DNA of 64,000 nucleotides, from the NCBI GenBank assembly GCA_040377305.1, contig JBEIPA010000008.1, positions 96,001 to 160,000 of the forward strand, written 5' to 3'. Source of the DNA: Flavobacteriales bacterium. GTDB taxonomy: Bacteria; Bacteroidota; Bacteroidia; Palsa-965. The position numbers and the translations under genes were made by a program. Shown here piece by piece: positions 1 to 64,000 of the stretch. Position 1 is the stretch's first letter, and each line of letters starts with the position of its first letter. A model generated the notes under the pieces. It made no database searches. It was not told the origin of the DNA and saw only the letters and a list, made by a program, of their open reading frames with translations.

Positions 1-606
1 GAAATTCATCACCGCGTAAAAAACAATCTTGCTGTGGTACGCGGACTGCTCAACATGCAGTTAAATACAACAACAAATGAAGTAGCCAAAGCAACATTGC
101 GTGAATCGGTGAATCGCGTTTCTGCAATGGCGCTGATCCATCAGAAATTGTATACAAAACAAAACCCTGATTCAATTGCTCTTGCACCTTATGTGAGTGA
201 ATTAGTTCGTGAAATTGCTTCTTCCTACCATTCAAATGGGTTAGGCATACCCGAAGTGAATACAGACATCCACGACATTTCACTCACACTAAACCGGGCA
301 GTTCCCTGCGGTCTTATTCTGAATGAACTTCTTTCGAATGCATTCAAACATGCTTTTCTGAGCGGACAGCAAGGAATCATAGATATCAGTATCACGCGTG
401 ATCTGCAAAAGGCGGGTTATGTAAATCTCATTGTATCCGACAACGGGAAGGGAATTCCTGAAGATTTCAACCCGGAAACAAGTCCTACGCTCGGCATTAC
501 GATTATTCAATCGCTCAGTGAACAGCTCGATGGTGATTTTACGTTCGGAGGTTCGCATAGCGGTACTCAAATGAAGGTGAATTTCCCGATTTTGAGTGTT
601 CACTAA
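1..606 (+). CDS. Sensor histidine kinase, HisKA_2/HWE-like with HATPase_c domain (5' truncated by window)
   Basis: Frame is open from base 1 and reads EIHHRVKNNL (H-box). It also has LNELLSNAFKHAF (N-box), VSDNGKG (G1) and TLGITII (G2). Confidence 0.92.
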   Translation, partial: EIHHRVKNNLAVVRGLLNMQLNTTTNEVAKATLRESVNRVSAMALIHQKLYTKQNPDSIALAPYVSELVREIASSYHSNGLGIPEVNTDIHDISLTLNRAVPCGLILNELLSNAFKHAFLSGQQGIIDISITRDLQKAGYVNLIVSDNGKGIPEDFNPETSPTLGITIIQSLSEQLDGDFTFGGSHSGTQMKVNFPILSVH

Positions 607-681
607 TTCCTGAAGCAATTCCCCTATCATTTTCTTATCTTAGTCAGCCTGATTCGTTATTGAAATACGCAAAACTGCTTT

Positions 682-2409
682 ATGAGAAAATTTACCGCTC
701 TGCTTTTATTCGCTTTCGCATTCACTACAAATGCAAATGCGCAGGCATCAGCTTGTCCGGATGTATTTACAACCGACACTTCCATTTGTGGAACTGCACC
801 TTGTGTGAATCTCAACGCAACAGTACAGGGAACCAATGGCACAAGCACATATAACATTGCCGCTATTCCCTATTCTCCGTATGCGTTCACAGGTGGAAAC
901 CAAATTCTCATCGCCATCGACGACATCTGGAGTAGTGTGATTCCACTGCCGTTTTGCTTCGAATACTTCGGTGTTACGTATAACAACATCGTGATTGGCT
1001 CGAATGCAATTGTAACATTTGATCAGGCACAAGCAACGCAATACTGTCAATGGCCAATCGCCAACGCGAATCCTTCGAATGCAAATCCGATGAATTCCAT
1101 CATGGCACCATGGCATGACATTGACCCCTCTATCGGTGTTACTCCGAATGTCAACTGGCAGGTTTATGGAACTGCGCCTTGCCGTCAATTCGTTGTGAGT
1201 TGGGCGGATGTTCCCATGTTCTCCTGCAATAGCATGATGGCAACATCGCAACTGGTGTTGCATGAAACAACAAATATCATTGACGTTTATATACGCGACA
1301 AACCAATTTGTTCTTCCTGGAACAGTGGCGCAGCAATTCTTGGAATTGTAGACCAAACAGCAACGAACGGATACACTGTTGCAGGCTACAACTATCCGAC
1401 TATGTGGAGCGCTACGAATGAGGGATGGAGATTTGAGCCTTCTGGTCCATCGAACTGGACATTTGCCTGGTTCGACATGAGTGGAAATCAGCTCAGCACT
1501 TCACTCACCTATCAGGTTTGCCCTCCTGTAACTACATCTTACGTAGCAGTGTTGACTAATACTTCGTGTGCAGGAACAATCATCGCGCAAGACACTGCGA
1601 CTGTTTCGATCAGCCCGGGGAACATGACGGTTACATCTGCTACCACACCAGAGCAATGCGGAAATTGTCAGGGAACTGCTACCGCCAATCCAACCGGTAC
1701 TGCACCATTCACCTATTTGTGGGCACCGGGCGGACAAACTACACAATCCATAAGCGGACTTTGCGCCGGAACCTATTACGTTACCATTGTTGATGGTGGA
1801 GGTTGTTCAATAGTCGATACCGTCGTCATAACTAACAGCAGTCCGGCTATCAATCCTCTGATCACCACAAACACAAGCAACTTGCAGGTAAGTCAGATCG
1901 GACCGGGTGCACCCGTAGATCTTTGTTATAACACAGCAGGTCCGTCAACTATTACAAGTTGGAATTGGTTGTTTAACGGAACCCAAACTTCGAGCTTACA
2001 AGCGCCGTGTTTCACGGTGAATGATACCGGAAACTATTGCGTCATCCTTGCCGTTAGCGATACGTTTGGATGTTTTGATACCGCAACGGTTTGTATTCTG
2101 GTAACGAGTGAAGCAATCTTCTCTTTCCCGAATGTATTCACGCCGGGAAGCGATGGTGTGAATGACTTATTCCTCCCAACGACTGTTGGTGTAAAAGATG
2201 TCAAAGTGTTCATCTACGATCGTTGGGGTGTTCAGATTTACGAATGGACAGCATCTGATCCGAACGTAAATACCACAGGATGGAACGGAAGAACACAAGG
2301 CGGAAAAGATGCCGTTGATGGTGTTTACTATTGGCACGCAACCGTCGTTGATTTCCAGTCACAAGCGTTTGAAGTGAGCGGTTTTGTCCACCTCATCCGA
2401 GGGAAATAG
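682..2409 (+). CDS. Secreted protein with T9SS type B (gliding motility-associated, CHU_C) C-terminal domain
   Basis: Signal peptide; SprB/PKD-like segments; C-terminus FPNVFTPGSDGVNDLF...IYDRWG...WNG...DGVYYW...GFVHLIR. Confidence 0.9.
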   Translation: MRKFTALLLFAFAFTTNANAQASACPDVFTTDTSICGTAPCVNLNATVQGTNGTSTYNIAAIPYSPYAFTGGNQILIAIDDIWSSVIPLPFCFEYFGVTYNNIVIGSNAIVTFDQAQATQYCQWPIANANPSNANPMNSIMAPWHDIDPSIGVTPNVNWQVYGTAPCRQFVVSWADVPMFSCNSMMATSQLVLHETTNIIDVYIRDKPICSSWNSGAAILGIVDQTATNGYTVAGYNYPTMWSATNEGWRFEPSGPSNWTFAWFDMSGNQLSTSLTYQVCPPVTTSYVAVLTNTSCAGTIIAQDTATVSISPGNMTVTSATTPEQCGNCQGTATANPTGTAPFTYLWAPGGQTTQSISGLCAGTYYVTIVDGGGCSIVDTVVITNSSPAINPLITTNTSNLQVSQIGPGAPVDLCYNTAGPSTITSWNWLFNGTQTSSLQAPCFTVNDTGNYCVILAVSDTFGCFDTATVCILVTSEAIFSFPNVFTPGSDGVNDLFLPTTVGVKDVKVFIYDRWGVQIYEWTASDPNVNTTGWNGRTQGGKDAVDGVYYWHATVVDFQSQAFEVSGFVHLIRGK

Positions 2410-2439
2410 CAATCGCTGGCCTTTAAAAAGTTCAAATTA

Positions 2440-2471
2440 TACCGGGTGTCCCTACGCCCGGTATTTTTTTT
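2440..2471 (+). terminator. Rho-independent terminator
   Basis: TACCGGG...CCCGGTA stem followed by a T8 run just after the stop of 682..2409. Confidence 0.75.
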
Positions 2472-2574
2472 GCACCCTTTTTGTCTGTTCCGGTAAACAC
2501 CAAAGCCGAATTCCGTGGTCTGAAATGTGAAATTAGCGGCGCATGAGGTAACTTGCGGCGTTATTCATGTTGTA

Positions 2575-2964
2575 ATGACCGACGAACAAACCCTTCCGCA
2601 GTCGTATCCGCTTTCACGCATCATGCACATCATTGCATTGGTGATGTCGGCGATTCTCCTTCTCGTGGGGATTCATATTCTCATGAAAGAAGAAGAGTTC
2701 GAATACGAACTTTACTTCTACTGGTTCATTGCATGTTATCTGATTATTGCAATGCTCGTGAAGATGATTCGCGTGGTGCATGGCGATCACGAAACAAAGA
2801 ATATCGTAATCGGCTTTCTGGTCGAATTTACATTCTTCGCCCCTATCGTCTTCAGCGACTGGCAAACGGATAAGCAGGATTTTGCTCTTGCAATGCTTGT
2901 GACGAATGTCGTACGGACCGCGTATTACATTATGGCTGTGATGAGGAATTCGAAGTTAGTCTAG
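2575..2964 (+). CDS. Small integral membrane protein, hypothetical (about 4 TM helices)
   Basis: ORF with four hydrophobic segments. ATG at 2575 preferred over GTG at 2527. Confidence 0.7.
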   Translation: MTDEQTLPQSYPLSRIMHIIALVMSAILLLVGIHILMKEEEFEYELYFYWFIACYLIIAMLVKMIRVVHGDHETKNIVIGFLVEFTFFAPIVFSDWQTDKQDFALAMLVTNVVRTAYYIMAVMRNSKLV

Positions 2965-3007
2965 AGTCGGGAGACCACAGACGGGAGTAACTATGTTAAA
3001 TTCTACT

Positions 3008-3052
3008 TTAGCACATTAACCCTCCGCCGCGGCGGAAGCACATTAGCACATT
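3008..3052. repeat. TTAGCACA-type 8-mer repeats interrupted by the perfect 14-bp palindrome TCCGCCGCGGCGGA
   Basis: TTAGCACATTAAC-CC-TCCGCCGCGGCGGA-AGCACATTAGCACATT, between convergent genes. Confidence 0.6.
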
Positions 3053-5282
3053 AATTCAGCATTGCGCCCAACGACTTGTTGTACAAATCGCTGTACTCAG
3101 TAAGTGAACCGAAGTTTTCTCCGTCAATAACGAATGAATTTCCTTTCACTGTTCCGATCACGTTGCCTTTAGAGCCGTTCTTCTCCAGCATCTCAATCAC
3201 TTTCTGCTCATCACCTTTTGCACACGTAACTACAACGCGCGACTGAGCTTCTCCGAAGAGGAATGCATCCTTACGCACTTTGTCGTACGATTTGATGTCG
3301 AAGCCAAGGTTGCCTGCAATTGCGCTTTCCATGAGCGTTACGAACAAGCCGCCATCTGAACAATCGTGTGCAGATTTCACAGTGCGCGATTTGATTACTT
3401 CTTTCACCGCGTTCTGCATATCGAACTCTTCATCAAGATCGAAATACGGAGCTGGAGTATTCTTCACACCGTGGAATGAATAGAGATATTCAGAAGATGA
3501 AATATCGTTGCGGCAATTTCCAACGAGGATGATTGAATCGCCTTCGTCTTTGAAATTCAACGTCATGATATTTTTCTTCGAAGGCACAAGACCCAGCATT
3601 CCGATTGTTGGCGTTGGGAACACAGGACCTTCGTAAGAAGACTGATTGTAGAAGCTCACGTTACCACCTGTAACCGGTGTTTTGAATTTCTCGCAGGCTT
3701 TGCCCATTCCTTTGATAGACCCAACAAACTGCCAGTATACTTCCGGGTTGTATGGATTTCCGAAGTTCAGACAGTTTGTAACTGCAGAAGGCTCTCCGCC
3801 TGAACAAACAATATTGCGTGCTGATTCAGAAACTGCGATTGCACAACCGACTTCCGGATCTGCATTCACATAGCGCGCATTGCAATCTACTTTCAACGCA
3901 ATTGCTTTGTCGGTTCCTTTGATGTTTACGATAGCAGCATCAGAAGGAGCATTCGTGCTCATGTTCACCGTTCCAACCATTGAATCGTACTGATTGAACA
4001 CCCAGCGCTTTGATGCGATGTTTGGATGTCCGGCGAGATGTTTCGCTGCTGCTTTCAGATCAGCGGGTTCTTTCACTGAATCGATTGTGAACTTTTTCGC
4101 TTCTGCAAAGTACGCAGGCTCTTTCCATTCACGCTTATAGATTGGAGCGCCGCCACCGAGTACGAGAGAATCTCCCGGTACATCTGCAACGAGTGTATCG
4201 TGCATATAATACCTGATGCGATCGCCATCAGTCACTTCACCGATCTGTACGCAATTCAAATCCCATTTCTCGAAAACATCAAACACCGGTTTTTCCATTC
4301 CCTTCTTCACCACAATCAGCATGCGCTCCTGTGATTCAGAAAGAAGAATTTCCCAGGCCTTCATGTTCTCCTGGCGAGTCGGAACTTTATCCAGCCACAC
4401 ATTCATGCCGCTCTTCCCTTTCGCCGACATCTCAGAAGTCGAACACGTGATTCCAGCTGCTCCCATATCTTGCATGCCCACAACTGCACCTGTCTTGATT
4501 ACTTCCAAAGTTGCTTCAAGCAAAAGTTTTTCCTGAAAAGGATCTCCAACCTGTACAGCAGGAAGATCTTTCGCTGAATCTTCTGTAATATCTTTTGATG
4601 CAAATGCTGCACCGTGAATTCCGTCTTTCCCTGTTGATGATCCCACAATGAAAACCGGATTTCCTGCTCCGTAAGAAATTGCAGAAACCGTCTCTCCTAC
4701 TTTCACAATGCCCGCACTCATCGCATTCACGAGTGGATTTACATTGTAACACTCATCGAAGAACACTTCTCCACCCACTGTTGGAATTCCGAATGCGTTG
4801 CCATAATCGCCAATGCCTTTTACAACACCGCGCACCAGCCATTTCGTTTTCTCGAGTTTGAGATCACCAAAACGCAATGAGTTCAATCCTGCAATAGGAC
4901 GCGCACCCATTGTGAAAATATCGCGATTGATTCCACCTACTCCGGTTGCTGCGCCTTGATACGGCTCCAATGCAGAAGGGTGATTGTGCGATTCGATTTT
5001 GAATGCGCACGCAAGTCCATCGCCAATATCAACGAGGCCTGCGTTTTCTTCACCAGCTTTCGCCAGCATGTGCGGACCTTCTTTCGGCAGCGTCTTCAGC
5101 CAGGTAATCGAGTTCTTGTATGAACAGTGTTCGCTCCACATTACTGAGTAGATACTCAACTCAGTAAAGTTTGGGGTGCGTCCGAGAATAGAAGTGATCT
5201 GATCAAACTCTTCCGGAAGCAATCCAAGTTGTTTTGCCTGTTCGAGTGTTGCGATTTGTGTTTCTGAAGATGTAACTGCCAT
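3051..5282 (-). CDS. purL: Phosphoribosylformylglycinamidine synthase subunit PurL
   Basis: Motifs WSEHCSYK, KIESHNHPS, GAATGVGG, QDMGAAG, LSESQERM, NCLNFGNP, GGNVSFYN and HDCSDGG; 743 aa small-type PurL. Confidence 0.98.
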   Translation of the reverse strand: MAVTSSETQIATLEQAKQLGLLPEEFDQITSILGRTPNFTELSIYSVMWSEHCSYKNSITWLKTLPKEGPHMLAKAGEENAGLVDIGDGLACAFKIESHNHPSALEPYQGAATGVGGINRDIFTMGARPIAGLNSLRFGDLKLEKTKWLVRGVVKGIGDYGNAFGIPTVGGEVFFDECYNVNPLVNAMSAGIVKVGETVSAISYGAGNPVFIVGSSTGKDGIHGAAFASKDITEDSAKDLPAVQVGDPFQEKLLLEATLEVIKTGAVVGMQDMGAAGITCSTSEMSAKGKSGMNVWLDKVPTRQENMKAWEILLSESQERMLIVVKKGMEKPVFDVFEKWDLNCVQIGEVTDGDRIRYYMHDTLVADVPGDSLVLGGGAPIYKREWKEPAYFAEAKKFTIDSVKEPADLKAAAKHLAGHPNIASKRWVFNQYDSMVGTVNMSTNAPSDAAIVNIKGTDKAIALKVDCNARYVNADPEVGCAIAVSESARNIVCSGGEPSAVTNCLNFGNPYNPEVYWQFVGSIKGMGKACEKFKTPVTGGNVSFYNQSSYEGPVFPTPTIGMLGLVPSKKNIMTLNFKDEGDSIILVGNCRNDISSSEYLYSFHGVKNTPAPYFDLDEEFDMQNAVKEVIKSRTVKSAHDCSDGGLFVTLMESAIAGNLGFDIKSYDKVRKDAFLFGEAQSRVVVTCAKGDEQKVIEMLEKNGSKGNVIGTVKGNSFVIDGENFGSLTEYSDLYNKSLGAMLN

Positions 5283-5296
5283 GAGATTTTGCTTTT

Positions 5297-5376
5297 GTCA
5301 TACTTCGGCTCCGTTCAGTCTGACAATCGCCCTCGATTGAGACCCATTGTCAAACCGAGCGGAGTCGAGGATTGAC
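5297..5376. repeat. REP-like inverted pair (CTTCGGCTCCGTTCAGTCTGACA / TGTCAAACCGAGCGGAGTCGAGG) in the purL leader
   Basis: Two ~24-bp arms at 5303-5327 and 5346-5370 are imperfect reverse complements. Confidence 0.75.
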
Positions 5377-5387
5377 TTTGTGAGGTG

Positions 5388-5395
5388 CAAAATTA
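5388..5395 (-). promoter_or_regulatory. Putative Bacteroidota sigma-A -7 element (TAATTTTG) for purL
   Basis: Matches TAnnTTTG on the minus strand about 105 bp upstream of purL. Confidence 0.5.
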
Positions 5396-5488
5396 CGCAG
5401 AACCACGCCTCAAAAAAGGCTATTTTTCAACAAATCATGAGCATTTATCCCTCGAAAATGGCTCAAACAGGTACATTTGAGTTGAACC

Positions 5489-6226
5489 ATGTTTCACGAA
5501 TTCACATTACGACCCGATGCGAAAGGAAAAGTGATCCTGAACACTTTTCTGCAGGGAAGTGTATATTTTGTTTCTATCCTGTTCATCTACCTGTGGTTGC
5601 GCTTTCTTGAACCCGCGGTACTCAAACACTACGGGTTTTACGTCGGCTATGTTTTCGGATTTGTCGCGCTCGCAACAGTAATTTTAATGTTCAGACTTTA
5701 CACGACGGGAATTAAATTCCGCATGCTCACATCCGACACCGACCTTCAATTTACAAGACTGGGCAACAGCATTACAGTTAAGTATTCCGATATAACCAGA
5801 CTGGAAAGAACACCGAACAATATTCTGTTGATCTATACTGTTAGTTCAGATACAAAACCGGTGATCGCTGTTTCAGATACAATTACAGATAGGTCGCGTT
5901 TCGAAGAAATCCTTTCGCAGTTCACACCGATTACTGAGATTGATTCAATACCACGCGCATTTAAGAAAGTGCCGCGTATGTTATTTACGTACACGTTTAT
6001 GACGGCGGTGTTTCTGAATCTGATTTCCCGAAATCCGAATACACAAATTGGGGCAGCACTCATTGTTATCGGACTGTCTGTTTATAGTTTGATTTCTTTC
6101 ATGCGCTTTCGTCACGAGATCAAAAGCACCAATGGAGTTGTAATCATGATTCTGCTGATACTGATAATGCTTGTGAGAATTTTCCTGGCATTGCAACCTG
6201 AACTCTTCCCAAACCCCGTAGTATGA
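5489..6226 (+). CDS. Hypothetical membrane protein (TM helices flanking a PH-like soluble segment)
   Basis: 245-aa ORF with about 5 hydrophobic segments; overlaps the next ATG (ATGA). Confidence 0.75.
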   Translation: MFHEFTLRPDAKGKVILNTFLQGSVYFVSILFIYLWLRFLEPAVLKHYGFYVGYVFGFVALATVILMFRLYTTGIKFRMLTSDTDLQFTRLGNSITVKYSDITRLERTPNNILLIYTVSSDTKPVIAVSDTITDRSRFEEILSQFTPITEIDSIPRAFKKVPRMLFTYTFMTAVFLNLISRNPNTQIGAALIVIGLSVYSLISFMRFRHEIKSTNGVVIMILLILIMLVRIFLALQPELFPNPVV

Positions 6227-6609
6227 ACCGATTTACCGCAATTTTTCTTCTTCTGATTTGCACTGCAGTTTTCTCCTGCGGTCCATCACTCCGTGAAACC
6301 GGAATTCCTACTGAAGGAACGGTTATTTCCAAGCGGGAAACCGGTCGTGGTTCGAAACTCAAATATTACATCACCGTAAATTTCTTCACTCAACCGGATA
6401 AAGAAAATCCGAAACCTGAACCACCAAAGGACACGACACCGAAAACAGCAGATGAAATCATTGAGAGCCTCACACTGGACATGCACATGGGCGATTACCA
6501 GACAGCTGAAATTTCAGTCACCTCCGCTGAGTATGACAAGTACAGCGAAGGTGATGAGGTAAAGATTCGGTACGACAAAGAAGATCCATCCACAGCCGTG
6601 CTCGAATAG
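6223..6609 (+). CDS. Putative lipoprotein (DUF3592-like OB-type fold)
   Basis: Lipobox VFSC; GTVISK...GDEVKIRYDKEDPS pattern. Confidence 0.7.
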   Translation: MNRFTAIFLLLICTAVFSCGPSLRETGIPTEGTVISKRETGRGSKLKYYITVNFFTQPDKENPKPEPPKDTTPKTADEIIESLTLDMHMGDYQTAEISVTSAEYDKYSEGDEVKIRYDKEDPSTAVLE

Positions 6610-6612
6610 CGT

Positions 6613-8202
6613 TTAGTGTTTCAACAACTTGAATGTTCTGGTTTGTCTGCTAACCGTTGTTGCAGTACAGAAATAAATTCCTTCTGCCACAGTAGAGAGA
6701 TCAATTGTTGCAGTAGTTGAATTCAATGTTTGAACACTAACAAGTTCTCCACGAACAGAATAAATTTCAATACGCTGTATATTTTCTGCGGAGTTCAAAA
6801 CGAATACGCCATCCGAAGATTTTAGAGTGAAGAGTGATGTGCTTTCAGAATTTTCATTTACACCTACGGCAGCATTTCCGAATTTTATTGTGTACGTTTC
6901 CTGATCGGCACACCCGGTGAGATAAACGTCTGTCCCTCCTCCAATTGCTATGCAACCTCGTGGTGCATTCATTGTACCGTACGCATACTGTTGAGAACTC
7001 CACAACACACTCCCGTTCTGATTTGACAGACGATATAAAACTGATCCACCCTGGGAATTCGTTGAAATACTGATGGCCGTCAAAATATCTCCGTTCGATG
7101 TAATATCAAGATCCCAATTGTAGTTATGTATGCCGGACACGCCGAGAGCAACTTCCCAAATTTCCTGTCCTGAAGAGTCGAGTTTCCCGACCATTGCTTC
7201 GCACACTCCAAAATAAGTGGGAACGTTGTAGGCAATAAACACATCTCCATTCACGTCGCTAAGTATGTCAACCGGTTGATAAGAGTTAATTTGCCAACTG
7301 TCGTTGATTGTATCACTCCAGATTTCCTGACAAGACGGTGTGACTTTAGCGACGTATGGACTTGTTGGTTGATTTGCGAATGAACCGGACATAAACTTCG
7401 CGAGGACGTACATATTGCCGAATGGATCCGGGGTTAGTTTTGGAGCTCGCAATCCGTCAAGCCCACCATTGTAAGTAAGATTACCTATACCGATTACGTT
7501 ACCAGTATTCACGTCAATTTCACGAACCTGAACCAAAACCGGACCGACTGCTTGTTGAACCGCTGTTGGCATGTACAGGCGATCGAGCGAACTAAAACAA
7601 ATACTGGTCGCATCCAGTGTTCCGTTCACATCACCGTGCTCCCATTGCAGCGTACCGAACGGATCTAATTTGAATCGAAGTGTGTAAGATTCGGCCCATG
7701 TGCAATTACCGTGGAAATGTTTACCAACCACGTACACATTGTCGTTCTTATCAAGTGCCAGATCATAAGCTTCGTCATTCTCATTGCTGAACTGACTATC
7801 AACATGATTGAACAGTGTTGTATAAATAACGCTTCCGCTCGGACTGTACTTTCGAACAATGATGTTTTGACCAAGGTTTACCTGATTCAGTGCAGTCGTA
7901 TTAATCAGCACGTAACAATTTCCGCTTGCATCAGTTTCAACATCAACTACCATTTCGGCCTGTCCATAGTTATACCAGTCCCACCAAACATAATTACCTG
8001 AGGCATCCAGCAAATAACAAATCGCGTCAAAGCCCAACATATCTCCGACCGCGACGAAGACACCTCCTGATGGGTGGGCTTTGCTGTGTTCGACATCAAA
8101 AGCCTGCCTTGATTCAATGTACTGCCAGGCTGGAGTGGTGGATTGCGCATATGATGCAAAACCAAATGCGAGAATGAAGAAATTGGTAACTATCGTTTTC
8201 AT
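6613..8202 (-). CDS. T9SS type A sorting domain protein with beta-propeller repeats
   Basis: Signal peptide; repeated D..GN.YV...K.D..G...W motifs; C-terminal IEIYSVRGELV...LSTVAEGIYFC. Confidence 0.85.
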   Translation of the reverse strand: MKTIVTNFFILAFGFASYAQSTTPAWQYIESRQAFDVEHSKAHPSGGVFVAVGDMLGFDAICYLLDASGNYVWWDWYNYGQAEMVVDVETDASGNCYVLINTTALNQVNLGQNIIVRKYSPSGSVIYTTLFNHVDSQFSNENDEAYDLALDKNDNVYVVGKHFHGNCTWAESYTLRFKLDPFGTLQWEHGDVNGTLDATSICFSSLDRLYMPTAVQQAVGPVLVQVREIDVNTGNVIGIGNLTYNGGLDGLRAPKLTPDPFGNMYVLAKFMSGSFANQPTSPYVAKVTPSCQEIWSDTINDSWQINSYQPVDILSDVNGDVFIAYNVPTYFGVCEAMVGKLDSSGQEIWEVALGVSGIHNYNWDLDITSNGDILTAISISTNSQGGSVLYRLSNQNGSVLWSSQQYAYGTMNAPRGCIAIGGGTDVYLTGCADQETYTIKFGNAAVGVNENSESTSLFTLKSSDGVFVLNSAENIQRIEIYSVRGELVSVQTLNSTTATIDLSTVAEGIYFCTATTVSRQTRTFKLLKH

Positions 8203-8415
8203 GGGATTGTTTTGATGCAAATTAATTTCAATTCACGTCATAAAAAAACGGATCGAGTTCCGCTCTTACCAACCCACCAGAAAATTGATGCGTGAAAAAT
8301 CTGCGTCTGTGATTCAGTGGAGTACATGCCTTAACAGAGACCGGACGAATATTAATACCAGGTCTTACGCCAGAGACTCTATCGTTTGTTCATTTCATTT
8401 CAAGCAAGTCTGTCA

Positions 8416-8446
8416 CACATGTTACCGAAGTGACTACAAATGTTAT
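8416..8446 (+). promoter_or_regulatory. Putative LytTR-type direct repeat pair (CACATGTTAC / CAAATGTTAT, 21-bp period)
   Basis: Two 10-mers 21 bp apart upstream of 8527. Confidence 0.35.
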
Positions 8447-8526
8447 TGATTATGGAACAGGTATTAAGATGACGTTCCATTGGAATTTGAACGGGATAAA
8501 TTCGTTGTCACTAAAATTCCCTACTT

Positions 8527-10599
8527 ATGAAAAAAACAGTACTTGTACTTTCAGCTCTTCTTTTAACGGGCAAGATTTTCAGTCAGACTGCACTTTTTAG
8601 TAACGCCGGACAATACGCCGGTGTTTCCGGAGGAACTTCCGAAATATTCGACATGTTTTGGAAATCTCCAGGGGTTGGTGGCAACATCTATGCAACTGGT
8701 GTATTTACGGGAAGTGTCGACTTCGATATGGGAACCGGCACAACCACATTGACGTCCAACGGAGGAGCAGACATTTTCATTTCGTGCCAGAGCGACAATG
8801 GAAGTTACCAATGGGTAATAGGAATAGGCGGAACCGGAAGCGACACCGCGTTGAAAATTGAAGAAGGTCCCGACGGACATCTTTATATAGCCGGAGAATT
8901 TTCTGATGCAGTAGACTTTGATGCAGGTTCGGGTGTCAGTACGCTGACTTCGTCTGGTGGAACCGATGCGTTCCTATTGAAGTGTGACATTCTGAATGGC
9001 CAATTCATGTGGGCGAAACAAGTTGCATCGGGCACAGGAAATGAAACAGCCAACTGCATTGCATTTTTCAGTGATTCGTCGATTGCTATTGGTGGCAACT
9101 ACGAAGACACGACTGATCTTAACCCAGGCGCGGGTGTAGCAAACTTCATCACTACGGGATACACCGAGGTATATATTTCGCGCTTGACTGCATCAGGAAA
9201 CTATCAAACTGCGTGGTCCTTCGATGGAAACGGTTTCGATGGCATGTACAGTCTGGTTGTGAATACATCCGATCACCTATTTGCGTTGGGCTATTTCGAA
9301 GATGAAATTGATCTTAGTCCCGACGGCGCACTAACACTTGTAAATAGCACCCTTTGGCCGAACGCCTTCATTGTAAGGTTTGATACAACAGGAGCAACTT
9401 TGGACTATGGAACCTTCGACACGCATCTGAAAATGGGAATGGTTTATGATGCCGGAACACAGCGACTGTTTGTAGCTGGCACGTTGCAGGATTCGCTGGA
9501 TGCAAACCCGGGAAACGGAACATGGATGCTATATGGGAATGTTCCAGGATTTCGTGATGTCTTCGTTATTAACCTTGTACAATCGTTGACTCCGATTGAA
9601 ACAGGAATTGCAGGTGGAGCAAATGATGACACATTTACTTCAATCGGCAATAGCGCCAACTATATTGCCATTGGCGGTCGTACGCAAAGTGTAATTTTCG
9701 ATGCAGCACCCGCTCTCAATGATTCGCTGATGCTTGCGGGAACCGGCAACGATCTTTTCGCCATCGCAATCAACGGCTACGATTTACAATTACAAAATTC
9801 AGGATTAGCATCTGATGTTACCGGATCACGGGACTTCCGCGCAATCGATTGCAATTATGAAGCTGCAGGTTTTGTGATTCACGGCGGTGGATCATTCAAC
9901 GATGTTGTTGACTTTGATCCTGCAGGAAACTATACGCTAAGTACGCCCTCATTCAACACCGAAGCATTCATTTTCAAATGGGGTGTATGCGCACCAATTT
10001 CAGTTGGAACATCTATGGCGGTATGTGATACATTCTATTTTCATAACAATGTGATGTATCCGGTTCCCGGCGCCTTTTACGACACATTACAAAGCGTATG
10101 CGGATCAGACAGTTTGGTTACCACAAATCTGTATCTCTATATCGCAGACACCAGCGTGGCAACAAACGGATTCACGCTCTCGTCAAACCAAAGCGGTCAG
10201 TTGTATCAATGGGTTGACTGTAATAACAACTTCGCGGCAATTTCCGGAGCTACCAATCAAAACTTCTCACCCGCGATTGATGGATCGTATGCCGTTGTAA
10301 TTTCCAACGGAACTTGTTACGATACATCCGGCTGTCACACCATTCTGGGAATAGGCATAAATGAAAATGCTTTTGGACTAATAACAGTGAGTCCGAATCC
10401 ATTTGCCGGTACACTTCAGATTTCAGGAATGAATGGGACCACGCAAATATCAGTGTACAATATTTTAGGTGAAGCTGTTATTTCCACTCAAACTTCATCC
10501 ACCACATTGTCAATTAACACAGAACAACTTCCACAAGGAACTTATCTGCTCACCACAGAATCTGCTGGTAAGAAAAATATAATCAGAGTGGTGAAGTAA
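8527..10599 (+). CDS. T9SS type A secreted protein with SBBP-like beta-propeller repeats
   Basis: Repeats of G.F...VDFD.G.G...LTS.GG.D.F; C-terminal VSPNPF...VYNILGE...LPQGTYLL. Confidence 0.9.
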   Translation: MKKTVLVLSALLLTGKIFSQTALFSNAGQYAGVSGGTSEIFDMFWKSPGVGGNIYATGVFTGSVDFDMGTGTTTLTSNGGADIFISCQSDNGSYQWVIGIGGTGSDTALKIEEGPDGHLYIAGEFSDAVDFDAGSGVSTLTSSGGTDAFLLKCDILNGQFMWAKQVASGTGNETANCIAFFSDSSIAIGGNYEDTTDLNPGAGVANFITTGYTEVYISRLTASGNYQTAWSFDGNGFDGMYSLVVNTSDHLFALGYFEDEIDLSPDGALTLVNSTLWPNAFIVRFDTTGATLDYGTFDTHLKMGMVYDAGTQRLFVAGTLQDSLDANPGNGTWMLYGNVPGFRDVFVINLVQSLTPIETGIAGGANDDTFTSIGNSANYIAIGGRTQSVIFDAAPALNDSLMLAGTGNDLFAIAINGYDLQLQNSGLASDVTGSRDFRAIDCNYEAAGFVIHGGGSFNDVVDFDPAGNYTLSTPSFNTEAFIFKWGVCAPISVGTSMAVCDTFYFHNNVMYPVPGAFYDTLQSVCGSDSLVTTNLYLYIADTSVATNGFTLSSNQSGQLYQWVDCNNNFAAISGATNQNFSPAIDGSYAVVISNGTCYDTSGCHTILGIGINENAFGLITVSPNPFAGTLQISGMNGTTQISVYNILGEAVISTQTSSTTLSINTEQLPQGTYLLTTESAGKKNIIRVVK

Positions 10600-10631
10600 A
10601 GTTGTAGGAATAATTCCCCCTAATCCTACAC

Positions 10632-10664
10632 ACCGTCCGTGAACTCAGTTTGCGGGCGGTTTTT
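10632..10664 (+). terminator. Rho-independent terminator
   Basis: ACCGTCCGTGAAC...GTTTGCGGGCGGT stem followed by a T run. Confidence 0.7.
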
Positions 10665-10805
10665 CATTTTACGGAATTTAAGAAATACGGCACATCTGTT
10701 TGATGGAACTACCGCGTCTGTTAAACACACCGAAATAGGGGTTCCGGTCTCAATAATTTTGGTGTAATACTTATCACAGTGCTGAAATCAATAATTTCTT
10801 AACCC

Positions 10806-13800
10806 ATGAAAAAGCTCATTCTACTATATGCAATTGGCATTTTAGGTGCATTGCAAACACAGGCACAAACTATTTCCCACATGTGGTCCCGCGCCGCTGG
10901 TGGAAGCAATAATGATGCAGCTCACGGTATTGAAGTAGATGCGTCGGGTAACGTGTACACTGCGGGATACTTCTATGGTACAGTAGATTTTGATCCCGGC
11001 CCCGGAACATTAAATCTGACCTCCGCAGGTTCGTACGACATATTTGTTCAGAAACTAGATGCCAACGGAAGTCTGCTTTGGGTAAAACAAATTGGTGGTA
11101 GCGCTGGCAGCGAAGTTGCATTCGCGCTCGACGTTGATCCAAGTGGTAATATTCATTTTACTGGATACTTCGTCGGCACAGTTGATTTCGATCCTGGTGT
11201 GGGAACTGCAAACCTCACCTCTTCAAGCGGCGCAGACGTTTACGTTTGCAAGCTGGATAATAATGGAAATTATATCTGGGCTGTTGCGAATTCTGCTGCG
11301 AGTACTCAAAACGAACAAGGAATGGGTATCGCAGTTGATGGATCTGGAAATGTTTACTACACCGGCCTATTCCGTACCAACATGGACGTAAACCCGGGTG
11401 GACCAACTGTGACAATCTACACCGGAGCAGGAAACCTTCAGGTATTCATGATCAAACTCGATGCGACAGGTGCTTATGTGTGGGGTAAAGGTTTCAACGG
11501 TACAGGAACATCAGTGGGTAACGCAATTGCACTTGATCCAACCGGATCTGATGTTTACATCACGGGGTATTACAGCGGAACAGTGGATGTTGATCCGACC
11601 GCGCCTCTACTCAACCGTACAGCAGTTGGTCAGAATGATATTTTCATCGAGAAACTGTCTTCAGCAGGAACCTTCGGCTGGTGCATTAACTACGGAAGTA
11701 GTTACAACGAAGCGGGACAAGGTATCGCTATTACAGCAGCAGGAATAACCGCAACAGGCTCTTTCGCTGGCACCATCGATTTCGATGCCGGTGCTGGAAC
11801 AGCAAACATGCAAACTGACCTGATGTCGGGCAACACTGATGTGTATGTTCTTCGACTTACAACTGCGGGCGCATACTCGTGGTCGAAAAGTATTGGTGGA
11901 ACGGGTGTTGATGCGGGGTATGCAACTGCTGTAGATCAAAGCGGAAATGTATATACGACAGGATACTTCTCCGGCACTGCTGATCTCAATCCATCTGCGA
12001 CAACCCAAAATGCTACTTCGGCTGGAGTTGAAGATATTTTTGTCATGAAGCTTGATGGCTCCGGAAATTTTATTTGGAGCGGCGCATTAGGAAGTGCCGG
12101 TGCCGATATGGGCAACGCAATTTTCGGAACCTCTGCAAACAACGTGTACTATGCTGGTCACTACAGCGGCAGCATGGATTTCAATCCGGGTGCAGGAACA
12201 ACAACACTTGCAAACAGCGGTATGCGCGACATTTTTGTGTCGCGTTGGAATCAATGCACTGCGGCTCCATCAGCACCCGGGGTAATTTCCGGTGCAACTC
12301 CTGTTTGCGTTGGATCGACACAAACGTATAGTGTGACTGCGGTTGCAGGAGTAACGTATACATGGACACTGCCTGGTTTATGGAGTGGAAGTTCGAATTC
12401 AAATTCCATCGCTGCAACCGTAGGTGCGGGAAGCGGAAACATTACATGTACAGCGTCAAACGGATGCGGTACAAGTTCAACATCTACTTTGGCGGTGACC
12501 CATGCAACAATGCCAGTAACTCCATCAGCCATTTCAGGTTCGGCTACAGTTTGCGCCGGCAATGTTGTGACGTACAGTGTAACGCCAGTTGCAGGCATAA
12601 CTTACGCATGGACACTTCCGGGTGGATGGCCGGGTGGATCACCAAGCAATGTTGTTACGAGCACTGCAGGATCAAGCAGCGGAACCGTTTCGGTAACTGC
12701 AAGCAACGTGTGTGGTACAAGTTCAGCGTCAACATTGGCTGTAACATCAAGCGCCATTCCGGCAATGCCAAGTGTAATTTCGGGACCAGATACTATGTGT
12801 CCGGGTGCAATCAATACTTACAGCGTAACACCGGTTGCGGGAGTAACATACAATTGGACGTTACCACCAAGTTGGACAGGAAATTCAACATCTAACTCGA
12901 TCACCGCAACCGCAGGAACTGCAAGTGGATTTATTGAAGTTACAGCAACTAACTCTTGCGGAACAAGTGTACAGAGTTGGATAACGGTTGTTGTCAATAA
13001 CATTCCAACTAATCTTGGACCACTAACAGGTCAATCGCCGATCTGTGAAGGAAGTACACAGGTGTATACGGTAGCGAGCTATCCAGGCGCGACCTACACA
13101 TGGACACTACCTGCAACATGGACCGGTAACTCCACAACCAATTCACTTACCGCAATCGCAGGTTCTGCTGGTGGAACACTTTCCGTTGTTGCATCCAACG
13201 CCTGCGGAACCGGAAATCCGTCCTCGTACAACATTGCTGTAACAAATATTCCTGCGTCTCCTGTAAACATTGGCGGACCAGATACAGTATGTGGAAATTC
13301 CAATGCGACGTACTCTTGTTCCTCAATGCCAGGTGCAACATCATACACGTGGACCTTGCCTGGAGGTTGGAGCGGCTCATCAACATCAACATCAATAAAT
13401 GTTGTCACAGGAAATATCAGCGGAACTGTACAGGTTACTGCGAATAATACGTGCGGCAGCTCCGTCCCTAATAGCTATTCTGTCTTCACGGACACAGTTC
13501 CACTCGCTCCTGCCGCTATCACCGGAACAAGTGTTCTGTGCGAAAACAGTCCGTATGTATTTACATGCAGTTCAGTTGCGAATGCGACAACGTACAACTG
13601 GACTTATCCTTCAGGATGGACAGGAACCACTTCAGCAAATTCACTGAACGGAATAGTTGATAGTAATGGAGGATTAGTTTCTGTTTCGGTGACCAACCTC
13701 TGCGGAACATCAAACATGGCAACGTTAAGCGTAACAGTAAATCCTATGCCGGTTACATCAATCACAACAACAGGTGGAGGAATGGTTGCGGATGAACTCA

Positions 13801-14198
13801 ACGCAACCTACCAGTGGCTCGACTGCGTAAACAGTATGAGCACAATTGCAGGTGCAACAGCACAACAATTTGTTCCTTCATCAAACGGCTCCTATGCAGT
13901 TGAAGTGAACCTCAATGGTTGTATAGATACCAGTGCATGCGACTCATTCCTTACTGCCGAAACCCTTGAATTAAACCGTAACATCATGCTCGTGTATCCG
14001 AATCCTACATACTCAGAAGTTTATTTGCCGGGAGTAGCAAACAATACGTTAATTGAAGTGTGTGATCTTACCGGTCGCATCGTGAAAGAAGTCTACTATA
14101 GTGGCGCTCTTTCGCTCAGTGAACTTGCTGCGGGTACGTACGTACTTCGCGTTTATACAGAAGACGGAACATTCACGAAGAGCATACAGAAACAATAA
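10806..14198 (+). CDS. Large T9SS type A secreted protein: SBBP beta-propeller plus about 6 PKD/Ig-like repeats
   Basis: VD.SGNVY.TGYF.GTVDFDPG repeats; ISG...VC....TYSV.PVAG.TY.WTLP..W repeats; C-terminal VYPNPT...LAAGTYVLRV. Confidence 0.92.
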   Translation: MKKLILLYAIGILGALQTQAQTISHMWSRAAGGSNNDAAHGIEVDASGNVYTAGYFYGTVDFDPGPGTLNLTSAGSYDIFVQKLDANGSLLWVKQIGGSAGSEVAFALDVDPSGNIHFTGYFVGTVDFDPGVGTANLTSSSGADVYVCKLDNNGNYIWAVANSAASTQNEQGMGIAVDGSGNVYYTGLFRTNMDVNPGGPTVTIYTGAGNLQVFMIKLDATGAYVWGKGFNGTGTSVGNAIALDPTGSDVYITGYYSGTVDVDPTAPLLNRTAVGQNDIFIEKLSSAGTFGWCINYGSSYNEAGQGIAITAAGITATGSFAGTIDFDAGAGTANMQTDLMSGNTDVYVLRLTTAGAYSWSKSIGGTGVDAGYATAVDQSGNVYTTGYFSGTADLNPSATTQNATSAGVEDIFVMKLDGSGNFIWSGALGSAGADMGNAIFGTSANNVYYAGHYSGSMDFNPGAGTTTLANSGMRDIFVSRWNQCTAAPSAPGVISGATPVCVGSTQTYSVTAVAGVTYTWTLPGLWSGSSNSNSIAATVGAGSGNITCTASNGCGTSSTSTLAVTHATMPVTPSAISGSATVCAGNVVTYSVTPVAGITYAWTLPGGWPGGSPSNVVTSTAGSSSGTVSVTASNVCGTSSASTLAVTSSAIPAMPSVISGPDTMCPGAINTYSVTPVAGVTYNWTLPPSWTGNSTSNSITATAGTASGFIEVTATNSCGTSVQSWITVVVNNIPTNLGPLTGQSPICEGSTQVYTVASYPGATYTWTLPATWTGNSTTNSLTAIAGSAGGTLSVVASNACGTGNPSSYNIAVTNIPASPVNIGGPDTVCGNSNATYSCSSMPGATSYTWTLPGGWSGSSTSTSINVVTGNISGTVQVTANNTCGSSVPNSYSVFTDTVPLAPAAITGTSVLCENSPYVFTCSSVANATTYNWTYPSGWTGTTSANSLNGIVDSNGGLVSVSVTNLCGTSNMATLSVTVNPMPVTSITTTGGGMVADELNATYQWLDCVNSMSTIAGATAQQFVPSSNGSYAVEVNLNGCIDTSACDSFLTAETLELNRNIMLVYPNPTYSEVYLPGVANNTLIEVCDLTGRIVKEVYYSGALSLSELAAGTYVLRVYTEDGTFTKSIQKQ

Positions 14199-14210
14199 TC
14201 CCTACAATGC

Positions 14211-14246
14211 AAAACGAGGAGCTTCTGTTGAAGACTCCTCGTTTTT
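14211..14246. terminator. Bidirectional intrinsic terminator
   Basis: AAAACGAGGAG...CTCCTCGTTTTT between convergent genes. Confidence 0.8.
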
Positions 14247-14264
14247 GTCATTTTCTGGATTAGC

Positions 14265-15008
14265 TTAAACCGATTTCAGATACTCCAACAACGCATCTTT
14301 CTTTCTGCTCGACACAGGAACCGTTTGTCCACCGTCGAGCACCAGACTTCCACCATCGGTTTTATCGAAGCGAACTATGCGGTTCAGATTTACGAGATAC
14401 GTGTTGTGTACGCGCATGAAGCCAAATCCTTCGAGCAGTTCCTCGTATTCCTTGATATTTTTTGAGACCATCACTTTCTCTCCATTACCAATGAAAAAGT
14501 GTGTGTACACTCCTTCTGCCTGTAGATAAGCAATGTCGCTTACCTTGATTACATAAATTGCCTTCTGATCCTTCAGCACAATTTTCTTCTCCTCATCCGA
14601 ATTGCGCATGCGGTTGTTCAGCACACTCAACTGACTCATCAATTCGTTTTGTTTCGCGCGGAATGAAGCACGTTTTACCGCTTCTGCCAGTAAATCCGGC
14701 TCAACGGGTTTCAACAAAAAATCGATCGCACTGAAACGAAATGCATCCACCGCGTATTTGTTGTACGCAGTAATAAATACCACCTGAAAATTAATGTCCT
14801 GAACTTTATTCAGCATGTCCATTCCGGTTCCGTCCTGCATTTCTACATCGGTAAAAAGCAGGTCCGGTTGAATTTCGTGAATGGCGCGTATCCCGGCCAC
14901 TACTCCGTCGGCTTCGTGAATGGACGTAACCTGCGGACAAAATTTCTCAAGCATCAAGCGCAAGCCTTCGCGAATTTCTTTTTGATCGTCTACAATCAGT
15001 GTTTTCAT
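14265..15008 (-). CDS. LytR/AlgR family response regulator (REC + LytTR)
   Basis: LIVDD, LFTDVEM, FITAY, AIDFLLKP; C-terminal FMRVHNTYLVN...VPVSSRKK. Confidence 0.95.
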   Translation of the reverse strand: MKTLIVDDQKEIREGLRLMLEKFCPQVTSIHEADGVVAGIRAIHEIQPDLLFTDVEMQDGTGMDMLNKVQDINFQVVFITAYNKYAVDAFRFSAIDFLLKPVEPDLLAEAVKRASFRAKQNELMSQLSVLNNRMRNSDEEKKIVLKDQKAIYVIKVSDIAYLQAEGVYTHFFIGNGEKVMVSKNIKEYEELLEGFGFMRVHNTYLVNLNRIVRFDKTDGGSLVLDGGQTVPVSSRKKDALLEYLKSV

Positions 15009-16876
15009 GCGTTGATCAAAGGTAGTTTAACCAAAGCAGAAAAGCCGCGTTTTTCATTGGTAAAACCAACTTTAATTTCCGACTTCGAACCCCGCGATTT
15101 ATCGAGAAGCATCAAGCGATCTTCAATGATCTTTCCGGCACGTGAAGGATACCCTTCATGGGCATTGCCACCGGCATTCGCAGTCCCGTTATCAAGAACC
15201 TCTACAACCAGGGAGTTATCTGTTATTGAGAACAGAACCTTGATCTCACCTTTATATCCAATCTTTTTGAAACCATGCTCGATGGAGTTTTCCAGAAACG
15301 GTTGTACAATCATGGACGGAACCATGTATTGTTCCGGATCAAGTTCCCCAATGTCAATGGAAAAATCAAAAACATCCGGATACACAAGTTTTTGTACTTC
15401 CAGATAACCGGTGATGTATTCCACTTCTTCTTCAACAGATACGAGTTCGCTGTAGGTACTTTCCAACGTCTGTCGCATCACTTTCGCATAACGTGCGAGA
15501 TACAAAGGCACTTTATCCTCATTGCCCTTCTTCATGCTGAAAGTTTGCAAAGTAGTCAACGCATTGAAGAAAAAGTGTGGATTCATGCGCGCACGATTCA
15601 AACGCAATTCTGCTTGCAGATTTTCCTGTGCCGCCTTGAGTGAACGCTGACGAAACAACACAAATATTGCCACCAGCAAAACGACGAGAACCGAAATTCC
15701 CAGAATCAGAATATTGATACGAAGACTCTTTACCTCGGCCTCGTGGTTCAGCCGTTCAATCTCCTCTTCGTTTCTTGCTTTGTTGTATTTCTGCTCAAGC
15801 GTATTGATAATGTCCGTCCTCTCCAGCGACGCAAGACTGTCATTGAGATGAGTCATTCTGCTTTGCGCAGCAAAAGCTTCCTTGTAACGATCAAGTTTCA
15901 TCAGCGCCTTCATCTGAATTTCAAGGGAAGCGATGATGAGATCAACTTGTCCCCATTCTTCGGACAGTGCAACGGCAGAGTCGGCATACATCAACGCTTT
16001 TTCTGTATTGTTCAGCGCAAACCACGATTCACTTTGCGTTCCGTAAATCCGGATCAAAGTCACTTTATCCGACTTGCGATTAATGCTCATCAGCGCGCTA
16101 TCACAATATATCAAAGCACGTTCGTTCTGTCCGGTTGCCAGATAATATTCTGCGAATAAATCATAGGAGTGAATGAGTGCTTTCCTGTTACCGGCAGATT
16201 TCGCCAATGGCAACGCGATGTTGAGGTAATAAATTACGCTGTCAAGGTAGGTTGAATCATGTCCTTCCTCGAAGATCGTTCCGTACGTGCCGGCAATCAA
16301 AGCCGATATTCTCGCTGTACCGGAACTATCATTCAACTCTCCAAGTACATTCAGTGCTTTGATCTGATAGCTCACGGCTTTAAATGGCTGATCCATATCA
16401 GTAAGCATGATGCCTAGATTTGCATACGATTTATACAACAGCTCGTTGTAATCATGAAATTCACAAATCTCACTGCACCGTAATTGAAAATCTACCGCAG
16501 AATCCTTGCGATTGGTCTGGTGAAAATCTTTCGCCAAGAGAAAATAGAACATGGCCTTAAGCGAATCATGACAACCATCGTCGGAAATCCAAATCCTTGA
16601 GTCGAGAAGTATCCTTTCGCTTTTGCGGTATTCCGATTGTTTAAACTGAACGTCTGCATGAGCAAACTCAGCAAGATATTTACAGTTGTCGTCTTTCAGA
16701 GTGTTCGCGAGACTATCAGCACTTGCAAATGCTCTTGCCGCAATTAATTTCGCATGTTGACTGAGATAAGAGCCGGTTTGTACACAACCGCACTCAGTTT
16801 GCGCACCAAGCCGCAGATTGCCGATGATAACAGCAGATACCACGAGTAGAAAAATTCTTAGCAGGGGCATTTTCAA
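15005..16876 (-). CDS. LytS-like sensor histidine kinase with periplasmic TPR region
   Basis: TPR-like helices, one TM helix, ARMNPHFFFNAL, QPFLENSIEHG, LDNG. Confidence 0.92.
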   Translation of the reverse strand: MKMPLLRIFLLVVSAVIIGNLRLGAQTECGCVQTGSYLSQHAKLIAARAFASADSLANTLKDDNCKYLAEFAHADVQFKQSEYRKSERILLDSRIWISDDGCHDSLKAMFYFLLAKDFHQTNRKDSAVDFQLRCSEICEFHDYNELLYKSYANLGIMLTDMDQPFKAVSYQIKALNVLGELNDSSGTARISALIAGTYGTIFEEGHDSTYLDSVIYYLNIALPLAKSAGNRKALIHSYDLFAEYYLATGQNERALIYCDSALMSINRKSDKVTLIRIYGTQSESWFALNNTEKALMYADSAVALSEEWGQVDLIIASLEIQMKALMKLDRYKEAFAAQSRMTHLNDSLASLERTDIINTLEQKYNKARNEEEIERLNHEAEVKSLRINILILGISVLVVLLVAIFVLFRQRSLKAAQENLQAELRLNRARMNPHFFFNALTTLQTFSMKKGNEDKVPLYLARYAKVMRQTLESTYSELVSVEEEVEYITGYLEVQKLVYPDVFDFSIDIGELDPEQYMVPSMIVQPFLENSIEHGFKKIGYKGEIKVLFSITDNSLVVEVLDNGTANAGGNAHEGYPSRAGKIIEDRLMLLDKSRGSKSEIKVGFTNEKRGFSALVKLPLINA

Positions 16877-16951
16877 AATTAATCAATAAAGGACTACTGA
16901 ATACTTCACACTCAACTGCTGTTGCTGACTTCTCTTTAGTTATTTTTGGAC

Positions 16952-18448
16952 ATGTCCTGGCTCCTCTACACAATTTTTCTGCTGATTGCCTGTTGGGTCA
17001 TTTTCCGTCATCGCTATTTTCTGTTACCTGGATTACCACGCACCTCCGCAATCTGGTTTTTCGCCCTAAAGCTTATTGCCGGAATCGCAATTTGGTACGT
17101 GTACACCTACTACTATCCGCAGCGCGAGTATGCCGACATCTGGAAATACTACGACGATAGTGAAGTCGTTTACCGTGCACTCGACAATTCAACAGGGGAT
17201 TATTTCCGTTTAATTTCCGGAATCGGAATTGACGAACGCATGCAACACCAGTATGTCGATAAGATGCAGCATTGGGATCAGCAGTTCGAGAATAACCTGT
17301 TCAACGATTCACATACGATCATCCGATTCAATGCAATTCTGCGTTTGATTTCCGGTGGAAATTATCACACGCATTCATTGGTTATGTGTTTCCTTGCATT
17401 CATCGGATTGTGCGCGTTGTATCACTGGCTGTACAAGTTTCTCTGGCAATGGAAGAAAGTTGTCGCGTTCATTTTGTTTGTCTCTCCTTCCCTCCTCTTC
17501 TGGAGTTCCGGTGTGCTGAAAGAAGGAATTCTTTTTTTCTCATTGGGGATGCTGATTCTTCATGCATGGAGATTTGCCGAAGACAAAAAGAAATACCGCC
17601 TCATTTGGATTTGCATTTCGGTTGCTCTTCTGGCCATGACGAAATTGTATATGCTGGTCTTTGTGATTCCGTCGTTATTGTTTGCACTGCATCTGGTGAA
17701 ACATCCACGCTTTGCTTTCGTGAAGTTTGTCAGCTTACTCGTACTGCTTTTTGGAATTGCATTGGGTATCGACAAAGCGAAACCCGAATTCTCTCCATTC
17801 AAAATCATCGCGAACAAGCAAAATGACTTTTTGAATCTGGCGCGTGGTGGAACATACCTGATGGATTCGATGTACGTGGTTTATATCCGCCCGGATCAAT
17901 CAATCACGACTCAGAAATCGAGAATATTTTATGAATATGTAGTTGCTCCTAACACGGAAATTATTTACTGGAATATCGCTGATGATTTCAGAGATACATT
18001 GCGAAGAACAACCACAAAACATGAAGCATACAAGATGTTGTCATCAACTCCGGTTGCGGGAAGTCTGATGAACGTTAAACAACTCCAACCCAATGTGAGT
18101 TCTGTTCTGCGTGAAGTTCCCGGTGCGTTGCAACGAAGTATTTTCCGTCCGTGGCCCTGGGAAATAAGTCCGGTGATGATCATTCCTGCGACGCTGGAAA
18201 ATATTTTCATGTTCGCACTCATTCTAGCGATGCTGTTGTGGTACAAAAAACCATCATCAAAAGCTTTGTTCTGGTTTTGTGTTTGCTATGCGCTGATTAC
18301 GTTAACGGTTACAGGACTCACAACTCCGGTTCTGGGTGCATTGGTGAGATATAGAATCACAGCGGTACCGTTCCTGCTTTTTGCAATACTTCTGTGCATT
18401 GATCGGGAGCGATTGGTAAAAAGATTCCCTTTCTTCAGAACATTTTAG
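16952..18448 (+). CDS. Polytopic membrane protein (GT-C / polysaccharide-processing-like), function uncertain
   Basis: More than 10 TM segments; PSLLFWSSGVLKE, RPWPWE and GALVRYR motifs are typical of this Bacteroidota membrane family. Confidence 0.7.
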   Translation: MSWLLYTIFLLIACWVIFRHRYFLLPGLPRTSAIWFFALKLIAGIAIWYVYTYYYPQREYADIWKYYDDSEVVYRALDNSTGDYFRLISGIGIDERMQHQYVDKMQHWDQQFENNLFNDSHTIIRFNAILRLISGGNYHTHSLVMCFLAFIGLCALYHWLYKFLWQWKKVVAFILFVSPSLLFWSSGVLKEGILFFSLGMLILHAWRFAEDKKKYRLIWICISVALLAMTKLYMLVFVIPSLLFALHLVKHPRFAFVKFVSLLVLLFGIALGIDKAKPEFSPFKIIANKQNDFLNLARGGTYLMDSMYVVYIRPDQSITTQKSRIFYEYVVAPNTEIIYWNIADDFRDTLRRTTTKHEAYKMLSSTPVAGSLMNVKQLQPNVSSVLREVPGALQRSIFRPWPWEISPVMIIPATLENIFMFALILAMLLWYKKPSSKALFWFCVCYALITLTVTGLTTPVLGALVRYRITAVPFLLFAILLCIDRERLVKRFPFFRTF

Positions 18449-18668
18449 GTGTTGTGCTGTTTTCAATTCGCTGAGCGAATGAAAAATCTAAATGATATAA
18501 AAGGGGTGTTGCTTCGCAACACACGTCAGGCTCCTATTGGGAGCCTGTTACGGTCAGAAAACGGTCAAGTTTCATTGGAAAGGACCCGATTTTTACCACT
18601 TTCTGCGCCCCGTTTTTCCCTATTTTTGGCTCTCATCAAACTACCCTACAGGTACTCCTGTTCCGCCT

Positions 18669-20339
18669 ATGTCTTTTTTCACTTCCCTTTTCAGAAAAAA
18701 ATCAGCCACTGCAGCCATCGGCGACGAAGGTCACGGTCATGGCCTGAATAAAGTCCTCTCTGTTCGCGATCTTACATTCTTTGGCGTAGCTGCGATCATA
18801 GGCGGCGGTACATTCAGCGCAATCGGCAATGCATGTTTCAATGGTGGGCCTGCTGTAATTCTCCTATACATAATCTGCGCAGTTGCTTGTGGATTTACCG
18901 CGATGTGTTATGCAGAATTCGCGGCTCGTGTTCCTGTATCGGGCAGTGCGTACACGTATGCGTATGTTTCTTTCGGAGAATTATTCGCATGGATTATCGG
19001 TTGGGCATTGCTTATGGAATATTCCATCGGTAATATTTACATCGCGTTTTCCTGGTCGGGATATTTCACAAATCTCCTCGGTGGATTCGGAGTGCATCTA
19101 CCCGAGTTCTTAACGATCAATTACAAAGCAGCACACGCCGCATTCGACGCCAACGCGGTAGGAACAGAAGGTTATCTCGCGTGGACAAACGCTCCGATGA
19201 TCGGAAGCCTGCGTGTCATTTTCGATTTGCCGGGAGTAATGATCAACTTCTTCATCACCTGGTTGGTGTTCATCGGCACCCGTGAGTCGCGTAACATCAG
19301 CAACATCATGGTGTACATCAAGCTTGCTGTGGTTGTTCTGATTATCATCGTTGGCTTCTTCTATATCGATATTGACAACTGGACGCCTTTCATGCCGAAA
19401 GGTTTTGGAGGAGTAATGGCGGGTGTATCTGCAGTATTCTTTGCTTACATAGGTTTCGACGCAGTATCTACACTTGCAGAAGAAGCGAAAAATCCACAAC
19501 GCGATCTTCCGAGAGGAATGATCTACTCGTTGGTTATCTGCACAGTCGCTTACATCCTGCTTGCTCTTGTCCTCACCGGAATGGTTTCTTACACACAGCT
19601 TGGCGTTACAGATCCGTTGGCAGAAATCTTCGCTATCAAAGGCGTGAAGTGGATGCTCTACATTGTTTCCGTTGCAGCTGTAGTGGCTATGACAAGCGTG
19701 ATGCTTGTGTTCCAAATGGGCCAACCCCGTATCTGGATGACGATGAGTCGCGACGGATTGATGCCGAAGAAATTCTCCGAAATTCATCCGAAACATAAAA
19801 CACCTGGATTTGCGACGATCATTACCGGGCTCGTAGTTGGATTGCCCATGTTCTTCACCGATGAAAATTTCATTCTCGATTTCACAAGCATCGGAACACT
19901 CTTCGCATTTGTTCTCGTTTGCGGCGGTGTATTATTGTTGCCGCAAATGAGCAAGGCAGAACAAGGTGAAGCCACAAAAGGAAAATTCCGTTTGCCATAT
20001 ATCAATGCGAAGTTCATTTTCCCGGGAATCGTAATCGCAACATTTGGATTCCTGATCTTCCAGTTTCCGGAGTTCTTCAGAGACACATTTGTGTTTACTG
20101 AAGACACCGTATCGCACAACATTCCAATGATTGGCTTCTTCATCGTGTGTTTCGTGATGACAATTCTATCCTTCCTCAAGAATCTGTCACTGATTCCTGT
20201 GCTCGGTCTTGTATCCTGCTGCTATCTCCTAACCGGAATGGCTGGTTCAAACTGGCTGTGGTTCGGAATCTGGTTCGGAATCGGATTAGTTGTGTATTTC
20301 CTCTACGGGCGCAAGCACAGTAAACTCGCAGGGAAGTAA
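18669..20339 (+). CDS. APC-family amino acid permease (cationic amino acid transporter-like)
   Basis: GVAAIIGGG, YAEFAARVPVSGSAYTY, FFAYIGFDAVSTLAEEAKNPQRDLP, SRDGLMP. ATG at 18669. Confidence 0.95.
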   Translation: MSFFTSLFRKKSATAAIGDEGHGHGLNKVLSVRDLTFFGVAAIIGGGTFSAIGNACFNGGPAVILLYIICAVACGFTAMCYAEFAARVPVSGSAYTYAYVSFGELFAWIIGWALLMEYSIGNIYIAFSWSGYFTNLLGGFGVHLPEFLTINYKAAHAAFDANAVGTEGYLAWTNAPMIGSLRVIFDLPGVMINFFITWLVFIGTRESRNISNIMVYIKLAVVVLIIIVGFFYIDIDNWTPFMPKGFGGVMAGVSAVFFAYIGFDAVSTLAEEAKNPQRDLPRGMIYSLVICTVAYILLALVLTGMVSYTQLGVTDPLAEIFAIKGVKWMLYIVSVAAVVAMTSVMLVFQMGQPRIWMTMSRDGLMPKKFSEIHPKHKTPGFATIITGLVVGLPMFFTDENFILDFTSIGTLFAFVLVCGGVLLLPQMSKAEQGEATKGKFRLPYINAKFIFPGIVIATFGFLIFQFPEFFRDTFVFTEDTVSHNIPMIGFFIVCFVMTILSFLKNLSLIPVLGLVSCCYLLTGMAGSNWLWFGIWFGIGLVVYFLYGRKHSKLAGK

Positions 20340-20341
20340 TC

Positions 20342-21427
20342 ATGAAGAAGTTCTCAGTTGATGCGGATATCCGCAAAGCATCGACCATTGATTCGGAGTT
20401 TTATACTTCGGATGAAGTCTTTGGTGCATCAAAAGAGAAAATCTTCGCGAAGAGCTGGCAATATCTCGGTGATAGCGATGAGATAAGAATCAGCGGACAA
20501 CTTTCTCCGTACACACTATTGCCCGGTTATCTCGACGAACCAATTGTGCTTTCACGCGATAAAGACGATGCAATTCATTGCTTATCGAATGTATGTACGC
20601 ACCGCGGAAATATTCTCGTAGAACATAACTGCACCGATTCACAAATCCGCTGTCGTTATCATGGCCGTCGCTTTGAGATGAACGGAAAGTTTAAATCCAT
20701 GCCCGAATTCGAAGGCGTGGAGAATTTCCCTTCTACCAATGATGATCTTGCGAAAGTTCCGTTTGCACAATGGGATCGCTTGTTGTTCGCGGGAATTAAA
20801 CCTTCCGCTGATTTCAATATTGTATTCGGTGATATGATGAAACGCATGTCGTTTCTCAATCTCAACGAATTCAAACAAGATGCAACACGTTCTCGCGATT
20901 ACCTCGTGAAATGCAATTGGGCTTTGTATTGCGAAAATTACCTCGAAGGTTTTCACATTCCATTCGTTCACGCAGGATTGAACGCCGCAATTGACTACGG
21001 AACTTACACCACCGAACTTTACAAGTATTCCAGCCTGCAGTTTGCTTTGTCGCGCGGCGATGAAGATGTTTTTACATTGCCTGCAACACATCCCGATCAC
21101 GGAAAAGCAGTTTCGGCTTATTACTGGTGGGTGTATCCGAACATGATGTTTAACTTCTATCCTTGGGGATTGTCGTTGAATATCGTTCGTCCGATGGGAA
21201 CTTCATTGACGAAAGTTTCGTTTATCACTTTCATCAACGATTCGTCAAAGCTCGAACGCGGCGCCGGTGCCATGCTGGATAAAGTAGAACGTGAAGACGA
21301 AGCGATTGTAGAGAATGTACAACGTGGTGTTCGTTCTCGCTTTTACAATCAGGGGAGATATTCTCCAACACGGGAAACGGGAACGCATCATTTTCATAGG
21401 CTGTTGTGCGACTCGATAAATCATTAA
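20342..21427 (+). CDS. Rieske non-heme iron oxygenase alpha subunit (choline monooxygenase-like)
   Basis: CTHRG...CRYHG Rieske motif; NWALYCENYLEGFHIPFVH mononuclear Fe site; ED...ENVQRG. Confidence 0.92.
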   Translation: MKKFSVDADIRKASTIDSEFYTSDEVFGASKEKIFAKSWQYLGDSDEIRISGQLSPYTLLPGYLDEPIVLSRDKDDAIHCLSNVCTHRGNILVEHNCTDSQIRCRYHGRRFEMNGKFKSMPEFEGVENFPSTNDDLAKVPFAQWDRLLFAGIKPSADFNIVFGDMMKRMSFLNLNEFKQDATRSRDYLVKCNWALYCENYLEGFHIPFVHAGLNAAIDYGTYTTELYKYSSLQFALSRGDEDVFTLPATHPDHGKAVSAYYWWVYPNMMFNFYPWGLSLNIVRPMGTSLTKVSFITFINDSSKLERGAGAMLDKVEREDEAIVENVQRGVRSRFYNQGRYSPTRETGTHHFHRLLCDSINH

Positions 21428-21436
21428 ATATTATTT

Positions 21437-21463
21437 GCCGCAGATGCGCAGATTACGCAGATT
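21437..21463 (+). repeat. Short periodic repeat GCCGCAGAT-GCGCAGAT-TACGCAGATT
   Basis: Three CGCAGAT units at 8-9 bp period in the intergenic gap. Confidence 0.7.
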
Positions 21464-21477
21464 AAAAACAATAAAAA

Positions 21478-22230
21478 GTGATAGCATTCATAACAGGAGC
21501 AAGTGCCGGATTCGGAAAAGCAACAGCAGAACTATTCGCGCAGAATGGTTGGGACATTGTAATTACTGGTCGTCGTAAAACGCGATTGGAAGTTCTGGAA
21601 CGTCAGTTAAAAGAAAAGTACAATATTGATGTGCTCGCGTTGACCTTCGACGTTCGGAGTCACGATGAAGTGAAGAAAGCCGTGGAGTCTCTTCCCGAAA
21701 AATGGAAGAATATCGATTTACTCGTTAACAATGCAGGACTTGCAGCCGGACTTGGTCCGATACAGGAAGGTGTACTTTCTGATTGGGAAGACATGATTGA
21801 CACCAACGTGAAAGGTTTGTTGTACATGACGCGCAACATTGCTCCGTTGATGGTCGCGAATAAGAAAGGGCACATCATTAACATTGGTTCTATCGCAGGC
21901 AAAGAAGTGTATGCGAATGGAAATGTGTACTGTGCTACGAAGCATGCGGTTGATGCGTTAACGAAAGCGATGCGCCTTGACATGGTGCAGCACGGAATTA
22001 AAGTCACGCAGATTGCTCCGGGCATGGCGGAAACAGAATTCTCTATTGTTCGTTTCAAAGGTGATGATGAGAAAGCGAAGAACGTTTACAAAGGATTGAC
22101 ACCGCTTTCTGCACAAGACATTGCAGAAACAATCTGGTGGGTGGCGACGCGTCCTGCGCATGTGAACATCAACGATATTGTCATTATGCCGACTGCTCAG
22201 GCGAATTCAACAACAGCTATACGGAAGTGA
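21478..22230 (+). CDS. SDR family NADP-dependent oxidoreductase (YdfG-like)
   Basis: TGASAGFG, NNAG, YCATK, PGMAETEFS.VRF, RPAHVNI. Confidence 0.93.
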   Translation: MIAFITGASAGFGKATAELFAQNGWDIVITGRRKTRLEVLERQLKEKYNIDVLALTFDVRSHDEVKKAVESLPEKWKNIDLLVNNAGLAAGLGPIQEGVLSDWEDMIDTNVKGLLYMTRNIAPLMVANKKGHIINIGSIAGKEVYANGNVYCATKHAVDALTKAMRLDMVQHGIKVTQIAPGMAETEFSIVRFKGDDEKAKNVYKGLTPLSAQDIAETIWWVATRPAHVNINDIVIMPTAQANSTTAIRK

Positions 22231-24074
22231 TGCGAAACAACTTGACACTGTTGATTGGTATTTTTACCGCGAAGACGCCAAAACGCCAAGAACAAAGCTG
22301 GCCAAACGTCATTGCGAGCCACGCGACGCAATCCCACGAGCGGACGACAGCTTTTCAATTTTATACTGATCTTTCAGCGAAGTACGCTGTGCCGGCTAGC
22401 TTTGTGATTGGCGCATTCCTGATCCTGATCTTGTACGGTTGCGGCTCAAACAAAAAACAAGCGGCCGACTACATTGTAACGAATGCAAAAGTTTACACCG
22501 CAGATGCATCGTTCACCGTTCTGGAATGTTTTGCTGTGAAAGATGATCGGATTATTGCGGTTGGAACGGATACTACTATTCTGGCGACATACGAAGCAGA
22601 CAGTATCATCAACATGGATGGCAAAGTAGTTCTTCCTGGATTGATTGATGCACATTGTCATTTCTACGGATACGCGAAAGGATTACGGGAGTGCAATCTT
22701 GTTGGTACAAAATCATTTGACGAAGTTCTTGATCGAGTAAAGAAATTTGCGGAGACGAATAAACGCGCGTGGATTGTTGGTCGTGGTTGGGATCAGAACG
22801 ATTGGTCTGTGAAATATTATCCTGACAAGGATATGCTGGATAGTTTGTTTCCGAATACACCAGTCATGCTGAAACGTATTGACGGTCATGCAGCGTTAGT
22901 GAACTCTGCGGCATTGCGTGCGGCGAATATCACTGATTCCACAGAAATATCAGGCGGAGAAATCCTGCGTGAAATAATTGAAACGCCCGGTCAGCGCAGA
23001 CGTGAAGTAAAAACCCGTGGTGCTGCAACCGGAATTCTCATCGACAATGCAGTTGATCTGGTTGATCGTGTGATTCCTCCGATGGATGAGAAGCAAATAC
23101 GCGAAGCAATTCTTGAAGCTCAGAAAAATTGTTTTGAAGTCGGTTTAACTACGCTCGATGATTGCGGCCTGATGAAAGAAGAAGTTGATCTGCTCACCGC
23201 AATGGAATCGTCCGGTGAACTGAAAATGCGTTTGTACATCATGCTGAGCGATAGTTCACCAAACTACGCGTATTACATGACGAAAGGCCCGACGAAGACA
23301 CCACACATCAATGTTCGTTCATTCAAGTTTTATGGTGATGGCGCACTCGGTTCACGCGGAGCATTTTTATTAGAGCCGTACGAAGATCTTCCCGGTCACA
23401 GCGGATTTCTGTTGCGTACGCCGGCACATTACAGAGAGAAGTTCACACAGTGTCGCGATAAAGGCTTTCAGGTGTGCACACATTGTATTGGTGATTCTGC
23501 CAATCGTTTAGTGCTGCAAATGTTTGGCGAATTACTGCCGGAGAATAACGATGCCCGTTGGAGAATTGAACACGCACAGGTTGTAAATCCGGATGATCGC
23601 GTTTACTTCAAAAAGTATGGCGTGATTCCTTCTGTGCAGCCAACGCACGCTACTTCCGACATGTATTGGGTGGAAAAACGTTTAGGTATTTCGAGAATGG
23701 CGGGTGCTTATGCCTACCGTTCACTGCTCGATGAATGCGGTATCTTTGCACTGGGCACTGACTTCCCGGTTGAAAATATTAATCCCATGTACACGCTCTA
23801 TTCAGCTGTTGCCAGAAAGGATCTGAAAGGATTTCCGGCTGAAGGATTCATGTTGCAGGAAGCGGTTGATCGTAAACAGGCAATCTGGGGTATGACATCG
23901 TGGGCTGCATTTTCCAACTTCGAGGAAAAAGAAAAAGGACAAATTGCACCCGGAATGTTTGCCGATTTCATTGTGCTAAGTGCCGATCCTCTTGAATGTC
24001 CGGTGAATGAAATTCCGAATATCGCAGTACTTGAAACATGGAGCGGTGGTAAAAAAGTATACGAGAAGAAATGA
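22230..24074 (+). CDS. Amidohydrolase 3 family (YtcJ-like) lipoprotein
   Basis: PGLIDAHCH, GRGWDQNDW, RIDGHA, DGALGSRGA, HCIGD, RIEHAQ, GTDFPVE. ATG overlaps the upstream stop (TGATG); the true start is uncertain. Confidence 0.92.
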   Translation: MRNNLTLLIGIFTAKTPKRQEQSWPNVIASHATQSHERTTAFQFYTDLSAKYAVPASFVIGAFLILILYGCGSNKKQAADYIVTNAKVYTADASFTVLECFAVKDDRIIAVGTDTTILATYEADSIINMDGKVVLPGLIDAHCHFYGYAKGLRECNLVGTKSFDEVLDRVKKFAETNKRAWIVGRGWDQNDWSVKYYPDKDMLDSLFPNTPVMLKRIDGHAALVNSAALRAANITDSTEISGGEILREIIETPGQRRREVKTRGAATGILIDNAVDLVDRVIPPMDEKQIREAILEAQKNCFEVGLTTLDDCGLMKEEVDLLTAMESSGELKMRLYIMLSDSSPNYAYYMTKGPTKTPHINVRSFKFYGDGALGSRGAFLLEPYEDLPGHSGFLLRTPAHYREKFTQCRDKGFQVCTHCIGDSANRLVLQMFGELLPENNDARWRIEHAQVVNPDDRVYFKKYGVIPSVQPTHATSDMYWVEKRLGISRMAGAYAYRSLLDECGIFALGTDFPVENINPMYTLYSAVARKDLKGFPAEGFMLQEAVDRKQAIWGMTSWAAFSNFEEKEKGQIAPGMFADFIVLSADPLECPVNEIPNIAVLETWSGGKKVYEKK

Positions 24075-24817
24075 TGCTGCGTAAACACATATTGATTGCA
24101 TTCGTGTTGTTGTTAGCGCAACAGGCATTCGCGTTTCGTCCTCCTTTGTCTTCACAATACGAGCGAAGAATCTATTCTTTCAGTCTCGCCGCCGGATCAG
24201 GCTATTCTTTCTTTGGAATTGACGAAAGACACAGTGAAGCAGCCTCTCCTTTGCTCCAATTGAACGGAATGTTCCGCTTTCACTTCTTCGTAACGCCCAA
24301 CGTACACATTCAATTGGGACTGGAAGTACTCAGTCAGAAATGCAAATTCAACACCTACTACTTCGCAGACGGGCATTCTTTCTTCTACGACCGGTCTTTC
24401 GGGTACACGCATCGTATGCGTTCGTATGAATTATACATTCCGGTAATCGCCAGAATTGGCCTAACTCCGCAGGAAGAAAACGCGCGTGCAATTTTCCATA
24501 TCGATGCAGGCTACGCAATTAAAACATTTCTCTCTTCATCTGCTGTAGTCACGCGCAATTCCGACGGCAAAGACATCTGGGGCGGCACAACCGAACTCAC
24601 CTTCGAACATTTTCTGATTAGCGAACAAACCAGCAGTGTTGCAATTATAGGAATGGGTGTCGACAAACGAATCGGATGGACGCAGAAATTTATTTCGTTT
24701 GAGTTGTTCTATCGGTATAATTTTTCGCGGTATCGTTACCAGGGAAATTATAATACGAATGATTTGATGATAAAGAATTCGTGTTTGACTCTTCAGATTG
24801 GGTATCGGTTTCAATAA
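24071..24817 (+). CDS. Outer-membrane beta-barrel protein (PorT-like), hypothetical
   Basis: Signal peptide, alternating beta strands, terminal LQIGYRFQ. Confidence 0.75.
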   Translation: MMLRKHILIAFVLLLAQQAFAFRPPLSSQYERRIYSFSLAAGSGYSFFGIDERHSEAASPLLQLNGMFRFHFFVTPNVHIQLGLEVLSQKCKFNTYYFADGHSFFYDRSFGYTHRMRSYELYIPVIARIGLTPQEENARAIFHIDAGYAIKTFLSSSAVVTRNSDGKDIWGGTTELTFEHFLISEQTSSVAIIGMGVDKRIGWTQKFISFELFYRYNFSRYRYQGNYNTNDLMIKNSCLTLQIGYRFQ

Positions 24818-24883
24818 ACTTTAGGACGCCTGCCGCGGGCCACCACGGCGACGGGCCGTAACGGCGCAAAAGATCGGTGCGCA

Positions 24884-25387
24884 TTATTTCAATAAGAAAC
24901 TATCAATGTAAGTAGCAACTATTGAATCAGTGAGGATGGGAGCGGAAACTAGTGAATCAAAAACAATATTTGCACCGCCGACATTTTTTACAAAAGCAAA
25001 TACCATATCAGAAGGGATTCCATTGTGATACAAAACTCTTAATGAGACTGTATCGTGCTTGAAAACTTCCTTAGATTTTATTCTTCCGTCAATTTCAAAC
25101 ACAGTCTCCAACCCATCCTTCTTACCGTCAACATAGAAGCAAGTCCTTTCAACCGTGCCATTATCATGGTAGCAAGAATCAACTCCTTGATAAACATTGT
25201 CTTCACTTGTAACCTTTCTACTTACTACTCCATTTTCAAAATAATACCACATTGTATCTAAACAGTCCGGTTCATTGCATTTTTTATACACGCTCTGAAT
25301 AGTTCCGTCATCATATTTCGATACCACAGTATCACTGCAACAGGCAAGTAGGATAATTACGGGTATGGTGAGAAAGATTGACTTCAC
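24884..25387 (-). CDS. MORN-variant repeat lipoprotein (YwqK-like)
   Basis: Lipobox LLAC; YYFENG, YHDNG..E...YVDGKKDG repeats; appears AT-richer than its neighbours. Confidence 0.7.
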   Translation of the reverse strand: MKSIFLTIPVIILLACCSDTVVSKYDDGTIQSVYKKCNEPDCLDTMWYYFENGVVSRKVTSEDNVYQGVDSCYHDNGTVERTCFYVDGKKDGLETVFEIDGRIKSKEVFKHDTVSLRVLYHNGIPSDMVFAFVKNVGGANIVFDSLVSAPILTDSIVATYIDSFLLK

Positions 25388-25471
25388 GGTTTATGATCTG
25401 TTATACAACTTTTGTTCTTTGACAAAGACGCTCAAATTGTTTGATATTGCCGGTTCGTCTTCCAAATATTG

Positions 25472-28105
25472 TTACTTCCCACCATACCTATACCCCATAC
25501 TCGCCCTACTCTTCTCCTCCTTCACCACAAACTCCGCCACATCTTCCAACGCCAACGTATGCAACACTTCCTTCGTTCGCTTGTCTGAATCCATTGCAGC
25601 CATTCGTAAGTGCTGGTTCTTCACTGCTTCGCCGATGATCTGACGAACGGAGCGCGCGTTACCGAAATACTTGTCGCGGTTGGTGTAAAGCTGACCGAGA
25701 TAGCTCTGCAAATGTTCGAGTGCTGCAGGTGAAGGTGTAAGTCCTTCTTTTTCTAGCAGGGAAAGTGCAATGGTGTAAAGCTCGTCGGCCGTGTAGTCCA
25801 TGAACTCGTAGTGACGATCGAAACGCGATTTCAATCCCGGGTTGGCTTCGATAAAATCTTTCATGTTGTCCGGATAACCTGCAACGATGACACCGAATTT
25901 GCCCCGGAGATCTTCCATCTTTTTCAGGATGACCTGAATGGCTTCTGCACCGAAACCATGTGACGTATCGCTATTCGCAAGTGCGTATGCTTCATCGATG
26001 AAGAGAACTCCACCTTGTGCTTCCTGAATCCGTTCCGCAGTTTTGATTGCAGTTTGTCCGACGTATCCGGCAACGAGTCCTTCACGATCAACTTCTACCA
26101 CGTGACCTTTCTCAACGAGACCAAGTCCTTTGTAGATTTTGCCGATGATACGCGCAACAGTTGTTTTTCCTGTTCCCGGATTACCAGTGAAGATCGCGTG
26201 TAATGAAAAACGATTCATCACTTCTTTTCCGGTCTCGCGGTAGAAACGAACCAACTTCACGAGCTCGCTAACTTCAGCTTTGATGTTGCTCATCCCAACC
26301 AGTGCATTGAGTTCATCAAGTGCTTCCCGCAATAATTTCTCGTTGATGCCAATCTCAATCTTCTTTTTCGCTCTGCCACCGAATGCTTTTTCAACATCGG
26401 CAACGGTTAACGTGCTCAATGCGTCGTTATCCATCGTTGCAACATCACCGGCCTGCATCAAACGCAAAGCCATATTCATCTTGGCAGATTCAACAACACC
26501 CAACGCCATACGTGCATTTCCGAAAGTGCGATCACGTGTACGATAAGCTTCGATAAACGCTTCCTCCAAAAACTTAATCGCGTCTTCGGCTAGCTTCACG
26601 CCTTTCTTCAGTGTTCCTGAAGTGGCGATCGCGAGAAGTTCGTCTGGCGTATAATCTTCAAACTCATAGTAGTGAGAGAAACGCGATTTCATTCCGGGAT
26701 TCGAATCCAAAAATGCTTCCATCTCCTTCGGATAACCTGCGCCCATGATAGCAATATCACCTGTGCCGTCCGACATTTCCTTCAGAAGTATTTCGATTAC
26801 TTCTTTTCCGAAATCTTTTGAATCGTCACCTGCACGGGCAAGTGCATATGCTTCGTCAATGAAAAGTATGCCACCTTTCGCCGACTCAATAATTTTCTTT
26901 GTCTTCGGTGCTGTTTGTCCGATGTATTCACCCACAAGATCTGCGCGATCAACTTCCACCACATGTCCTTTCGAAAGCAATCCCATTTTCTGGTAAATCT
27001 TTCCGAGCATATTCACCACGGTAGTCTTTCCTGTTCCCGGATTACCAGTGAAAACACTATGCAGATTGATTTTGCCGCTCTCTTCAAATCCTTTTTCCTT
27101 ACGGACTTTTAAGAAGTTGAGATAGCTGATGTGATCGCGAACACTTTTCTTGATGTTGGTTAATCCGATGAGAGAATCCAGCTCTGCTAGCAACTCTTCC
27201 ATCGTCTTCTCTTCAACAGTTGCTTCGGCCTTCTTCTCCTGCTCGCCAGTTTCTCCACCAGCAGCAGATTTCACCAGCATTTCATTTCCAGTCAACAACT
27301 CCGGGTTGCCTTCCACATCGACATTGCTCACATCGAAACGTACCTGGGCCACGAGCGTATCCATGAAAAGTACTTCCACAAAATACACATCGTCTTTCCA
27401 GGAACCTGCAGTTGCATTTCCCCAGCCAACATCGAATGTGTATTTGTAATCTTTCTTTGCCTTATCGACTTTTCCTTCACGCTGCACTTGTCCTTTCAAT
27501 TGGTGCGCATCATCGAGAAAATTGAACGTGAGTTCATACTCCCAATCCATCTCGCTCTTGTTCGCGATTTCCATTTCAGCCCACACGTATTGCGTTTTAT
27601 CGCGATTGATCTGCTTCAGGTAAACACGATCTTTACTCTCCCATCCGTTAAAATCACCGGAGTAGAGTTTCAAGTGATTCACTTTGAAATACGGATTGTA
27701 CTCTTTCGTCACCTTCCCGATTTCATTCACCACGAAACGGGTTTCAGCAGCTTTCTCACTGTCAATCCACGCCTCCCAAATGTATTCACCCTTCTTCCAA
27801 TACACACCTTCTTTCGGATTGCCCCAACCATCGCGCATGTATACGATGTTTTCGTCCATCTTTATCTCGCGTTTTGTATCGAGTGAACAAATTTCTTTCC
27901 GCTCCACTCCCAATATTTCGAAACACTTGAGAATGACAGTGCACTCCCAGGTTTCTTCATCGAACAATTTATTGTAGAACGAAAACTCGCAACGAACATA
28001 CGCGAGCTCTGCTTTGTCGAAAATCTTACGATACTTCTTGGTCGAATTCGCCATCCACTCATCAGAGGAGAATGTGCGCATTTCTTTTACTTTATATTTC
28101 TTCAC
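25472..28105 (-). CDS. Tandem AAA+ ATPase of the CbbX/CfxQ/SpoVK family with a duplicated N-terminal domain
   Basis: Two copies each of FTGNPGTGKTT, GHVVEVDR..LV..Y.GQTA.KT, GG.LFIDEAY.L, NPG.KSRF and FGNAR. Confidence 0.92.
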   Translation of the reverse strand: MKKYKVKEMRTFSSDEWMANSTKKYRKIFDKAELAYVRCEFSFYNKLFDEETWECTVILKCFEILGVERKEICSLDTKREIKMDENIVYMRDGWGNPKEGVYWKKGEYIWEAWIDSEKAAETRFVVNEIGKVTKEYNPYFKVNHLKLYSGDFNGWESKDRVYLKQINRDKTQYVWAEMEIANKSEMDWEYELTFNFLDDAHQLKGQVQREGKVDKAKKDYKYTFDVGWGNATAGSWKDDVYFVEVLFMDTLVAQVRFDVSNVDVEGNPELLTGNEMLVKSAAGGETGEQEKKAEATVEEKTMEELLAELDSLIGLTNIKKSVRDHISYLNFLKVRKEKGFEESGKINLHSVFTGNPGTGKTTVVNMLGKIYQKMGLLSKGHVVEVDRADLVGEYIGQTAPKTKKIIESAKGGILFIDEAYALARAGDDSKDFGKEVIEILLKEMSDGTGDIAIMGAGYPKEMEAFLDSNPGMKSRFSHYYEFEDYTPDELLAIATSGTLKKGVKLAEDAIKFLEEAFIEAYRTRDRTFGNARMALGVVESAKMNMALRLMQAGDVATMDNDALSTLTVADVEKAFGGRAKKKIEIGINEKLLREALDELNALVGMSNIKAEVSELVKLVRFYRETGKEVMNRFSLHAIFTGNPGTGKTTVARIIGKIYKGLGLVEKGHVVEVDREGLVAGYVGQTAIKTAERIQEAQGGVLFIDEAYALANSDTSHGFGAEAIQVILKKMEDLRGKFGVIVAGYPDNMKDFIEANPGLKSRFDRHYEFMDYTADELYTIALSLLEKEGLTPSPAALEHLQSYLGQLYTNRDKYFGNARSVRQIIGEAVKNQHLRMAAMDSDKRTKEVLHTLALEDVAEFVVKEEKSRASMGYRYGGK

Positions 28106-28164
28106 GAAAGCGGGTTTTAAGAAAGATGAAATTAAGAAATAGATCGTGAATCTGGATGGAAAAA

Positions 28165-28366
28165 GGAACGCGGATTTTGATGTGCTTTTGGTGTTAGCGG
28201 TGTGCTCGGATCTGTGTGGTAGTTAGATCGTTTCGGTATTGGATTTTATGAGATAAGCCCAAAGTATAGCGAGTTTATCTCATTAGATCCAAATACAAGC
28301 TGAAGTATACACCGCAGTGATCCGAGATCAGTACTAGAAAACAACGAACATAAAAATCCGCGTTCC
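28165..28366. repeat. Inverted pair of ~93-bp repeat units (copy A + 28165-28257; copy B - 28274-28366)
   Basis: GGAACGCGGATTTT...CTCGGATC...TTGGATTTTATGAGATA followed by its diverged reverse complement about 16 bp later. Confidence 0.92.
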
Positions 28367-28378
28367 CATGGCCACGAT

Positions 28379-28756
28379 CTAGGCCATGCGGCTCACATAA
28401 TGACTTCCGAAATCAGTCAGAGCCAATTCGGGACATACACCCTTCTTCCAGTGAAAAGAGCCGTCTTTTTGCTTTGCCAAATTCTTGTGGAGTCCTCCAA
28501 AATCGTAGAGGGAAGGAAACTTGCTTGTTGTGGGAGCGTCATACCGAAGTTCCACATATCCCGTCCTCAAGAGCTGCTCTACGGCTTCAGCCATGCGCTC
28601 TGCCAGCATGATCGTATCCGGATTTGTTTGATTGTTGAACAAGGTTGTGTACAACACCGAAACAGGCAAACAACCGCCACCTTCGTTACGCAACCATCTT
28701 AAGATCTGGCGCTGAAGGGTGGTGAGACGATTGAGTTCGGGTTGAATCTGCTTCAT
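28379..28756 (-). CDS. Hypothetical 125-aa protein, possibly winged helix
   Basis: ATG start with a TATCTTAG -7-like box upstream; LT.LQ..IL..L...L...GYV...LTDFG pattern. Confidence 0.6.
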   Translation of the reverse strand: MKQIQPELNRLTTLQRQILRWLRNEGGGCLPVSVLYTTLFNNQTNPDTIMLAERMAEAVEQLLRTGYVELRYDAPTTSKFPSLYDFGGLHKNLAKQKDGSFHWKKGVCPELALTDFGSHYVSRMA

Positions 28757-28788
28757 GCCGCTAAGATAGTGATGCGCTGGAGAAAAAA

Positions 28789-29219
28789 GGAACGCGGATT
28801 TTGATGTGCTTTTGGTGTTAATGGTTATCTCGGATCAGCGCAGTGCATAAAAGATTTCGGTATTGGATTTTATGAGATAGGTTTGCTAGTGCAAGGCAAT
28901 AAAAAAGGAACGCGGATTTTGATATGCTTTGGTGTTAGCGGTTATCTCGGATCAGCGCGGTGCATAGAATCATTCGGTATTGGATTTTATGAGACAGGTT
29001 TGCTAGTGCAAGACTACAGAATAGGAACGCGGATTTTGATGTGCCTTTGGTGTTAGCGGCTGTCTCGGATCAGCACGGTGTATAGAACGTTCCGTTATTG
29101 GATTTAATGAGATAAGCCTAACAAGTCTATCTCATAAGATCCAATTCTCAGTCGAAGTATTTACCACAATGATCCGAGAGCAGCATTAGAAAACAACGAA
29201 ACACAAAAATCCGCGTTCC
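28789..29219. repeat. Array of ~93-bp repeat units: three direct copies (28789, 28907, 29024) and one inverted copy (29127-29219)
   Basis: Period 118/117 bp with similar linkers (TTTGCTAGTGCAAG); the last copy is reverse-oriented. Confidence 0.93.
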
Positions 29220-29230
29220 CTTCCTAACTT

Positions 29231-30892
29231 CTACTTCGTAATGCCCGTGATTGGAGTACCCGTACACCCATTCGGACTCTGAATGTTCAGCATCAAACAA
29301 AGCGTTGGAGCAATGTCTTCGATGTAAACGGGCTCATCCGATTTTCCGTTCTGAACTTTCCAGCCCCACCAGTAAAGCGGAACGTGTGTATCGTATGACC
29401 ACGGAGTTCCGTGAGAAGTGCCTGTGCTGCGGTGCCAATCCGATAACCAACCTGGATTGAGAATTATTGCAACGTCACCTGAGCGACGGAAATAAAATCC
29501 TTTTTGCACAAGATGCTTCGGGGTTTCGTTGTATTCGTTGGCTGCGAGATCAGTTGAAGTCATGGTCGATGCAACACCGGGAAAACGCATGAGGAAATTA
29601 GCAACGTAGCGCTGAAGTTCTTCCTGCTTGATTCCTTTTGCTTCCATCTGTTTGTGATTGAAGTACACCTGGTCGTTCGCAATTCCCCAAACGAGTGTAT
29701 CACCGTATACGCGTTTGAGATTTCTCTTGAGGGAATCTTCTACAATGTCTTCACGAAAAAATCCACCTGGAATTCCAGCGTCAATGAGAAACTGGGGATT
29801 TTCAACAGCGCCATGATCTGCAGTAAGGAACACAAGTGCGTTGTTTTTCCCAACCCAGTTGTCAATGAACTTCAGAAAATCTGCAAGCTCTTTGTCCATG
29901 CGCAGGTAACAATCTTCAACTTCAATGCTCTGTGGACCGAACATGTGTCCGATATAATCGGGTGAAGAAAAACTCACTGCAAGAAAATCCGTGAACTTTC
30001 CTTTGCCGAGATTTTCTGCCTGAATAAGAGCTTGTGCAAAATCGCGCGTGTATGTATTTCCGCCGGGAACAGCGCGAATCAATCCCAGATTTCCATTCTG
30101 CGCTTTCAGTGAAGGAATATTGTGCGGAAAAGTGGGTGATGTTTCTCCCTTCCACATTCCTTCGTAGGGCGAATTATCCGGAAGACTTTCCGTGTACTGT
30201 TCGATCGGCAGCAACGTTGTCCATTGTGTCGAAAGATATTGCTCAGGTAATTTCCGGCTGTTGAATTCATTGACCCACGTAGGAAGTGTAGTCATATAGT
30301 GCGTGCTCGTTACAAAACTTCCGGTCGAACCGTCGTACCAATAAGCAGCATTAGCAGTGGGTCCAGCAGGAAGAATTGCCGAACGATCCTTCAACGCAAT
30401 TCCGAAAACTTTTGATCCGTTGTTTGATGCCAGATGAAGTTGCGATCCAACTGTTGTGGTGAGCAAACGTTTCGGTGAGCGTTTTCCTTCATCCGAACCT
30501 GTGCCAACACCTTTCACGCTTTCATCCTGAACACAGTAAACCGATCTTCCGGCTTCACGATCAAGCCAATCGTTCGCGATAATTCCGTGTACCGCCGGAG
30601 TTGTCCCCGTGTAAATCGAAGCGTGACCCGGACCCGTGTACGTTGGCATGTAATTGTAATTCGTGTTGCGGCACTCGTATCCTTGCGACAACATACGTTT
30701 GAATCCGTCGGTACCGAGTTTGTCCCAATAGCGGTAAACATAATCGAAACGCATTTGATCCAATACGATTCCCACTACCAGTTTTGGTTGAGCCGGAACA
30801 ACTGCCGGAGCTGGTGGTGGATTCTTTTTCGCCTGCGCAGCGAATGCAAGAATGATAAACAATGCGGGAATGAGTACGAGTGCTTTCTTCAT
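29231..30892 (-). CDS. Alkaline phosphatase family protein (PafA-like)
   Basis: VVGIVLDQMR.DY, PTYTGPGHASIYTG, SPDYIGH.FGP, TADHG, HGTPWSYDTHVP. ATG at 30892 is coupled to the crcB stop. Confidence 0.93.
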   Translation of the reverse strand: MKKALVLIPALFIILAFAAQAKKNPPPAPAVVPAQPKLVVGIVLDQMRFDYVYRYWDKLGTDGFKRMLSQGYECRNTNYNYMPTYTGPGHASIYTGTTPAVHGIIANDWLDREAGRSVYCVQDESVKGVGTGSDEGKRSPKRLLTTTVGSQLHLASNNGSKVFGIALKDRSAILPAGPTANAAYWYDGSTGSFVTSTHYMTTLPTWVNEFNSRKLPEQYLSTQWTTLLPIEQYTESLPDNSPYEGMWKGETSPTFPHNIPSLKAQNGNLGLIRAVPGGNTYTRDFAQALIQAENLGKGKFTDFLAVSFSSPDYIGHMFGPQSIEVEDCYLRMDKELADFLKFIDNWVGKNNALVFLTADHGAVENPQFLIDAGIPGGFFREDIVEDSLKRNLKRVYGDTLVWGIANDQVYFNHKQMEAKGIKQEELQRYVANFLMRFPGVASTMTSTDLAANEYNETPKHLVQKGFYFRRSGDVAIILNPGWLSDWHRSTGTSHGTPWSYDTHVPLYWWGWKVQNGKSDEPVYIEDIAPTLCLMLNIQSPNGCTGTPITGITK

Positions 30893-31254
30893 GATGCTTT
30901 TTTTGTCAGCACAGCGAGGATGATCATGCAAAGCGAAATGCTCAGCAGAATATTTCCGGCTGCGAATAAATAATTTCCTCTTCGGAATAATTCCAATGTC
31001 TCGAAACTGAACGTGGAGAACGTACTGAAGCCTCCGCAAAAACCAATGATGACCAATGCACGCAACGATTCGCTTTGCATTTTCTCAGCGAAGAATCCGA
31101 GTGCGAGTCCCATAACAACAACACTGGCAACATTAGAAATCAACGTTGCCATTGGGAATTGTTGTTCGGGTGTAGCCAAAATCATCTTCGACACCCCGTA
31201 TCTGGTTATGCAACCGATTCCGCCACCGATGAATATGAGCAGGAGGTTAAGCAT
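30889..31254 (-). CDS. crcB: Fluoride efflux channel CrcB/FluC
   Basis: GGGIG...RY, FP.ATL.SN, GFCGGFSTFSTFS.E. Confidence 0.95.
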   Translation of the reverse strand: MLNLLLIFIGGGIGCITRYGVSKMILATPEQQFPMATLISNVASVVVMGLALGFFAEKMQSESLRALVIIGFCGGFSTFSTFSFETLELFRRGNYLFAAGNILLSISLCMIILAVLTKKAS

Positions 31255-31828
31255 TTCGTTTTTCGAGATAAACTTTAGTTAACACAAGATAAACGCAGGC
31301 TGCTGCAATCGTTCCGAAAATTGCTCCGCACAAAACATCTCCCGGATAATGAACGCCGAGATAAATTCGGCTCCAGGCAACTGCGAATGCCCATGCGAAC
31401 ATCCACAACCACGGTCGCCATCCATCCAGATTTTTCCGTTTCACCAGCAATAACATGATGAGTGCCAATGAAAAACTGTTGGAGGCGTGGCCGGAGAAAA
31501 ATCCGTAAGGTCCGCCGCATCCTTCCGGTGAGAGCACTTCATGCTGAGCCAACAATTCTGTATTGTGACACGGTCGCGGACGCTTGATGCCATTCTTAAA
31601 AAGGTTTGCCCCCTGATCACTGATTACAATCATGAGTACAACAGCAAGAATGACTGCCCACGATTGTGATTTGTAATATTTCACAACCTTCCATGCAAGC
31701 CAGAGATATAGTGGAATCCAAATCCACCGATTGCTGAACCACGGTGCAATGAAATCGAAAAATCCGTTGCGGACATGATGTATTCCGAGGAATAGGTCAA
31801 CATCCGTTTGCATCAGCGATTCGAGCAT
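31247..31828 (-). CDS. PAP2 family phosphatase
   Basis: K...KRPRP, FFSGHA, SRIYLGVHYPGDV. Confidence 0.93.
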   Translation of the reverse strand: MLESLMQTDVDLFLGIHHVRNGFFDFIAPWFSNRWIWIPLYLWLAWKVVKYYKSQSWAVILAVVLMIVISDQGANLFKNGIKRPRPCHNTELLAQHEVLSPEGCGGPYGFFSGHASNSFSLALIMLLLVKRKNLDGWRPWLWMFAWAFAVAWSRIYLGVHYPGDVLCGAIFGTIAAACVYLVLTKVYLEKRNA

Positions 31829-31843
31829 GCGATAAAGGTAATC

Positions 31844-31911
31844 GTTCCCTGTTTCCGGTTCCCTGTTTCCGTCAAAAAATAACACACCACCGGGAACGGG
31901 GAACAGGGAAC
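31844..31911. repeat. Inverted arrays of 7-mers (GTTYCCK x4 / MGGGAAC-like x3)
   Basis: GTTCCCTGTTTCCGGTTCCCTGTTTCCG ... CGGGAACGGGGAACAGGGAAC between divergent genes. Confidence 0.75.
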
Positions 31912-31943
31912 ATTTGAGTATGTTTGAGGTAGTAAATCACGCT

Positions 31944-32828
31944 ATGAAATCAACACTTCTACTGCCCTTCGCCCTCACTGCTATATTAGGATTTTCTTCC
32001 TGCGGTGGCACCGATTACGATCCGAACAACGATCCGGTTACAAAAATGTACGACTCCATTGCGAAAGCAGACTCCATGCGTCAATGGGGACCGCCAACGG
32101 CAATTACGTTCGCTGATGCGATGGATACGACAGAGAAATTTAATGATATGCGCGTGACCATCGAAGGTTACGTTTCGGTTGGAAGCAGCATTTATGAAAC
32201 AGAATCTTCCACGAATATTCAGTTGTGGGAGCGCTCCGGACAGCACAAAGGAAATTACATGTCGGTGAGTGTGAATCTTGGGTCGGGCAACAACGAAATG
32301 AAACGTTTGCCGGATGACTATAAACGTTCAGATCTTTTGCTTCATGATGACAAAGGAACCGAAGTAAAAACGGGCGACAGAATCCGCATCACCGGAATTT
32401 ATGATGCACCCTACTCGTTTGGCGACTTTGGCTCAATTGATATTCAGAGCTTCGAGAAGATTGAAGATACACCGCTCGATTATTCTACACTCGGTGCAAC
32501 GAAAGTGACAACCGACACGAATGGTTACGCTGCGTTGGAAGACAAACTCGTTTATGCGGATGGCTATCTTGAAATTCCATCCATGGTGTACATCACTGAA
32601 ACGGTGTACTTCGATTTGTATCCGTCGCAGGGAGCAGATGAATATATCACAGTAGATATTGTAATTGGAAATGGTCCAAACCTCGTGGAAGATCTTCCGG
32701 ATAACTACGGTCAGGACGACATCAAAATTCACGATCACAAAGACATGATCGTAGGCAAGAAAAAAGTTCGTGTTTACGGTGTATGGAAATACGACCGGAT
32801 TGCGGCGGAGCACATTGAAATTCTCTAG
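31944..32828 (+). CDS. Lipoprotein with two tandem OB-fold-like domains, hypothetical
   Basis: Lipobox FSSC; internal duplication V..[ED]GY....Y.TE...G.G.N....LPD.Y...D...HD.K......R..G. Confidence 0.75.
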   Translation: MKSTLLLPFALTAILGFSSCGGTDYDPNNDPVTKMYDSIAKADSMRQWGPPTAITFADAMDTTEKFNDMRVTIEGYVSVGSSIYETESSTNIQLWERSGQHKGNYMSVSVNLGSGNNEMKRLPDDYKRSDLLLHDDKGTEVKTGDRIRITGIYDAPYSFGDFGSIDIQSFEKIEDTPLDYSTLGATKVTTDTNGYAALEDKLVYADGYLEIPSMVYITETVYFDLYPSQGADEYITVDIVIGNGPNLVEDLPDNYGQDDIKIHDHKDMIVGKKKVRVYGVWKYDRIAAEHIEIL

Positions 32829-32830
32829 TG

Positions 32831-32856
32831 AAAAGGCCTCTACGGAGGTCTTTTTT
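32831..32856 (+). terminator. Rho-independent terminator
   Basis: AAAAGGCCTC-TACG-GAGGTCTTTTTT. Confidence 0.75.
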
Positions 32857-32894
32857 GTTTAATCCGGCACGTTGATTGCACGTTAATTACAGAA

Positions 32895-33842
32895 ATGAAA
32901 AAACTCAGCCTATTCTTCTCCTTGTTCGTTGTGACTACTGCGATGATGGCGCAAACAATCGCATTTCCCGATTCTGCTGCGGTGGTAAAAAACAAAGTGA
33001 AAGTCGCGAAGGTGTATTTCACTTCTGCCGATGGGCAACGCTATTTGCAGAAGCTCCTGACGTATGATAAATCCGGCCGTTTACTTACTGAACGTGAAAA
33101 TGAAAACACGTTCTACTACGAATACGTTTACGACGAGAAAGGAAGGAAAATTTCCACCACGCAGAAAACGAAAGACGGAGAGCGAATTCAACAGTTCACA
33201 GAAGAGCATATCGATAAAGACACCAGTCGCAAAGTGCGCTTGTTTCTGAATGGAGATGGTGCACAGCCATCTTATATTTACTACTACGACAAGTACGGGC
33301 GCAAAACCAAAGAAGAACATTACAATCAACTTGGGATGATCAATCGTTACCAATATTGGTACGACGGTAAGGGCAAACAGATTGCTACTTACGATTCCAC
33401 CGGTTACATGTTCACTGCGTCGCTTCGTACAGGAGATCTTCTGACTGAAAGACACATTTACAATGCAGACGGAAAGCTTCTGCATTGGTACACATTCACC
33501 TACAATGAAGCGAAACAAGTAACAGGAATTACTGATTCCACCGGCATTCAACCGACTCAGAAATACGTAGTAGAATATGGCGCAGCGCATGTTGCAATCG
33601 GAGCTACACAAAACGGACAGAAAATGTCAGCGAGCAGTTGGGCGAATTTCAGGAAAGAAGTGTACTTCATTTTTCCCGAATCTCAACCCGAGCGTGAAAA
33701 TGGTTTACCTGCAGCAGAAATTGTAAATGAACATCATTTCACCTACGATAAGAAAGGAAATATTGTTCGTGATGATCTTGTGCAAAAGTCTGGATCGTTT
33801 AGTCAGACGTATGTTTACGAGTATGAATATGAGTTTTACTGA
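32895..33842 (+). CDS. Secreted YD-repeat-like protein (paralog 1)
   Basis: Signal peptide; YD..GR repeats; ends YEYEYEFY. Confidence 0.8.
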   Translation: MKKLSLFFSLFVVTTAMMAQTIAFPDSAAVVKNKVKVAKVYFTSADGQRYLQKLLTYDKSGRLLTERENENTFYYEYVYDEKGRKISTTQKTKDGERIQQFTEEHIDKDTSRKVRLFLNGDGAQPSYIYYYDKYGRKTKEEHYNQLGMINRYQYWYDGKGKQIATYDSTGYMFTASLRTGDLLTERHIYNADGKLLHWYTFTYNEAKQVTGITDSTGIQPTQKYVVEYGAAHVAIGATQNGQKMSASSWANFRKEVYFIFPESQPERENGLPAAEIVNEHHFTYDKKGNIVRDDLVQKSGSFSQTYVYEYEYEFY

Positions 33843-33843
33843 C

Positions 33844-34779
33844 ATGAGAAAATATTTGGTGTTCGTTCTGACATTACTCTATTGCACACTGGGCGCGCAA
33901 AATATTACCATGCCCGATTCTGCAGCAGTCGTGCACAATCATGTGAAATCGGTAAAAATCTATCTCGTAATGGACAAAGGAGAACGAATGATGAATCAAT
34001 ACCTCATCTATGATCGGTTAGGACGGGTTGTGCGAGAAAGCAAAGATGATAAAAGCTACTACCACGTCTATAGTTATGATGCAAATGGTCGCGAAATAAC
34101 CTCTGCAAAATATTCGAAGCAAGGTATGTTCTATCATAAGTACACCACGGAATACATCAACGATACCCTGACCAAGGTTACGCTTTACCAATCATATGAT
34201 TCAACGCAGGCTACACATGTCTATTTTCGCGATCAACACGCAAGAATAGTTCGTGAAGAAGCATACAATCGTGGTCAAATGAATCATCTTAAGATAGAGC
34301 GGTACAATTCCGGTGGTGATGTCACGTACTCGTACGACTCAACCGGCAACAGCGCGGTGATCTATAAAAACGGATTGCTGGTGAAGGTCAGATCGTATAA
34401 CACAGATCGTGCATTAATTCATGATTACACCTACAAACATGGAGAGCATGGAGTAACCGAAATAGTCGATTCGGTTTCCCCTAATCAAGTAACACGTTAT
34501 GTAGTTGTCTATTCCGCTTACGGGCACGTTACCGGTGCAGAACGTAATGGAATTAAATTATCGGAAGCAGAATTCACGAAATTTCAAGGTGATTTTATGT
34601 ATGTTCTTCCACCTACCGATGGGCTAGCGGAAGAAGATGGATTGCCGGTTCCCGAATTGATTAACTCACACAATATTACTCGAGACAAGAAGGGAAACAT
34701 CATTCGCGATGAGTTGACACAGAAATATGGCTCATTTAGCCAGACGTTTGTTTACGAATATGAGTACGAGTTTTATTAA
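33844..34779 (+). CDS. Secreted YD-repeat-like protein (paralog 2)
   Basis: ATG at 33844; shares PDSAAVV.N.VK and DKKGNI.RD.L.QK.GSFSQT.VYEYEYEFY with paralog 1. Confidence 0.8.
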   Translation: MRKYLVFVLTLLYCTLGAQNITMPDSAAVVHNHVKSVKIYLVMDKGERMMNQYLIYDRLGRVVRESKDDKSYYHVYSYDANGREITSAKYSKQGMFYHKYTTEYINDTLTKVTLYQSYDSTQATHVYFRDQHARIVREEAYNRGQMNHLKIERYNSGGDVTYSYDSTGNSAVIYKNGLLVKVRSYNTDRALIHDYTYKHGEHGVTEIVDSVSPNQVTRYVVVYSAYGHVTGAERNGIKLSEAEFTKFQGDFMYVLPPTDGLAEEDGLPVPELINSHNITRDKKGNIIRDELTQKYGSFSQTFVYEYEYEFY

Positions 34780-34786
34780 TCCGTTT

Positions 34787-34865
34787 GGAGATGGGAGTTG
34801 GGAGACGGGAATGTAGTAAAACGTTAATTTTTAAGCTCCCGTCTCCTATCTCACAACTCCCATCT
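34787..34865. repeat. Inverted arrays of 7-mers (GGAGnnG / CTCCCnT) upstream of gap
   Basis: GGAGATGGGAGTTGGGAGACGGGA ... CTCCCGTCTCCTATCTCACAACTCCCATCT. Confidence 0.8.
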
Positions 34866-34872
34866 ATCTTTG
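34865..34872 (+). promoter_or_regulatory. Putative -7 promoter element TATCTTTG for gap
   Basis: Exact TAnnTTTG about 50 bp upstream of the ATG. Confidence 0.6.
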
Positions 34873-34923
34873 TCTTAGGAATCCGTTCGCGGAGCACAAA
34901 TTCCACACAAAATATTTCACAGT

Positions 34924-35922
34924 ATGAGTAAACCCATTCGCGTTGCAATTAATGGATTCGGTCGTATCGGTCGCACAACGTTGCGTGTGATACTGCAGAG
35001 AAAAAACATGGAGGTTGTAGTCATCAACGATCTTACCGACAGTGCTACACTCGCTCACTTGTTCAAGTACGATTCTGTTCATCGTCGTTACCAGGGAACA
35101 GTAACAGCTGAAGAAGGTGCAATTGTTGTCGACGGAAAAAAGATTCCGGTTACGGCAATCAAAGATCCTGCACAGTTGCAATGGAAGTTGCACGATGTTG
35201 ATGTGGTCATCGAATCAACCGGGAAATTCCTCGATCGTGCAAGTGCGCAGCTTCATCTTGTGGCTGGTGCGAAACGCGTAATCATTTCTGCTCCACCGAA
35301 TGGCGATATAACATCCGTTGTTCTGGGTGTGAACGATTACGTGTTGGATGCAAACGAGAGTATTATCTCCAATGCGTCATGCACCACAAACTGTGCAGCG
35401 CCAATGATTAAAATCCTCGATGACAACTGGCAGATTGACGATGGTTACATCACCACGGTTAACTCGTACACCGGCGATCAACGTTTGCATGATGCTCCGC
35501 ATAAAGATTTACGTCGCGCGCGTGCTGCTGCTGTTTCAATGGTTCCTACATCAACAGGTGCTGCGAAAGCAATCACGAAAATATTTCCTCACCTCAATGG
35601 AAGACTTGGCGGTGCTGGAATTCGAGTTCCGGTTCCTGACGGATCTATAACTGACATTACTTGTCAGCTGAAAAAACTTCCTACTGCTGAAGAAATCAAT
35701 GCAGCATTCAAAGCAGCTGCTGAGAAAGAGATGAAAGGCATTCTGGAATACTGCACCGATCCGATTGTATCCATTGATGTTGTTGGCAACACGCACTCCT
35801 GCGTTTTCGATCCGGAATTCACCAGCGTTGTTGGCAACATGGTGAAAGTGATGGGTTGGTATGATAATGAGATGGGGTATTCGGCTAGGTTGGCGGATTT
35901 GGTAGCCAAGTTGAAGTATTAA
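34924..35922 (+). CDS. gap: Type I glyceraldehyde-3-phosphate dehydrogenase
   Basis: INGFGRIGR, SNASCTTNC, PTSTGAAKA, RVPVPDGS, WYDNEMGYS. Confidence 0.97.
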   Translation: MSKPIRVAINGFGRIGRTTLRVILQRKNMEVVVINDLTDSATLAHLFKYDSVHRRYQGTVTAEEGAIVVDGKKIPVTAIKDPAQLQWKLHDVDVVIESTGKFLDRASAQLHLVAGAKRVIISAPPNGDITSVVLGVNDYVLDANESIISNASCTTNCAAPMIKILDDNWQIDDGYITTVNSYTGDQRLHDAPHKDLRRARAAAVSMVPTSTGAAKAITKIFPHLNGRLGGAGIRVPVPDGSITDITCQLKKLPTAEEINAAFKAAAEKEMKGILEYCTDPIVSIDVVGNTHSCVFDPEFTSVVGNMVKVMGWYDNEMGYSARLADLVAKLKY

Positions 35923-35924
35923 TA

Positions 35925-35963
35925 GAACGCGGATCTAGCGGATTGAGCGGATCTTCACGGATT
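35925..35963 (+). repeat. Short periodic repeat GAACGCGGAT-CTAGCGGAT-TGAGCGGAT-CTTCACGGATT
   Basis: Four CGGAT units at 9-10 bp period; begins with the same GAACGCGGAT as the 93-bp repeat family. Confidence 0.8.
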
Positions 35964-35965
35964 TT

Positions 35966-36043
35966 TTAACGTGAATATTCTTTCAACTCCAATTGACTAC
36001 CATCAAAGATCGCACGCGTATCATAACTCAGCTAATCACCAGG
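35966..36043 (-). pseudogene. Relic duplicate of the lpxH 3' end
   Basis: Minus strand translates PGD*LSYDTRAIFDGSQLELKEYSR*, compared with the LpxH C-terminus LGDWLSYDTYAVFDGVNLELKEYK*. Confidence 0.85.
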
Positions 36044-36074
36044 AGTGGTGAAGAGGCTCAACTACCAACTTGGC

Positions 36075-36758
36075 CTACACATCACCCCACATCCGCAACA
36101 AATTACTCCACGACTGAAGTAAAATCTGCGTGTGTTTTCCTTGTGGATCTGTTGCTGCCATTGCGGCGTGTGTCTCTTTAAGATCAGCAAGTATCTGACG
36201 CTGTTCTGCACTTCGAACGGAACATCGGAACCAGGTAACGCAAACGCGCCGTGTTCCTTTCGTAACCTCATTTACATAATGCAGATACTGACAAGGATAA
36301 ATAACAGCTTCGCCGGCTTGTGGTTTGTAGACAACATCGTTCTCGCCATCGCAGATCACGAGTTCACCACCTTCGTATGTAGATGGATCATCCAGAAAAA
36401 TGGTCATCGCCAGATCAGTACGTACAGCAGGAGTTCCCATGAAAGGACTATCGACATGTTTGCCGTATCCCATTCCCGGTCCGTATTTACTGAAGAGGAA
36501 AGGAAAGGCATTTACTGCGTAGAATGTATGTTGAAACTTAGGTTCCGCCATCAGCGCGTTTCCGATCAACTGCTGCAAGTGAGGAAGAACAGTACGATCA
36601 TTCGCGTCTATCTGCTGATTATTCTTCACAGCCTTTGCCGCGTCTGTCGCCGTCAATTTACCATCGATATAAGGAGCAGCATCCAACAACTGCTGTACCT
36701 GCTGAATAACCTCAGCTGTAAGCAGACGAATCGTATAAATGTGACGGACGTTTTTCAT
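36075..36758 (-). CDS. PKHD-type Fe(II)/2-oxoglutarate dioxygenase (YbiX/PiuC-like)
   Basis: DGKLTA...KNNQQ, YGKHVD, RTDLAMTIFL..P..YEGGEL, LH.V.EVTKG.R...V.W, NLLRMW. Confidence 0.92.
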   Translation of the reverse strand: MKNVRHIYTIRLLTAEVIQQVQQLLDAAPYIDGKLTATDAAKAVKNNQQIDANDRTVLPHLQQLIGNALMAEPKFQHTFYAVNAFPFLFSKYGPGMGYGKHVDSPFMGTPAVRTDLAMTIFLDDPSTYEGGELVICDGENDVVYKPQAGEAVIYPCQYLHYVNEVTKGTRRVCVTWFRCSVRSAEQRQILADLKETHAAMAATDPQGKHTQILLQSWSNLLRMWGDV

Positions 36759-36771
36759 GACGAAAAATAGA

Positions 36772-37521
36772 TTATTTGTACTCTTTCAGTTCGAGGTTCA
36801 CTCCATCAAACACTGCATACGTATCATAACTCAGCCAATCGCCGAGATTGATGTAGCGTGCACTCTCCCCAATTTTCTTGTCGAGTGGCAAGTGACGGTG
36901 ACCGAAAATAAAGTAATCGATCTGGTGATGCTTGAGGTACTCGTGGCAGAATAAGACGAGAAACTCTTTGTCGTCACCGTGATACGTTTTCTGGTCTTCT
37001 TTCTTGTCGAGGCCCATGCGTGAAACATAGTCAGCGAGCCACAGACCGAAGTTCGGATGAAAGCGCGCGAACAGCCACTGAGAAAATTTATTGCGGAAGA
37101 CTTTCTTAATGAATTTATATCCGTGATCGCCTGGACCAAGTCCATCCCCATGACCGATGAAGAATTTCTTGCCGTTCCATTCGCGTACAATAGGCTCATG
37201 GTATAATTTCACGCCGCACTCCACTTCGAGGTAACCGAACATCCACATATCATGGTTGCCGGAGAAAACGTGAACGGGAATTCCTTTGTCGGTGATCTCA
37301 GCAATCTTCCCGAGTAAGCGAACAAATCCTTTCGGAACTGCACGCTTGTATTCAAACCACGCGTCAAACAAATCTCCAACCAGGAAAATTTCTGCTGCAT
37401 CCTTCTCTGCTTCTTCCAACCAGCGAATAATTCTCTTCTCTCGTGCGATACTTGCAGCGTGATCAGGAATTCCGAGGTGGAAATCAGATGCGAAGTAAAT
37501 TTTTCCTTTTCCGTTGCTCAT
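36772..37521 (-). CDS. lpxH: UDP-2,3-diacylglucosamine hydrolase (LpxH-like metallophosphoesterase)
   Basis: SDFHLG, GDLFD.WFEY, GNHD, GHGDGLG, GHRH, NLGDW. Confidence 0.88.
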   Translation of the reverse strand: MSNGKGKIYFASDFHLGIPDHAASIAREKRIIRWLEEAEKDAAEIFLVGDLFDAWFEYKRAVPKGFVRLLGKIAEITDKGIPVHVFSGNHDMWMFGYLEVECGVKLYHEPIVREWNGKKFFIGHGDGLGPGDHGYKFIKKVFRNKFSQWLFARFHPNFGLWLADYVSRMGLDKKEDQKTYHGDDKEFLVLFCHEYLKHHQIDYFIFGHRHLPLDKKIGESARYINLGDWLSYDTYAVFDGVNLELKEYK

Positions 37522-40500
37522 TAGAAAGCCGAGCTCAGGAGACTGCCAAAATTCGCAGGACCGAAGCGCGTGATGTTGAATGTAAAACGGATTTTTGAAG
37601 CATAACCTAAGTCGTTTGTTTTGTAATACTGATCGATATCAGAAGACATCAGAATCGGAAAGTAGATATCGCAAACGCCCGGAATTACAGAGAACATCAC
37701 TCCTGAATTGTACAGGATGGTGTTGGTTGCGAGCGCATCTTTCGAACACGTTCCGATATCAGCATACAGCTTAAACTTGTTTAAGAAACGATTCTTCACC
37801 GGCAAATCAATTCTCAGGTTCATCGCAACAAGCCAGTTATTGCTTTGCCCGATCGGAGAATAAAGTTTGAATGCTCCTTCTTCTTCAGCGAATTGAGCTG
37901 CCAACTTTCCGGTTTGCTCTGTTCGTCCAAGGAAAATATGATCAAACAGATAATCCTGATTCTGCAAACCGCGCGGGCTGTAGCCACTCATTCTCCAGCG
38001 ATAAGGCCCGCTGTTCGTGTTGTCGAGGAATGTACCGCCAAACAGACGAAAGTGGAATCCTTTTCCGTTAGCGTAGTTGAATGTGTAATTCGCCGTCATA
38101 CTGAGCTTCGACATGTCGTCACCCATTTGATAACGCACTTCCATATTCCACGGGTTAACACTTCGGCTATTACGCACCATGTACTTAGCCTCATAGAAAT
38201 TATTTACGACAGGCTCGTAAGTAATATCAGATCCTGTGGAATCAACAGACATGATCAAATGATCTACCGATGTATTGATCATTCGCAGCACAAGCTGATG
38301 CTGAATAGGACTACGCGCCACTTTCTTGTTAAAAGTGAATCCGATTTCCGGTGCGATCTTACGGAACATAAGGGTGCGATCAGGAACTTCTCCAACCGGG
38401 AAGTCCGTTGAGTTCGGCGTGTAGTAACTGTACTGATTACAATTTACACCAAGACGAATTGACTGGAAGATTCCAACGTCGACAAAATTCAGGAAGGCAT
38501 CTGCGTGTCCAACAACTTCCTTGCTGCCGAATCCATACATCCGCATAACAGACCATTCGAACTTCTTCGTCGGAACGACGTGATTGTAGAATCCAGCACC
38601 CAACATAAATCCATCGTACTTGTTGTATCCAAGTGTTGGCGTGAAGAATAATTGCGTCCTTGCAGGATTATCCAGGCTTCCTAAGAATTGCAGTTTCAAT
38701 GGCTCAACCTCTTTCAGAATGCCACTGGTCTTGGTTCGGTTGTTCTTGCGATTAACTTCAGGTGCATCTTCCGGTTGATCAACGATGAAATAATCTGCCT
38801 CAACACCCGGGAAGAATGGAATGCTCTCTCCTGCAAATCCTTCGTACCAGATTGACTTCACTACTTTTCCATCTTTCACAGCGCTTACACAAACCGGCGC
38901 CTGAATTTCACCAACGTTCTTCAAGCTAATCTTCCATCCGCCGTCTACTTTCTTTGCGCCGGTGATTTTGTAATCCAGCTTCTTATCGGTTCCGATCATA
39001 TCATCAAAGAACCATCCCAGTTGGCGGGCTGAAACTTCTTCGAATGTTGCACGGAGATCAGCTGGTTGCGGATGCTTGAAATGCCAGCGATCGAAATACG
39101 TTTGAAAACATTTGTCGTAAAGTGTATCGCCGAGATAACCGCGCAGGTAGTCAAAACACACGGCCGATTTTGAATACATTATTGCAGCATAATTCAAAGA
39201 AAGAAAATCTGCTGAATGTGTTTCAATCGGTTGATCCAATCCCTGACGAGCACTCAAACAGTAGAACTGATGGTATTGTGCTTTCTGTTTGTAACGACCA
39301 AGGTCGAACATTCCAGCCATTTTGTTCGGACCGTTCTTCCCTCCTACCAACGCACCATTCGGATACTTCGTTTCGTTGTAACGCAATTCGTTTGCGGAGT
39401 TTATTCCCTCATCCATCCAACCATGAACGCGTTCGTTGCTACCTAACATTCCGTAGAACCAGTTGTGACCAACTTCGTGCATGATTACGGTCTCCAGCAT
39501 TCCTGCCGACTGCACGCCACCGATTACCGTGATGTTCGGATACTCCATTCCACCACCTGCAGACAATGCTCCGTCAACTGCTGTGCAATGATTGTACTGA
39601 TAATCTCCGTTCCAAAGCGAGTAATAATAAACAGCATCGTTCACATATTCAATTCCGTCTTTCCACAGATGCGCGTATTGATTCGTGAACATGACCCAGG
39701 AAGTCACTGTGCGTTTTGAATGCGGAAGCACTACTTCTCCTTTGAGAACATGGTAACGCTTGTCGCAGAACCATGCAAAGTCGTGTACATTCTCCTGGTG
39801 AAAATGTATGGTCTTCATTTCCGTTGAAGAAGCCGGGTGTGCAAGATCTTTCTTATCGAATTCCTTTTTCCCTTTTGTTGCCTCAGCAAGCTGGTTCAAC
39901 CAATCTACTTCTGCCTGATTGTCTACGATGTCGCCCGTTGCACCCAAAACGTAGTTCTTCGGTAAAGTAATTTTCACATCATAGGTTCCGAACTCCGAAT
40001 AGAATTCACCCTGATCGAGATAGGGAATCGGATTCCATCCATTTGCATCATACACTGCAGGTTTCGGATACCATTGCGTGATCTGGTACTGTTGATCGAT
40101 GTGACCCAAGCGCGAAATTCTTCCGCTTGGAATTTTCACACGGAACGGAGTTGTGATAATTACTTGTCCGCCCGGAGCTAGTGGTTTCGTAAGAATAAGT
40201 TTTACGATATCCGGATTCTTGTAATCAATTTCTGCAGGAACCATTTCTCCGTCAACGTGCCAATCAAGACTGTCGATGTAACCGCGGTCTTCATCCTTCG
40301 CGTAGTAGAAAAACAGTTCACCGTTTTCTTTCAGTTGCTGACCAAGCGCTGTGTTGTTGTCTTTGTACGCATTCGGCCAAATGTGCATGTAGATATATGA
40401 AAGCTCATTCGGTGAATTATTCTTGTACGTCAACTTTTCGTAGCCATGTAACATGTGATTCTGGTCATCGAGGCGAACATCGATTTCAAAATGCACAAAC

Positions 40501-40577
40501 TGTTGCCAATACGCATCGCGCGCTGAAACAGATAAGGCTGCAAGAACAACTAAACAGGAGAGTAAAACTTTTTTCAT
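37521..40577 (-). CDS. M1 family zinc aminopeptidase with C-terminal beta-rich extension
   Basis: GGMEYP, HEVGH.WF..., WMDEG, YSKS; signal peptide. Confidence 0.92.
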   Translation of the reverse strand: MKKVLLSCLVVLAALSVSARDAYWQQFVHFEIDVRLDDQNHMLHGYEKLTYKNNSPNELSYIYMHIWPNAYKDNNTALGQQLKENGELFFYYAKDEDRGYIDSLDWHVDGEMVPAEIDYKNPDIVKLILTKPLAPGGQVIITTPFRVKIPSGRISRLGHIDQQYQITQWYPKPAVYDANGWNPIPYLDQGEFYSEFGTYDVKITLPKNYVLGATGDIVDNQAEVDWLNQLAEATKGKKEFDKKDLAHPASSTEMKTIHFHQENVHDFAWFCDKRYHVLKGEVVLPHSKRTVTSWVMFTNQYAHLWKDGIEYVNDAVYYYSLWNGDYQYNHCTAVDGALSAGGGMEYPNITVIGGVQSAGMLETVIMHEVGHNWFYGMLGSNERVHGWMDEGINSANELRYNETKYPNGALVGGKNGPNKMAGMFDLGRYKQKAQYHQFYCLSARQGLDQPIETHSADFLSLNYAAIMYSKSAVCFDYLRGYLGDTLYDKCFQTYFDRWHFKHPQPADLRATFEEVSARQLGWFFDDMIGTDKKLDYKITGAKKVDGGWKISLKNVGEIQAPVCVSAVKDGKVVKSIWYEGFAGESIPFFPGVEADYFIVDQPEDAPEVNRKNNRTKTSGILKEVEPLKLQFLGSLDNPARTQLFFTPTLGYNKYDGFMLGAGFYNHVVPTKKFEWSVMRMYGFGSKEVVGHADAFLNFVDVGIFQSIRLGVNCNQYSYYTPNSTDFPVGEVPDRTLMFRKIAPEIGFTFNKKVARSPIQHQLVLRMINTSVDHLIMSVDSTGSDITYEPVVNNFYEAKYMVRNSRSVNPWNMEVRYQMGDDMSKLSMTANYTFNYANGKGFHFRLFGGTFLDNTNSGPYRWRMSGYSPRGLQNQDYLFDHIFLGRTEQTGKLAAQFAEEEGAFKLYSPIGQSNNWLVAMNLRIDLPVKNRFLNKFKLYADIGTCSKDALATNTILYNSGVMFSVIPGVCDIYFPILMSSDIDQYYKTNDLGYASKIRFTFNITRFGPANFGSLLSSAF

Positions 40578-40642
40578 ATCGGGTGCGTTTGGCACTGAGA
40601 CGTGGTGATGATATTAATTGTTACGAAACTTCGTTCAGAAAA

Positions 40643-41848
40643 TTACTTCGTTCGGGTGCTGTCCTCAGCTGTAAATATTTCTTCCAGCATCAAACCGAGG
40701 TCTTCACCACGCACATCTTTTTTGATCATTCGCCCTTCGCGATCAATAAGTACGGTGAACGGAATTCCCTGAAACTTATAAATCTGCACCAGCGGCGTGT
40801 TCCATTCCATGAGATCACTCACGTGGTATTTCCACAACAGTCCGTCTTTCACAATGGCAGCTTGCCAATCTTCTTTCGTACGATCGAGAGATACGCTGTA
40901 CACTTCAAATCCTTTGTCGTTGTACTTTTTGTAGTTGGCAACAACATTCGGCAATTCGGCACGACACGGTGCGCACCACGATGCCCAGAAGTCGATCAAT
41001 ACAACTTTGCCCCGAAGGTCAGACAACTTCATCTGCTTTCCTTCGGCGTTGTTCAATACGATGTCGGGTACAACTTGTCCAACGCACATTGCGCGTTCAC
41101 GTTCCACCATTTCGCGGAGCATGATTACGTTCGGACACGTTTTGTATTTCACTTCGAGCGCTTCAATTGTTTTCTCCCAGTAATCGAAGTTGTCGTATGG
41201 ATCCAACAATCGCAGGGCAGGAATGTTTGCGAAAGAAGCAGGGTGCGCATCAACAAAATCGTACAACCAAAGCGTCGCTTCGTCGGCAATTCCATTGAGA
41301 ATATCCTGTGTTTGATTGAAAGCAGGTTCGATAACTTCTTTCTCCAGTTTCTTCGCAGCAATTGTATCGGTCATCATACCGAGCTGAATCTGGAATGCAC
41401 GTTGCAAAGAATCTAAGCGCTGCACATACGGACGACGACGAACGTCATACTCCATGAAATATTCGTTGAACGCCAGAAAATGTTCCGTGTCTTCAGAACC
41501 AGAAGCTTTCCAGGAGTAACCGAGATTCGTAATATCACCCGTGAAGTTCACAGAATCGCCCGGTTCAAGAATGATTGTTGCAAACTGTTCCGCGCCTTTT
41601 CCGACTTCAATATTGTAAAAGCCTTTGAACTCGAGATCTGCACGAAACTCGAATACACCGTCTGGTCCGACGAAACAGGAATCAAGAACAATCGGATCGA
41701 TCTGGCTTACGTTCACAAGATAAATCGTGTCGACATCAGCTTTGTCAAGTTTACCGTACACAACGGTGTTGCCAACCTTTTTTTCTTCAGATCCGCACGA
41801 CGCAAAAAGCGCCAACGCCAATGGCAAAATGCACACTAGTTTTCTCAT
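40643..41848 (-). CDS. TlpA/AhpC-TSA family thioredoxin-like lipoprotein (DUF4369 N-terminus)
   Basis: Lipobox FASC; LIDFWASWCAPCR; GIP.T.LIDREG. Confidence 0.92.
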   Translation of the reverse strand: MRKLVCILPLALALFASCGSEEKKVGNTVVYGKLDKADVDTIYLVNVSQIDPIVLDSCFVGPDGVFEFRADLEFKGFYNIEVGKGAEQFATIILEPGDSVNFTGDITNLGYSWKASGSEDTEHFLAFNEYFMEYDVRRRPYVQRLDSLQRAFQIQLGMMTDTIAAKKLEKEVIEPAFNQTQDILNGIADEATLWLYDFVDAHPASFANIPALRLLDPYDNFDYWEKTIEALEVKYKTCPNVIMLREMVERERAMCVGQVVPDIVLNNAEGKQMKLSDLRGKVVLIDFWASWCAPCRAELPNVVANYKKYNDKGFEVYSVSLDRTKEDWQAAIVKDGLLWKYHVSDLMEWNTPLVQIYKFQGIPFTVLIDREGRMIKKDVRGEDLGLMLEEIFTAEDSTRTK

Positions 41849-43308
41849 GGATGTTCGTTCAGTACTTTGGTTACGAGTTCACTTGCCACTTTCGGATCGG
41901 CTTTCCCCTTGGAGAGTTTCATTACTTCGCCCATGAAAAGTCCGACGAGTCCGGTTTTGCCACTCTTGTATTCGGCAACCTTCGCAGGAAATTTCGCGAC
42001 GGCTTCTTTTACAATTTTCAGCAGTGCGCCTTCATCGCTTTCCTGTACAAGATTGTTTTCCTCTGCAATCTGTAACGCAGTTTTCGATACGTTATTGATC
42101 ATCACAGGGAATATTTTCTGTGCCGCCGCTGCGAAACTAACTTTACCTGAATCAATCAGAGAAATTAAGTCGGCGAGTTGCACGGGCGTAAACTGGAGGT
42201 TCGTAATGTGAACCGCATGCTCGTTCATGTATGATTTTATCGGGCCCATAACCCAGTTCGCTGCAGCCTTTGCATTCTTCGTGTGCTTCAGAACGCTTTC
42301 GAAATACAAAGCAACTTCTTTCGCATCGGTTAAAACAGCAGCATCGTATGCAGAAAGTCCGAGTTCCGTCGTGTAACGTGCGACTAGTTCAGCAGGCAAC
42401 GGAGGTAATTCCGCTTTCACTTTCGCGATGTATTCCTGTGAAACAATCACGGGCTGCAAATCCGGCTCCGGAAAATACCGGTAATCGTTTGCGGCTTCTT
42501 TACTACGCAATGAAAATGTAGTTCCGGTAACAGCTTCGAAACTGCGGGTGTCCTGATCGACTTGTCCGCCTGCTTCTATAATATCAATGTGACGTTTAAT
42601 CTCATGTTCGATTGCACGTTTCACATTTGAAATGGAGTTCATGTTTTTCACCTCTACACGGCGACCATACTCCTTGCTGCCTTTCAGCATCACCGATATG
42701 TTTGCATCGCAACGAAGAGAACCTTCTTCCATATTCCCATCACAGATTTCGAGATAGCGAACCAAACGACGCACTTCGGTAACATAGCGATATGCTTCAT
42801 CCGCAGAACGGATATCAGGCTCAGAAACCAATTCCACAAGCGGAACTCCTGCACGATTCAGATCGACGAGCGTATCGGTTGGATCTACATCATGCATTGA
42901 TTTTCCGGCATCCTCTTCCATGTGAATGCGCGTGAGTCCGATTTTCTTATCGTTACCCGCATCATCTTTAATCGTGATGTATCCACCCGTGCAGATCGGA
43001 GTTTTGTCCTGCGTAATCTGATATCCTTTCGGAAGATCGGCGTAGAAATAATTTTTGCGTGCGTACTCATTGCGCTCGCGTATGGTGCAGTGCGTTGCTA
43101 ATCCCAAACGAACTGCGAATTCAATCACACGCTTGTTTGACATTGGCAGTACACCCGGAAGTCCAAGTGTTACAGGACTCACCAAAGTATTTGGCATCGC
43201 TCCATATTCCGCCGCATCGCTTGCATACGCTTTGGTATTTGTAAGAAGCTGTGCGTGAACCTCGAGACCGATTACCGGCTGGTACTTATCGTAAATAGAA
43301 TCGCTCAT
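41845..43308 (-). CDS. gatB: Asp-tRNA(Asn)/Glu-tRNA(Gln) amidotransferase subunit B
   Basis: IGLEVHAQL, RKNYFYADLPKGYQITQ, HMEEDAGKS, DLNRAGVPL, EGSLRCDAN, DYRYFPEPDL. Confidence 0.98.
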   Translation of the reverse strand: MSDSIYDKYQPVIGLEVHAQLLTNTKAYASDAAEYGAMPNTLVSPVTLGLPGVLPMSNKRVIEFAVRLGLATHCTIRERNEYARKNYFYADLPKGYQITQDKTPICTGGYITIKDDAGNDKKIGLTRIHMEEDAGKSMHDVDPTDTLVDLNRAGVPLVELVSEPDIRSADEAYRYVTEVRRLVRYLEICDGNMEEGSLRCDANISVMLKGSKEYGRRVEVKNMNSISNVKRAIEHEIKRHIDIIEAGGQVDQDTRSFEAVTGTTFSLRSKEAANDYRYFPEPDLQPVIVSQEYIAKVKAELPPLPAELVARYTTELGLSAYDAAVLTDAKEVALYFESVLKHTKNAKAAANWVMGPIKSYMNEHAVHITNLQFTPVQLADLISLIDSGKVSFAAAAQKIFPVMINNVSKTALQIAEENNLVQESDEGALLKIVKEAVAKFPAKVAEYKSGKTGLVGLFMGEVMKLSKGKADPKVASELVTKVLNEHP

Positions 43309-43335
43309 AAAATGTTGTGCGAAATTACGCAAAAA

Positions 43336-43491
43336 GGGGGTATGGGGGATGAGGAATGAGGGATGAGGAATGTGGTATGCGGAATGTGAAATCCAGCAGT
43401 TTGCAGAGAATTAAGTGTTTTTATGAAATTGAATATGATCACAACCTTCGGCCCCCTTCCCTCATCCCCCATTCCCCATCCCTCGTTCCTC
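43336..43491. repeat. Inverted arrays of 7-mers (GnGGnAT x8 / ATTCCCC-like x5) between divergent genes
   Basis: GGGGTATGGGGGATGAGGAATGAGGGATGAGGAATG... and CCCTCATCCCCCATTCCCCATCCCTCGTTCCTC. Confidence 0.8.
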
Positions 43492-43549
43492 GGTTTTATG
43501 GAAACTCAACGCGTTCTACATCATACATGTAATTAAGCAACCGAAACGT

Positions 43550-44341
43550 ATGAGTAACACCCGCGTCGCCCTCCGAATTGATGAACCCTGTTCACAGAAA
43601 TGGTCAGAAATGACCCCGACAGAAAAAGCCCGCCCGGATGAAAATCCGTTCGGACGGGGTCGCTTTTGCGATAGCTGTCAGAAAAAAGTTTTTGATGTGA
43701 CCACGCTCACTGACAACGAACTTCTGCAGATGGCGAAAGATAATCCTCATGGTTTTTGCGGACAGTTTCGCAAGGATCAACTGAATCGTGCGATAATAGA
43801 AACACAATTCAAAAACAAATCGCGATTGAATGCATTTGTTGCCGGCGTGTTTGTCGCACTTGGCGCAGGAACTGCTTCTGCACAATCGGCTCCATCGCAT
43901 ACGGTCCAAACACAAGTGATCGATGAAAAGCATCCGACTGGTGCTGTTTGTGTTCGTGATACAACCAATGCTGGTTTGAGCGATGTACAACTCACCGTGA
44001 TCGTTCATGCTGATAGTCTCACAGGTGCACTTTTACAAACAGCACAAGTTTCATTGGAGGGAACAGGCATTTTCGCTTATACAGATTCAACTGGCAAAGC
44101 AGTTCTCACCATTCCGGGTGCGCAGGTTACCGATTCAATGTCCATCCGTGTTGGATACATTGGTTACGCAGACGTATTAGTTGCAGTGTCTCCATCTCAA
44201 ACTCTTCCTGCAATGGAAGTTGCACTTGTAGAACACGAATGGATGATGCTCGGTGGTGCTGTTGCGTACGATTACGAATGGGTCGAACCGAAAAAAGAAG
44301 AAGAAGAAAAGAAGAAATCAATTTTCCGCAAGAATAAATAA
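43550..44341 (+). CDS. Carboxypeptidase-like regulatory domain protein with N-terminal Cys-rich PC..W..M...G.FC..C domain (paralog 1)
   Basis: PCSQKWSEM...GRFCDSCQKKV.D, FCGQF, TM helix, V...GT....TD..G...VGYIGY. Confidence 0.8.
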   Translation: MSNTRVALRIDEPCSQKWSEMTPTEKARPDENPFGRGRFCDSCQKKVFDVTTLTDNELLQMAKDNPHGFCGQFRKDQLNRAIIETQFKNKSRLNAFVAGVFVALGAGTASAQSAPSHTVQTQVIDEKHPTGAVCVRDTTNAGLSDVQLTVIVHADSLTGALLQTAQVSLEGTGIFAYTDSTGKAVLTIPGAQVTDSMSIRVGYIGYADVLVAVSPSQTLPAMEVALVEHEWMMLGGAVAYDYEWVEPKKEEEEKKKSIFRKNK

Positions 44342-44347
44342 CGCAGT

Positions 44348-45097
44348 ATGAGCCGCAAATCGATATCAATCCGCATTGAAAAACCTTGTACAGAAGACTG
44401 GGACAAGATGACGCCAACTGATCACGCCCGCCCGGATGGCTCGGTCGGACGGGGTAAGTTTTGCGCTGCTTGCGAGAAGAACGTAACCGACTTCACCGGC
44501 ATGACCGACAATGAAGTGTTGGAGTTTATCCAACATCACACGGGCAAAATGTGTGGACAGCTACGCGGAAGTCAGCTCAACAGATTGATTGTACAAACAA
44601 AATTGCAAGGGAAGAATTACAGACTCAATGCATTCTTCGCTACACTTCTCTTTGCAGGTGGCGCAGGCTCGTTGGCAGCACAGGACACAATTCCTCCGGC
44701 ACCACGGTACAATCCAACCGTGGTCATCAACGAAAAGCATCCGACTGGTCCGGTCTGCATCAATGTTCCTTCAAAGAAAGTGCAAACCGTACTGAAGGCG
44801 ACAATCATGGATACGGTGATTGGAAAGCACGTTGATTATGCTGTTGTCACTTTGCGTGGAACCAATATTTCCGCCGAGACAGATAACAAAGGGAGATTTG
44901 AAATGATCATTCCGGATTCACTTGCCGGAGATTCAATCGTATTGATGGTTCATGCTCCTGGCTATTTCCGCGAGTGGATAACCATTCCTGCCGGGCAAAT
45001 TGCAAAGACTTCTGTTATAGAAGCTGCGTTCAATGAAATGATCATGAAAGGCGATATGATCATTGAAGAGCGTCCACGGAAATGCGGAAATGATTAA
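44348..45097 (+). CDS. Carboxypeptidase-like regulatory domain protein (paralog 2)
   Basis: Same architecture as paralog 1; shares EKHPTG.VC. Confidence 0.8.
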   Translation: MSRKSISIRIEKPCTEDWDKMTPTDHARPDGSVGRGKFCAACEKNVTDFTGMTDNEVLEFIQHHTGKMCGQLRGSQLNRLIVQTKLQGKNYRLNAFFATLLFAGGAGSLAAQDTIPPAPRYNPTVVINEKHPTGPVCINVPSKKVQTVLKATIMDTVIGKHVDYAVVTLRGTNISAETDNKGRFEMIIPDSLAGDSIVLMVHAPGYFREWITIPAGQIAKTSVIEAAFNEMIMKGDMIIEERPRKCGND

Positions 45098-45251
45098 CCA
45101 CATAGAATCATAGAAATTCTTTGTTTGCTAAGCGTGCCGAGCAAACTCGTCCGTCATAGTACACAAGAGTGAAATCGCTGGGCGATTCCTCGTGTGAACT
45201 ATGTAATTCTTGACCAACGCAAGAAAACAAAGGGCTATGTTACTATGTGGT
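45097..45251. repeat. About 155-bp nested imperfect inverted repeat (ACCACATAG...CTATGTGGT)
   Basis: Paired blocks ACCACATAG/CTATGTGGT, CTTTGTTT/AAACAAAG, CATAGTACAC/GTGAACTATG and AATCGC/GCGATT. Confidence 0.8.
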
Positions 45252-45256
45252 AAAAA

Positions 45257-45910
45257 CTAGTAGTAACGGCCACGCATATAGAAGCACACACCTGCCTGAA
45301 TCACATGATTGTGCGTTTGCTGGGTATTGAATTCCGTGATATCATACGGCAAAACATTCCTGCGTAGAATAGGATTGATTGAGAATGAATAACGCATGTC
45401 GAAATACATGTTGTTATTGATTCGTAAGTGCGCTCCAAACAATGCACTCAAATCATATTTATCGGACCACACTTCATTGAATGCAATCTGTTCGCCATTC
45501 TTAAACATGCGTGGTGAAATCAATCGTGCGTATGATAATCCCAGGTCAATACCAACCCGTTGTTCTCTCGCGCGCGATGAGAACGCGAAACTCTCGAAAC
45601 GATAGAACACAGGAATCTCAATATAATGTAAGCTGAGATTGAATTTGTTTGGATTGTCGTCTACCGGTTTGCGAAATGCGCCTTTGCGGATGTAATTAAT
45701 TTCCATCTGCATATAGTTCTTGTACTTATCTCGACGAGTGATGATGAATCCAGCCGTTCCGGAAACTTTGTTAAAACCAGCGTTCGAAAAGTCGGGTAAG
45801 TGACTAACGAGTGCGCCACCGTGTAAACCGAAATCAAATTTTGGTTGTGCGCCAAGGAAAGTAATTCCTCCGAAGAAAAGCAGAAGAGATAGGGTGATTC
45901 GCAGCTTCAT
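45257..45910 (-). CDS. Outer-membrane beta-barrel protein (PorT/OMP_b-brl_2-like)
   Basis: Signal peptide; EINYIRKG, LHYIEIPV, DMRYS motifs. Confidence 0.8.
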   Translation of the reverse strand: MKLRITLSLLLFFGGITFLGAQPKFDFGLHGGALVSHLPDFSNAGFNKVSGTAGFIITRRDKYKNYMQMEINYIRKGAFRKPVDDNPNKFNLSLHYIEIPVFYRFESFAFSSRAREQRVGIDLGLSYARLISPRMFKNGEQIAFNEVWSDKYDLSALFGAHLRINNNMYFDMRYSFSINPILRRNVLPYDITEFNTQQTHNHVIQAGVCFYMRGRYY

Positions 45911-45942
45911 GCGGGCAAAAATACAAGAAACATGCCTACCGC

Positions 45943-46097
45943 AATGTGCTAATATGGTAATGTGATAATTTGCTAAAAAGAGACTATAAGAGGGCAGGTG
46001 GACTTCACAAGTGGTATATTCTTCTACATATTTATTGTGTTGGAGAACAACTCGTAACGGAATCAGCTAATCAGACATCAGAAATCAACTAATCAGA
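45943..46097. repeat. Two short periodic tracts: AATnTGnT 8-mers (45943-45976) and ATCAG-containing 7/8-mers (46061-46097)
   Basis: AATGTGCTAATATGGTAATGTGATAATTTGCTAA; AATCAGCTAATCAGACATCAGAAATCAACTAATCAGA. Confidence 0.65.
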
Positions 46098-46113
46098 TTG
46101 CGTATATTGTAGA

Positions 46114-47229
46114 GTGAGAACGCTGCTCATTTCTACATTCATTTTTCTTGCTTCGCATCTTCATGCACAGCAAGACTATTTCTATGCGGAAAATCTCATA
46201 GAAAACGGTCAAAAAGCAGAAGCCATTCGGGTTCTGGATCATTTAATTGATTCCGGTGCTTACGTTGATCGACCACGATTTGCAATGATGACACTGAATC
46301 TTGCCGGAAGTACTAAGCGAGCTTTAGGTGATACCGCTGGAGCCAGAAAATGCTTCGAATCGGTAATGCACTGTTATGATACTTTGAGCGGCCCACGCAA
46401 ATCAGACAATTGGAACCGGAGAGAGTATTACAAGGGAGCTTTCTATCTTGCTGAAATGCATTTTCATGAATTAAAGCAATGGAGTACGTCAAATGCTATT
46501 CTTGCGAATATAGGTGAGCCGGGTGATTATTATTCAGCCACGGGTTCAGATGTTCTGCTTGCACAGGAACGCTACTGCAAGTTACGGACTTCCATCTTTC
46601 AGAAACTGAATCAGCCCGACAGTGCGTTTCAGTACATCCGACAGATTCGCGATCGGGAAAATGTGCCCGTGCAACTCCTCGACAGTATTTTTGATGTTTC
46701 CACGAACTCTATCCGCCAGGTGCAATTCGTTTCCTACTCGGCGACAAGTCAAAACACAAATAATATTCCAGGCTGTCTCTATTTCGTGGCGTGGAATGAC
46801 GAAACCAACAATCAACATTCCATTTGGTTTATTAATCCGGAGAGGGGTCAGATACAGATTCTCAATCATTCGGTTTTCAACAATAACGATTCACAGAACT
46901 TTCCGGCCAACTGCTACGATATGTCTTTGTCTACCGATGAAAAATATCTGGCGGTAACATGCTATACCGAAGGAAGCAACTTCATAGACATTTACAGTTT
47001 TCCGGAAATAATCAATGAGCAACGTTGTGTAGAGAAGCATTCTATACTTGCTTATCCGTCATCGGTTGAAATCAAAGGCTGGGAAAGTTCCATGCTCGTG
47101 GTTGAATGTGATCAGGATCTCACCCGACTCAATAAAAAGATGCATCCGAACTGGGATGTTTCAGAGAATCCCGATGTGAAACTTTTGTACTTATTTGATC
47201 CGGAGAGTGGAAAGTATTCGAAGAAATAA
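46114..47229 (+). CDS. Hypothetical secreted protein (TPR-like N-half, beta-propeller-like C-half)
   Basis: GTG start, signal peptide, helical repeats, DMSLSTDEKYLAV. Confidence 0.7.
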   Translation: MRTLLISTFIFLASHLHAQQDYFYAENLIENGQKAEAIRVLDHLIDSGAYVDRPRFAMMTLNLAGSTKRALGDTAGARKCFESVMHCYDTLSGPRKSDNWNRREYYKGAFYLAEMHFHELKQWSTSNAILANIGEPGDYYSATGSDVLLAQERYCKLRTSIFQKLNQPDSAFQYIRQIRDRENVPVQLLDSIFDVSTNSIRQVQFVSYSATSQNTNNIPGCLYFVAWNDETNNQHSIWFINPERGQIQILNHSVFNNNDSQNFPANCYDMSLSTDEKYLAVTCYTEGSNFIDIYSFPEIINEQRCVEKHSILAYPSSVEIKGWESSMLVVECDQDLTRLNKKMHPNWDVSENPDVKLLYLFDPESGKYSKK

Positions 47230-48351
47230 TTACTTCCACTGAATCGTAGTCGCAATCGTAAATGCCGCGCCATCGAAGTCGAGACTCAACTGCTCTTCCC
47301 AAATCGGAACAATCGTTTCTACGAGCGCAAATCCACCTGACTGTTTGTGATAAACGTAATAGCGATACGTCGTTGTTGCATTTCCCTCCAATGAAACATA
47401 ACGATAAGTAGCTGCAAATACTTCTACTCCGGGTTGCGATTCAATTTTTCGGAATGTGGTTCCTTCTCTTTCTTTGACATCGAGTGAATCCGAATAAATT
47501 TTGAAGTCATTTCTCGCGGCAATGCTGAAGCTGTCTTCGATCGCAAGGCGCGTGTAGTCGATGTTCACTACATACGGAAATCCTGCAGGCCATACGGTTT
47601 GATGCGTTTCCTTATACTCGTCAACACGCCATCCGAATGGTACGCAAAAGGAATAGCCGTAATCACACGTGTACATCAAGTTAGATTGACCACAACCTTC
47701 GCTGATTACCAATGACGCCGGAACGTATGAAGTAGTTGTGTTCGATTGCTCAATGAACCAGAAGTAATCCATGAAGTAACTTCCTGCAAGATCAACGTGG
47801 ATTCCAACTTCATCACTCAATGGAGCTACATACGGAACCGACAACACAAGTTGTTCGTTAATGGAGAAATCGTATTGATTCGTTTCCATGTTGCGTTCAA
47901 CACGAATGCTGTTCAAACCGTCGCCACTGTAGGCGTAGTTGAATGAATTCGGAGAAACTACAGCGAGCTTTCCTTTCACTTTATTCTCGAAGATGAAACT
48001 ACCGTCGCCATACACAAGAAATGCCATGTATGTTGAGTCATTGTCCGCACGACCCCACACGAGTCCAACGCCTTTGTTAGCTCCTACTCCACTGTCGCGC
48101 TCGATGTTGGTTTCAATCCGGAAATGTTTTTCGAATCCGCCTTTAACAGCGAATGTGTGACGAAAATATCCATCGTTTTTTGATTCGAGGTTGTAACGAC
48201 CGTCTTTAACGTAAACAGTATTTGCGTCGGTTAGGGATTCGGGCCAGCCGTTATCGTTGTTATCGAAGCCGTCGAAGATGTTGCGTTGCGCGTTTAGCGA
48301 CAGCGCACAGCAGATTGAGAGAAACAGCGAGTAGAATTTCAGCACGGTCAA
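47230..48351 (-). CDS. Hypothetical secreted protein (lectin/DUF1080-like N-domain, PsbP-like C-domain)
   Basis: Signal peptide; FD.FDNNDNGW, GLVWG, YGYSF.VP.GW. Confidence 0.65.
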   Translation of the reverse strand: MTVLKFYSLFLSICCALSLNAQRNIFDGFDNNDNGWPESLTDANTVYVKDGRYNLESKNDGYFRHTFAVKGGFEKHFRIETNIERDSGVGANKGVGLVWGRADNDSTYMAFLVYGDGSFIFENKVKGKLAVVSPNSFNYAYSGDGLNSIRVERNMETNQYDFSINEQLVLSVPYVAPLSDEVGIHVDLAGSYFMDYFWFIEQSNTTTSYVPASLVISEGCGQSNLMYTCDYGYSFCVPFGWRVDEYKETHQTVWPAGFPYVVNIDYTRLAIEDSFSIAARNDFKIYSDSLDVKEREGTTFRKIESQPGVEVFAATYRYVSLEGNATTTYRYYVYHKQSGGFALVETIVPIWEEQLSLDFDGAAFTIATTIQWK

Positions 48352-48398
48352 AGATAAAGCAAATCCAATGCCTAGATTGAGATCTCCCGTGGCTTAAT

Positions 48399-48492
48399 GC
48401 AACGCGAATTTTGATGCCCAGGGCGTGTTAGTCCTCCTCTCGGATCATCGCGGTAGATAGAAAAACCGGTTATTGGATTTTATGAGATAAAC
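48399..48492 (+). repeat. 93-bp repeat family copy G (diverged), immediately downstream of the GxxExxY gene
   Basis: GCAACGCGAATTTTGATG...CTCGGATCA...TTGGATTTTATGAGATAAAC. Confidence 0.88.
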
Positions 48493-48502
48493 TTGGTTGG
48501 GC

Positions 48503-48901
48503 TCAAGATGCCTTACGATCATTTTCAAAAATCTTACGTTTGAAACTTGGTTCTTCACCAAAATTCAAGAGCATCCCCACTTCCATTCTTGTCGCTCTCA
48601 AATAATTTAACAATTGGACCTCATTCTCTGGCGCTAATTTGGTTGCCGCTTTCAGTTCAACAATTACCTTTTCTTCAACAACCATGTCAGCGAAATAAAT
48701 TCCTATCTGCTGATCTCTGTAATAAACAGTAATTGGTTCTTGCGTTTTGAACTTAACTTTCATCTTCTGAAGCTCAATTGCCATGGCTTTCTCGTAGTTC
48801 TTTTCAAGAAATCCATATCCCAATTCATTGTAAACGTTGTAATACGCACGCAGAATTTTTCCTGTAACATCGCTGTGTAACATAACATCTGTATTTATCA
48901 T
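48503..48901 (-). CDS. GxxExxY protein (PD-(D/E)XK nuclease superfamily, PDDEXK_3)
   Basis: GFLEKNY (GxxExxY), ADMVVEEKVIVELKA (D...ExK), QLLNYL, GMLLNFG. Confidence 0.95.
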   Translation of the reverse strand: MINTDVMLHSDVTGKILRAYYNVYNELGYGFLEKNYEKAMAIELQKMKVKFKTQEPITVYYRDQQIGIYFADMVVEEKVIVELKAATKLAPENEVQLLNYLRATRMEVGMLLNFGEEPSFKRKIFENDRKAS

Positions 48902-48919
48902 TCATATAAAACCTAACGA

Positions 48920-49291
48920 GCCTATCTCATAAAATCCCAAAATCTAAACGAACTATTCACCCTACTGATCCGAGATCACCGCTAACACCAAACACACATC
49001 AAAATCCGCGTTCCATTCATCCTCAACTTTAACAAGCCTATCTCATAAAATCCAATATCCAGCCTTTCAAATTTACCGCACTGATCCGAGCGATAACCTA
49101 ACAATTAACGTATATCAAAATCCGCGTTCCATGTTCACCGCTAACACCAAACACACTTCAAAATCCGCGTTCCATTCATCCTCAACTTTAACAAGCCTAT
49201 CTCATAAAATCCAATATCCAGCCTTTCAAGTTTACCGCACTGATCCGAGCGATAACCTAACAATTAACTTATATCAAAATCCGCGTTCCAT
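48920..49291 (-). repeat. 93-bp repeat family array: H 48920-49014, I 49036-49130, partial J 49136-49173, K 49195-49289
   Basis: Full copies read CCTATCTCATAAAATCC...TGATCCGAG...TCAAAATCCGCGTTCC on the plus strand; includes a 159-bp-period near-exact duplication. Confidence 0.93.
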
Positions 49292-49292
49292 T

Positions 49293-50369
49293 TCAAAACA
49301 GCGACAACTGCGCAGCCCCAGCCTTCGGATTAAAGTCCTGCGTATTCCAGGGCATGGGATCCTGATTCAACCCAAGACGACTTGCCGTTAGCTTAAACAG
49401 TTTCGCAATACTCTCCGCCATCTGTCCTTCACCAGTCATGCGAACTCCGTAACGCGTGTCGTTGACTTTTCCACCGTGAGCGCCTTCGATGTGATGCAGG
49501 ATTTTTTCAGCACGATCAGGATACGATTTGCGTAACCAGTCGCGGAAGATATCGCCAACTTGTCCGTTGAGACGTACCATCGTGTAGCCAGCGCTCCGAG
49601 CTCCGTTGGCTGCTGCAGTTTCGAGTACTTCCGGAATCTCGTGTGAGTTCAATCCCGGAATAACCGGTCCGAATAAAATTCCGGTTCTGATACCTGCTTC
49701 GGAAAGAATGCGCAATGTCTCAAAACGATTCTTGTATGTAGAAGTTCTCGGCTCGAGTTTCTGACGAACATCTTCATCCATTCCGGTAATGCTGATCATC
49801 ACATGCACGAGATTTTTCTTCGCCATGTCCGCAAGAATATCAATATCGCGACAGATGAGAGAATTCTTCGTGATCATTGCTGCAGGGTGACGAAACTTCA
49901 GCAAAACTTCCAGCATCTTCCGCGTGAGTTGAAGCTTTCGCTCAATGGGTTGATAGCAATCGGTGTTGCCGGAAAACATCATCGGCTCTGCTTTGTGACG
50001 AGGATTGCTGAGCTCTTTCTCGAGCAATTCAAATGCATTCATCTTCACAATCACCTTGCGTTCGAAATCGAGCCCAGCGCTATATCCCCAGAACTCGTGT
50101 GAATTTCTCGCATAACAATACACACACCCGTGCTCACAACCCTGATAAGGATTCAACGACAAGTTCATCAGATCCGGGCTATCGACTTTATTTATAATCG
50201 TCTTTGGAAACGTCTGCAGATACTCCGTCTTGTCATCGAGCAGCATGGGCTCATCAATTACCTCGATGTGCTCCATAACTCGTTGCTGCTTGAAGAAACG
50301 GTTGTTTGGATTTATCTGCGCACCGCGCCCGTGAAATGTTTGATTGTCGTAAATGTTGCTCGCGATCAT
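49293..50369 (-). CDS. PA0069 family radical SAM protein (SplB-like)
   Basis: GRGAQINP.NRF, LNPYQGCEHGCVYCYAR, SGNTDCYQP, LEPRT, terminal QLSLF. Confidence 0.93.
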   Translation of the reverse strand: MIASNIYDNQTFHGRGAQINPNNRFFKQQRVMEHIEVIDEPMLLDDKTEYLQTFPKTIINKVDSPDLMNLSLNPYQGCEHGCVYCYARNSHEFWGYSAGLDFERKVIVKMNAFELLEKELSNPRHKAEPMMFSGNTDCYQPIERKLQLTRKMLEVLLKFRHPAAMITKNSLICRDIDILADMAKKNLVHVMISITGMDEDVRQKLEPRTSTYKNRFETLRILSEAGIRTGILFGPVIPGLNSHEIPEVLETAAANGARSAGYTMVRLNGQVGDIFRDWLRKSYPDRAEKILHHIEGAHGGKVNDTRYGVRMTGEGQMAESIAKLFKLTASRLGLNQDPMPWNTQDFNPKAGAAQLSLF

Positions 50370-50458
50370 GGCTTTCCCTCTTTTGATCAAAGCTAGAGAG
50401 GCAGGAAGCGGACGGCAAGGTATTTAACGCATAGCTAAATTTTTTAGCCAGGATGGCT

Positions 50459-50607
50459 AACGCTGCAAGGGTTACGCGCGCGCGTACGCGAACCCTGCAG
50501 GAGTTAAACGCTTGCGGGGTTCGAGATTCAGACACGCTCCAAGGGTTAAGCCCTTGAAGGGTTACACGTGCGCGCGAACCCTGCAGGAGTTAAACGCTTG
50601 CAGGGTT
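50459..50607. repeat. REP-like palindromes AACCCTGCAGG-AGTTAAACG-CTTGCAGGGTT and variants (about 4 units)
   Basis: Near-identical 31-bp hairpins at 50491-50521 and 50577-50607; variants at 50459 and 50533; CG-alternating linkers. Confidence 0.8.
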
Positions 50608-50645
50608 AAAAAAAAGATGCCTTCGTTCTCTCAAACAAAGGCATC
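50608..50645 (-). terminator. Rho-independent terminator of 50676..52079
   Basis: Minus strand GATGCCTT...AAGGCATC followed by a T run. Confidence 0.75.
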
Positions 50646-50675
50646 AGAAATAATAAACTGTATAATCAGTTCAGC

Positions 50676-52079
50676 TTACTCTTTCACCAGCTTCGCAGTA
50701 CTCACCATCTCTTCTCCTTCTATCATCACAGAGTAAATTCCGCGAGCTAAGTCTGCAGCAGGAATTTCAAGGATAACAGGCCCAGCCGGAACACTTTCAG
50801 TTGCTGAAAGCACCAAGCGACCAGTTGCGTCGTACACACTCCACTTCACGTTTTGTGAATGTGTTGTGTTCATGTTCACGAAGAAATTCGAGTTGAATGG
50901 ATTTGGATACGCTGTTAGGTCGACTGCCGGTGTTGCGAATTCAGATGCCCCAGTAATCGCGGCGGTAATGTCCAGTATGAACAATCCGTTCTGCATATCA
51001 GAGCAGATGATCAAGCCTGAAGGAAGATCGGTGTAAGCGCCCCAACATCCGTGGTAAGCCTGCGTATAGTTTGGAAAATTGATCAGCGTATCCGTATCGA
51101 AATAGCCAGTGCGCACAATGTTCGAAGGATTACTGATGTTGAACACTTGCAGTCCATCTGTATAGTTCGCACCAATGAGAATGTCATTGCCCATGATATA
51201 CGGATTGTGCGGTGTGTTGCCGGTGTTTGAACGGAAAGTTTGATTCACAGAAATGTTCCCCATGTTAGAAACATCAATTGATTTGATTCCACGACCTGCG
51301 GGAACTTCATCCATAAAGATGAGCGTGCTTCCGTCGGAGGTTAAGAAACTGCTGTGGTTGTAACCGCTCTCGGGGTACGAAGTCAGAATTCCGATCTGCT
51401 GGAACGTGGTTGAGAATCTGTAAATGAACAATCCGTCGTAACCACCTGACGCGTACACCGTGTCATTGCGCACAAACATATCGTGAACTGAACCCGGATT
51501 GTTGTAATCCTGACCAAGGTGACGAATCAACGTTGGCGTAGTTGGATCGGCAGAAAGATCGTACACAGCCATTGAATAGAAGAACGCGTTGTTATCGCCG
51601 GTTACACTTCCGCACCAGAGGTTATCGCCATCAACATAAATTGTGTGACAACGTTCGAAGATGGAATTGTCGTTACGTACTATGTGAACTGAATCCGGCA
51701 GGTAACTCATATCTGCAATGATGAAAGAGTTTGGTGCAGCGTCATCTGATACGATGTAGCAATAGTTCTGATACGTTTTGACTTCGTGCCAGATCAGATC
51801 ACCATGCGTCGCAGGAATGAAATCGCACAACACAGGTAACGCAGGATTTGTAATGTCGATAAAGAATGTTCCGTCAGATGCACCCATGATTGCGTACTCG
51901 CGATTGTTCACGGTGTCTGCCCAACCCCAGATACCCTGGTACTGGATGCCGTAAACCGGTTCCGGATCCTGTGTAGGATTGAACCAATGTCCGATCATAT
52001 TGACATTCTGTGAAGCATACGATTGTGCGTTCACTGCGAAAGGAAGCAGTGCTAATAGGAAAAAGTAGATTTTCTTCAT
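50676..52079 (-). CDS. Choice-of-anchor B family (LVIVD repeat) T9SS type A protein
   Basis: IWGW.D...REYA, HDMFVRND, YNHS, HNPY, WG.Y..LPSG.I..SD; C-terminal AYPNPF...LARGIY. Confidence 0.88.
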   Translation of the reverse strand: MKKIYFFLLALLPFAVNAQSYASQNVNMIGHWFNPTQDPEPVYGIQYQGIWGWADTVNNREYAIMGASDGTFFIDITNPALPVLCDFIPATHGDLIWHEVKTYQNYCYIVSDDAAPNSFIIADMSYLPDSVHIVRNDNSIFERCHTIYVDGDNLWCGSVTGDNNAFFYSMAVYDLSADPTTPTLIRHLGQDYNNPGSVHDMFVRNDTVYASGGYDGLFIYRFSTTFQQIGILTSYPESGYNHSSFLTSDGSTLIFMDEVPAGRGIKSIDVSNMGNISVNQTFRSNTGNTPHNPYIMGNDILIGANYTDGLQVFNISNPSNIVRTGYFDTDTLINFPNYTQAYHGCWGAYTDLPSGLIICSDMQNGLFILDITAAITGASEFATPAVDLTAYPNPFNSNFFVNMNTTHSQNVKWSVYDATGRLVLSATESVPAGPVILEIPAADLARGIYSVMIEGEEMVSTAKLVKE

Positions 52080-52120
52080 GATGAGATATTGAGAGGTCAA
52101 GATACGAAATCGCGGGAGAA

Positions 52121-52210
52121 GGAATTAGGGGATTAAGGGATTGGGGGATTTGGGACTACAAGTGGTATGAACCGCCCAAATCCCACAATCCCCCAATTCC
52201 GCATCTCCTC
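52121..52210. repeat. Inverted arrays of 8-mers (GGGATTnn / nnAATCCC)
   Basis: GGAATTAGGGGATTAAGGGATTGGGGGATTTGGG ... CCCAAATCCCACAATCCCCCAATTCC. Confidence 0.78.
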
Positions 52211-52238
52211 AACGACTAATAACGAGGGAATGCTTTTG

Positions 52239-53054
52239 TTATAACTCCGCTACCATTTGGGCAATAATCTTCGTCATCTTCTTCTCTGCAATTGCCGCCA
52301 CATGCTGCACTTCTTCGTGTGAAACCACAACAATTTTTCCGGGAACACCCAAATCTGTGATCACCGACATGGCAAAACAAGGTAGACCCATGTGACGCGC
52401 AACGATGACTTCAGGAACAGTACTCATTCCAACTGTATCAGCGCCGATATTGCGAACGTATTTGTATTCAGCCGGTGTCTCGAATGTTGGACCGCTTAAT
52501 CCAGCATAAATACCGTGCACAACATTAACTTGCAATGATGCTGCAACTTTCTCGCACAGTTTCACCAATGATTTGTCGTATGCATCACTCATATCCGGAA
52601 AACGCGGACCGAATCGCTTATCGTTTGGACCAACGAGCGGATGTGCAGGAAATAAGTTGATGTGATCGGTAATGATCATGAGATCACCGATTTCAAAATC
52701 AGGATTTACGCCACCGGATGCATTCGAAAGGAACAGGCGCTGTATACCGAGAACCTTCATCACACGAACCGGAAAAGTTACTTCCTGCATTCCATAGCCT
52801 TCGTAGTAATGAAAACGACCCTGCATAGCAACTACATTCTTTCCGCTGAGCTTGCCGAAAATCAGTTTTCCTGAATGACCTTCCACGGTCGATACCGGAA
52901 AATCAGGAATGGTGTCGTACGGAATTACAAAATCAGCTTTGATTTCATTAACGAGTCCGCCTAAACCGGTGCCGAGAATAATTCCGGTTTCAGGAACGAA
53001 TCCGTTGGTCTTCTCATTGAGAAACTTTACGGTTGATTGAATGCGATCGAACAT
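52239..53054 (-). CDS. punA: Purine-nucleoside phosphorylase (trimeric family)
   Basis: ILGTGLG, STVEGH.G, QGRFHYYEG, NASGG, GPTFETPAE, VGMSTVPE. Confidence 0.95.
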   Translation of the reverse strand: MFDRIQSTVKFLNEKTNGFVPETGIILGTGLGGLVNEIKADFVIPYDTIPDFPVSTVEGHSGKLIFGKLSGKNVVAMQGRFHYYEGYGMQEVTFPVRVMKVLGIQRLFLSNASGGVNPDFEIGDLMIITDHINLFPAHPLVGPNDKRFGPRFPDMSDAYDKSLVKLCEKVAASLQVNVVHGIYAGLSGPTFETPAEYKYVRNIGADTVGMSTVPEVIVARHMGLPCFAMSVITDLGVPGKIVVVSHEEVQHVAAIAEKKMTKIIAQMVAEL

Positions 53055-54111
53055 ATTCAGTTACTTGGAGGTTAAAATCTTCTGCGTCATCATGAAACGC
53101 AATTTCAATCGGAATGTAGTAAAGCGGAAGATCGCCGATGTATTCTTTGAGTCCCGGTTTCTCCAGACGCATCGCATCCTTCTCGGTCATCAGCACAATC
53201 TTCTTATGATTCGTGTTAGCTTTAAACAATTCCTGCAAACGTAGCAGATCGGCAGGAGAAAACTCGTAATGATCACGAAATTTATACGGGATCAATTCCT
53301 TGACCTGATCCTGAAGATAATATTGAAGCGAATCTGCGTTGGCGATACCCGTCATCAGGAAAACAGTATAGCCTTCGCTTGCAATCTGTTCACGAGGAAT
53401 TTCGTTCAGTCCTTCCATGCCTTTCAACGGAATGATATTGCCATAGCGAATCGTAGAGAAATAAATTTTCTGGTACGGTTCAGCTTTCAGATCTTTCATC
53501 ACACGTTTTCGCTCAAGCGGAGAAAACATCTCAGGCGTTTTCGTCACGATGATAATGTCGGCACGCTTCGATCCTCGTTTTGATTCCCGAAGATTCCCGG
53601 TTGGAAGAATATAATCTTCGTAATACAGCTGCGAATAATCGGTAAGCAGAATCTGCAAGCCGGGTTTAATTCGCCTGTGCTGAAAAACATCGTCGAGTAG
53701 AATCACCTGACGATCCGGAAATTGTTCACGCAGTTTTTTCACACCACGCACACGGTTTCCATCTACAGCCACAGGAACGTCCTCCGGAAAACGGTGACGA
53801 AATTGTTTGGGCTCGTCACCAATATCCAAAGTCGTCATGGAACGATCGGCAACAAGAAATCCAGAAGTCTTTCTTCCGTAGCCGCGACTCAGTGTTGCAA
53901 TTCGGTACTTCGGGTGCAGCAACTTCACGAGATATTCAACGTGCGGGGTTTTTCCTGTTCCGCCAACTGTAAGATTTCCCACTCCGATCAAAGGAATATC
54001 ACGAAACTCTGTCACTGGAAAAATTCCGAGATCAAACAGCTTGTTGCGAAGCCAGGTAGCAAAGCCGTAAATTATGGCGATTGGGAAAGCGAGTATGCGG
54101 AGAAGTTTCAC
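53014..54111 (-). CDS. lpxK: Tetraacyldisaccharide 4'-kinase
   Basis: VGNLTVGGTGKTP, LSRGYGR, IGDEP, LDD.FQHR, LPTGNLRE, TEKDA. GTG at 54111. Confidence 0.95.
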   Translation of the reverse strand: MKLLRILAFPIAIIYGFATWLRNKLFDLGIFPVTEFRDIPLIGVGNLTVGGTGKTPHVEYLVKLLHPKYRIATLSRGYGRKTSGFLVADRSMTTLDIGDEPKQFRHRFPEDVPVAVDGNRVRGVKKLREQFPDRQVILLDDVFQHRRIKPGLQILLTDYSQLYYEDYILPTGNLRESKRGSKRADIIIVTKTPEMFSPLERKRVMKDLKAEPYQKIYFSTIRYGNIIPLKGMEGLNEIPREQIASEGYTVFLMTGIANADSLQYYLQDQVKELIPYKFRDHYEFSPADLLRLQELFKANTNHKKIVLMTEKDAMRLEKPGLKEYIGDLPLYYIPIEIAFHDDAEDFNLQVTEYVRSHSINRKVSQ

Positions 54112-54298
54112 TAATGCGAAGATAGCGGTTAGGCCGGAGTTAAGCTGCCTGAAACGCAGACGTACTTCAATCTTACACGAAACAATGGCCTTTCTACACA
54201 ATTATACAATCACGATTTACTACTAGACCGTCAAAGGATATAATGAGTAAATTAGTTCATTCAGATCAGCTTGTCAACTTCCGAAGAACAGGATTCCA

Positions 54299-55159
54299 AT
54301 GAGAAAACTTCACACTATTTTCCTGTTCGCCACGTGTAGTTTTTCTGTTGGGTTGTTTGTTCAACAACTAACACCTGATCAATACATTCCACTAGACGCT
54401 ACACTGAGCAAAACGAAGAATGTTTCATTGGGTAAAGACGATTATTTAATAAAGAGAAACACGAAACCTGTGCCGGATATTAGTCGCAAGTTCATATTAC
54501 TCGAAACCGGAGTTTCCAGGCTTTCAATTCCAAACCACATGCTGCAGCTCGATAGCACAGTCCCATCACAAGGATTGTACGCTCCGATTGTATCTTTCAC
54601 TTGGGCCACTCAGAAAAGGTTGCATTGCTTCTTTAGTCAATCAGTGGTGATTGCGACGTTTGCACAGACAAGTTCTTATGGAACGGGATATTCGAATGAT
54701 CCGCACTCTCCGGGATATTCTGTAAAGGAACGTATCGCAATATTTTCACGACTGTCTTTCACGGGATGGACAGCTAATCTTAATCTGGAATTTGGGAACA
54801 GATTTTACTGGGGAGCCAAGTTCTCTGCTGGACTTGGATTAGGAGGTTTTTATGACCGCTATTGGCAACATTATTACAAAAAAACTACTTTCAGTCCTCA
54901 AGCCACTACCGTCTTAACTGAGGTAACCAGCGGAACAATGGCAGTTGGATTGGCATTCGCATTTTATGGCGGTGCTGCAATACATCTAGGTTATGCCCTG
55001 AACGATCAATTCGCAATATCGTTTACAGCTGCAGAGAATATATGGTTATTGCCAGGTCACGCTTTGGTTGAGGGATATTACCTTGAAGATGGGATGATCG
55101 ACAGGCTCGATCCTGTAGCACAGGTAGGAGTTCGCTATACTTTCCGTAAAACGGAGTGA
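54299..55159 (+). CDS. Hypothetical protein, probable outer-membrane beta-barrel
   Basis: N-terminal hydrophobic signal, amphipathic strands, terminal VGVRYTF. Confidence 0.6.
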   Translation: MRKLHTIFLFATCSFSVGLFVQQLTPDQYIPLDATLSKTKNVSLGKDDYLIKRNTKPVPDISRKFILLETGVSRLSIPNHMLQLDSTVPSQGLYAPIVSFTWATQKRLHCFFSQSVVIATFAQTSSYGTGYSNDPHSPGYSVKERIAIFSRLSFTGWTANLNLEFGNRFYWGAKFSAGLGLGGFYDRYWQHYYKKTTFSPQATTVLTEVTSGTMAVGLAFAFYGGAAIHLGYALNDQFAISFTAAENIWLLPGHALVEGYYLEDGMIDRLDPVAQVGVRYTFRKTE

Positions 55160-55224
55160 GATTAATTTAAAGCTCTGCCACTTCCGCTTTCTCTGTTTGT
55201 ACTCCTCTGGCCTATCTTTACCGG

Positions 55225-56322
55225 ATGAAAATCTCCGAAGTAATATCTAATCTCGAATCGTGGGCTCCGCCATCACTCCAGGAATCGTACGACAATTGCG
55301 GACTCATCGTGGGTAATGCGCTTACGGAAATCACCGGCGTGCTTGTTTCTCTCGATTGCACAGAAGCCATTATCGATGAAGCTGTGAAGCATGGATGCAA
55401 CCTTGTTGTTGCTCATCACCCGATTGTATTCTCCGGATTGAAAAAGTTCAACGGAAAAAACTACGTCGAGAGAACAGTTATTTCTGCAATCAAAAACAAC
55501 GTAGCCATTTACGCCATTCACACCAATCTAGATAATGTTCACAACGGGGTGAACAAGAAAATTTCGGACGTGCTTGGATTGCAGAACGCAAAAATTCTTG
55601 CGCCGAAGTCGGGCTTGTTAAAAAAGTTTGTGACGTTTTGTCCGGCTGATTCTGCGGAGAAAGTTCGTGAGGCATTGTGGGAAGCAGGCGCAGGCACCAT
55701 TGGAAATTACGACAAAGTGAGTTACAATCTGGATGGAACGGGAACGTATCGCGGTAATGAGCACTCGAATCCGGTTGTTGGTGAAAAAGGAAAGATGATG
55801 CGTGAACCGGAAGAGCGAATCGAAATCATATATGCAACTCATCAGGAAGGAAAAATTCTGCAGGCGTTGCGCGCTTCACATCCGTACGAGGAAATTGCAT
55901 ACGATCTTTACCCGATGACTAATCAGTGGCAGCAAGTGGGCTCCGGAATGGTCGGTGATCTTGCCGTTCCTTTGGGTCAGAATGAGTTTTTAGGTCTGGT
56001 TAAAACCATGCTCAAGGCGCCCGTGATCCGGTACACACCAACGCCCGGAAAACAGATCAAAAAAGTGGCAGTTTGTGGTGGATCGGGCAGTTTTTTGCTT
56101 CCGGATGCAATTCGGGCCGGGGCTGATGCATTCGTCACGGCCGACTTCAAATACCACCAGTTCTTCGACGGGGAAGGAAAAATCCTGATTGCTGACGTGG
56201 GACACTTTGAAACTGAGCAGTTTACAATTGACCTTATCAGCGACAGGCTAAGGGAATTTATCACTACATTTGCAGTCCGCAAAACGGAAATTGTCACAAA
56301 TCCGATAAATTACCACGTATGA
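55225..56322 (+). CDS. Nif3-like dinuclear metal center protein (DUF34)
   Basis: QESYDN.GL.VG, AHHP, HTNLD, HPYEE.AYD, VCGGSG, GHFETE. Confidence 0.95.
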   Translation: MKISEVISNLESWAPPSLQESYDNCGLIVGNALTEITGVLVSLDCTEAIIDEAVKHGCNLVVAHHPIVFSGLKKFNGKNYVERTVISAIKNNVAIYAIHTNLDNVHNGVNKKISDVLGLQNAKILAPKSGLLKKFVTFCPADSAEKVREALWEAGAGTIGNYDKVSYNLDGTGTYRGNEHSNPVVGEKGKMMREPEERIEIIYATHQEGKILQALRASHPYEEIAYDLYPMTNQWQQVGSGMVGDLAVPLGQNEFLGLVKTMLKAPVIRYTPTPGKQIKKVAVCGGSGSFLLPDAIRAGADAFVTADFKYHQFFDGEGKILIADVGHFETEQFTIDLISDRLREFITTFAVRKTEIVTNPINYHV

Positions 56323-57146
56323 ACATGACGAAGGCGAAAAAGGCCGATGAGAAATCGGACATCCCGGTAGAAGAAAAACTCAAAGCACTTTACGAATTAC
56401 AACAGATCGATTCACAGATCGACCGTATCCGTACAGTACGTGGAGAATTGCCGTTGGAAGTTCGCGATCTTGAGGACGAAGTAGCAGGTTTGCAGACGCG
56501 TGCAAACAACCTCAACGACGAAATCAAGGCGTTGGAAGATTCAATCAACGATAAGAAAAACGTTTCGAAAGACGCGTTAGCTGCAATTAAAAAATATGAA
56601 GGTCAGCAAGGGAAAGTTCGCAACAACCGCGAGTTTGATTCCCTGAGCAAAGAGATCGAGTTTCAGAACCTCGAGATTCAGCTTGCTGAGAAGCGTACTA
56701 AAGAGTTCAAAGCTCAGATCGCTGCGAAAAAAGAAATCATTGACGGTTCACAAGCTACTCTCGACGAGCGTAAAGAAGATTTGCGTTTGAAGAAAGAAGA
56801 GCTCGAAGACATCGTTGCAGAAACACGCAAGGAGGAAGAAGAATTGCTTGAGCACTCAAAAGTTGCTGAGCAGAAAATCGAAGCTCGCTTGCTGAATGCA
56901 TACCAACGCGTTCGCCAGAACGTTCGCAACGGCCTCGCTGTTGTACACGTACAGCGTGATGCTTGCGGAGGATGTTTCAATAAAATTCCACCACAGCGCC
57001 AGTTGGATATCCGTACACACAAGAAAATTATCGTGTGCGAACATTGCGGACGCATCTTGGTAGATGCTGATTTCCTACTCGGAAACGGTCGCCCGGTTGA
57101 GCCTGTAGTTGAGAAGAAAGTTACTCGCTCACGCGCTACAAAATAA
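56319..57146 (+). CDS. Coiled-coil C4-type zinc-ribbon protein (DUF164 / CT398-like)
   Basis: Long coiled coil; CGGC...CEHCGRIL. Confidence 0.92.
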   Translation: MNMTKAKKADEKSDIPVEEKLKALYELQQIDSQIDRIRTVRGELPLEVRDLEDEVAGLQTRANNLNDEIKALEDSINDKKNVSKDALAAIKKYEGQQGKVRNNREFDSLSKEIEFQNLEIQLAEKRTKEFKAQIAAKKEIIDGSQATLDERKEDLRLKKEELEDIVAETRKEEEELLEHSKVAEQKIEARLLNAYQRVRQNVRNGLAVVHVQRDACGGCFNKIPPQRQLDIRTHKKIIVCEHCGRILVDADFLLGNGRPVEPVVEKKVTRSRATK

Positions 57147-57190
57147 TTGACAGTTGTGCCGAAAGGCACTCTGCAGTCAAAGTAAATAGG

Positions 57191-57225
57191 AAGAGGAATC
57201 GTGAAAGCGGTTCCTCTTTTTGTTT
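57191..57225 (+). terminator. Rho-independent terminator
   Basis: AAGAGGAA...TTCCTCTT stem followed by a T-rich tail. Confidence 0.75.
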
Positions 57226-57342
57226 AAGTAACTTCCTTGGAGCGGTGCGAAATTATTTCAAGTAGCAGATACACGCTGCACGATGACATTCGGGGAAGGT
57301 GAAAAATTTATCGAACATCTTCTCGAACAGATGAAGCAATAA

Positions 57343-57397
57343 CCGTTGCTTACATCATTATCGCCGTTCCTTACATGTGGCGTGCGTACGTTACATG
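57343..57397 (+). promoter_or_regulatory. Triple direct repeat CGTnnnTTACAT at 21/20-bp period (LytTR-type operator candidate)
   Basis: TTACAT at 57350, 57371 and 57391, upstream of 57450. Confidence 0.5.
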
Positions 57398-57449
57398 TGC
57401 CGAGGTGATGCGATAATAGAGAGTTAGGTTTAACAAATAAACCTACTCT

Positions 57450-59651
57450 ATGAAAACAACAAACTCAAAATCTAAATGGCTAAGCCGTGCAACGTTATTA
57501 ATTGCGCTGGTAGCAAGCACACTCACTCATGCGCAGGCGCCATGCGATGTCTACGATTGTAACGCTGCTCCAGGACCATGGACCCAAGTGGGCACAGGTG
57601 TCTCACTTAGCGGTACCAATATTTCCATGTCCGCGGCGGGATCTGGTGGACCTGCACGATATGTGCACACAACCCTAACTGGTGGTGTGCTCAATAACAA
57701 TTGGGTATGCGATTTCGAATTCAAGGTAAGTAGTGGTTCGGGACCCGCTCATTCTTTAGTTTCGTTTACGGAAGGGTCAGGTGCAGGTGTCGTGAGCGCT
57801 CATGGTTATTGGTCTGGTGCAACTTTTCAGTATTACCGGACACATTGCATAGAAGCATATCTGATCGCTCCATACGGCACCTCAAATCCTAATTCGTGGG
57901 AACTGCGCGGGCAATCAAAATTGCGTGTGGGTGGTGCATATGGATCCACTACGACTACGCCAATTCCATGGGCAAGTTCAGCTCCCATTTCTCTTGGGCC
58001 GAGTTGGAGCAGTTCAAAAATATACTACGGACGTTTGCAACGACTCGATGCGACCCACGGTCTAATAAGTCTATTTTCCGATCCTTTGCGCACGGTATCG
58101 ATGGGATCACAATGCTTTCCAATTGATCCAGGTATAACAGGACTCACAGCTGTTCAGAACGGAACATTTGCTGAAGGATCGGTGGGTCGGTGGGTTACGG
58201 GTAGTGTGGATAATATCAGCGTGTGTAAACTTTCTCCAGTGATAAGTGGACCAACTTCCATTTGTGCTTCTGGTACGGGTGTATTCACGATGTGGAGTGG
58301 AAACTCGGCCATTACGGGTGGTATAAATGGTTTTCCCGGATCCACTGGTATTACATGGTCAGGAGGATCTTCTTACTCACCCGGTCCAGGTGGAATTTCG
58401 AGCACAAGTCCTCCCGGACTTCACAATGAATGCACCATTAGTATGACTGCTACCGGATGGATCAGTTGTACAATTAACTATCCATGTGGTGCTTCCGTTA
58501 CCTATTCCAAATACGTCATCGTAAATCCGCTGCCCACCTCCGTCATAACGGGCCCAGCTATGTTCTGTGCAGGTGCACCAATCCTACTCAATGGATCCGG
58601 ATCAACCAATGAAACTTCACACCGCTGGAAAGTAATTGAAACAGATGCATTCGGAGTGCCAGTTGCTGGTGCTTTATGGTGCGGTTATCCTACATGGACT
58701 CCTGGACCGGCAGGTTCGGTGAACATTTCTGCAATTCTACCTTGTTTATTTCCTTGTGGCAAACATTACAAAGCACGACTAGAAACACAAAACAGCTGCG
58801 GTAATGGTTCTGCTGAACACATATTTTTTGTGGCTTGTCCTCCAACTATCACAGTAACAGGTCCACCAGCGATCTGTGCAGGATCATGTGCTACGCTGAC
58901 CGCTTCTGGTGCAAGTCCGTTCTCGTATGTGTGGAGTCCATCAACCGGGCTCAGTTGCACCAATTGTGTGAGTCCGACGGCATGTCCAACATCAACTCAA
59001 GTTTATACTGTGCAAGGGACTTCTCTATTTGGTTGTACGGGTACTACAACCTATACACTGAATGTGAATCCAACCCCTACAGTTACACTTGGTCCGGATA
59101 TGTTTATCTGCTGTAGCAATTACTCGAACATCGACACCATCCCTCCTCCTACCGTAACCGGAGGTACCGGTCCATATTCATGTGTATGGACGTCGACTCC
59201 TGCCGCTGCCACCAGTATGTTGGCGTGTTCTCACTCGGGAGCGCATACGGGTACAACTTGTCACGCTCCAATGTTTCTCTGGCCTTGTCCTACATCTCCA
59301 ATAACGTATACAATGACAGTTACGGATGGAAACGGTTGTACCGGGATGGATGTTATTGTTCTCACGAATGATCCTGGCTGTCGCATGGCACAACACGCAA
59401 TCGACGATCAAGATGACACGCATCCAGCTTCGATCTTCCCTAACCCTGCCACCAAACTAATCACGGTGAACACTACAGAGGTTGCGAATCAGATCTTCAT
59501 TACGGATGCAATGGGACGTTCTGTACTAACGGTACAACCAGTAGCTGAACAAACACAGATTGATATCAGCACACTGTCGCCTGGAATTTACTTCGTGCAG
59601 ATCATGCAAGGTGAAGTCATTCAGACGGAACGATTGATCATTGAAGAATAA
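57450..59651 (+). CDS. Cys/Pro/Thr-rich T9SS type A secreted protein with PKD-like domains
   Basis: Signal peptide; WSPSTGLSCTNC..P.A.P..T..YTV; C-terminal IFPNPA...LSPGIYFV. Confidence 0.87.
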   Translation: MKTTNSKSKWLSRATLLIALVASTLTHAQAPCDVYDCNAAPGPWTQVGTGVSLSGTNISMSAAGSGGPARYVHTTLTGGVLNNNWVCDFEFKVSSGSGPAHSLVSFTEGSGAGVVSAHGYWSGATFQYYRTHCIEAYLIAPYGTSNPNSWELRGQSKLRVGGAYGSTTTTPIPWASSAPISLGPSWSSSKIYYGRLQRLDATHGLISLFSDPLRTVSMGSQCFPIDPGITGLTAVQNGTFAEGSVGRWVTGSVDNISVCKLSPVISGPTSICASGTGVFTMWSGNSAITGGINGFPGSTGITWSGGSSYSPGPGGISSTSPPGLHNECTISMTATGWISCTINYPCGASVTYSKYVIVNPLPTSVITGPAMFCAGAPILLNGSGSTNETSHRWKVIETDAFGVPVAGALWCGYPTWTPGPAGSVNISAILPCLFPCGKHYKARLETQNSCGNGSAEHIFFVACPPTITVTGPPAICAGSCATLTASGASPFSYVWSPSTGLSCTNCVSPTACPTSTQVYTVQGTSLFGCTGTTTYTLNVNPTPTVTLGPDMFICCSNYSNIDTIPPPTVTGGTGPYSCVWTSTPAAATSMLACSHSGAHTGTTCHAPMFLWPCPTSPITYTMTVTDGNGCTGMDVIVLTNDPGCRMAQHAIDDQDDTHPASIFPNPATKLITVNTTEVANQIFITDAMGRSVLTVQPVAEQTQIDISTLSPGIYFVQIMQGEVIQTERLIIEE

Positions 59652-59670
59652 CACAACCAGATAAAACGTA

Positions 59671-59710
59671 AACGTCCGGAAGATTATACTTCCGGACGTT
59701 TTATTTTTTT
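59671..59710. terminator. Bidirectional intrinsic terminator
   Basis: AAACGTCCGGAAG-ATTATA-CTTCCGGACGTTT between convergent genes. Confidence 0.85.
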
Positions 59711-59724
59711 ACATCAGTTGATCA

Positions 59725-61191
59725 TTACTCCGTCACCGGCTGTTCGCCAAAGCGAAAACCAACCGTAAGCAGAACATTGATTGACTTCCACTTGTTCTCT
59801 ACCGGTTTTGCCAGCGACTGATCATAGAAGAAATAATTCTCCGTGTAACGCTGTGATACAAATCCAAGATCAACATAGAATGCATCGTTCGGATCGCGGT
59901 AACCCACACCACCTGTGATATACAAGCGGGCAACTTCGTTATTCACTTGCGGATTATACGGTGATCCATAGTAACCCATCCCTGCACGAACACTAAACGG
60001 AACAAATTTCATTTCTACACCCGCACGGATATTGCTCGCAGCTTTGTACTTCATTCGCACCTGCGCATTCTCGTCGAAAAAATTGTAGTCGGTCGATTTG
60101 AGTTTGCCGTCTGAGTAATCGACCATCTCATATTCCGCACTGATGAGCGCAAACTTTCCTACCACAACCGCAACGCTACCGGTCACACGCATTGGTGTAC
60201 GAATGGTGTAATTATAGTTTCCACTTGGCGATTCATACGCACGTAACGTATCACCAAGAATGGACTTCATCTTCGAGAAATACGTATCGCTGAGTTTCAA
60301 ATTCGTTGGTGAAGCAAATGCAAGTCCCACTCGTAACCAATCTGTCGCACGGAATATCACTCCGGCCTTGAAGTTGATACCGCGGCCTTTAGTTTCGAGA
60401 TACTGCTGAAACTCCAGATAGTCGAAATTCGAAACAGTATCGTACACTTCCTCTTCGGTGTAGAAAGTCGTTTCTTCATACTTCACGGTGGGAATACCAA
60501 TGCTCGCGCCGATGTAAAGTCGGTTATCGTAATTCGCGCCACCACCAAATGTCCACTCGCCCATTCCTCCGCGCATTTCAACCTGCTTGAACTGCCGAAG
60601 TGAATCTCCATCCGGAACACGATCGATGTAGTGAGTCGTATCCATGTACGGATCCATGAGATATGTTTCCCAGGCCAGACCTTCGTTGAAATAATCGAGA
60701 CTTGAAGGACCAGTACCAGCTGCACTTCGGGTCCAACTGTCGAGCATTGAAGTGTTCGAAGTTCCGGTCATCATCAGATTCGCCTGGAACGAATTGGTGC
60801 GGTTGTATGAAATTCCCATGGCGAGCATCTGCCAGCCGTGATCGGTTCGTATTTCAGGACGGGTAGCAACAACAAAACCGAACTCATCAACTTTCATGTT
60901 GAAGCGTTGGTCGCTGCTCATTGTGTCGTTGTAAGTCGAATTTACCGTCATGTTGTAGAACGACGGCGTGAACGAGAAATCGCTTTTGCGGAACACAGCT
61001 ATGCCGGCAGGATTGGTCGACATGGTTGAAACGTCGCCACCTAATGCACCGAATGCCCCGCCCATTGAAACGAACCGTGCTGTGCCGCCAAATCCCTGTC
61101 GGGAATAACGCAACACATCCTGTTCATTCTGACCAAATGCAAAAAGGGAAAGTAGTACGGAAGCACCGCACAGGATTAACTGCTTCATCAC
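59725..61191 (-). CDS. OmpP1/FadL-like outer-membrane transporter
   Basis: GTARFVSMGGAFGALGGD.S....NPAGIAVFR; terminal TVGFRF. Confidence 0.88.
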   Translation of the reverse strand: MMKQLILCGASVLLSLFAFGQNEQDVLRYSRQGFGGTARFVSMGGAFGALGGDVSTMSTNPAGIAVFRKSDFSFTPSFYNMTVNSTYNDTMSSDQRFNMKVDEFGFVVATRPEIRTDHGWQMLAMGISYNRTNSFQANLMMTGTSNTSMLDSWTRSAAGTGPSSLDYFNEGLAWETYLMDPYMDTTHYIDRVPDGDSLRQFKQVEMRGGMGEWTFGGGANYDNRLYIGASIGIPTVKYEETTFYTEEEVYDTVSNFDYLEFQQYLETKGRGINFKAGVIFRATDWLRVGLAFASPTNLKLSDTYFSKMKSILGDTLRAYESPSGNYNYTIRTPMRVTGSVAVVVGKFALISAEYEMVDYSDGKLKSTDYNFFDENAQVRMKYKAASNIRAGVEMKFVPFSVRAGMGYYGSPYNPQVNNEVARLYITGGVGYRDPNDAFYVDLGFVSQRYTENYFFYDQSLAKPVENKWKSINVLLTVGFRFGEQPVTE

Positions 61192-61204
61192 TCGTAAATT
61201 CTAA

Positions 61205-62506
61205 TTACCGCGGACGATTTCCGGCGCCACCTGCGTTATTTCCACCACCACCACCAGAACCACCATTGTCTCTTCCACCATTGTTGGCAGGCGCAGGAGA
61301 ATTACCTCCATTGTTATCGCGACCACCCTGATAAGAAGGTGTAGGTTCCGGAGCTGTAGTATTGCTTGGACGACTGAAGTCTGGAGCCGGTGGTGTCTGG
61401 TCGCGTTGCTGCGAAGTACCGCCGTTCGAGAAATCAGGTGCTGCAGGAACACCGTTACCTTGCTGCTGTGTATTTGTCGTTGTTGGAACTCCATCGCGAC
61501 CCACATTCGTACTTCCTGGCTGCGCATTTGTAGGTGCATTCGCATCGCGTCCTGTATTCTGCGCTTGCGTTGCTACATACGTCTCGCGCGTTACACGATT
61601 AACGTCTTCAATAGTTGCATCCTGAATTCCATGTGATTCAGCAATAGCCGTAGTGTAGCGCTCACCAAATGCCGGACCGCCCGAACCAGCTACACGACCA
61701 TCAGTCGCTGTTGGTTGATGACGTGGACCATAGTAGTCGCTATTCTCGTCGAATGAGTTGTAGTAATAGTTGTTATTGTTGCCATTACCGTAATTGTTCC
61801 CGTTACCATAGCCGTAACCATTGCCATAGCCGTAACCATAAGGGTTATAACCATATCCATACGGATTGTACCCGTAATTGCAGTAACCACTATTCCATCC
61901 CGGATTGTAGCTGTAGTAAGGATTGTATCCCCAACCTTGGTTTGCCCATGGATCATAATATCCACCATAACCATAAGGATTGCCATAATACATTCCCGTT
62001 CCCCATGCCCAACCACTGTTGTAATAGAAGTAGGCCGATGGGCAGTAGTTATACGCGTAAGCGGAAGGTCCCCAGAAGCTGTAGCTGTTGTACAAGCTTG
62101 TTCCGTAGTAATTCGGATTCTGGTTGTAGTAGTACGAGTTCGTGTAATAGTTGTCGTAATAGTTCGTCGCAGGAGCCGAAGAATGGAAACGTCTCAGGCG
62201 TGCAGCGTATTCGTAATCGTAATAATCATCGTAGTCAAACGGCTGATCGTAATAGTCAGTACCCGGTGAAGTAGCCATTGCTTTGGCATTATTCGCCTGA
62301 ATCTGTTTTTGAGCAGCCTCTTCTTCCTTACGTTTTTGATCAGCTTCTGCTTTTTTCTTCTCAGCAGCACGTTCTTTTTTCGCGTCCTTCATTGAGAAGT
62401 ACACATCGTCCCCATCCTTCTGTTTCGAAAGATCCTTGAACGATTTGCAGGAACTATAGCCTATCAGCAATACTGAGGCTAAGAATATTTTCACGGCAGT
62501 TTTCAT
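61205..62506 (-). CDS. Tyr/Gly/Asn-rich low-complexity lipoprotein, hypothetical
   Basis: Lipobox [20 protein letters not shown], long Y-rich tract, Gly-rich tail. Confidence 0.8.
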
Positions 62507-62561
62507 TTGGATCAGATTACCTTTGAAATTCAGCAAATTCGCACAGGGGATGATAATGTGC

Positions 62562-62569
62562 TATTTTTG
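62562..62569 (+). promoter_or_regulatory. Putative -7 promoter element TATTTTTG for proS
   Basis: TAnnTTTG about 50 bp upstream of ATG 62621. Confidence 0.55.
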
Positions 62570-62620
62570 CATTCTATTCTAGTAAAGTTACAAAAATCAT
62601 TCCAAAAAACACCCGGATTT

Positions 62621-64000
62621 ATGTCCAAGATATTGACAAGCCGCAGTCAGGATTACAGCCAATGGTACAATGATATTGTCATGAAAGCTGACCTTGCCGA
62701 CCATTCTGCCGTCCGTGGCTGTATGGTCATTAAACCAAGCGGCTATGCTGTATGGGAAATGATGCAACAGGCGCTGGACAAGATGTTTAAGGACACAGGA
62801 CATGTCAATGCATACTTCCCGTTATTAATCCCGAAATCTTTCCTGAGCAAGGAAGCAAAACACGTTGCCGGATTTGCTCAGGAATGTGCTGTTGTAACAC
62901 ATCATCGCCTGAAAACAGTTGGCGATACTCCTGAAACACGTCAGGTGGTTGTTGACGAGACTTCAAAGCTGGAAGAAGAACTGATAATTCGTCCGACTTC
63001 GGAAACCATCATCTGGAATACATACCGCGACTGGATCAAAAGCCACCGCGATCTGCCTTTGCTCATTAACCAGTGGGCAAACGTAGTTCGCTGGGAAATG
63101 CGCACGCGTTTGTTTCTTCGTACTGCAGAATTTCTCTGGCAGGAAGGTCACACTGCGCACGCAACCAAAGCAGAAGCGATAGAAGAAACAGAAAAAATGC
63201 TTGGCGTGTATTCCGATTTTGCGGAACAGTTCATGGCTATCCCGGTGATACGCGGAATTAAGACGGAGAGTGAACGTTTTGCAGGAGCAGAAGAAACCTA
63301 TTGCATCGAAGCATTGATGCAGGACGGAAAAGCTTTGCAGGCGGGAACATCCCATTTCCTTGGACAAAATTTTGCAAAGGCATTCGAAGTGAAGTTTGCA
63401 AATAGCGAGAACAAGCTCGAGTACGTTTGGGCAACCTCCTGGGGTGTTTCAACACGTTTAATGGGTGCGCTCATTATGAGTCACTCCGATGATAACGGAT
63501 TGGTTCTTCCGCCGAAGCTGGCTCCTACACAGGTAGTGATCGTTCCGATTTTCAAAACCGATGAGGAGCGTGCTGCTATTGGAGAAGCTGCTGAAAAGAT
63601 CATGCTGGAACTGCGTGCGAAAAACATCACGGTGAAATTTGACAAGCGCGACAAAGAACGTCCGGGCTACAAGTTTGCAGAACATGAGTTGCGCGGAATT
63701 CCTGTGCGACTTGGAATCGGACCAAAAGACCTTGCCAACGGCAGCGTGGAAATGGCTCGTCGCGACACACTGACTAAGGAAGTAGTTCCGATGGATGGTC
63801 TTGCTGACCGCATTGCGACGATGCTGGAAGATATTCAGTCATCACTATATAAGAGAGCACTTGAACGTCGGGAAGCAATGAGTCACTACGTAAATACGTG
63901 GGAAGAATTCGAAGCGGCCCTCGACAAAGGCGGATTCATTTTCGCTCACTGGGACGGAACAGCTGCCACTGAAGCCAAGATTAAAGAAAGAACGAAAGCG
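62621..64000 (+). CDS. proS: Proline--tRNA ligase, archaeal/eukaryote-type (3' truncated; missing from the ORF track)
   Basis: Manual translation: [16 protein letters not shown]...HVNAYFPL...IRPTSET...[28 protein letters not shown]...[17 protein letters not shown]...SWGVSTRL. Confidence 0.97.

Follow-up and report, generated by a model that had tools for sequence, protein, structure and literature searches.

[quoted passage not shown] In the accounts cited here, they are extragenic inverted doublets that fold into hairpins (PMC8049555, PMC5581495, PMC3733652); each family has one cognate enzyme gene that is repeat-flanked, single-copy and vertically inherited, several systems coexist per genome, and the doublet is the copied unit. 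The repeat family described here appears to resemble them in all of these respects. The differences, as far as these sources describe REPIN-RAYT systems, REPtrons and TIRtrons, concern the enzyme and the arms. The enzyme in the present case is a 126-aa PD-(D/E)XK protein (PF13366) with no known joining chemistry, whereas RAYTs are HUH/Y1 transposases (PF01797). The arms are arrays of short words spread over 95 nt, whereas REPs are short and self-palindromic with a GTAG foot, and mismatches occur along the whole stem. Neither a GTAG nor a CGTC foot was found as an end tag in the consensus long arm.

Other known elements share part of this layout. MITEs and insertion sequences, as described in PMC3733652, likewise occur in gene-bearing and gene-less forms with common inverted ends, measure 70-300 bp and lie beside coding sequences. 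The present family differs from them in the lack of a target duplication and of a DDE transposase domain, in the high divergence of its copies within the spacers, and in the absence of near-identical gene copies, the best paralogue being 52% identical. The inverted heptamer pairs of Xanthomonas are also intergenic word arrays near or overlapping stop codons, and are largely kept orthologously; in that account, however, they are G-quadruplex repeats with another word, no spaced blocks and no partner gene, and the terms "nuclease" and "transposase" do not occur in the main text (PMC4692102). Cas4- and RecB-type nucleases (SSO0001, lambda exonuclease, AddAB) resemble the GxxExxY protein in fold and in the D, ExK and QxxxY motifs, but the latter is much smaller and has no cysteine cluster, and neither a CRISPR array nor a cas gene is present at the locus. 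ORF-bearing intervening sequences of 23S rRNA have a long stem whose loop contains a small gene. The present element differs in its intergenic position between protein genes, in showing no sign of RNA-level selection, and in its nuclease-fold cargo. The function of PDDEXK_3 is given as "Unknown", with multiple transfers, in PMC3424549. Within PMC open-access and bioRxiv text, nothing linked GxxExxY or PF13366 to repeats, and the family is unmentioned in a recent preprint on mining non-coding elements.

The window, that is, the whole stretch of 64,000 nucleotides analysed here, corresponds to G000:C60:96001-160000, where G000 denotes the genome of origin and G015 that of a sister species. It encodes a type IX secretion tail domain (PF18962), a Bacteroidota-type feature. 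Table 1 lists the elements and genes considered. As the initial annotation had reported, the 132-aa GxxExxY gene fills the gap between arms G and H, with 10 nt between the end of arm G and the stop codon and 18 nt between arm H and the first ATG. In profile searches, the ORF matched PF13366 (E 3e-39, 134 bits, curated cut-off 22) and TIGR04256 (E 2e-38, 131 bits, curated cut-off 35). The true start is probably Met7 (48883), giving 126 aa, because 11 of the 13 nearest homologues measure 124-126 aa.

Table 1. Features of the long-arm repeat family and neighbouring genes in the window (positions within the window)
Feature	Position	Strand	Remarks
GxxExxY / PDDEXK_3 gene	48503..48901	-	132 aa from first ATG; D, ExK, QxxxY intact
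Arm G	48399..48492	+	3' of gene, inward-facing; two changes in outer block
Arm H	48920..49014	-	5' of gene, inward-facing; partner of G around gene
Arm I	49036..49130	-	additional copy upstream of gene
Partial arm, outer block only	49138..49173	-	junction of 159-bp tandem duplication
Arm J	49195..49289	-	outermost; 3 nt past radical SAM gene stop codon
Gene-less doublet A-B	28165..28366	.	long-arm family; head-to-head arms, interrupted hairpin, fold z -8.6
Gene-less array C-D-E-F	28789..29219	.	three + arms, one - arm
PA0069-family radical SAM host gene	49293..50390	-	flank; slot marker, outside element
373-aa host gene, without family match	47230..48351	-	flank

The eleven copies originally counted in the window comprise ten full arms and one partial arm. 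Six of them lie at 28165-29219, in agreement with the gene-less units noted 20 kb away, and the slot of the C-D-E-F array holds a plain doublet in G015 (L087). The two further full copies and the partial copy described upstream of the gene are present, but arms I, partial and J represent a single event, a 159-bp tandem duplication (48969-49127 / 49128-49286, 96% identical). Similarly, the comparison of the outward-pointing ends with terminal inverted repeats stands in part: inverted ends are present, but within the G/H pair the exact GGAACGCGG end occurs in H only, the outer block of G being altered at two positions. Other repeats were also observed in the window, namely three intergenic palindromes or short arrays of unrelated families (43337-43477, 50487-50607 and 52120-52209) and four 246-bp coding repeats (82-aa units) within a large protein (12324-13121). 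A 125-aa ORF at 28379-28756 (-), without NCBIfam match, lies between the outer ends of two elements; it is found in G015 too and was therefore treated as a host gene.

One search scored at least 5546 close relatives of the GxxExxY protein. Among 121 homologues, residues G22, G24, Y30, D66, E76, K78, Q90 and Y94 (126-aa numbering) were invariant. The predicted model (pLDDT 93.9) has a minimal PD-(D/E)XK fold of RecB/Cas4 type, and the restriction-like fold with the D and ExK catalytic motif is present in it, as the earlier superfamily assignment from D...ExK and QxxxY had suggested. The best Foldseek match was Cas4 SSO0001 (PDB 4ic1; E 3e-4, TM 0.59), followed by lambda/RecB-type exonucleases, with TM values of 0.56-0.59 for the best matches overall. 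VIA structure comparison gave middling Z scores of 8.3 (BpuSI, rmsd 3.2, 96 aligned), 8.2 and 7.7 (SSO0001). For this predicted structure, the scores establish the fold only. A sequence search of the PDB with the GxxExxY protein returned no match, and homodimer prediction gave a score of 0.00, which speaks neither for nor against a dimer. The QxxxY motif is a mark of RecB-family nucleases, which act on single-stranded or branched DNA.

A profile built from the ten full window arms, rebuilt once and searched by nhmmer against G000, identified 147 arms in 68 clusters; the reversed G000 genome, used as a control, contained no arm matches. This genome-wide count, which the initial annotation had called for, changes the description of the repeat. 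Plain head-to-head (+-) doublets, none of them with a gene, account for 47 of the 68 clusters, and the window cluster is the only one with a gene between inward arms. The usual unit is thus not the single repeat of about 93 bp but a head-to-head doublet of about 193 bp (the modal length), which forms an imperfect palindrome and stands without the gene at about 65 other places in G000.

Each long arm contains four R-GAT cores, 36, 33 and 10 nt apart. The 36 and 33 bp core spacing originally noted in copies A and C was confirmed, and among the 117 arms scored genome-wide the first gap measures 36 nt in 85 and 35-37 nt in 115, while the second is 33 nt in 75 and 34 nt in 35. Of 95 arm columns, 36 are conserved at 90% or more and 43 are variable; an arm departs from the consensus at a mean of 0.85 of the 36 conserved columns, whereas even its nearest dispersed neighbour matches at only 67% of the variable ones.

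The clusters are located mostly behind genes. Among 50 complete clusters with called neighbours, 29 are flanked by co-directional, 15 by convergent and 6 by divergent genes, against 2709, 609 and 588, respectively, in the G000 background. Outer ends that face a stop codon lie at -4 to 19 nt from it in 53 of 59 cases and within 7 nt in 37 of 59, while the start side is usually tens to more than 100 nt away (counts from a simple ORF caller, uncontrolled for distance). No target-site duplication was visible, as had been stated for the window: the mean best flank repeat was 2.75 nt in 44 doublets and 2.75 nt in shuffled pairs. Beyond a few A/T bases, no shared insertion-site sequence was seen. Inverted repeats as such are common in this genome, being present in 84 of 250 sampled gaps of at least 50 nt. 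Single arms of 108-109 nt also form tandem arrays at G000:C35:18017-18463, C12:34700-35216 and C2:47767-47967, which are 92-100% alike from locus to locus and point to local amplification and recent exchange.

Folded as RNA, the doublet gives an extended stem in which small loops recur regularly (z -8.6), and as single-stranded DNA 49 doublets reached a median z of -5.4 (rough shuffle). The two arms of a doublet complement each other less in their spacers than random pairing would give. In G000, spacer complementarity within the doublet is 0.326 versus 0.384 for shuffled partners (45 doublets), with none of 2000 shuffles as low when arms were paired randomly within the same subtype classes, and in G015 it is 0.331 versus 0.372 (31 doublets). 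The longest perfect run is at most 16 bp in 80 of 88 doublets. On the transcribed strand, G-U-compatible mismatches are not favoured (196 vs 223, 29 doublets), no compensatory pairing was detected in the doublet arms, and Rfam gave no match for the repeat at the gathering threshold. A selected RNA fold for the doublets was rejected on the absence of G-U strand bias and of complementary spacers. The same observations agree with the early impression that the blocks resemble protein sites rather than an RNA fold, yet a long interrupted hairpin does fold. We read this as a strand-symmetric constraint that would act at the DNA level, in which blocks pair and spacers must not. The mismatched spacers may form loops that are recognised, or long perfect stems may merely be harmful; long palindromes are cleaved by SbcCD-type nucleases. 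Outer subtype and inner-end type each occur roughly as one of each per doublet. A fixed left/right polarity derived from the gene-bearing copy was discarded, since the two features are uncoupled (17:12 and 7:9).

These data also bear on an RNA-level origin comparable to the ORF-bearing 23S rRNA intervening sequences, in which the arms would pair in the transcript, the stem would be excised or processed, and the nuclease would initiate homing-like gene conversion that spreads the element. The gene does lie in the loop of a long stem, the RNA fold is strong, transcription is likely because the doublets stand behind stop codons, and the PF05635 four-helix proteins, which are considered below, are named after 23S rRNA intervening sequences. 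However, the indifference to G-U pairing on the sense strand, the missing compensatory changes, the anti-complementary spacers in both species and the lack of an Rfam match point away from a selected transcript, and insertion sites that share only a few A/T bases are unlike homing sites. We therefore regard this explanation as very unlikely.

The GxxExxY gene of the window is one of eight PF13366 genes in G000, which are at most 52% identical to one another. All eight are enclosed by their own inward arms, each with a different word. The arms of the other seven paralogues have 23, 44, 69, 39, 92, 3 and 52 dispersed matches (the sets with 44 and 69 overlap), while controls gave 0. Relatives at 51-59% protein identity have compact arms with the same outer word and three more cores only 9-10 nt apart; since the outer word is shared and the cores are close-set, the window family can be understood as an expanded version of a widespread compact arm. 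Flanking inverted repeats were also sought at GxxExxY genes elsewhere, as originally proposed, and were found at 47 of 59 related GTDB loci (E<1e-3; 66 loci sampled, 7 dropped for too-short flanks) but at none of 47 shifted windows. Seventeen GTDB loci match in direct orientation too, because whole doublets are contained.

Two of the other systems in G000 have features of their own. L006 (G000:C53:25101-27357) represents a second long-arm family, with CATAG words, a long spacer and 92 arms; 23 of its 54 outer ends overlap the upstream stop at exactly -4, and the element end therefore supplies the TAA. Another GxxExxY orthologue (L007, L013, L018, L019 and L278) occupies the same slot, behind a gene resembling radA, in G000, G007, G010, G014 and G015. 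Its arm words have drifted, and its exact arms have only 3 matches in G000.

The layout is also found around other genes. In G000, 7 of 9 four-helix-bundle genes (PF05635) are enclosed by their own inward word arrays, with 2-35 dispersed loci each; the genes examined include C11:25464-25775, C46:102424-102714 and C7:50842-51138. Four-helix-bundle proteins are not known to have catalytic activity. Among the PF01797 (Y1 transposase-like) genes of G000 (L293-L302), 4 of 10 have flanking inverted repeats with 2-11 dispersed loci, and these are likely ordinary RAYT/TIRYT systems beside the GxxExxY ones. Layout alone is thus no proof that the nuclease is the mover, since four-helix and Y1 genes share it. 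The original parallel with REP(IN) and MITE systems, with a nuclease as partner, holds for the RAYT-like pairing, but the arrangement is not special to nucleases. A Y1 transposase acting as a neighbouring mover was rejected: none of the 10 Y1 genes lies within 500 bp of arms of the long-arm family. Likewise, neither a Y1 transposase nor a four-helix gene was found within 500 bp of any GxxExxY-family arm (0 of 19).

Whether the repeat accompanies its gene was followed across genomes. The long-arm pattern has 69 matches in G000 and 68 in G015, and none in the remaining 25 genus genomes (27 in total, several incomplete; the unpublished G012 is among the 25, and no conclusion depends on it). Apart from G000 itself, only G015 among the 27 has an orthologue of the window gene, which is 79% identical and has the same locus and the same arms. 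The two outcomes that the initial annotation named as contrary to its proposal, a repeat equally abundant without this gene clade and orthologues without flanking repeats, were thus not observed, although the correlation amounts to one event because G000 and G015 are sisters. In DNA, the long-arm clade was seen in these two genomes; 13 proteins at 67-94% are known from protein alone, and a metagenome scan gave no relative above 67%.

Two further families provide wider comparisons, with thresholds chosen after the counts were seen and related genomes that are not independent. Among 40 genomes, at least 16 matches to the compact R-GAT arms occur in 10 of the 11 that have a 50%+ relative and in 3 of the 29 that have none, and the CATAG family reaches at least 10 matches in 7 of 9 genomes with a 55%+ paralogue relative versus 1 of 31 others. 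The expected tracking of repeat abundance with the cognate gene is therefore seen in three families, but with exceptions. Compact arms at or above the threshold without a 50%+ gene occur in G001 (71% complete), G018 (89%) and G035, the last of which is 100% complete and has 40 compact-arm matches. G028 has the gene and 1 compact-arm match, its arms using another word; G024 and G036 have a CATAG-type gene but 3-4 matches each, and G010 has 15 CATAG matches without a close gene. Furthermore, the shared word class rises with protein identity, from 17/96 pairs at 20-29% through 454/1377, 199/471 and 209/304 to 225/269 at 60-69% and 30/39 at 70-79%, with crude word labels (45/117 rows unlabelled) and a sample rich in one class. 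The protein tree, a quick version with 133 columns and many open forks, serves for coarse grouping only. Some agreement between words and proteins is expected from co-inheritance alone, because gene and arms are physically linked.

A specific gene-repeat partnership is supported by these comparisons. They may be set against the possibility that a shared mover blind to family, such as host recombination, a Y1 transposase or another enzyme, acts on long imperfect palindromes of any kind, so that GxxExxY and four-helix genes would be cargo that comes with its arms, seeding the families and perhaps binding the words for self-regulation only. The recurrence of the layout at four-helix-bundle and Y1 genes, the frequency of inverted repeats in sampled gaps, and the repeats of G035 without a close gene can all be read in this manner. 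A family-blind mover, however, would not preserve family-specific words and their spacing across about 140 arms, and it accounts neither for the invariant catalytic residues nor for the abundance that follows the cognate gene in three families, which makes a passenger role quite unlikely.

The gene itself appears to be resident. The locus was inspected in 15 further genomes of the genus, another comparison suggested at the outset. In none of them does a GxxExxY gene occupy the slot after the radical SAM gene, which in G007, G011 and G022 is followed at once by the 373-aa gene, without the element. The comparison indicates that the element was gained at the window slot once (or lost in relatives once) and then stayed. 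About one substitution per fourfold site separates G000 from G015 (0.46 identity across 5720 sites). Across this distance, each of the eight paralogues has a distinct best partner in G015 at 50-79% identity, with dN of 0.17-0.42 and saturated dS; the window gene and its orthologue have a dN of 0.17 with saturated dS, a sign of purifying selection. Synteny, based on two genomes only, is kept on both flanks for four paralogues, on one flank for two and on neither for one, with one untestable. One G015 GxxExxY copy has an in-frame stop. In the pair L003 (G000:C10:136966) and L268 (G015:C50:9133), the flanks are the same on both sides while the proteins are 50% identical, as opposed to 64-79% in other pairs, and one GxxExxY gene may have taken the place of another there. 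GxxExxY relatives were found on 8 of 72,556 plasmid records and on none of the 50,697 phage records searched. This history follows the pattern described for RAYTs and not that of insertion sequences (PMC5581495). The designation as an autonomous element in the IS or MITE sense finds no support: the gene is single-copy, kept at one locus across a deep split, and under purifying selection.

The repeat slots are partly retained and partly turned over across the same distance. From 68 pattern matches in G015, 40 repeat loci were fetched, 11 of which were unmappable; of the 29 resolved slots, the corresponding place in G000 carries the same family in 15 and lacks it in 14. In seven of these 14, a different strong inverted repeat is present, compared with 84 of 250 sampled gaps, and replacement by another palindrome was set aside as an explanation, the excess over background being only modest. 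Where a slot is shared, identity amounts to 95.7% in the conserved columns and to 0.44 in the spacers, which is at background (0.43); of 8 shared doublets that could be typed cleanly, 4 have their arm subtypes in flipped order. Conserved blocks with scrambled spacers imply that the blocks are kept or rewritten in place.

Such retention raises the alternative that host function comes first, with doublets serving gene 3' ends as DNA or transcript landmarks, the protein binding or processing them, and spreading as a rare by-product. The shared slots, the contrast between blocks and spacers, the proximity of outer ends to stop codons and the vertical maintenance of the gene would suit such a role. 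However, there is no strand bias for RNA pairing, slots turn over, partly to other inverted repeats, the 25 genus genomes manage without the long-arm family, and recent element-bounded copies exist. Slots could also come to be shared through repeated insertion at favoured places, as the flipped orders illustrate. We consider host function as the primary explanation unlikely.

The recent copies concern one doublet found at C50 and at the C6 end / C2 start, which is about 94.5% identical, with the identity ending at the element ends, in otherwise unrelated loci (perhaps two and not three, because contig ends are involved). The likeness may reflect recent copying, with whole-element conversion as an alternative. 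In G000, 6 of 44 doublets have the same nearest doublet for both arms, where about 1 would be expected (Mantel p 0.007); in G015 the figure is 4 of 31, and the Mantel correlation is not significant (rho 0.013, p 0.40). Judged from these sequence relationships, mobility appears slow but real, and the doublet appears to be the copied unit. Three joints with sides of 21-22 nt, observed in contigs, belong to other doublets of the metagenome and do not represent excision.

Taken at its best reading, the locus would represent a RAYT/REPIN-like partnership built on a PD-(D/E)XK nuclease, for which we infer binding, cutting and copying. In the mechanism that we favour and hold to be somewhat probable, the GxxExxY protein recognises its own arm words and nicks the folded doublet, and repair by the host leads to copied or rewritten doublets at the 3' ends of genes. 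The four R-GAT cores, at the long-arm spacing or 9-10 nt apart in relatives, would be the protein binding sites. The protein would act on the doublet as a cruciform or a folded single strand, with paired blocks and with spacer loops that keep perfect stems short; it would recognise the conserved words of its own arms and likely cut there, and host repair or recombination would then slowly copy and replace doublets. As the enzyme would have no joining chemistry of its own, the copying step would fall to host recombination or repair, and this fits the missing target duplication and the replacement of local spacers. Gene 3' ends may be favoured because insertion at such places leaves promoters and ribosome-binding sites intact, and because the A/T-rich element end often abuts or overlaps the stop codon. 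The blocks have been held in place over about one substitution per site, which is more than replication alone explains. The gene appears to have moved to the window slot once and to be a resident, domesticated partner at present.

At the window locus, the expanded spaced-block arms, the anti-complementary spacers and the slot-level persistence are new; in G000, the coexistence of eight mostly vertically inherited GxxExxY-repeat systems in one genome is new. More tentatively, and with some doubt, these systems may constitute a second kind of self-maintaining sequence population, in which RecB/Cas4-like nucleases, each with its own word code on an interrupted hairpin, copy palindromes to the 3' ends of genes with neither transposase nor recombinase, eight such pairs coexisting and the code here being stretched into spaced blocks with mismatched spacers. 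The eight orthogonal enzyme-repeat pairs in one genome allow a clean comparison of cross-specificity, the drifting arm words at the radA-like slot in five genomes offer a good case for residue-word covariation, and nucleases of 126 aa with natural specificity variants would be of technical interest. Were the pairing causal, a substrate would be assigned to a large family of orphan nucleases, and a second intragenomic sequence population, run by an unrelated enzyme class, would stand beside the REPINs.
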